Source: Amoeboaphelidium occidentale (lineage: Eukaryota). Taken from it: a stretch of 43,029 bases of DNA. The notes under the pieces are model-generated. The model had not been told where the DNA came from, did not search any database, and saw nothing but the letters and a program-made list of their open reading frames with translations. Below, one piece after another: positions 1-43,029 of the stretch. Made by a program: the position numbers and the translations under genes. Where the stretch lies: NCBI GenBank assembly GCA_023515795.1, contig JALGPX010000094.1, positions 1 to 43,029 on the forward strand, written 5' to 3'. Position 1 is the first letter of the stretch, and each line of letters starts with the position of its first letter.

Positions 1-151
1 AAGAAGGGCGTAAAAGTTCATGGTTCGCCTCATATTTGATGGTTTAAATGCTTTAATAAAACTATTTGTTTATCGTAAAACTTGCATATACTGGAGTCTT
101 TTACAACGTCACTTTGCTGTCCCCAATTTTTCTAATCAATCGATCTCTAAG

Positions 152-1355
152 ATGCTCAAGGTAAAAACGCTTTTACGGCTCAGGCTGATATCTCGTAGCT
201 TAAGACACAGATTCCAAAGAGATTTTTGGCGACTCCATCTGCTTTCGAATTCAAGTTACCCGTTGACTTTTCCGCTCACATTTGTGAAAAGCCATCCACA
301 ACCGTTAGCGCAACACGAGATGAACTGATGGAGTACTACAAGCAAATGGTCACCATTCGTCGTATGGAAACTGCAGCTGATGGTCTATACAAATCAAAAC
401 TTATCAGAGGTTTCTGTCACTTGTGCACTGGTCAAGAAGCTGTCCCTGTTGGTATCGAAGCTGCATTAGAGAAAGAAGATTCCATAATTACTGCTTATAG
501 ATGCCACGGATACACTTACACCAGAGGTGGTACTGTTCTCCAGGTTCTTGCTGAACTTATGGGAAGAAAGGACGGTATCGCTAAGGGAAAGGGTGGTTCT
601 ATGCACATGTTTGCTCACGAATTCTACGGAGGTAACGGTATCGTTGGTGCGCAGGTTCCTGTTGGTGCAGGTGTTGCATTTGCTCACAAGTACCAAGACA
701 AGAAGAATGTTTGCCTTTCACTGTACGGTGATGGTGCAGCTAATCAAGGCCAAGTTTTTGAAGCTTATAACATGGCTAGGTTGTGGAAACTTCCTGTGAT
801 TTTCGTTTGCGAGAACAACATGTACGGTATGGGTACTTCAGCCGATAGATCGTCTGCTTCTACTGATTATTACAAGAGAGCTGGCTTCATTCCTGGTTTG
901 CGCGTTAACGGAATGGATGTTTTAGCTGTCCGCGAGGCAACTAAATTTGCAAAGAAGCACTGCGTTTCTGGAAATGGTCCTTTTGTTATGGAGATGGTAA
1001 CATACCGTTACGGAGGTCACTCTATGGTAAGTTTAAATTTGCAGAGTCGTTTAAATAGTTTTAGTCTGATCCAGGTACAACTTACAGAACCAGAGAAGAA
1101 ATTCAACACATGAGAAGCACGAATGATCCAATAACTGGTTTAAAGCAACGCATAATTGAAGCTGGTTTTGCTACCGAACAAGAACTCAAGCAAATCGACA
1201 AGGATGCTCGCGCTATGGTTGATCAAGCTGTTGTAGATGCAAAGAAGAGCCCAGAACCATCAATGGACGAGTTTTGGACTGACATTTACGTTAAAGGAAC
1301 AGAAGATGGTCCAATGCGAGGTTGCGATCCGCAGGAAGTTCATCATTTTGAATAA
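152..1355 (+). CDS. PDA1: Pyruvate dehydrogenase E1 alpha subunit, mitochondrial
   Basis: Motifs [24 protein letters not shown] and [13 protein letters not shown]. Introns 161-198 and 1027-1064 (38 nt, GT-AG) join the ORFs in frame. Confidence 0.97.
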
Positions 1356-1364
1356 ACGAGAACG

Positions 1365-3049
1365 ATGTTGGACAGATTCATTATATTTGGCCGTAACGGT
1401 GTTGTGTACTTTGATAAACAGTTTGTTAAACTCCGAGGAGACCCTTTAAGTGAACTAATTCTGGATGTGCTCTTGGAGAATCGTAACGCTTCAAGCTCAA
1501 CCACATCTGGACAGTACACACTCAAATGGACGTTTGACACATCTATGGACCTGGTCTTTGTTGTAATTCTATTTTCAGTTTGAGTAAATGTATTAGGCTG
1601 TTTACCAAAAGTCTTTGAAGTTGGCATACGTGGAAGATATGCTGAGTGAAGTGCAGCGAGTTTTTGCAGAAAGCACCGACGGCGAGTTGGACATTCACGG
1701 CTATCAGCAATTTGAGCCCACTTTTATAAGCATCTGGAAGCAGTGCGAAGGAGAATATTTACGTGTAAGTATCAAGAAAGTTTGTGTTGTATTTACTTGG
1801 TTAGAAGCCTGTTACGTCTGCCGCAAGCCCTGCAAGTACACTAGCTAAAACATCCAAAGAAGATACCAAGGCAGCACCGCAAGAATCGAAGGCTTCGAAA
1901 AAGAAGGGCAAAGAGATGCGCTCGTGGGGAGACAGAGCTGTGGATGCAACGGAGCTGGATTACTCAAACAGCACTGAACAGAATGGCGATCGCGACTTTG
2001 AGGCTCTTGTCGACAGGAAAGCTATGGAATCAATTAAAAAAGGGAGCTATGAAGTGCCGGAAATGGAAGATGTCCAAGTTAAGTCTCCATCATCAGCTTC
2101 GAGTAAATCTTGGATGTCTTATCTTAGTTCTTTTGCATCTGGCAAAGCTGTTACAGAGGAGAATCTTGAACCTGTAATAAGAAAAATGAAAGAGCAATTG
2201 GTTCAAAAAAACGTGGCAAAAGAAGTGACAGACACTATTTGTGAGTCTGTGGCCACTGCTCTTCTTGGAACTAGAATAGGAACGTTTGAGAGCTTGACTA
2301 ATGCAATCAAGAAGAACTTGGAGGAAGCATTACGTAGAGTTCTGACTCCTCGATCCTCATCTGATATATTGCGTGAAGTATACCAAGCTAAACGTGATGG
2401 TAATCCATACTCTATTTCATTCATTGGTGTTAATGGCGTTGGTAAAAGCACAAATCTGAGCAAAGTCTGCTTCTGGTTGCTACAAAACAAACTATCTGTT
2501 TTAATTGCAGCATGTGATACATTTCGTTCTGGTGCTGTTGAACAATTGAAGGTTCATATACGAAACTTGAAGAGGTTAGATGAAGGAGCTAGAGTCGAAA
2601 TATTCGAACAAGGATACGGCAAAGACGCTGCAACAATAGCCAAAGATGCAATACAATTTGCAAAACAGGAACGATTTGACGTTGTTCTAATTGATACAGC
2701 TGGAAGAATGCAGAATAATGAACCACTAATGCGCGCACTTGCAAAACTAGTTGCTGTGAATAGTCCAGACAAAGTTGTGTTTGTTGGGGAAGCATTGGTT
2801 GGTAATGAAGCTGTTGACCAATTGACAAAGTTTAACAAGGCATTACAGGACTACTCTGGTCAGCAGAATCCAAGACAGATTGATGGTATAATTCTGACAA
2901 AGTTCGACACTGTTGACGATAAAGTTGGGGCAGCTGTTACAATGTCTTTTGTTACCGGAAAGCCAATATTCTTTGTGGGAACAGGCCAGACTTACACTGA
3001 TCTGAAGAGGCTTAACATTACGCAAATAGTATCGACCTTGTTGTCGTGA
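1365..3049 (+). CDS. SRP101: Signal recognition particle receptor alpha subunit
   Basis: N-terminal longin-like SRX region (MLDRFIIF...). SRP GTPase motifs GVNGVGKSTNLSK, DTFRSGAVEQL, DTAGR and TKFD. Introns 1563-1596 and 1765-1804. Confidence 0.96.
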
Positions 3050-3106
3050 TGTTTCAAATAGAATTATTCTCTTAGGTGTTTTTGTTTACCAGTTTTTCAG
3101 AACGAT

Positions 3107-5642
3107 ATGACCTTGAAGCATCGCACCATCGAAAGTAAAGAAACATTCATAGAAGGCCTAAAGGAGACAAAAGCGAAATTCAAACAGTTTGGGAGTTACG
3201 AAGTGGATCTTAATGATGATCAGCTAAAGGCAGAACTGTTCGATTTTCAAGTAATCGGTTTGAAATGGTTACTTTTCCTGTTTTACAATAACTGGAATGG
3301 AATCCTTGCAGATGAGATGGTAATTTTATGTATCGCTCTTGGCTGAATTGAAGGGCTGTGGAAAAACTGTTCAGACTTTAGCATTCTTGTCGCAACTTTC
3401 TAAACGGCTTCATGCTGCAACATTCCTCGTGCTTTGTCCTTTGAGTGTCCTGAAGCAGTGGATTGAAGAAATTAAAGCTAAAGCTCCTCATCTGAATTAC
3501 ATTGAGTATACTGGAAGCAAGGAAGAGAGGCTGGTGAAGCATGATCAAATTATCAATCGCGTTAAATCGGGAGAATCCTTCATATTGTTGACCAATTACG
3601 AAATGATCTTAAAAGAAGAAGAGTTTCTGAAGGGCTTAAATTATTCTTATTTGGTAGTAGATGAAGGGCACCGTTTAAAGAATGATCAGTCGATACTGTA
3701 TCAGAAGTTACTTAATGAATTCAGCATCTCGAAGAAACTTATTCTTACGGGTACTCCAGTCCAAAACAATTTACGAGAGCTGAACAATTTACTTAGATTT
3801 CTTAATCCAGATTTATTTCCTGCAGACAATACTCTAATGGAAAAATGGTTCAGTGATTTATCAGAGTTGCAAGATCATATTTGCCCATTCATACTAAGGC
3901 GGGAGATAAGCGATACTTCCGTGAAACTTCCACTTTCAAGAGAAGTTGTAGTTTACACTAGACAGACAAAGTTACAGCAAGATCTTTACAAATCAATTCT
4001 TGCCAAAGAAGGTTTTGTTACAACCATGAAAGGAATGAATAATGTTCTCATGCAGCTTAGAAAATGTGTTGATCATCCATATTTGTTCCATGGAATTGAG
4101 CCTGAACCGTTCGAAATTGAAGATCATATATTTACAAGTTCAGGAAAATTGTGGCTACTGGATAAAGTTCTTCGAGAAATTATAAAGAAAGGACACAAAG
4201 TTTTGATCTTTTCGCAATTTACAACGATGTTGGATATTATCCAGGACTATTTAGACTATCGGGAATACTCTTATCAAAGATTAGATGGAAGTGTCAAAAG
4301 CGACGAAAGATTTCTTGCAGTAAACAAATTTGAATCAGAGCAAGATTGTAGTGTTTTCTTGCTTAGCACACGAGCAGGCGGTTTGGGTCTTAACTTGGTT
4401 GAAGCCGATACTGTGATTTTTTACGATACGGATTTCAATCCTCAAATGGACCTGCAAGCAGCAGCCAGGGTTTACAGAATTGGGCAAACGAAGAACTGTT
4501 TGATTATTCGCTTGATTGTTAAGAACTCTGTAGAAGAAATCATTCTGAAAAGGGCACAATTGAAGCGATTACTTAGTGAGAAGCTACTTCAAAAAGGAAA
4601 GTTTAAGGTTGTTGAGAATGAATCTAAAGAAGAAGACTTTAGTGTACTTCTAAAATTTGGTTTGAGCGAAATGGATAAACAAGGAGAACTAACTGATGAA
4701 GAACTTGAGCTTATCGTTTCAGCTTTTTTCGAAGATGAAAGCCTTTATTCTGGCGTCGAGAAAGAGCAACAGAAGCTGGAAGAGCTCACAGACGAAGATT
4801 TGGAAGATGTCTCAAACAACATTTATGAGTATCTTGGCCATGATTACACAAAAGATAGGCAATTGAAGGATGATGAAGCATTCAACTTTCTGTGCTCATC
4901 TGAGTATACGGATAATGCAGTTGTCGGAAAAAGAAAAACAATAGCCAGTTCTAGCAAAGAGATTGACTATGAAGCCTTGGAACGAGAACGAAAACGCAGA
5001 ATTATCGAACTCACAAAGAAGAAGGAGGAAAGAATGCACAAATTATGGGAAGAGCATGATTATAAATCAATGAGGCTACTCCCAAAGGAGTCAAGTTCAA
5101 GAACCAAAATTGACATTGATATGGATACTATTAATCAAAATTGGATTCTAGTTAGAGGCAGCATTCAAAATCCAGCGCAAGTTGATGAAACTTCACCAAA
5201 GAAACAAATCAATTATATTTGCTATCCATTCGATAATTCTGGTGAATGGTATCCCAAGGGGATTTTCGCATTAATTGATAGTTTGTCAGATGGAAACATT
5301 TCAAAGAATTATAAATTAATTCATGACATGAAAGATTTGAAAATAGGACAAGCATACCTTTTTCCGATAAATGATGAATTGAATTATGTTGGGCTTTGCT
5401 GCCAGAAGAGAACAAAGCATGGAGTGAGTGGAATCGACTTGACACATTTGGAGACAGCAATGAGAGACTTTGCAGAGAGCGATCAGCTTCATAATACTAA
5501 TGAGTCTGTTACAGTCCTGCATCTGCCGCGCTTTCCGGCATCGGACACAAGGGAATGGTATGTTATCGAGAGGCTATTCAAGAAATACTTTTGCTCAAAA
5601 AGCATTCCGGTTGTTCTTTACTACTACAAAAAGCGAGCATAG
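3107..5642 (+). CDS. CHD1L: SNF2-family chromatin remodeller with C-terminal macro domain (ALC1/CHD1L-like)
   Basis: GILADEM|GCGKT across intron 3320-3353, DEGHRLKN, LSTRAGGLGLNL and QAAARVYRIGQ. The C-terminal FDNSGEW..KGIF...LHLPRF...WYVIERL...VVLYYY matches the CHD1L macro domain pattern. Confidence 0.85.
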
Positions 5643-5808
5643 TTCCATCATTAGTGAGTATCATCATGAATTTCAGTATTTGATAGTACTTTATGAAAAT
5701 CATTTGGAACTGCTGCGATTTTACAAAATATGCTTCAATAGACTCTATGTGCAAAGTTCATTGAAAATCTTTTGGTCAAAAATCAAAAAAAATTTGCAAA
5801 ACGAAAGA

Positions 5809-6623
<815 letters not shown>

Positions 6624-6643
6624 TATAGATTTTATTTAAGAAT

Positions 6644-7276
6644 TCAGACTTTAAGTGTAACCTTTTTTAGTAGCAAATCCCTGGGATCAACTTTGCTTCC
6701 GTCGCAACAATCTGAGAGTGCAATATCAGATATTTTCATTAAGAGCTCTTGCGAGGAGTTTTGTGATACTTCAAAGTATTCAATTTTGTTTTCTTTGGCG
6801 TACTGCTCGCCCTGCTCTATTGTGACTTTACGTTCGAGATCTGTCTTGTTCCCAACCAAAACAATTCTTGCTCTCTGATTAACTTTCCTAACTTCATGTA
6901 GCCAGTATGGAATATTAAGTAAAGACTCCGGGTTACTCACTATAATATGAGATCAGGCTTTTTGTTATAGAGTATTACCATCGTAAATTAGACATGTAAC
7001 AGCAGCAGCTAATATGTATCTGGCCACAAAAGAGCGATATTCTGCATGCCCTTTGACATCCCATATATTCAAAACACAGTGATTTCCCTTTTTAGTAACA
7101 ATGTTTTTCTTGTGTACTTTAACAAGACCATAATTGTCAAGGTCTTGGTATTTATGATCAGATGGATTTCCTCCTTGATCATTTGAGTTACTTACTTTTG
7201 AGGTTATTAAAGAAGTCTTTCCAACTTTGTTATCACCGAGAAAAGCTACTGCGAATTCGAATACATGTTCAGCCAT
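6644..7276 (-). CDS. Divergent Rab/Ras-like small GTPase
   Basis: P-loop GDNKVGKTS, G3-like WDVKGH and G4 GNKTD. Intron 6940-6978 gives LIYD|VSNPES. No C-terminal prenylation motif. Confidence 0.75.
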
Positions 7277-7318
7277 TTTCAGTAGAAACTTTGGTCTCAA
7301 TTGTTTTCTGGTAACAAG

Positions 7319-7752
7319 ATGGAATCAGTTGAAGCCTCGCCCAGCCAGTCTAGCCCAACATCAGCACAAATAGATGTTCCGGAAAAGGGTAAAGACTAGC
7401 TATTACTCATATTTAAACTTTATGTTCAGTGGTACTACGGTTCAAAGCAACTGGTAATGCACCACAAATGAAACAGACAAAGTTCAAGATATCATCAAGT
7501 AATAAGTTCCAGGCAGTCATAGACTTTTTGAAAAAGCAATTAAATCTTGATACTTCTGAGAGTAAAGATAATTCAGGAGTTTCTCTGTTTATGTATGTGA
7601 ATTCATGCTTCACTCCAACACCTGATGAACTCGTGGCGAACTTGTATAGGGTAAAAATAATGATACTTTCATAATTAACTTAAATCTTTTAGTGCTTTTC
7701 GTCGGATGGGATGCTTTTGATAAATTACTCGTTACAAGAGGTTTACGGTTAA
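7319..7752 (+). CDS. ATG12: Ubiquitin-like autophagy protein Atg12
   Basis: VVLRFKATGNAP.MKQTKFKI and LFMYVNSCFTPTPDE. Ends INYSLQEVYG* with a terminal Gly. Introns 7389-7429 and 7651-7692. Confidence 0.93.
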
Positions 7753-7761
7753 ATGATCTAT

Positions 7762-8991
7762 TCACTGTTCTTCAATGATTTGGTTCGATTCATCTCTCAA
7801 GAGGATACCTGAAGGTGATAATTGGAGTTCATGTTCTATAAAATTAATAAATGTTCGATTCAACTCAGAGTTACCTGAAGCTGTGGATGGAGATGTGACC
7901 ATGCGTCTCACCAAGTGATTCTCTATGTAATGCGAGTTTCGTGCACATTTAACGAAAGAATCCTCCATAAGCTCGGATGCTTTTGGTCTGAAACTTGGAT
8001 ACTTGTGTAGACACTTTTCCAAGAATTTTCCGAACGCCTTTGATGGCAACTTTGGTGAACCTTCAACTGCTGGAACCTCATAATGAAGTTTACACAACAA
8101 AATCTTTAAAGCAGGCCAGCCCTATAATTATTAAATATTATCCTTTCAAATAAGTACCTGAAAAGGAGTCTTCCCGTGATAAAGCTCAAGAGCTGTGATG
8201 CCAATGCTGTAGATATCAATTTTCTCATTGAAAGTTGTTGCCTATTTATCAGCTTGACTTTCTAGAATTTTGACTTACCTGAGAAAGAACCTCTGGAGCC
8301 ATCCACTCTGGATCTCCAACGAACTTGAAAACGGCGCCTCTTAGTACTCCGCCTGATACTTTTTCAATCAGTTGATGAAGTCCACCAAGTTTCACATCTC
8401 CATTTGCATCCAAGTATATGTTATCTGCTCTGACATTATTGTGAATGCAATTATTGTTATGCAGGTATTGTACAGCACGGAGTACATCTCTCAGAATAGT
8501 TGCAATTAAAGCCTCATTATTAAATCCCAGAGGAAAATTCTCGATCATTATTTGCTTGACACTTCCTAATCTTATGGGTTCCAGAACAGTCCATAGTCTA
8601 ATCATTAGAGTCACTCATGAGCAGTACCTTTCTTGATCTACAAAAGAAGTGTAATAAGACAGAATGTTCTCATGTGAAAATAATCTTGTGTTCCTTGTAA
8701 TATCAGCCATTTCCTTGAGCAGGTCAAAGTCAGACGACATTTGCAAATCAGTGAGTTTCAGTGAGACAAATCTTCCAGAAGACACATGCTTTGCCAAGTA
8801 GCCGTGCGATATATCTTCAATGATACCAATTGTTGAAATGATCTCATAATCTTGAATGAAATCAGTGAATGGGTGTGCTGTGACATAGAATATGTTCTTT
8901 CGAATACCTAATAGAGACTATTTACAGTTAGATCTTCGTATGATCATGTTCTTACAGAGCTTCTGCTACGTCTAACGTTTCTAACTGACAT
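7762..8991 (-). CDS. STE20-family pseudokinase, STRAD-like
   Basis: Spliced kinase fold: VSLK, FSHENILSYYTSF, EALIATILRDVLRAVQYLH, HNNVRADNI in place of HRD, KLGGLH in place of DFG, and WMAPEVL. Four short introns, the first at 8918-8955. Confidence 0.75.
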
Positions 8992-9043
8992 TTTACAAAG
9001 TTGAAACAACAAGCTCTCACACAAGAATCCTTCTCGCTCAACG

Positions 9044-9714
9044 ATGCAACAAGCAAAGATTTCCTTGCGCAAGAAGATGCGTGATATTCTTAAGGATGTG
9101 CCTTTAAAGCAACAGGAAGATCAAACCAAGGTTGTAGTGCAGAAGCTGTTTGCTGTGGAACAGTATCAGAAAGCTCAGCGCATTAGTATCTATTGCAGCA
9201 TGCCTGGCGAAATACAAACTGATGATATAATCAAAGATATATTTAACAAGGGTTAGATTAGCCAAACGAATAAGTGCCTCATGCTTAGGCAAACAATGCT
9301 TTGTGCCCAGCTGGAACAGGGATGAAATGGATATGGTGCGCTTAGGCTCGTTTGAGGAATTTCAGAATTTACCTCTGAACAAGTGGGGTATTAAGGAACC
9401 TCTCAAGAATGATAAAGATATTGTCGCAATGGCTTCAAAGGAAACTGCGTTAGATCTAATAATCATGCCAGGTAATCCTTGTGTTGTCTGGCGCATGCTA
9501 AACTTCAGGTTTGTGTTTCGACAAGGAAGGATGGAGATTAGGACATGGTAAGGGATACTATGATAGATTTCTCACAAAAGCATTTAATTATGCTTCTTCT
9601 CATGGTGTCGCGAGGCCATTTACAGTTTGTTTAGCTTTGAATGAGCAAATCATCTCAGATAACGTTCCAAGAGACAAACACGACATGAAACCAGACATGA
9701 TCTTGTCAGTATAA
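9044..9714 (+). CDS. FAU1: 5-formyltetrahydrofolate cyclo-ligase (MTHFS)
   Basis: K..LRKKM, YCSMPGEIQT, WGIKEP, and LDLIIMPGLCFD...RLGHGKGYYDRFL. Introns 9252-9288 and 9472-9508. Confidence 0.95.
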
Positions 9715-9743
9715 AATATTCTCTCTTTCAACTCTTTATTCCA

Positions 9744-11130
9744 TCAGATAACGACGAACGCCTGTTTCTCACTTGAAACAGCAGGGCATCGCCAATTGAA
9801 CAAGTAAAAGTTCAATGTACCGTCTCCCAAAGCGAACTTGAGCTCATTCAAAAATGTCTTGTTTCTCATCATTTCCAGAGCATTGAAAACATCATGGCCC
9901 AAATCTCTTGCAGCTACCAAAGCATCCTTGACAAGATTCTTTAAAATTGCATCATTTTCAGCTGCATAATACCACAAATATGCAGATTTCATTCCATCAT
10001 ACTTTGAATTATGCAGAATTGTATTTGGCAATGTGTAGAAGCTAATGAAAGCAACCAACTTTTTCTCTTGAGCTTCTTCCACAACATAAGTATGAACAGG
10101 TTCTGGCTGTGTAAAGAAATAATGCTTCACTTCTTCCTCCGAGAAATTCTGATGGATATCAAACTGCTTCAACTCTTTTTCTAACAAAGCATGAACTTGC
10201 TTCAGATCGTCAAGTGTTGCAGCGCGAAACCCGGGAACTGAGAATTTCTTCAAAATAGTTAAAACCAAAGTGAGTATTCAACTTACTTCAGGCAACTTGT
10301 AGTGCTTTATGGTACTGGCCATTGTCATATTCTTCCTTAGAGCAGAGAACCCAACATCAATAAGTTTCTTTGGGTTAATCGATCGATGATAATAACTACA
10401 ACATTTAACGCCTTAAAACATGAACTTGAGCATACCTGCATGAACTAACAGGTTTCGGTAAAGTTGCGCCTGCTGTGTAAATTGCTTGGAATATTCCCTC
10501 CACATTCACCTTCCTCGTAATTTCCCTAATTAGAACAGGAGCGAGACGTTTCGATCTAAGCTTCTTGTGAACACAGAGGAAGTTTATCTCAACAATGTTC
10601 TTTGTAATATCGTAAATCTGCATGTTCACAGGAGTGCCCCCAATAAATGCAACAAGTTTCCCAGTGTTTTGCACACGAATTCCAACATGCCATGCCTTCT
10701 TGTAACCTGGCGGACACAAAGCCCATCTGAGCATTTCCTTGGAATAATCAAAACGGAACGTAGACTGAACATCTTCAACGTAATTATCTCTAAGTAGCTC
10801 ATAAAGTTCGTTAATGTCCTTCTCATCGCTCAAATCGAGTTCGCACCATTGAAAGGATTCTGGTAAATGAAGAGGCTCTTTCCTAATTTGGTCATGCGGA
10901 GTGTCTTCTTCTATTGGACCATTCGTTTCGATCTTCTCATCTTAAAATTAGCTGGAAGCCTTTACGGTAATCTTACCTAACTTTGGCACAGGCTGAGTGT
11001 TCCAGAATTTGTATTCCTCCTGTGATTTCCCTTGTGTAGTTTTAAGAGTGGCTTCGCGTGTCGCCTTCACGAGGCTCTCAATTGCAGAAGCCAAATTCTT
11101 TGGGTCTTCTTTCGCTTTGTTATTTGACAT
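9744..11130 (-). CDS. NMT1: Glycylpeptide N-myristoyltransferase
   Basis: [15 protein letters not shown]...[38 protein letters not shown] and [12 protein letters not shown]. Three short introns. Confidence 0.97.
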
Positions 11131-11339
11131 CAAGTTTCAATCCTTCGAGCTGCGATCGCAAGAAAAAGGTATGTTGCAGATGATATTTCGAAACTATCCT
11201 GTGAGTTAAAGGGTTTCAAAATTTGACTTTAATCAACGAATATTCGTCTTATCGAAGTTGGTGCTGATTCCATACAGATGGCGGTACCGCGTGCCAAGCT
11301 TGTTGTCGGCCACCAACAATTGGAACAACAAACTGAATT

Positions 11340-12367
11340 ATGACCAACACTCACAGACTAACTGAAGCTGATGTTGCTTTAATTGTCAGAAGACGCACAG
11401 CTGGCGATGGTTTTGGTCGAGTTGCTGAGTACCTCGGCGCTCATGATGATCAAGTCCGCAAGGCTTACGATGCACATTTGGCTCATTTGGAACTTCCACC
11501 AAAAGTTGTACAGAGACACAGGCTAATTAAGGGCCCATTGGCTTTGACTATTCTTGAAATTGTAAGAGAAGACCCAACCGTAACCTTCACCGATATTGGA
11601 AAGAAGTTGGAACAACATGATCCCCCGTTTGAAACAATTCCACACAGAACAAGTATTCAGCGCTTTCTGGCCAGAGAAGTTTGGCACCCTGAAGAAGAAC
11701 CAAAAGGTGTTCCTTCTGCTTTTGATAACAGAAAGAAGCGTTTGGTTTTCAGTGAGAATCATGAATATTCTGAATAAGCTGAGGAATATTGGGACAAGAT
11801 TGTCTGGAGCGGTGAAGTTACAGTTGTGGCTTCCCCTGAGTACAAGAAGTTAAACGTCTACGTTCATTGCTCTCATCACTTCTGGGAAATTCCGAATGAT
11901 CAGCAATTACAACCTGGTGAATTCAAAGTTACCTTTGGGCTGCGTTCACAAAGTATGGAACTGGTCCTTTGATTCCTATTGAAGGAAGATTTGACATTCA
12001 GAAGTATTTTTATTTGTTGCAAAATTGCGTGATTTCTGAATTGAAACGTTTAAATCACAAGTATGGTGGCAAGTTTGTTTTGATGCAGGATAATGCTGGC
12101 CAGCACATTGCGAATTCCAATTTAGCTTTTATTGAAAAAGAAAAGATCAATTTTCTTGAGTGGTCGCAACATAGCCCATACTTGAGCCCATTTGAAAATT
12201 TATGGAGTGTCCTAAAGAAAAGATTGTGTAATGGTCACATTCAGTTCGCTTCCAGACAAGTATTGATTGATGCAGTTCATCATGAGTGGAAGAACATTCA
12301 ACCAACTGTATGTGAACATGTTGCTGATAGTTTGCCAAAGCATTTGAAGGAAAGAATGAAGCGTTAA
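11340..12367 (+). pseudogene. Decayed Tc1/mariner (DD34E-type) transposase
   Basis: HTH-like N-terminus and an in-frame stop at 11775-11777, followed by WDKIVWSGE (the WSDE Asp is lost). A frameshift near 11935 leads into WAAFTKYGTGPL, then LMQDNA, 34 residues, and SPYLSPFENLW. No introns, and no terminal inverted repeats recognised. Confidence 0.88.
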
Positions 12368-12546
12368 GGCGTTAATTAGTAAATTGAATTATTTTTGGAA
12401 GTATTTNNNNNNNNNNNNNNNNNNNNTGGAAGAACATTCAACCAACTGTATGTGAACATGTTGCTGATATTTTGCCAAAGCATTTGAAGGAAAGAATGAA
12501 GCGTTAAGGCGTTAATTAGTAAATTGAATTATTTTTGGAAGTATTT
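12287..12546. repeat. 120-nt direct duplication flanking an assembly gap (probable artefact)
   Basis: 12287-12406 equals 12427-12546 apart from one base (12330 G, 12470 T). The copies are separated by Ns. Confidence 0.9.
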
Positions 12547-12585
12547 CAATTCTCATTCGACTCTTCTGACCTCAAAATTTCGTTT

Positions 12586-15126
12586 TTATTGCAGCGGCCT
12601 GAAATAGTAAGGACCTTGTCCTGGTTGTTGTCCTTGTGGATTATACGCTTGAGGCTGCGGCATTGCTTGCGCGTTGTTATTGTAGTAAACTGGTCTTGAC
12701 GGATCCCACTGGGCATTTGGAGGAGTTTGTTGAGAGTACATTGGTGCAGGGGGTGCTGCTGTTGGTTGATTTGAATAATATCCAGGAACTTGATTAAATT
12801 GTTGCTGATATGTCGGAGGTTGTGGTTGTTGATACGGGTTTCCAGATGCTGCCGATTGAGAAATATCACGTAGGAGTTCCTTCTTCTCCAAACCTCTAGC
12901 TGCAGCGAAATCAGTGACTCTTCCTTTCAGTGTTCTAAGTATTTCTCCAAGTTTTGAATAGAAAGCTATTCCTTCCTTGAAATTTTCTGAAAGTTCTTTA
13001 AATGCAGCGTAACCAAGAGCCAAATTTTGTAAGGCGCCTTGTCTTTGCTTGAAAGTGTCATTCTCTTTGACCACCTTTTTGAATTCTTCATGGCAGTGCT
13101 TGACTTGATCAGTCCAATTGGTCTGATTGTGGATTGTTTCTTTGACAGCGTTGTCGAATGCCTCATATTTTTGCAGCTGTTGTTGGAAAAGTGTTTCATA
13201 ATTCGACTCGCCTCTTCCAAAATGTTCGAGAAGTGCAGTTGCTAATAATTAAATGATCAACGAGAGATAACTTACTAATATCATCTTGTGATTGTAATTG
13301 TTTCAATTTAGTAACAACTTCGGACCTTCTTCTCTGTAAATCATTTCCAGCTTGCAAAACACTGTGTAAGTTTTGTACTGCTGGCTCTCTCAGCTGATGG
13401 CTAGTCGATGCAACACTAGCTGGAATGGTTGCTTCCAGTTCATCTTTACTACCACTCAAAGCATCAATGTAATGAATACTCTTTTCAAATTTCTTCAAAA
13501 CCAGAACATCACTATCTCCCGCAGCTTTCAATTTTTCCTTGTTGACCTTCACTTTCTCTTTCAATTCTTGTTGTAGAACGTTTGAAGGAGTTCTAATCCA
13601 CTTTTCGCGGAAGGTATTCCTACACTCAAGATCCTCTTTTTCTTCCTCGTTTAACGCAAATTCAATCTCTTCGATAATCTTTTTATCCTCGGAAGACAGC
13701 ATATTTAAAGTCATTAGATTCTGTTTGATTCCTTGAGCGCCACCGTTGGCTCTGATTTCATTTGACTTTTCTAAAATATCAGCAGGGATGCCCTGGGGCT
13801 GTAAAAATGCCTGCAAAGCACCGGGAAGACCCATTCCAGCCAAGAAGGTGTTATAATTTGAGTCTGCCTGAGTAGCAGAGTCTAAAATTGCCTTTACTAT
13901 ATTCTGTTTACGGTCGTTATAGATTTGCAATTGCTGTTGAACCGCTGCTGGAGTAAGCCCTTTGAACAACTCCCTGCCAATTACAGCTTTGTAGTCATCC
14001 AATTTAAAAGCAGCGACCTGAGCTAGAGCGGCCTTTTCCAAAACAGGGAGATTATTCTCCTCTGGAACAATCTCAAGGTAAATAACGTCGTTATCTTTCT
14101 CAGCCCGTTTCAACTGCACCTGACAACCTTCCATCAACTCCTTTATCTCGGAATTCAAATTCTGGTTAGCATATTTCAAATCCAGGGCTTTTTTGTATTG
14201 GCCTATTGCAGCCTTCAGAAACGCAACTTGCAAGCCAAACTTATTCTGTGCAAAAACATCAGAGGCCTTTCTTTGATAAGCAAGCGCATTTAAATAGAAT
14301 ATTTTTAGATTCAATGCACTTAGGAAGTCATTTCCATAAACACTCTTTCCCCCTTCATTTGTTTGAACCAAAGCTTCGGAATACATTTCTGCACATTTAA
14401 CTGCCAGTTTAGAAATAGTTCCATCTTTAACTTTGTTCTCCAACTTCTGGTCAAGAATAGCCTTATGAACAAAACATTCCTGTGCCAGAGCCAAGTGCAT
14501 ATTAACCAAAACAGTCAAAACATGCGCCTGTAGTTCCACAGCAACGCTTCCAGTAGAAATTGACTGAAGCATCCCTGAATATAAACTCTTAATTTCTTCG
14601 AATACCCCTGCGGCTAATTGAAAGTATCGTGCAGATTTCTTTAGTGCTTCTGCGTTGCTGCGTTGTTGAAACGACTGAGATCCAAGCAAATTGTACATCA
14701 CGCCAACATTGAACAGAACATGAGCCTTTTCCGAAGTAACTGAAAATGAAGAGACTATTCAAATTAACTCTTTCGGTTTTGTGTAGAAACTTGCCTGGTT
14801 TCTTTCTGCCCTTCTCAAAAGCAGAGTACCAACGGAAATTCAAACGTATTGCATTCTCTTCGATCGGTAGCTTTGCCGATACTGCACACAGTTGACCGTA
14901 ATACCTTCATAATGAGTTATGACCCCTTACGTAAATACCTTAGTAATTTGTTAAGGCTGTTCTCGTGCACCTCCGGAGTCTGACATTCCACTCGTAATTG
15001 ATGCAATTCTTTGATGTCTGCCTCGTACTTTTGAAAGTCCACAGCATTGGAAGACGCAAAATATTCCGCCACTGTCTTGTCCAGTGGCACGGGGTCAGTT
15101 GGTTTGAAGTTCAGCGAAAGGCTCAT
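12586..15126 (-). CDS. BRO1-domain ESCRT adaptor (PalA/Rim20/ALIX family)
   Basis: LLRYYGQL, FRWYSAF, EKAHVLFNVG, FQLAAGVF, LALAQECF and AEKDNDVIY, then a V domain ending EGIAFYSKL and a Pro/Gln/Tyr-rich tail. Three introns, including a GC-AG intron at 14755-14794. Confidence 0.92.
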
Positions 15127-15141
15127 CCTTTTTGCACACTG

Positions 15142-15797
15142 ATGACAACAGGCACGAAACAAACTGAAAAGTTGGGAGAATATTTACTCAGGGGATGGGT
15201 ACTCCGTTTTCTAGTAAAAATTTTCTGATGATATTCTGTAGATAATGACTGCGGATGGTTGTTACTCGTGTAATGTACGTTTGGAATATTGAGGGATTTT
15301 TCTAATTGTAGTGCCCACTAATGCGAGATCCTCAGAAAGACACAGCGACATGCGTAGTATGCGATAATATGCCGCAAGCCAAAGATCTTTATGAAGAGAA
15401 TACTGAAGTGAAAACGGTTACGGCTAGGCCCACGAAGGATACTCCAAAAGTTAAGAACACGAGCGATCTATTGGGAGAGTATCTTTTGAAAGGATGGAAG
15501 ATGCTTAACAAAGCCTGTGTTAATTGCTACACGCCGATAATGCAGTCGCGATCTGGAGAAGAGATTTGTGTTCAATGTGATCTTGTTGCTTCAATCCCCA
15601 AAGAACAGCCCGTGATTGTTGAGACGCCCACAGAAATCAAACATGGGCCATCTTCAGTCACGGATTTATTGAACGAAACGCTTTCAGAATCAGCAAGACA
15701 TTTGAGATCAATATGCTCAAAGGATCCAGCACAAAGCAAGTTGATTCTTGAAAATATGCATTCCATCGTTGCTTTGTTAAAGCTTTTAGAGAAATAA
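15142..15797 (+). CDS. SSSCA1/ZNRD2-like zinc-ribbon protein with two repeats
   Basis: Two copies of LGEYLL[RK]GW.M....C..C..P[LI]M...C..C. Introns approximately 15199-15241 and 15276-15311. Confidence 0.85.
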
Positions 15798-15827
15798 AAT
15801 GCTTTTCTGTAGATAAAACTTTAGTAA

Positions 15828-16948
15828 TCAGAATAATCTGTTCCCAGTCGCCCAGTCCATTGAAGGGATCCAGAAAGCTAGATTTACACACGCTGAGGCC
15901 ATCATTAAATATCGCGGATTGAATGCGACACATGAAACAGCAGCTGGATGTCCAGTAAATTCCTTTACTTTCTTGCCACTTGCAACTTCCCATGCATGAA
16001 CTATGCCATCTTGAGAACCGCCAAAAATATACCTTCCATCAGGTGAAAATGATGCTTCAATGTTCAACTGTGTTTTGTTCTGGAAACCTGACAGCGTGTG
16101 TTTCAAAGTATAAGTGAAGGAATCTAAGACGTAAATCTTCTCTTGCCTAGTTGTTATCAGCATATCACAACCATTATTGCTGAATTTAATTCCAGACCAT
16201 TTCTCATCCTTGCCAAACATGTTTGGAGTGTTCGCGACAGGTATCATACCAAAAGGACCCTAAAATAAGGCAAACCAAGCTAAAATTACCTTTTCGAAAT
16301 TCCTTATATCATAAAGCCGAACAGAATTATTTTCCAGGCCAACTGCAAAGACCAAGCCTCTGTGATCAATAGCAACTGACGGGTATCCCTTGACATGAAC
16401 CAAACCACTACAATTATTCGATCTCAAATCCCATAGCCGCACACTATCATCAACAGCAGCAGATATGAAAGTATCATTTACAGGAGACATATCAAGTGAC
16501 ACAACCCTACAGCATAAATACCACAAAACCTTTACCATTGAATAATTACTTGTTCTTATGCCCTTTGAAGTATCTGAGATATCTGTTATCATGCAATGAG
16601 AGGTATCGTATCGTGTCTACATATTCCGGAAAGATGTTGAGTTTATCTCCATGCCTAGCGAGCTAACGTACCGTCCTCTTTAGTCGATGAATGTATAATA
16701 GAATTTGAAGTATGTGCGAATTTGCATAATTTTATGCCGTACTTCTTTGAATACAGAATCTTCTTCTCTTTGCCGAACCTGCAGTCGTAAAGGCCAATAG
16801 ATTCATCCTCTGATGCGGTGACCAAATATTCCCCGGTATCATCAAAGTCGATGCACGTTATGTGTTTCTTATTGTATTTAAAGACTTTTCCCACTGCCAT
16901 CGACTGAAGAACGTTCAGCGAGAGTTCTTGTTGAAGATTGTCATCCAT
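15828..16948 (-). CDS. SWD2: WD40 protein Swd2/WDR82 (COMPASS/CPF subunit)
   Basis: [41 protein letters not shown] and EASFSPDG. Three introns. Confidence 0.95.
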
Positions 16949-17022
16949 GTCGCAAAGATCAAGGCGAGAAATTGGTGCGAAATTACGGTTGTTTCGCTGT
17001 GCAAGTTCTGGTTTGTCTTAGA

Positions 17023-18415
17023 ATGAGTTGGGTTGCTGTATTACAAGACTATTTGAGTGATGCTAATCGACCAGCTGAGGCATATCATGATGGTTCTGCA
17101 ATAACAGCAAGACATGGAGTTTATGATCATTCTGCTACGCTTAACAAGGAACTCAACAAAACAAGAAACAATAATCATATACCAACATTCTTTGTAAAGA
17201 AAAGAGATAATGTTCTTGGTAAACAGTTGAGGAAGGCGTCCAAAGAACATTTTATTAGTCAAAAGAATGATATGGTGCTTTCGAATGAAGATCTTGATAT
17301 GGTTCTACAGCGACTTCAGGATAAAGCGACCAGGAAGGACGGTACAGAAAAGATCAGCTATGAAAAGTACGCAGAAGTTGGAGAAGGTCTGCCATTGAAG
17401 TTCAGGGATTTCTTTAAACCGTCCATCTTCCTGCGATTCAAGCATGATGATGAAGGTCGCATTGAAGTGATGCCATTGTTTAACTTCATCCTTAGATGTG
17501 CCTCTATTCAACAGGAACGAGTATGTATTGCTGCTTACGATCATTCTGGTGATGGCTACTTGACAGAGGATGACTTGGAGAGCTATCTTAATGAGTTGAT
17601 TCCTACATTTCCGCAACTAGATCAGATGGAACAAGGATTTCTAGCGTTTTATTTATGTGGAGCAACCAGGAAATTCTACTTTTTCCTGGACACTCAAAGA
17701 ACAGGTTCACATCTTAACGATTAAAACTAACAGCCTTAGGAAAGATTATGATCAAAGATATAATTCTGTCTCCGATTCTGTCAGAATTCTTTGAACTTCA
17801 GCAACAAGAACTTGATCCAGGACTCCTTTTATCAAACTGGTTCTCAATGTACTCTTCTTTAAAAGTTTATGGTAAGTACTTGAATATTTTTATTTCGTAA
17901 CTTTTAAGGGCAATATGTTGATTTAGATGTTGATCGCAATGGAATGTTAAGTTGTGATGAATTAGCGCAGTTCGCCAAAGGTCGTTACAATCGACTTATA
18001 ATTGAACGAGTATTTCAAGAATGTCAGACTTACTCAGCAGAAATCGATTATAAGAATTATCTGGACTTTGTTCTGGCAATTAATGACTTGCACAATCCTA
18101 GATCTTTATCGTATTTCTTCAAGCTTTTGGATTTAAGAGGTCAGGGATATCTTGATGATGCTGTTTTGATTTATTTTGTTAAAGAACTAGCTTCAAGGAT
18201 ACCAGCTATTCCATTCATTGTAAAAGATTTCCTGGTAAGCTTTCATTTCAGTGTTCATAACCATCTGTTTCTAGAACGAAGTGTTCGATATGGCCAACAC
18301 CAAACATGAAAGGATGATCACATATCAGAACCTCGTCAGCTGTGGGGTGGGCGGTTCAATTATAAGTTTATTGATCGATTCTCAAGCCTTTACAGCTAAC
18401 TTGAATAAAGACTAG
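17023..18415 (+). CDS. PPP2R3C: PP2A regulatory subunit B'' gamma (EF-hand protein)
   Basis: IPTFF, LRKASKEHF, YDHSGDGYLTEDDLESY, RKFYFFLD, NWFS, IERVFQECQTY..EIDYKNYLDFVLA and EVFDM. Three short introns. Confidence 0.88.
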
Positions 18416-18432
18416 GCATTCATGTTTTTGAA

Positions 18433-19365
18433 ATGATGATCAAAGAGATTGGGATCTTCCTTGCAGGATCGCTAATAGCAACCACGTCATGTATGCTGTA
18501 CATTACATACTGCTCAGATTCTTTGAAAAGTACCCGTAAAGAGTCATTATCTGGATCAGCCTCAAGTAAAAAGGATAGTGATGAAGTTCTGGAACGTGAA
18601 CAGTTGTCGCGTATTTACGCATTCTTTAATGAGGAGGGTATGGAACATGTGAGAAAAGCTTTTGTAGTTGTGGTTGGGGCTGGCGGTGTTGGAAGTCATT
18701 GCGCGTTGCATTTACTGCGATCTGGTGTTGGCAAAATTAGGATTATTGATTTCGATCAAGTTACGCTCAGTTCTCTGAACAGACACGCTACTGCGACGAG
18801 GGCAGATGTTGGTACACCAAAAGTTATTGCGATGAATAAGGCATTTGAGAAGATACTGCCTTCTACAGAAATTGATGCTCGTGTTGAAATGTTCAATGAA
18901 TCCAACGCTGATGAATTACTCTCTGGAAGTCCAGATTTCGTTGTAGACGCTATTGATAACATCGAAACAAAGATTGCACTATTGAAATACTGCTATGATC
19001 ACAATATTAAAGTGATCAGCTCAATGGGCTCAGCTTGCAAAAGCGATCCTTCATGCGTGCAAATTGCAGATATCAGCAAGACCAACGAAGATCGTTTAGC
19101 CAAAACGGTTAGATACAAACTAAAGAAAGCTGGTATATCAAAAGGAATTCCTGTTATATTTTCCACTGAAAGGCCTGATGTTGAAATTATGCCATTATAC
19201 GAAGAAACAAAGGATAATCCAAAAGAATTTGCCGCACTGCCGAATTTCAGAGTTAGGATTCTACCTGTTCTCGGTCCATTGCCTGCCATTTTTGGATCAG
19301 GCCTTGCTGCTTATGTTCTTAAATGTCTCGGTCACTCAAAGCTACCTGAAAAACAAAAGATTTAA
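18433..19365 (+). CDS. TCD1: tRNA threonylcarbamoyladenosine dehydratase (ThiF/E1-like, Tcd1/Tcd2)
   Basis: N-terminal hydrophobic anchor, EQLSR..AFF, VGAGGVGSH, DFDQVTLSSLNRHA, DAIDN and FRVRILPVLG. Confidence 0.9.
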   Translation: MMIKEIGIFLAGSLIATTSCMLYITYCSDSLKSTRKESLSGSASSKKDSDEVLEREQLSRIYAFFNEEGMEHVRKAFVVVVGAGGVGSHCALHLLRSGVGKIRIIDFDQVTLSSLNRHATATRADVGTPKVIAMNKAFEKILPSTEIDARVEMFNESNADELLSGSPDFVVDAIDNIETKIALLKYCYDHNIKVISSMGSACKSDPSCVQIADISKTNEDRLAKTVRYKLKKAGISKGIPVIFSTERPDVEIMPLYEETKDNPKEFAALPNFRVRILPVLGPLPAIFGSGLAAYVLKCLGHSKLPEKQKI

Positions 19366-19386
19366 TTAATAGAAAAGAAGATCCAA

Positions 19387-20842
19387 TTAAATGTCTTTGA
19401 CTTTTAGATGCCCTTCCTTTGATGTGAAAATACTCCTTAGCTTTTCTGCTAGAGCTCTTCCTAATCGACGATTGGAGTTCTCTCGTGTCAACTAAAAGAT
19501 TAGAATCGCAAGTATCAATGTAGCCTTACGCATATGTGCTCTATCCTTGATGAACCATATAATTTCAATTCTTTGTACAGACTTAAGAATGTTGGAAAAT
19601 GTCGCACTATTGCTTTAGAAACAGCTGGCGTGATTCCAGATACTTGTTCCAACATTCTCTCCCAAGTTTCAGCAGGTGTCTTCCCCGATGGACCCATGTC
19701 TTCTACAGAAAATTGCAGCACTTGCTCAGCTTTGTTGAATTTTTGGTATGCGCCCCATGAAATAGTTTTTGCATAAGTGATCATCCACTCGGAAATTGTT
19801 TCATCTCGATCCAGAACAATTACGTGACACAGTTTCTTGCATTGAAGACTTAATAACGCTCTACTTATCTGCTCCCTATCCGGCAAATCTAATGGTGTGA
19901 CGATTCCATCTTTGAACTGCTTATTCTGTAGTTGTTTCCTCTTGTAATAGTAGCGAGTCATGCCAGTTATGAGATATAGAACAAGCTTGTTTTGATGTGC
20001 AGCCTGAGTACTCTTTACATGATTTTCCAGACTATTCGTTGAGACCGACTGTGCTAATCTATCTGCATCCATAACTTTTATGACAAACTTTTCATCAAAC
20101 TTGTATGGAGCACAAGGCACAAAGCACTGAGATGACTCAAGCCATGTACGAGTGGCCTTCCGTTTTATCAATATTGTCCCCGGTATTTGGTGTGTTTTTA
20201 TCGCCGTTTCAACTTTAAACTGTTGGAAACATGGAACTAATTCTTCAATGATCTTGTCAGTCAAGCGAGAATCAAGTTCAATTATCAGTTCTTGTACGCA
20301 TTCATTCTTGTCGCTTAGTAACTTATTAGCAGTGCGAATGCCCTTTTGTCGTTCCTAAAATGGTATTGGTGCATTGACACGAAGAAACATACCTGTTCAG
20401 CCTGTTTTTCTTCTTTAGCTAAGCGCTTCTGCTCCTCCTTCGCCGCTTTCGCTTTAGCCTTTTCCTCAGCTCTTAGTCGCTTCTCTTCCTCCGAAATTTT
20501 AGTTTTTTTCTTCTTTGGTTTTGGCACATCTTGTTGGCTCGGGTTTAACTCAGTGTCGCTCTCAGACAAGTATATTAGAGAAGACTTCAAACTCTTCTTT
20601 TGAATGCTCCCTGTAACAGAACTTGAAGGTATATAGGCAGGTGCTGCGATATCATCCACAGGGTCCGAACATAAGTCGATTACAGTCTCTTTTGTAAGAG
20701 TTGTTTCAACTGTTAGTATGCTTTGAGATATAGAAGCAGTATAGCGGTATGGCTTTGCAACTGATACTCTGGTGCCTGTGATACTTGAAGGCATCACTGA
20801 GAGTTCCGGAAAAGAGTCATCTGAGCTATCACTCCCTAACAT
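19387..20842 (-). CDS. EME1: Crossover junction endonuclease subunit Eme1/Mms4
   Basis: Low-complexity N-terminus and a charged coil, then an inactive ERCC4-like domain (ISRALLSLQ). HhH region TWERMLEQVSGITPAVSKAIVRHFPT; last exon RRLGRALAEKLRSIFTS. Confidence 0.8.
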
Positions 20843-21112
20843 TTCTATGTGAACAACAAGTTCAGTTTTGTGCTTGAGAAACAAACACCAGTCAAGCTTG
20901 ACACTTCGCCTATTAGCCATTGATGAATGATCTCAGCTTGATGTTCATTCCTATGCATGATTTCCGCAAAATAAGAATTCATCCAGGTAGAAGTTGCTTC
21001 AAGGCGCAATTCTTTTCGCCTGCATAGAACCGTACAGTCTGGCGATCACACATCTCAAAATGAGCCTTCTTGAGCAAAACATTTTTATTAGATTCCTTTA
21101 GAAACCATAGTA

Positions 21113-21488
21113 TCAAGCGATATCAGTCAATACTTGTCTGTTTGAGTCCAGGTCATCATAGTTAACAGAGTTTTGTTCCTACAAGAAGATTAGAACCAGC
21201 GATCCGGTAACAAATAGTACCTCTTCTTCAATAAGCTTAGCTTCATCTACGTAGTATTGAAACTTTGACTGAGTAATGCCAAGGAAGTCTGCGAGCTTCA
21301 ATCCAACATAATCGATCCCTTCAAACGTTAGTTGATATATTCCACAATAGCGTCTACGAACCTGCCAAAACTGTCTCAGCGGCAGAGCTTGTTGCTGTCC
21401 AAAACTGGTCCATAAGATTACAGTCTAGAAAACTTTGCCTTGTGTCCAATCTGTTCATTTCAAACGTGTGAGTGGATTTTGCTTCCAT
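21113..21488 (-). CDS. FAM177-family small protein
   Basis: Splicing intron 21319-21361 and one at ~21179-21220 gives ETVLAGIDYVGLKLADFLGITQSKFQYYVDEAKLIEEEEQ, matching the FAM177 core (D..GE..A..LGI..PK[YF]QY..DE). The start could alternatively be 21413. Confidence 0.75.
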
Positions 21489-21554
21489 AGCAACGAAGTT
21501 CGCCGAGAAATATAATCGCACTCTGATCTTTAAATCCTTCTTTAGATTTGCATA

Positions 21555-23199
21555 ATGGTTCAAGTAGTTAAATGCACATCGGATGAAGTAAATTATGACA
21601 GGAAGATTGCCAACATGGCGAGTGAAGATAAGGAGCCGAAGGCACAACCATCAATCAGTCGCAGTAATGCAGGGAACACTGCAACGAAAACTCAAGACAA
21701 ATCTAATAGCTCTGCAAGGCCTGCAAAGAAACAAAAGGCGCCTGTGGATACGGATAAGGCTAAAAGAAGACGTATAGTCGAGGACAGCCCATCACCGGAA
21801 AGACCATCACCAGGACCAAAGCCGAAGCCTAAGCCCAAGCGCAAAGGCATGCAATTCTTTGATGATGTAAATGGCGCGAAAGATTCAGATGTCACGTTGC
21901 TTGGAGTCAAAGGGACCGTGGATATCACGACCCAAGCTCGCAGCAGCCCTCGAAAGAAGAGCAGGACAGTCGTGAGTAAGCTACCGGAAACGCCAGTATC
22001 TCCACCTCGTAATGCCAAGAAGAAACACAAAAGCGAGTCTGCTGGTACACCTGTTCTCACGGTGCATCGAAGAAAACGAAGGTATGGGTTTCTACCACTC
22101 GTTGATAAATCAGAACACATTTTTGGTTTTGTTAATTACGGAAACAACTGCTTCATTAATGCTTCACTTCAATGCCTCATGGCTTGTGAAAGTCTTGTTG
22201 GTTATTTTTACTCTAATGATTTCGCACAAGATTTAAACGTGAGTCCAACCAAAAAGAATGGACTAGTGGAAGGTTTGTATTGCAGCGATATGCAACTAAA
22301 CTTTAGGGTTTGCTGAGATGATCAAAAATGCGTACTCAAAGGAAACGTCTATTTTAGTTCCACAGACTCTTATAGATGAGTTTAAGAAGATCGCACCTCC
22401 AAAATTCGATTGCGATTTGCAGCAAGATTCTCAAGAGTTTCTAAGATTCTTGATTAGTGGTCTTCACGAGGAGGTCAACCGCGCGCCCTCCGGTACACCG
22501 TTTCCAGCTGTAGCATTAAGAAATGATAGCAAAAGGTAAATTTGAATATTATTAGGAATTACTGAATGTAGTGACGCCGAAATAGCCGAATCCGTTTGGT
22601 CTGGACTAAAGACACAGAACGACAGCATTCTATTTGACCTCTTTGCTGGTCTATTGAAATCTTCAATAAGGTGCCACAACTGCAACAACATTTCTACCAC
22701 ATTCGAATCATTCTGGGATCTTTCTCTTCCTATTCCACACGATACTAAACACTGTTCTTTAGAGGATTGCTTAATATTATTCGGAGCATCAGAGATTCTA
22801 GAGGATAAATACTTGTGCTCACGCTGTTTATCGGAACAGACAGCAGAGAAGCAATTCAGTATAGTCAAAGCACCAGAAATACTAATGATACACATCAAAC
22901 GATTTTCTCCGGGAAAACGCCGATGGATTAAGAACACTACTAAAGTCGATTATCCTTTAAAACTAGACACGGCTGCCATCAAGCCTTTACTTAGTGAAAA
23001 GAGTAAGGATAAATTTAATGGATATCGCCTCACTGGTGTCTGCTGCCACAAGGGAAACACGGCTGGCGGACATTATGTATCATACACCAAAAATTTCGAG
23101 GATTTAAAATGGTATAAACAAGACGACGAAAAGGTTTCACCCGCATGTGCTTCTGGGCATTCAACTACCGCATATATTTTGTTCTATCATAAGTTCTAA
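21555..23199 (+). CDS. Ubiquitin carboxyl-terminal hydrolase (USP/C19, USP2/8-like)
   Basis: Cys box GFVNYGNNCFINASLQCL, QQDSQEFL, FWDLSLPIP and His box HKGNTAGGHY, with a disordered basic N-terminus. Introns 22273-22306 and 22536-22571. The start may be 21615. Confidence 0.92.
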
Positions 23200-23283
23200 G
23201 TTTCAGCTAGTCGTTAATGAAAATGGCAATAGACCGTCTGCTTCGCTTTTTTCACATCATTTCTGTGATCCAAGCATTTCGAC

Positions 23284-24226
23284 ATGAGCTCTGGTGGAGG
23301 CAAAGCACGAATTGCCATATTTCCAACAAGAATGTATTTTAAATTAAATCGGAGTCTAATTACCTTTTGTATAATTCCAGGGCCTTGACGAATATGAAAG
23401 TGAAATTAAAAGGGGCTCAAACTGGACATTCACTTCTAAAGCGAAAGAGTAGATAATTCCTTAGAGGCACAGGATTCTTTTAACATTCAAAGGCGAGGCA
23501 CTTACTAAGCGCTTCAGAGAGATCGTTGGCAAGATCGAAGAAGCTAAAAGGAAAATCGGAAAAGTGATGCAAGCTGCTTCATTCAGTTACGCCGAGGTTG
23601 CGTATGTCGCTGGTGATATTGGATACCAAATAAGAGAGAATGTTAAGAAAGCGCAATTTAAAGTTAAAACGAGGTATGCCTTGACCTGCTTCATTAACTT
23701 ATCGGTTAGGCAAGAAAATGTTTCTGGTGTAATGTTGCCTGCTTTCGAGAAGTGGATAGAAGGCGGTAATTCCAATGAACTGACAGGATTATCAAAAGGT
23801 TACATTATTACTTTACCAGCTTCTTAATTTTGTGAAGGTGGGCAACAAGTTCAAAAGTGTAAAGCACAGTACACCGCTGCGCTAACGACACTCATTGATA
23901 TTGCATCGTTCCAGACAGCTTTTGTTATACTGGATGAAGTGATCAAGATGACCAACAGGAGAGTTAATGCAATTGAGTACGTGATCATTCCAAAGTACGA
24001 CAACACAATCAAATACATTCAATCGGAATTAGACGAAATTGAAAGAGAAGAATTCTTCAGACTTAAGAAGTTTCAAGGAAAGAAGAAAGAAGCTAAAGAG
24101 AGAGATGAAGCCCTTCTGGAAGCTAATAAGGCAGCGCATGTCAATGGCGCCACAGTTCCTGATTACGCAGCTGTCCCAAGTGCGCTAGACCTCCTCGACA
24201 AGAAGGATGATGACGTCATTTTTTAA
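23284..24226 (+). CDS. VMA8: V-type proton ATPase subunit D
   Basis: [57 protein letters not shown] and [15 protein letters not shown]. Four introns. Confidence 0.97.
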
Positions 24227-24320
24227 ATACGATAGCTTTACAGGAATAAATGCCGTTCCGTAAGTGTACTATTCGAACTGGTCGTGTAATATGAACTTTC
24301 TTTCTCAAGTTGAAACAGCC

Positions 24321-26363
24321 ATGTTGAATCTTCGCTACAGTAGAGGAATCTTCAGAGCAGGAGACGTCTTAAAAACATTTCGAAGATCGCAATCTAACTA
24401 TCCAGCAGAGGGACCGGCCAGTAGAATTGGTACAACTTTGAACAAAGGCGAGAGAGTTCAGGATGAAGTCGATGTTCTGATTGTTGGCGGTGGACCAGCT
24501 GGTCTATCNNNNNNNNNNNNNNNNNNNNNCAATCTAACTATCCAGCAGAGGGACCGGCCAGTAGAATTGGTGCAACTTTGAACAAAGGCGAGAGAGTTCA
24601 GGATGAAGTCGATGTTCTGATTGTTGGCGGTGGACCAGCTGGTCTATCAGCAGCTATTCAGTTGCGTAAGCACTGCGCCAAAGAGGGAAAGGATTATAGA
24701 GTTATGGTTTTGGAAAAGGGTTCAGAATTAGGTACTTCTAGTCTTTAACAGTTCTAATTGGATTTCTGTTACAGGGAGACATACTTTGAGTGGATGTGTG
24801 CTGGAGCCTAGAGCTTTGAATGAACTGATCCCAGACTGGAAGGAGAAGGGCGTAAGATTTCTTTGTGTATTCCTTTAATCTTGGCTGCTAGGCGCCTTTG
24901 AATCAACCTGCACTTAAGGATCGCATGCTTTTCTTGACAAAGACAGGATCTTTTCCTTTGCCACATCCTCCGTATGCTTCTAATAAGGGCAATTATATCG
25001 TTTCATTGAGTAATGTCGTTCAATGGTTGGGTCAGCAAGCTGAAGAAGAATATGGAGTTGAAGTATATCCTGGAATCGCTGCTTCTGAAGTTCTGTATGG
25101 TGAAGATGGAAGTGTACGAGGAGTAGCAACAAACGACGTTGGTGTCAGCAAGGAAGGTAAAGCCAAAGATTCGTTTGAGCGCGGTATGGAAATCAAAGCA
25201 AAAATTACACTCTTTGCGGAAGGTTGTCATGGTTCGCTTTCAAAGGAAGTTATCGATAAGTACAACTTGAGGGAGAATTCTTCACATCAGACTTATGGTA
25301 TTGGATTAAAAGAAATATGGGAAATTCCAAAAGAGAAACATCAACCTGGACTCGTTTTGCATACATTGGGATGGCCATTAGATTACAAGACTTATGGCGG
25401 CTCATTTTTGTATCATGCAGAAGAGAACAAGGTGTATGTTGGATTTGTTGTGGCATTAGACTATGAAAATCCTTACTTGAGCCCATACAAAGAATTTCAA
25501 AGATACAAGCAGCATCCTGCGATTAGAAAGCACCTTGAGGGAGGAAAGTGTATCTCTTATGGTGCTCGCGCTCTCAACGAAGGAGGATATCAGGTAATTT
25601 TCATGTGGGATCGATTTTAATTTTGTAGTCTGTTCCAAAGTTGTACTTCCCTGGCGGTGCATTGGTCGGATGCAGTGCTGGATTTATGAATGTTCCAAAA
25701 ATCAAAGGTACACACACGGCAATGAAAAGTGGTATGCTTGCTGCAGATGCCATATTCGATGCATTGGAGAAGCAAGAAGAGGCGGAGAAAGAAACTCCGA
25801 TAGTTTTAGAATCTTATGAAAAGACTTTGAAAGATTCTTGGGTTTGGAAGGAACTTTATGAAGTAAGAAATTGCCGTCCTTCATTTCACAATGCTCTTGG
25901 ATTGTACGGTGGAGTGTTTTGGTCAGGTTTGGAAACGATTATATTCAAAGGGAAGTTGCCTTTCACTTTGAAACATGGAACTCCAGATCATGCAGCTTTG
26001 AAACCAGCAAGTGAAGCAAAGCCCATTGAATATGAAAAACCAGATGGTGTGCTGAGTTTTGAGTTGCTAGAAAATCTTGCTAGAAGTGGTACTAACCATG
26101 CTGATGATCAGCCTGTACATTTAACCTTGAAAGATAAGAAGATACCAGTTGAAAGAAATTTGAAAGTTTTCGATGGACCAGAACAGAGATTTTGTCCTGC
26201 TGGTGTCTATGAGTATGTTGAAGCTGAGAATGGAGGAAAGAGGCTTCAAATCAACTCCCAAAACTGCCTGCATTGCAAGACGTGCGATATCAAATGCCCA
26301 TCACAAAACATAAACTGGGTTGTACCAGAAGGATCAGGAGGACCTAGTTACGTGGGCATGTAA
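24321..26363 (+). CDS. ETFDH: Electron transfer flavoprotein-ubiquinone oxidoreductase, mitochondrial
   Basis: [36 protein letters not shown] and 4Fe-4S motif FCPAGVYE...[11 protein letters not shown]. Interrupted by an N gap with a duplicated flank. Three introns. Confidence 0.96.
24390..24648. repeat. 119-nt direct duplication flanking an assembly gap (probable artefact)
   Basis: 24390-24508 equals 24530-24648 apart from 24432 A and 24572 G. Removing one copy restores the ETFDH frame. Confidence 0.9.
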
Positions 26364-26403
26364 AATTCTATAGTTCAATAAAGCAGATTTTATATGTGTT
26401 ATT

Positions 26404-27032
26404 TCATTTTGGTTTTGCTGTTTGTGGTAAAGTGTCTTGTCGCCACGATTCAATTATCAAACTTACTTGAAAATGCAGCATAATACATTGGATGCAAATT
26501 ATCGTTAGGCTGAACCCAATTTGTCGTTGTATTCCATCATAATCACATGGTATTCCCTTAGATGCTATTCACAAGTAAATTGAACCCAAATTGAAGTTAC
26601 CCAATGATAGTTTTCTAGAATCCTGACAGCCTAGTGCATCCAGCAGTAGCTTATCGCTAGATAGCTTTGCAAAGAAAGCAGTAAGAATAATTCCCAGTAT
26701 GATCGTGCTTGCTGAAGCCTATCATCATTAAAGATTCCTGATCACACACACACACTTACTGCGATCATGATCCTCGACATGACTGCTTTGTCAGAGAACA
26801 TCTGCTTATACTTGTAAGATGCAAGAAATACTATGCAAATTATAGCCTGTATGATGTAAAGAGGTGAACATTCGACCTCTGGCCGATCAGGTGAAACTCT
26901 TCCTACAGGCATCGAGTAATTGACAGCCGTAAAGATCACACAAAGCAGTGCTTGTAGTAGGCATGTTATCCAAAGATAAGAATAGTTGTCTACTCTAGTA
27001 AAAAGATCTGTTAGAAGTGCAACAAAAAGCAT
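26404..27032 (-). CDS. Uncharacterised multi-pass membrane protein (~180 aa)
   Basis: Two typical GT-AG introns link about four hydrophobic segments in frame. No family recognised. Confidence 0.5.
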
Positions 27033-27033
27033 C

Positions 27034-28142
27034 TTATATATTTTGTAAGAAAACTGAATTCAGTGTTCCAAAGTCAAGCTCTTTCCACGAGGGATCATAC
27101 TGAATGTCACAACATTCTTTTACCGCCTTCCAATTAGGTGATGCGCTATGTTTCAACCAATTGAAATCTTGGACTTGGTCATACTTATTATCAGAATCTA
27201 ATCCATATTTCTAATAATCAGTTTGTGATATAGGTGCAAACCTTTAAATCAGACAAGTACTCAGGAAACACACGCGCGTAGCTGTTAAACGTGATATCCT
27301 TGCAGTCTTCTATAATAGGATTACTTGAAACGTGAACAAAGCAGGCAACATGCTCGCTTGAATGCATTCGAAACTTTAAAGATCAGCATTACAGTACAAC
27401 CCATAACAAACCTGATGGCAACCTAAAACTAAGACAGAGTTCGTGCAATTGTTGATAAAGACTGGACCCATAACAGGATTAGAAATCAGTACGATCTTGT
27501 CGCAGTTAAGAATATGGATTGTAGAGAAAATGTAGTCTGTTCCCTTTAAATCAATATAAGACTCTGAACAATCCTGGATAAGTAAATCTGAGCTGCCCCC
27601 TCTTAAAAGTTCTTCCTGCTGTGATAGAATGAAGTTTCTGCCAGCATAGCCCTTGATAGCAGGAGAATCGCTTTTCATGCCATTTGAACCGCCTTAAAAT
27701 CAATACTCAAAGTTCGTAAATCTTACCAGCAACCCGTGCTGGACCTCCATGCGCTATATTCTCATCATGCACGGTGCTTGCCTTAGTCTTACGCAGCTCT
27801 CTACTTTTAAATCTAAATGGACCTACTTCCCGGAACGAAGCCTCTTTAACCTGTAACAAATCTCTCAATTGCTTTAAACTCTTCAATTATCAGTTATACG
27901 TCTCCAATGGTAAACTACCTGACGATAACTCTTTTGATCATACACAGGCAATGACTTGTTCTCTCGTACGGTGAATTCGAGATTCCTGATTAACATGCGC
28001 ACCTCTGAACTTGCTTCAATACTGCCGTCAATGGACTCGATGAGCTTTTGGGTATCTTTAAAAACATTCAGAATGTCTATTTTCTATTAAAGAAACCTTC
28101 GCTCTTCCGTTTAAATTCTGCGTAGAAGTCAGCTGTGGTCAT
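27034..28142 (-). CDS. TBCC: Tubulin-specific chaperone C
   Basis: LPVYDQKSY, FRFKS, GPVFINNC...LGCHQ|FRMH, SSNPIIEDC and QVQDFNWLK..ASPNW. Five short introns. Confidence 0.9.
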
Positions 28143-28148
28143 CGTGCA

Positions 28149-28880
28149 TCAAAAGTCAGTTTCATCTCCAGCGCCGTCTCCTAAACCATTTCTGGAACCC
28201 CCATAAGAGTATTCAGCGGACTCTAAATCTTCAATATTCACAAAGCGTTGCCCTGTGTTGCCCTTCTTCATGACGACGAATAACCGGAAGAACTGAACAG
28301 AGTTACGGACAATGAGCAGGACAGACTCAAAAGTTTCTTCCATCTGAGAACCAGACGTACATGTGCTTCCCAAATATGACAGTGTCACAATGCAGAGTAT
28401 CACTAAGACGAGATCAAGCCAATTAGCCAAATATGAGAAGTATTGCTTCAAAACAGGTAAATATGACCAACGAAACGTACCATTCTTTGAGCAGCCATAC
28501 GAATAGCAACTTCGATAACAAGCGCAACATTAATGATTATCTCCAGGGCAAGCACCATCCCAGTGGGACTACGATCACTTTAGAATCAATCACCAGAGTA
28601 TTACCAGCCGTAATTCAAGGAATATATCAAACATATAACAGACTAAAGAGTTATTACTTCCTCCGAAGGTCTGTACCAATGCAGCCAGAAACAAGTAAAA
28701 CACTTTGTATGCCGTTGAATAGAGAAATCTGTTAGCAAGTCCAGATATCCGCTCCTCCAAAGTAATCGATCCGTATCTGGAATGGTCGTAATCCCTAAAA
28801 ACTCAGACGAAATGAATACACAAAATCGACCATTGAAGATCAGCTTCATATTGCCTATTAACCGATTTGAAAAGATCCAT
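28149..28880 (-). CDS. Stand-alone voltage-sensor-like (Ion_trans S1-S4) membrane protein
   Basis: Four introns. Spliced product: ...ANRFLYSTAYKVFYLFLAALSVICLIYSLNYGCPTGMVLALEIIINVALVIEVAIRMAAQRMQYFSYLANWLDLVLVILC...ESVLLIVRNSVQFFRLFVVMKK. No pore helices. Confidence 0.75.
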
Positions 28881-28987
28881 CAATAGCAACAAAAAAGGTC
28901 GGAGCGTTGTTTCATTGATCCTCGCTGAACCCTTCGAACGCTCAGCAATTTCAACGCACTCTTGCTATTGATGCATATACAAAATGT

Positions 28988-31900
28988 TTATTTGGGACAA
29001 AGTGTTTTAAGAGCAGACGCACATTCATTATGCACCGCGATCAAAGGATGATCGGGAATAGTCAATTCATGTTGATAGAGAAGTCGCAGAATATTCATGT
29101 ACTCCTCTAAAGAGTATTGAGGGCCCTCATTCTCGACTTTCTTGACCATTTCTTTACCACCACCAAGGAACAATTGAAAATACTTGCGAGCCCAGTCGAG
29201 CTTTTCTTCGTGTTGCAGTGATATACTGCTCAAGCTTTGCTGGATCGATTGAATGTTCTTCAGCATCTTCAAGACTCCCGTTTTAGTCATTCTTCTTATG
29301 TACTTTGCAGTGCTCAGCAGAATCATTGCTGTTAAAACAGCCAAGCCTTCAAAAACAAACCTAGAAGTTAGAGAAAGTCAGGCTTTGAAGTTACATTTGT
29401 TCTGCAGGTACTAGTGTTCGGTCAACAATTTGCTGGAGTATCACAATGTCTTGATTTAGTTGCATTACATGAGAATCGGGTTCAATATCATCTGAAGCGT
29501 AGTTTCCATCTTTCACTGCAAGATCCAAGTTGAAAATTACATGGCATCTAATCTCAACTTTGAGAATATGGAGACAGTCGTCAGATATTGTACTCAGGTT
29601 CTTAATGATACCATCAAATTTCTTTGATCGCTCTTGATCAAGCAAAAGGCAAAGCGCATTGCGTTTCAAATCATCAGGAATTTGAGCGTCCGGACGGCCG
29701 AAAGTTTCAGCGAAAGAATCCAAATCTCTAACTCCGTCTTTTTCATGAATTATTTCTGAGAACGGTCTCAAATCAATCTTTGAATCCGAATATTCTCCGG
29801 GACGCCGGATAATTTCTAGTTGAGCAATGAGCCAATTCAAACTTGCTCGCAATTGCGACAAGAATTCTAAATTTCGCTTGTCTGAGATTAGACTTGTCTT
29901 CTTCAAAGGTTTTCCGTTAAGCGCTTTGAGTTCCAATTGATACAAAGCTTTCGAAATATCATCGACTTCATTAAAATCTGAGTCGTTTCTTCTTGAACTT
30001 AAAAGTCTGTGATCTAATGTTTTTCTGAACGCCTCATCATTGATTAAAGATTTGCTGAATATTTCACTGTGACATTCATCTCCCTTCTCGTCAAGGTATG
30101 TTTCAGTGCAACAAGCATTGAATCTCATTGCAACTTTCTCTACAAACTTCTCCATCATTGTCTCTATCAGGTCGATAAATTCATTCTGATGAATTGGGAC
30201 TTTGTAAACAGCAAAACAAAGATCTTTGAGAAGTTCAACCAGAAGCGCACAGCATTTCATAAGGGATATCGAATTGATGCCGTCGTCGACTTCTTGAATT
30301 CTAAAAGAATCGATAGCATTAACGCTCTCGTGGAATCTTTGTACAACATTATCTTCCAGTTGAGGTAGGAACTTCTTTAGCAAGCAAGAGTTTAGCATTA
30401 GGCTTATATCGTTTGGTACACCTTTCTTCCCTGGGAAGTAAATTGTCTCAATATCATCCACAAACTCAACAGTTGGTTTTATGATGACTGGGAGGTTTAG
30501 AATAGTTGGCTTAACTATGAGCTTTAATCCAGTGACTTCAGATGCTGAAGACAAACTGTCAACCACGCCTGCTGCATTTCCCTCAGACATGAAATTTATG
30601 ACTGAAGAGGAAACATTTGTTGCAGCAGAAGCATCTGCAAATCTAAAGGATACTTTATGCTTGTTTGACTGACCGGCTTTAGTTGCCTTGCTGTTGGATT
30701 TGAGGTCCATTTTGATCTCACCGACTGCAACTGTCCTAGTAATGTCGGTAAGGTACTGAATAAGCAAAGTAGACAATTGATCCTGCATGGCGGTCCATAA
30801 GTCAGACAATGAATACTTTGCCTTCTTCCTTTCGTCTTGTTGTGCTTGAGACGTGTTATGATCTTGTTTTGCAGACAATCTCTGTAATGAAGATATCGTA
30901 GCCTGATGTATTTCCATAATCCCAGAATATCTGGCAAAAAGCCTATTAAGCAAGATTTCTACAATTGAAGATGACAGACCAACTCTAGAAAGGGTTCGGG
31001 TAAAGTTCGTCTTGATCTCTTCCTTTTTCAGTAAGAATATTAACCCTTTTTCTGACAACTCCTTTTCAACCTCTATAATAACCTTTTCTGTTATTTTGTA
31101 AAGCTCATAGGCTAGTCTTTGTCTTATAATATTAGAGGTGTCTCCAATTTTGCCCAATAAATCCAGCGATTCCAAACACATGTCAATAAATCGCAATGGA
31201 TCATCCTCGATCCGACCACCGTCAGTATCGGACCCTTCGTTCCCTTCAATGGAAATCCCAAGGAATGTAGTTTTCAATGTACTCAACCCAGGATTTCCCG
31301 CATTCTTGTTAGCAGTTGAAGCAACTTTCTTGGAATTCAGGAGTGTCTTAATGAAAGAATTCGACTTACGAACTGTGTTATAATCAAGATTCTCTAACAT
31401 CGAAGAAAATATACCAGCCCGTAAGTAAACATACTTGTGCAGCTCTTCGATTATTGTTTCATGAACTGTGCCCCGAAATTGAAGCAAACTAGCACGAATG
31501 TCAGAAAGCGCCTTGATATCACCATAATCACTACTGGATATCGTTTTAATGGATGCCAGAAGAATTTTCGATGCAGATAAGTACTGTTTCCTATGAACTA
31601 AAGCTTCAAACTTCTCCGGCGCCATTTTAAGTTCCTCAATGGTGTTCAACATCCGTAGCATCTCCTTGTACTGAACGCTTTTGATCCAAAACTGTAATAA
31701 ATCTGATCTCTTACATAACAGCGACTCTTTGCTCTTTAACAGATTATTGCGCAAAGTCAAAGCCCTCTGCTTGGAATCAGAAATGTTATCCGTAACTTTA
31801 CCAAACGTCTCGATGGAACTATTGAATGCCTGATAATGATCATTAACAATTATGTCCATAGCCTTCTCTAATTTCTCCAAAACCTTCAAGAACTTGTCTA

Positions 31901-32135
31901 TATCTCTTCCACCGCCTTGTTTATCCAGTAGCTCCAAAGCCAAAGTTACTGGATTGAACGATTCTTCAGTCATAAAGCTCCAATTGTTCTCAATATCCCA
32001 CATGACATCTTCGACCTCTTTAGGGAGTATCACATCATCATTTCCTTCGGTTCCGCTAAATTGCTCTGAAGCACCAACCGAATTAGACGCTGGGCCAACT
32101 TGATTTGTCGCAACATCCTTTTTACGCCTGAACAT
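28988..32135 (-). CDS. SEC8: Exocyst complex component Sec8 (EXOC4)
   Basis: FNPVTLALELLD, IVNDHYQAFNSSI.TF, LIEELH.Y.Y-like TIIEELHKYVY, LKVEIRCHVIF and GVLKMLKNIQSIQQSL. One intron at ~29360-29394. Confidence 0.92.
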
Positions 32136-32161
32136 CTATTAAAAACAAAAGCAATTTACTT

Positions 32162-32551
32162 TTATTGAGTCTTTAGATGAAGTTCGTATGACTTTTGCTG
32201 AGGTGTACCACTCAATGACTCTAATTTAACTTCATTCTTCTCGCCCTTCATAAATCGCACAGCCTTTTCGAGGGCATCCTTCTTCTGGTCCAAAGAAAAT
32301 GTCGGGTTCTCGCTGAATGCATCAACCATAGACAACAGAACTTCCAATTTAACGCCCTTTATGCCGCTCTTTAATGGAATATCTTTCAAAGCAAAATGCG
32401 TGTCATAATCTGCTAGTTGCGTAATGTGATCAGGGTTTGCTTTCTGTTCCCGATGCGTAGGAATGTGAACACTGGCTGCTTTAGTTGTGGTTGCGGCTGG
32501 TGATGTTTTTGATATCGTTGAATAATTGTAGCGTGATAAATATCGGAGCAT
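32162..32551 (-). CDS. Probable mitochondrial protein (~129 aa), possibly mitoribosomal mS31-like
   Basis: Presequence-like N-terminus (MLRYLSRYNYSTIS). AFSENPTFSLDQKKDALE loosely recalls the SKNPY.S..QK motif of mS31. Confidence 0.5.
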   Translation of the reverse strand: MLRYLSRYNYSTISKTSPAATTTKAASVHIPTHREQKANPDHITQLADYDTHFALKDIPLKSGIKGVKLEVLLSMVDAFSENPTFSLDQKKDALEKAVRFMKGEKNEVKLESLSGTPQQKSYELHLKTQ

Positions 32552-32570
32552 GGTCACAAAACAAAAAAAT

Positions 32571-33029
32571 TTATTTGATCTTTCGATTAGCCAAATGAGC
32601 ATAAGCAGATGGGAATCCTCTTGGGTGAGGTACCTTCGTAAAGTGAGGCACTATCAGATAAGATTAGCTTCCATATGGTGTTATATACCTTGTATAATTG
32701 GCTTCATGTGATACTTTGGATTCTTGCTGAAAACGTAATACTTTTCAGTTGGAGTCAACTCAGATTCCTTTCTTAGCTTAAGGGCTTCCTCCTATAGGTA
32801 ATGTTTAGCGAAAGTATCATAGTCAAAAGTACGAGTTTCGGCGTGGTAATGTTGGAAGCTTTCAAAGTCTCAATCAGTTCATCCACTTCTCTTAGTCGTG
32901 TCCTAACGCGCTTCTTCTGTCCTGCGCTCAAGAACCATCGTCGCCTTGCATATCTTCCAAAATGTTTAACACTTTTAATGATCCAATTTACCTTGCTTGT
33001 CCAACCCTGCATATAAAACTGGGAAACAT
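32571..33029 (-). CDS. MRPL31: Mitochondrial ribosomal protein mL60
   Basis: Three introns give MFPSFICRVGQARYARRRWFLSAGQKKRVRTRLREVDELIETL...ESELTPTEKYYVFSK...VPHFTK, the fungal mL60 pattern. Confidence 0.85.
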
Positions 33030-33132
33030 GATGTGATCGCTCAAAGACAAGAATGCGACAACCGAAGCGCGACCGACTCAGAATTTTTCTTTTCTCGACC
33101 ACATTTAAAGTTATCCTTAACAGAAAACCAGA

Positions 33133-33262
33133 ATGAGGGAAAAGTGGAGAAAGAAGAGAATGAGGTACTTCTTCTTTTAGCCTGAGGGCACAGTGACTAA
33201 TGTTCTTTAATTTTAGGCGTTTGAAGAGACGTAGAAGAAAGCTAAGACAAAGATCCAAGTAA
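33133..33262 (+). CDS. RPL41: 60S ribosomal protein L41 (25 aa)
   Basis: Removing intron 33165-33216 gives MREKWRKKRMRRLKRRRRKLRQRSK*. Confidence 0.96.
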
Positions 33263-33530
33263 ACTACCCGCGTGTTGTCCACAAGGACATCATAGCAAAT
33301 GAATAAAAAACGAGTAATACTCTGACGAGCGTTCGGTGTGTCTATGTGTCAAGCTGTGCTACGTTGAGTCCATTCAATGTCATATATTCACTGCTCCTTC
33401 AGTAGTGACTTGTATGATGTTCTTCATATTAAATATGCCTTATGTTGCATGACGTAGCGGTGGTTAAATGTGCGTGCCCACTTTCGATGCCTCCAGGCCT
33501 ATTTATATCACAGTGTTCGTGCACTTGGAA

Positions 33531-36254
33531 ATGGAGACAGAGGTCAAAAGCAACACGAAGCTGGATAATATCACAGAAGCGCTAACAGAGGAAGCGGTAC
33601 AGCCAGATGCTGTTCCAAGATCTTCGGAAACTCTGACTTATGCGCACCAAATTGAACAAGTCAAGCAATCATTTATGAACGCTGTACCATCAATATCCGT
33701 CACTTCAGACATTGAAAAGTTGTCAGATCAAAACGGTGGTTCATTCGTTGTCGTAAATGATGGGGCTAATGGTCCGCTCGATGGTTTATCAAAAGAGTTT
33801 CTGGTGGATTCAACTTCAAACAGTCAAGGCAAGATCAAAACTGCTAGACGTCTTGATGGTAAGGGCATCAAAGTTCACCCATCATTTCCATCAGAGAACT
33901 CTTTCACACATGAAAGCAGGAGTAAGAAAAGGGTGGACAAGAACTATCTAATGACAGGAAGTCAAAGAGTCAAATCTAAACCCCATCGATCATCATTATT
34001 GAGTCCTTTCGGTCCTGTTTCAGCATTGGAGCGTCCTAACGACCAAGACATCTTACAATTACCCACAAACGCACGAAAGATAAAATCTACAGGAGATTTG
34101 AATGATCTTATTGAGGTAACTATTCCGCGACCTCAGTCAAAAAAGGTTACGATTACACCAATGAATAAGGACGTTTCAGCCACAACAGAAGCAGCCAAGC
34201 TAAAAGCTGCGTTAATTATTCAACGATTCTACAGATTTTACAGGATGAGGGTTCATTTCTCAAAGATAGTCAGCAATGTCAACACGAAGAATATGGTAAC
34301 AGACGACAAGTCACGCAGAAGGTCTGTGATGCTCCGGATATTATCAAAAGATGTGTCGAAATCTTCTGAACATTTGGCCAAAAAGAATATTGAGCGTCTG
34401 GATAGCGTGGTAAAATCACACGACTCAATACTGAGAGAAAACATAAGTCATCAACCAGAAGTTACAGAGAAAGACAGTAACTTGGCAAAAAGCTACGGTT
34501 CAAACGAATCTCAGCCACAATCTCCGCCACAAGGGCATCGACAGAATTTGGAATCTATATTGCCCATTGAGTTAATTGATCATGCGGAAGAAGAGAAAAC
34601 GCAGAAGAGGACATTGTCAAAAGGCGTCAATTTGTTTAATAATGACGCTAACAAGGGGATGAGCTTTCTATTAAAAAATGGATGCGTGCCTAATGATCCT
34701 TTGAGCATTGCTAAGTTTATGTTAAATGAAACCAGACTCAGCAAAACCAAGATTGGAGAATATTTGGGCACTGGTGAAGATTTACAAAACAAAGTAATGC
34801 GAAGCTTTATAAATGAGCTTGATTTCACTCAAATGGATTTCGATCAAGCCTTAAGGTACGGTTAAATACTAAATAACACTAACTTTCAGGCACATGCTGA
34901 GTAAATTTAGGCTTCCTGGCGAAGCACAAAAGATTGATAGAATAATGAATGATTTTGCACAGAAGTTCTGCAAGAATAACCCTTCGGTTTTTTCTAATGC
35001 TGATACTGCATATGTTCTCGCATACTCACTGATCATGCTGAATACTGATGCTCACAATCCCAACGTGAAAAAGAAAATGTCTTTACATGATTTTCTGAGA
35101 AATAACAGAGGTAAGTTGCAATTAGGATGATCTAATTCTTTTAGGAATTGATAATAAGCAGGACTTACCAGAAGCTTTCATGAAAAAGCTTTATACGAAT
35201 ATAGTCAACAATGAAATCAAAATGAACGAACACGACAACATGTTTAAAGTAAATCAAATTAGCAGTCAGATAGGAGGCATTCCTGAGGTAAAGAATTTAA
35301 TGTTTCAGGATATTTATTTGTTTATAGAGCTTAATTTCTCCCAGTCGAAGATATATCAGGGATTTTGGTGTTCAACAAGTTTCTGATTATAACAAGGCAA
35401 ATACTCACAGGCATGAAAGGAATGTGTTCTTATTCAACGACCTCATAGTTATTACAAAGCCTAAATCATCTGGTGGCTACGCGACATTAACTCTTGAGGC
35501 CGGTGCAGCTGTGACCGCAACATTAAAAGGTGAAAGCGCTTCAAATGCAAAATACCAATACCGCTACATGTTCAACATGGTTACTCTCACACTCACAGAA
35601 CGTCCTGATAATCAATTTCATTCAAACGTTTTAGAGCTTGCAAACGTGAATGGGCGCTTAATAACACTTTCATTTATAACGGCTGAAGAACGAAGAATAT
35701 TTCAGTCCATGGTGAACGATTTCATCGATGAAGTTGCTGATATCGAGGAGGACAAATTGCAAAAACTGAAAAAGATGACTTCTACTAAATCCAAGACTGC
35801 CAAATGGTTGATCGAAGAAGCTTACTCGGCTGATCATCCGAAATACAGCGCCAAAGAGCGTGTGGAAAAATATGGATCGTTAAGGAAAGCGAGAGTTGTG
35901 CTTCAAACTCAGTCCCTGATACTTAGAGGAAAGAAATTTAAAGCTGGAGGTCCGAAAGATCTTCATCCAGATGTTCAGGATCTGGAGCCGTATTTGAGCG
36001 AGTTTGGCGCAAGTATTAAGCTATGCGCTCCTTCACCTAGCCCAGAAGTGGTTGTTATACATGGGGAAGTGGATATTGATGGAGATAGTAACGCAGATAA
36101 GTCAAGCATATACAGTGAAAGGAGCAGTAATGGTGGTCCTGAAAGCCTTCAACGCAAAGACACATCACCTTCAGCTCCAACTGCTAGCAATGAAAGATTA
36201 ATGAAGCGAAGAAATACCATCACTGGTTACTTGTTGGATGGGTTTCATAAATGA
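33531..36254 (+). CDS. Arf guanine-nucleotide exchange factor with IQ, Sec7 and PH domains (IQSEC/BRAG-like)
   Basis: IQ motif [13 protein letters not shown]. Sec7 motifs [23 protein letters not shown] and [15 protein letters not shown] motif [16 protein letters not shown]. Three introns; alternative start at 33468. Confidence 0.88.
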
Positions 36255-36294
36255 AAAAGTTCCTGCAGTGTTGTCAAATAGAAATTTATGATGT

Positions 36295-37560
<1,266 letters not shown>

Positions 37561-37825
37561 GATTTGAGGGAAAGGGTGAGATTGAAAATCAAACTTTCCC
37601 GTCCCATGCTAAGCCATCGACTCTTTCCTACAAAAAACTTGACCTTAAACAGTTTATCCGCTTTACGAACTTTGCTTTACGATATTGGTGAAACCCGAGT
37701 GCTAGAACCAAACTGTGCTATTTTTAGAAATCGTCAAATGAAGTTTTACGTCTTACCACAATGCATTACACAGTTTCAAAACATTCAATTTATATCTATT
37801 CGATTAAAACTCAGCCTCGTAAATA

Positions 37826-38435
37826 TCAGTACTTTCCGACAGCTTTCCAATGCTTCCTGGTTCTTGGAATGATACCAAATGCGATCGCGCGGTTCACAAG
37901 TTTGCGCATTTTGTGCTGCTCATCCTTGGTTAGTCCTGTTTCCCTCATACTCAGAAGCTGTCCTGAATGATTTACATGCTGAGACAAAAGCGCAACATTC
38001 TTGTATTCCTTAACAAAATCTAAACCAGATATCACAGACTTTCCTTTTGGTGCGCGTAGAGGCCTTTTCTCATCATTCTCTAATTGTTCCGGTGAGTAGA
38101 AGTCACCAGGCTGATATCTGTTCGCATAGAATACGCGGACTACAAAGAATTTAGTAATACAAACAGCGAAATACCTTTACGCAGAGCATTAGCACTGTTC
38201 CCAATAGACATTTTTGGTTCATTTCGTACGGAATTCACTGAGTCCAGTAGTTTTTCAAATTCATCTTTGCCTATGCAAGTTAAAGATTGGGGATTCAACA
38301 TGCGGCAATACCTTCTTGCTGTGGCTCTGCAGTTGATGATCTCGCTACCGGAGTAATAGAAAATGATCTGCTTGCTTGTGATATAGAATTATTAATTGGG
38401 AAATTCTCGTTAACACGGCGTAATGTTCGTAGCAT
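37826..38435 (-). CDS. RSM18: Mitochondrial ribosomal protein bS18m
   Basis: Presequence MLRTLRRV, two introns, and S18 core EYKNVALLSQHV...G.LL....TGL...QHKMRKLVNRAIAFGIIP. Confidence 0.88.
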
Positions 38436-38579
38436 TTTTCTCTGGTTCTTTTCCGTCGCTGGTTCGCTTGACAAAAAAAGCTTGCATATTTTGATTCCTT
38501 CAAATCTTCACGGAAAATTGAATGACCATTGCAAGGTTTCCTTTCCTTCACAGACGACTTATTCCTTGTTAGACCAGTC

Positions 38580-41298
38580 ATGAATTTCGGAGAGCTTTTT
38601 GCAAAAACTTTATCTTCTGGTAAATTTCCGCAAGTGGAATCTTATTTTGTTAGTCCATAAGGAGCGCGAAGAAGCCACCCGCCAGTTGGAACAGGCAGCT
38701 AAAGATAATTTGGTAATTTATGGATGAGTCATTCTTACGTTAGGCTGTCTATGCTGTTTGTTTAGTCAGGGAGTTGGTGAATGAGAATCAGCAAGTTGAT
38801 TTAAGAATCGCAGCTGGTTTGGCACTTAAGAATATTCTTACTGCGAGGGATTACAGCACCAGGCAAGTTAAACAACAAGGCTGGTTACAATTGCCGTCAG
38901 ATGCCAGGCTTGAGGTGAAGACTGCGTCACTCCAGACTTTGGCCTCTTCTCAATTGAGGGCATCTATGGCTGCGTCACAGGTACGCTTTCCTGGATTGTG
39001 TTGCATTAATTGAAAAGGTTATTGCCGCCATTGCAGCTGCGGAACTTCCGAATAATCAGTGGCCAGATTTGATTAACTTTTTGTTGCAGAACGTCACATC
39101 AGGTGAGGCGTCTGTCAATTTGAAACAATCGACTTTACAGACAATTGGTTTTATTTGTGAGGAAATTCCTTTAGAAATTCTTGAGACTCAGGCGAATAGC
39201 ATTCTTACTGCGATTATTCAAGGAGCGCGCAAAGAAGAGCAAAGGTTATTTTTGCTGGATTTGTGTTTTATGTTTTAGTGTTCAAGTGCGTTTGGCTGCG
39301 ATTAAGGCTCTTTCGAACTCATTGGATTTCATAAGGAAAAATTTTGAGAATCAGGGTGAGCGCGATTTTATTATGCAGGTTGTTTGTGAAGCAACGGCGG
39401 CTGGAAACGATGAATTGGCTGTTGCAGCTTTCGAGTGTCTTGTAAAGATTATTTCAACTTATTATGATAAAATGGGATACTATATGGAGCAGGCATTGTT
39501 TCAAATGACTATTAATGGTATGAAGAATAAGAATCCGGATATTGTGCTTCAAGCTGTTGAATTCTGGTCTAGCATTTGTGAGACAGAAAAGCTTTGTTTG
39601 GACGAAATGGAAGAAGCCAAAGAATTGGGAGAAGAACCGAAAATGGTTAGTTTATATTTCGCCATCAAAGCTCTACCAGAAATCGTTCCAACTTTACTTT
39701 GGTTACTTACCAAACAGGACGAAGATGCAGAAGAAGACGACTGGAATCCTTCTATGGCAGCTGGTTTATGTTTGTCCTTGTTTGCTGAATGTGTCAGAGA
39801 CCAGATTGTTGGCCAAGTAGTTCCTTTTGTTGAACAAAATATCAGAAATCAAGATTGGAGATACAGAGAAGCCGCTGTTATGGCGTTCGGTTCTATTCTT
39901 GATGGTCCAAGTAGCGAAATGATTGAACCATTAGTTGCTCAAGCTATTGCAGTAATTATTGAAATGATGAAGGATCCTGTTGTTCATGTTAAAGATACTG
40001 CAGCTTGGACATTGAGCAGAATATGCGAACTTCATCCTACTTGTATCGCTGAATCTGTTATTGAAGTTTTAGTATCATCATTACTGTCTGGACTGGAAGA
40101 CTCAACCCGTGTCGCTTATCATTGTGCATGGGCTCTAAGTCATTTGTCTCTGCACCTTGGAGTTAATGGAGAAGAATTACCAACATGTGCATTATCCCGA
40201 TATTTCGATCACATTGTGTCAGGTTTATTGAATGCTGCCAATAGGAATGATGCAACAGAGTCTAGTCTCAGAACTTCTGCTTACGAATCTTTGTCTGTTG
40301 TTATCTCAAATTCAGCTCATGATACCTTGCCTGTTATAGAAAGGATCATTGTTGTTACAGTAGAAAGATTGGAGGCATCAATTGACCTGGAAACTCAATT
40401 ATTAAGTACAGAAGATAAGGTCCACAATGCAGATCTGCAGACCAGTCTGAGCGGTATCATTCAAAGTGTAAGCAAGAAAGTTGGTAGAAGTATCTTGGGA
40501 ATTGCTGACCGCATCATGCGTGCATTCATGGTAATTCTGCAATCTTCAAACAAAAGCCCGACTGTGATGGAAGATGTTTTCTTATCTATAGGAACTTTGA
40601 TATCTGTGTTGGAAGCTGATTTTAGTCGTTATACTCAAGCATTTGTTCCTTTTGTCTATTCTGCTTTACAGAAACACGAAGAGCATCAGCTTTGTAGCAT
40701 CGCTGTTGGAATAGTAGGCGATCTTGCTAGGGCGCTGAATGACGGAATTCTTCCATTCTGTAATGACTTAATGGCTCTTCTGTTACAGAATTTACAGAGC
40801 GGAGAAGTTCACCGTGATGTTAAACCTGCAATAGTTTCATGCTTTGGGGATATTTCATTGGCAATTCAATCTAAATTTTCTGCATATCTTCCGCATGTTA
40901 TGGGTGTTTTAGAACAAGCAGCAACAATAACTGCACCTGAAAATGATTACGATATGATGGACTATGTGGATATTTTGAGAGAAAGCATACTAGAAGCATA
41001 CACTGGTTTAGTCCAGGGTTTCAAAGCAGACAATAAGCAAAATTTAATGCTTCCTTATATTCAACAAATGGTTGTACTAATTAACATAATTCAACAAGAC
41101 GCAAATGCATCTGAGCCTGTTATTCGCGGCGCTGTAGGTTTAATCGGTGATCTGGTTTCATCATTTGGAACTGATTGCAAGAATTATTTACTAAACGAAT
41201 GGGTCGAAAAGCTATTGAAAGACGCAAGATCTGGACGCATGTCAGCATCTACCAAAGAGACAGCTAAGTGGGCTAAAGGCTTGCTCAAGCAGCTTTAA
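38580..41298 (+). CDS. KAP95: Importin beta-1
   Basis: RIAAGLALKN, ERDFIMQVVCEAT, QAVEFWSSICE, EDDWNPSMAAG.CL and DWRYREAAVMAFGSILDGP. Four short introns. Confidence 0.97.
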
Positions 41299-41380
41299 AT
41301 AAATGCGATCAAAGTCCTCGCGTCCGGACTTTTCCATAGCAAACATCGGACTTCGTCAATATATCGTTTGAAACATCGAC

Positions 41381-41424
41381 GAAATTTATCTGGAGGTAAA
41401 CAGTAATATCTTCAGATAAATTTC
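41381..41424 (+). repeat. 18-bp inverted repeat / stem-loop
   Basis: GAAATTTATCTGGAGGTA (41381-41398) pairs with TATCTTCAGATAAATTTC (41407-41424), including two G-U pairs, around an 8-nt loop. Confidence 0.85.
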
Positions 41425-41499
41425 CTTTTCAGTAAAGGGGCTATCTGTACACAAAAGGCAAATCAAAGTAGAATCTCTGAAAGACTTATGAGCGCAAAA

Positions 41500-42054
41500 C
41501 GTGATCATGAAACACCGCATCAGATTTCATCGCCTTATGACTCTTGGAGAAAGATATGATAATCACAGAGGTGAAATTTTACATTCGCGTCAGGTAGTGG
41601 AACTAGATCTATGAGCTCAGGTTTCATGGATTCAAATTAACTCATGATCCATGTTCAGTGTGTCTTGGATGTTGTTTGAACTCACAAAAGCGTTCACAGG
41701 ACGCTCTGAGTGATTCGAAACTCAAACAGAAAAAGATGTATGAAGTTCATGGTAAAGTGATACTGACAGAGAAAATGAAACCGGATGTGATCAAGTTGAA
41801 GAAAGAGTTGGTAAAGAAGAAGCATCGATAGCTTTCTGAAAATACTCCAAGAAGCTCTTATCCTCTTGACATAATCCGAGAATGAAGGAACTAGAATTCT
41901 GAAGTGCAAAGACTACAAGACCTCAACTAGGTAGAATCTCGTTGTTAAAAATGATGTTTCAGCAGCTCTTTACATGGCAAATATCGCGATTCAAGTGAAC
42001 GGAGAAAAAGGGACTAAAAATATGTCTTTTTCTTTGGTAAAGCTTTACTTGTAG
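41500..42054 (+). pseudogene. Degraded relic resembling a Fanzor/TnpB C-terminus (Zn finger and RuvC-III)
   Basis: Stop-riddled frames contain, in order, RIRFHRLM, LRFHGFKL..CSVCLGC and ILKCKDYKT..*NLVVKNDVSAALYMANIA (compare the RD.NAA.N[IM] motif). Confidence 0.45.
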
Positions 42055-42145
42055 TGTACCATACAAAACAAGACCTTGAACCGAAATAAAAGAATAGAAT
42101 TTTTACAATTTTCGTGATCGGTTCAAATCCTTTTCATATCAGAAT

Positions 42146-43029
42146 ATGAAAAAGAAACGCAAACTACCTGATAAAGGTGACGAAGATTATGATCCTGATG
42201 TTGAGGATGATGTTGATTCCGAGCCCATGGGGGAACCTGAAGAGGAAGAGGAGGAAGATATGACCCCTATCCCAATGACGTCAATTGTAACTAGAAAGAC
42301 TGGACTTAGCTCCTTGATCCCGAATGAAATCCTGAGGACAAAGATAAGAGACATGGTTGATACAATGAATTTTATTCGCTATCATGGTTCCCGCCTTCTT
42401 AATCTCTATGTTCTGCAGATGTGCTCAGAACGGCGGGATTTGGGGTTGTTGACCTGTGGATTTGGAGGCAGTCTAAGGCACTTCTTTGTGGCAGTCTGTG
42501 ATAATTCTGCCAACATCCGTACCACTAGTCTTGATGAAGATGTTGCCCCTCTGGCTGAAATTTTTAGAAATAGGGCTTTTGAATCTGGTATAGAGTTTTC
42601 TTTGAATACTGGCATATCCAGCACTTTGAATAGTATGGTGGCGTCTTATGAGACCAATTTAATGAATTATATTACAACTACAACTGTTGGTAGAGTACGG
42701 AGGTGGTTAATGCACTTGTTGGAACTGGAATATCCGGATTGTTTCAAAGTCAAAAAACGGAGTACATCCGGGGCCAATTACTGTATTTCATCGTTGAGTG
42801 CACTTTTGGAAGAGAATAATGAGTTGCCTGAGCTTCCAGATATTCTAGAAAAGTTTGCAAAGAAACATGACAGGGCAAGAATCATGAGGGCTCTTAGAAC
42901 AGTGCATAGAATTTTAGTGGCCGAAACAGTAGAGAAAAAACTTTTTTTAGAACAGGAATTTTTGAAGGAATACTGGTACAAGTTTTTTTACCTACAGTAT
43001 CACATTCTTGAACACTTTACTAAGTACTC
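42146..43029 (+). CDS. Fanzor1-like RNA-guided endonuclease, N-terminal part (runs off the window)
   Basis: 294 uninterrupted codons with no stop before the window end. MKKKRK and an acidic tract, then TRKTGLSSLIPNEILRTKIRDMVDTMNFIRYHGSRLLNLYVL, STLNSMVASYETNLMNYITTTTVGRVRRWL and LKEYWYKFFYLQYHILE, resembling the Fanzor1 WED/REC region. RuvC is not in the window. Confidence 0.72.
   Translation, partial: MKKKRKLPDKGDEDYDPDVEDDVDSEPMGEPEEEEEEDMTPIPMTSIVTRKTGLSSLIPNEILRTKIRDMVDTMNFIRYHGSRLLNLYVLQMCSERRDLGLLTCGFGGSLRHFFVAVCDNSANIRTTSLDEDVAPLAEIFRNRAFESGIEFSLNTGISSTLNSMVASYETNLMNYITTTTVGRVRRWLMHLLELEYPDCFKVKKRSTSGANYCISSLSALLEENNELPELPDILEKFAKKHDRARIMRALRTVHRILVAETVEKKLFLEQEFLKEYWYKFFYLQYHILEHFTKY

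Follow-up and report, generated by a model that had tools for sequence, protein, structure and literature searches.

The N-terminal half of a Fanzor1 gene in a multi-copy, likely mobile element of Amoeboaphelidium occidentale

An open reading frame (ORF) that runs off the end of contig JALGPX010000094.1 from the aphelid Amoeboaphelidium occidentale raises the question of whether it encodes a eukaryotic RNA-guided nuclease and, if so, what kind of element carries it and whether this copy is intact. Aphelids are parasites of algae, and the role of Fanzors for their transposons is mostly inferred from bacterial TnpB. We analyzed the whole stretch of 43,029 nucleotides (here, the window). The reading at which we arrive, and which as a whole we consider highly probable, is that of the N-terminal half of a Fanzor1 gene in a multi-copy, likely mobile element, whose protein of about 680 residues is likely an RNA-guided homing nuclease. 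The fold and family of the protein, and the multi-copy state and left boundary of the element, were established from the present data.

The frame starts at an ATG at 42146 and stays open for 294 codons up to 43027, at the window end (882 bp with no stops or frameshifts). An earlier note, made from the sequence alone, had placed an ORF at this edge and remarked that the ORF track overlooked it. Both statements hold; the track missed the frame because it is open-ended and is listed solely as "3open". The note also stressed that the ORF is intronless in a genome where host genes have introns. The frame is indeed open over 294 codons, and host genes in the window do carry short introns, but such a length is not unusual here: 11 stop-to-stop ORFs in the window reach at least 294 codons, 10 of them host ORFs. 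The missing introns therefore carry little weight. The full-length protein is expected to have ~678 residues, with ~384 codons (57%) beyond the window, and the visible part divides as follows.

42146-42286, plus strand: N-terminal disordered arm of the Fanzor (aa 1-47), with KKKRK and an acidic tract, from the sequence and from pLDDT <50 for aa 1-50.
42287-43029, plus strand: WED-I and REC domain of the Fanzor1 (aa 48-294), running off the window end, from structural alignment with SpuFz1 and 78-82% identity to A. occidentale proteins.

The NLS-like start recognized in the note, KKKRK, occupies aa 2-6 with the acidic tract directly after it, and judging from its sequence it is likely an NLS. 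All three sequence blocks that the note had given as typical of Fanzor1 were found: RKTG..LIPNE..HGSRLL at aa 50-85, N162..YETNL..RRW at aa 162-187, and KEYWYKFF at aa 274-281. The first two match SpuFz1 in a profile alignment, and the third matches the equivalent aromatic helix of GtFz1.

As a single query, the window protein (294 aa; P0001) had no match in Pfam or among PDB sequences, and its exact sequence is absent from a collection of 15 billion proteins. A search for longer proteins scored two of 3,607 candidates, both from A. occidentale and both aligned over 99-100% of the query: P0002 (82% identity) and P0003, which is KAI3661251.1 (78% identity). (The other P labels denote related proteins.) Sixteen matches came from an unindexed search across 1.84 billion representatives, and seven of the eight that were looked up are A. 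occidentale gene models. The first 472 residues of P0002 include a host-like 470-residue region, which has no Pfam match and is fused to a Fanzor N-terminal half; this model was likely produced by gene prediction across a further insertion locus.

KAI3661251.1 continues past the point at which the window ends, with STDG, VDPG, EHRTS, two CxxC pairs and NRD, and it matches PF07282 (E 3.5e-8). This 78%-identical protein thus holds the DPG, the shifted glutamate, the C4 zinc finger and the RD, whose equivalents in the window copy would lie beyond 43029. The same applies to the TDG of WED-II, which is present in KAI3661251.1 (at 371 and 448) and in P0006 and is replaced by TDE in P0004. DPG and the shifted glutamate are fingerprints of Fanzors, and TDG of Fanzor1 (PMC10711439, in part). 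Every downstream motif predicted in the note occurs in close relatives.

Profiles built from the family identify the protein further. A profile of nine sequences matched SpuFz1 (5e-25), GtFz1 (8e-20) and PpFz1 (1e-17), then Fanzor2 (1e-10) and others at 1e-6 or weaker; with 14 sequences, the top two were identical (SpuFz1 2e-28, GtFz1 1.5e-20). When modelled with AlphaFold (pLDDT 79.9), the window protein is disordered over aa 1-50 and has a complete fold across aa 51-294. In the comparison with Fanzor1 structures that the note had proposed, Foldseek ranks 1-6 were all Fanzor1 chains (E 0.3-0.9, probability 0.72-0.98), with no match at E 0.001. GtFz1 came top of 48,161 chains (Z 10.0, rmsd 3.1, 177 residues aligned; next chain 7.0), and re-alignment of 95 Foldseek-preselected chains placed the seven Fanzor1 entries at ranks 1-7 (Z 9.1-11.6; next 6.3), with a Z of 10-12 falling under the level rated safe for helical bundles. 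In the overlay on SpuFz1, aa 52-294 lie on residues 22/26-256 (Z 11.0-11.6, rmsd 3.1-4.8, 196-214 residues).

That the protein is some other helical protein with a chance likeness to a REC domain is hardly credible and in effect refuted: the missing Pfam and PDB sequence matches of P0001 and the best Foldseek E of just 0.3 would fit such a protein, but its whole ORF is 78% identical to a protein bearing the complete Fanzor motif set, and the family profiles and structural rankings, with Fanzor1 entries at ranks 1-7, agree. Fanzor2 or IS607 membership is not supported, as profiles and structural ranks place the protein nearer to Fanzor1; by these rankings, which are not a tree, the family is nearer to Fanzor1 than to Fanzor2, TnpB or Cas12f. 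The Fanzor1 identity put forward in the note is thus supported by profile searches and by fold, and the ORF covers the N-terminal half of a Fanzor1 gene, namely WED-I and REC.

The next question is where this gene resides. Its upstream neighbor is a host gene.

39175-41298, plus strand: importin-beta (host), last long ORF, from Pfam TPR_IMB1 (E 1e-137) and single-copy depth of 105-111 in run X1.

Seventeen of the 18 long window ORFs that were scanned are eukaryotic housekeeping genes by Pfam, and with such neighbors a viral context or insert is ruled out. The remaining ORF (16882-17724) is the sole one of the 18 without a Pfam match at 1e-5, and its C-terminal part appears EF-hand-like by eye.

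To map the element, contigs of public runs were aligned to the window. Summed contig depth, which is no copy number, rises in X1 from 105-111 over importin-beta to 860-7,460 beginning with the bin that contains 41298, and the same step is seen in X3, X4 and X5. Contigs with other flanks begin to match the window at 41297/41298 (at least seven in X1 and at least six in X3), and two X1 contigs of 27.6 and 34.6 kb, both at single-copy depth, join the element at this point from other flanks. In X14, the one RNA run examined, three partial records fall on the window, too few to count as evidence in either direction. The small-share runs X2 and X6-X17 were set aside where habitat is concerned. The depth step and the alternative flanks together place the left end of the element at the importin-beta stop, ~850 bp before the ATG, a start that went unnoticed in the earlier note. 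The Fanzor gene lies in a multi-copy eukaryotic element, which is likely mobile. The TAA stop of importin-beta (41296-41298) touches this left end. The boundary (41296-41303) overlaps both the stop and an AATAAA, so the insertion displaced the 3' region of importin-beta.

Two further contigs locate a second breakpoint. Record 24 of X5 (a 34-kb contig) and record 9 of X3 match the host gene up to 41310 and then diverge from the window. They are likely alleles without the element, that is, a presence/absence polymorphism, and they delimit a short stretch.

41298-41310, no strand: 13-bp boundary stretch, an element terminus or a target/direct repeat, from the starts of alternative flanks and from X5 record 24 and X3 record 9.

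The element-free-looking alleles retain the same 13 bp that are found at filled sites elsewhere, and the first hairpin of the element begins immediately after them. This leaves two readings: a target or direct repeat of 13 bp, or scars in the X5 and X3 alleles. A poly(A) signal was rejected as the explanation: AATAAA overlaps the stop at none of 13 other ORF ends checked, several of which are exon ends, and lies farther downstream at one. A TTAA duplication of the piggyBac or Kolobok type is ruled out, in that the sequence common to other copies starts no earlier than 41297/41298. Allowing up to two mismatches, the 13-mer is found three times in the window against 1.8 expected. A 16-base left-end pattern found four viral loci, with similarity ending at 16-17 bases.

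The 850 bp between this boundary and the gene contain several structures of their own.

41311-41332, no strand: terminal hairpin with a 7-bp stem and an 8-nt loop, directly after the 13-bp stretch, from minimum-energy and centroid DNA folds.
41381-41424, no strand: subterminal hairpin with 18-nt arms, 89% complementary, from an inverted-repeat search and folds.
41446-41644, no strand: block of ~200 bp missing from a subfamily of other copies, from joints of 41424-41447 to 41645-41654 in X1, X3, X4 and X5.
41902-42051, plus strand: putative decayed remnant of the C-terminal end (RuvC-III region) of another, distinct Fanzor-like gene, with one in-frame TAG, from profile matches.

The 148 bases from 41298 to 41445 fold better than all of 200 shuffles (z -3.8), and two neighboring stretches do not stand out (z +0.8 and +0.4). 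The 199-bp block begins with TG and ends with CA, resembling a small solo LTR; a clean insertion is made less likely by the three letters that other copies have between the joints. Many other copies switch to a different sequence after 41987-41991, where depth drops two- to four-fold; the summed depth of the left 700 bp is 2-4 times that of the ORF. The left arm is therefore common to elements with other cargo or none, and such sharing across cargoes has been reported for several Fanzor1 families (PMC3627910, in part).

The putative second Fanzor was first picked by eye and then scored. Among 864 six-frame chunks of the window, 41902-42051 was the best for two overlapping profiles made from 10 proteins (E 0.004 and 0.005), and none of 300 shuffles reached its score; with a broader 74-sequence profile, 67 of 300 did, and with a first profile of six sequences the score stayed within noise. 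By hhalign, its E is 0.003 at a probability of 9.7%. No homologue was found among 59 candidates, and four motifs of this region had no match in the available part of the PMC10711439 supplement. All aligned copies in X4 and X5 have C at 41932, which shows that the family is not fixed for the in-frame TAG. From these scores, we consider it reasonably probable that this region is a relic of a second Fanzor. Just before it, in another frame, is a 74-codon open stretch (41607-41830, plus strand) with a CxxC and a lysine-rich end, which has no family match. A perfect 9-bp inverted repeat (42076-42127) lies just upstream of the Fanzor ATG, in a region that folds no better than shuffles. An omegaRNA-like fold between relic and ATG was also sought and rejected (z -0.75 and -1.6 for 42051-42146; z -1.5 for 41990-42146), and Rfam gave one chance-level match on 41250-43029. 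In the three plus-strand frames of 41271-42147, read with X at stops, no transposase, RepHel or recombinase (including the serine recombinase TnpA) was matched in Pfam, PHROG or NCBIfam. With no transposase recognized in these frames of the left 850 bp, the element was likely mobilized in trans.

Whether the window copy itself is intact is a separate matter. The earlier note described it as apparently intact, which as stated goes too far: the window stops short of the omegaRNA and of 57% of the expected protein, and several of the sister models are fragmentary. Intactness seems to us somewhat doubtful, a judgment that combines the open 882 bp, the differences from the majority, the sister fragments and the share of full-length SpuFz1 loci. 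Slightly favored is a copy of the same family that is dead, either truncated, interrupted or frameshifted after 43029, and carried as a passive passenger of the repeat. The ~384 unseen codons leave room for this, as 4.6% of random substitutions in the ORF create a stop, and sister models P0002, P0004, P0005 and P0018 end before a complete RuvC. The left part of the element is decayed (the relic with stops), and just 19 of 42 SpuFz1 loci are full length (PMC10432273, in part). Moreover, at least nine sites in the 882 bp differ from most or all X1 copies. Six of the nine listed replace an amino acid, and four of these replacements (aa 55, 109, 140 and 152) depart from residues common to KAI3661251.1 and P0005. 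These differences look like drift after insertion or a mosaic at the repeat edge; because the window ends inside the repeat, several copies may be mixed in its final bases. Against a dead copy stand the 882 bp without a stop or frameshift, the fold that is complete across aa 51-294, and the C-terminal motifs that are intact in family member KAI3661251.1. A dead copy would concern this copy alone and is therefore compatible with the mechanism proposed for the family.

The class of the carrier is a matter of competing possibilities. Single gene models contain repeated Fanzor segments: P0031 has one three times, P0029, P0017, P0020 and P0003 also show repeats, and P0011 alternates two families. 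These models hint at tandem or head-to-tail and two-Fanzor arrangements, or at assembly artefacts.

The carrier may, somewhat short of an even chance, be a hairpin-ended element without TIRs, either Helitron2-like (HUH) or recombinase-type, with a degenerate ~13-bp target and tandem arrays. The element would then truly end at 41311, with the 3' portion of the 13 bp serving as the TAM. A hairpin has its first base precisely at 41311, which is 13 nt away from the shared boundary. The terminal and subterminal hairpins (41311-41332 and 41381-41424) are a trait of Helitron2, which is not Helitron-specific. Further points in favor are the left 700 bp at 2-4 times ORF depth with the switch after 41987-41991, which recall the one-end excess of CRe-1 to 3 (PMC3627910, in part), and the A. 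occidentale models P0031, P0029, P0017, P0003 and P0011, whose repeated Fanzor pieces appear as if spliced from head-to-tail copies. However, summed depth is no copy number, the repeated models may be assembly artefacts, the end at 41311 derives from two contig records compared through 41310, and neither RepHel nor recombinase was recognized in the three plus-strand frames of 41271-42147.

Also tentative, and rated lower, is a cut-and-paste TIR element like Spu-1, in which AATA (41298-41301) would combine the TAM with a TA duplication and the TIR would follow. The X3/X5 allele would then be an excision or deletion scar that retains 13 bp. Among the contigs listed, every alternative flank ends at 41297/41298, and SpuFz1 loci follow the same logic, with CA plus IR (PMC10432273, in part). 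In the protein, an asparagine kept at N162 (N133 of SpuFz1), together with Q129/Q130 replaced by S158/S159, would suit a TAM that has changed but keeps its final TA. But two samples, each from a different study, share the break at 41310, for which an ancestral empty site is the simpler explanation; an abundance of hairpins is no hallmark of TIR elements; and the window holds the left end alone, which makes any TIR/TSD pairing hypothetical. Some other carrier class is unlikely, and it seems improbable that all of the less ordinary traits apply together, that is, that the carrier is an undescribed TIR-less, hairpin-ended type with a ~13-bp degenerate target, a 700-bp arm serving several cargoes, two Fanzors in series and head-to-tail arrays.

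A Fanzor1 homing nuclease would operate along the following lines. In described systems, the nuclease is directed to empty alleles next to a TAM by an omegaRNA that covers the right end and ~15 bases of flank, after which the element is copied back by repair (PMC10432273 and PMC13565253, both in part). For the A. occidentale family, the catalytic set is taken from relatives: a RuvC with DPG, the shifted E and RD, as well as a zinc finger, would follow downstream of the window. Homing is taken from the literature. An omegaRNA would, as in known Fanzor1 biology, be transcribed from the right end of the element into the flank. The nuclease-RNA complex would enter the nucleus, read an AT-rich TAM at the left junction and cut empty or excised alleles at its own insertion sites, and repair off the filled allele would restore the element. 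In SpuFz1, Q129, Q130 and N133 contact the TAM, with N133 touching two thymines (PMC10432273, in part). Q129 and Q130 are both replaced by serine in the window protein, according to an alignment drawn from a weakly scoring profile segment, so its TAM likely differs from the CATA of SpuFz1.

Some novelty was implied by the earlier note, which had called the nuclease uncharacterised, but the family is already catalogued. KAI3661251.1 appears in Tables S2 and S3 (curated) of PMC10711439, whose supplement names Amoeboaphelidium 112 times; KAI3656034.1 and KAI3661472.1, of the same family, are in Table S2 (in part). The curated set was selected for structurally intact models, and in the available part of this source the entry for KAI3661251.1 has an empty notes cell, with no transposon, TAM or omegaRNA. 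Our literature search found no biochemical study of an aphelid Fanzor, and in full texts no paper pairing Fanzor with Amoeboaphelidium or an aphelid; the genus is absent from the main texts of PMC10432273 and PMC10530073 in the parts available. As far as the literature was searched, the family seems to be listed, but its element, TAM and RNA seem to be without description in main texts.

Beyond these models, the aphelid lineage holds several diverged Fanzor1 families. A scan gave at least 79 loci of distant Fanzor/TnpB genes. Two of the 79 listed match P0001 weakly, and none of them has DNA similarity to the element. A metagenome contig, L001 (GC 52%), has a full-length, intronless, Fanzor1-like ORF of 710 codons (4044-6173); it is the closest locus with DNA among the matches listed (32% to P0006, E 2e-6 to P0001). 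None of 578 pattern matches to P0001 in metagenome contigs, and none of 61 to KAI3661251.1 in viral contigs, was confirmed.

The protein is thus one more copy in a catalogued family, of modest interest as a candidate editor with a TAM likely unlike that of SpuFz1. The 850 bp before the gene are less ordinary, and the carrier is the part worth following. If it is site-specific or rolling-circle, forms arrays and holds more than one Fanzor, it would offer a compact-genome system in which to test the role of Fanzors for transposons. In arrays, each copy would take its guide from the left end of the copy that follows. The nuclease would thereby target family sites that are already filled, and might drive array expansion or collapse instead of simple restorative homing.

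Comparison with known systems places the element as follows. The closest protein, KAI3661251.1, has the same N-terminal arm and belongs to the same family, with 78% identity over all 294 aa; compared with the window ORF, two stretches are deleted and 77 residues duplicated in its gene model. SpuFz1 (Spu-1 of Spizellomyces punctatus; PDB 8gkh and 9ceu) is the best structural and profile match at ~14% identity, and its TAM-contacting N133 corresponds to N162, whereas Q129/Q130 correspond to S158/S159. Spu-1 is ~2.1 kb long with 30-33-bp TIRs and one ORF; the ATG of the window element, in contrast, is preceded by ~850 bp that contain hairpins and possibly the relic of a second Fanzor. GtFz1 and PpFz1 (PDB 9cer and 9cf0) share the REC architecture (Z 9.1-10.0) at 12-15% identity and come from different hosts. 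The MCi-2, Sola2 and IS4 Fanzor chimeras (PMC3627910, in part) resemble the window element family in having one common and one variable arm, and MCi-2, which lacks TIRs, has duplications of 11-12 bp whose fixed part is AT-rich; unlike these chimeras, the window element has no recognizable transposase remnant. Finally, the Helitron2 Fanzor elements CRe-1, 2 and 3 of Chlamydomonas (PMC3627910, in part) are likewise non-autonomous Fanzor1 carriers with a near-terminal hairpin and an excess of one end, but their Fanzors have introns and the excess end is 3', whereas that of the window element is 5' of the gene.
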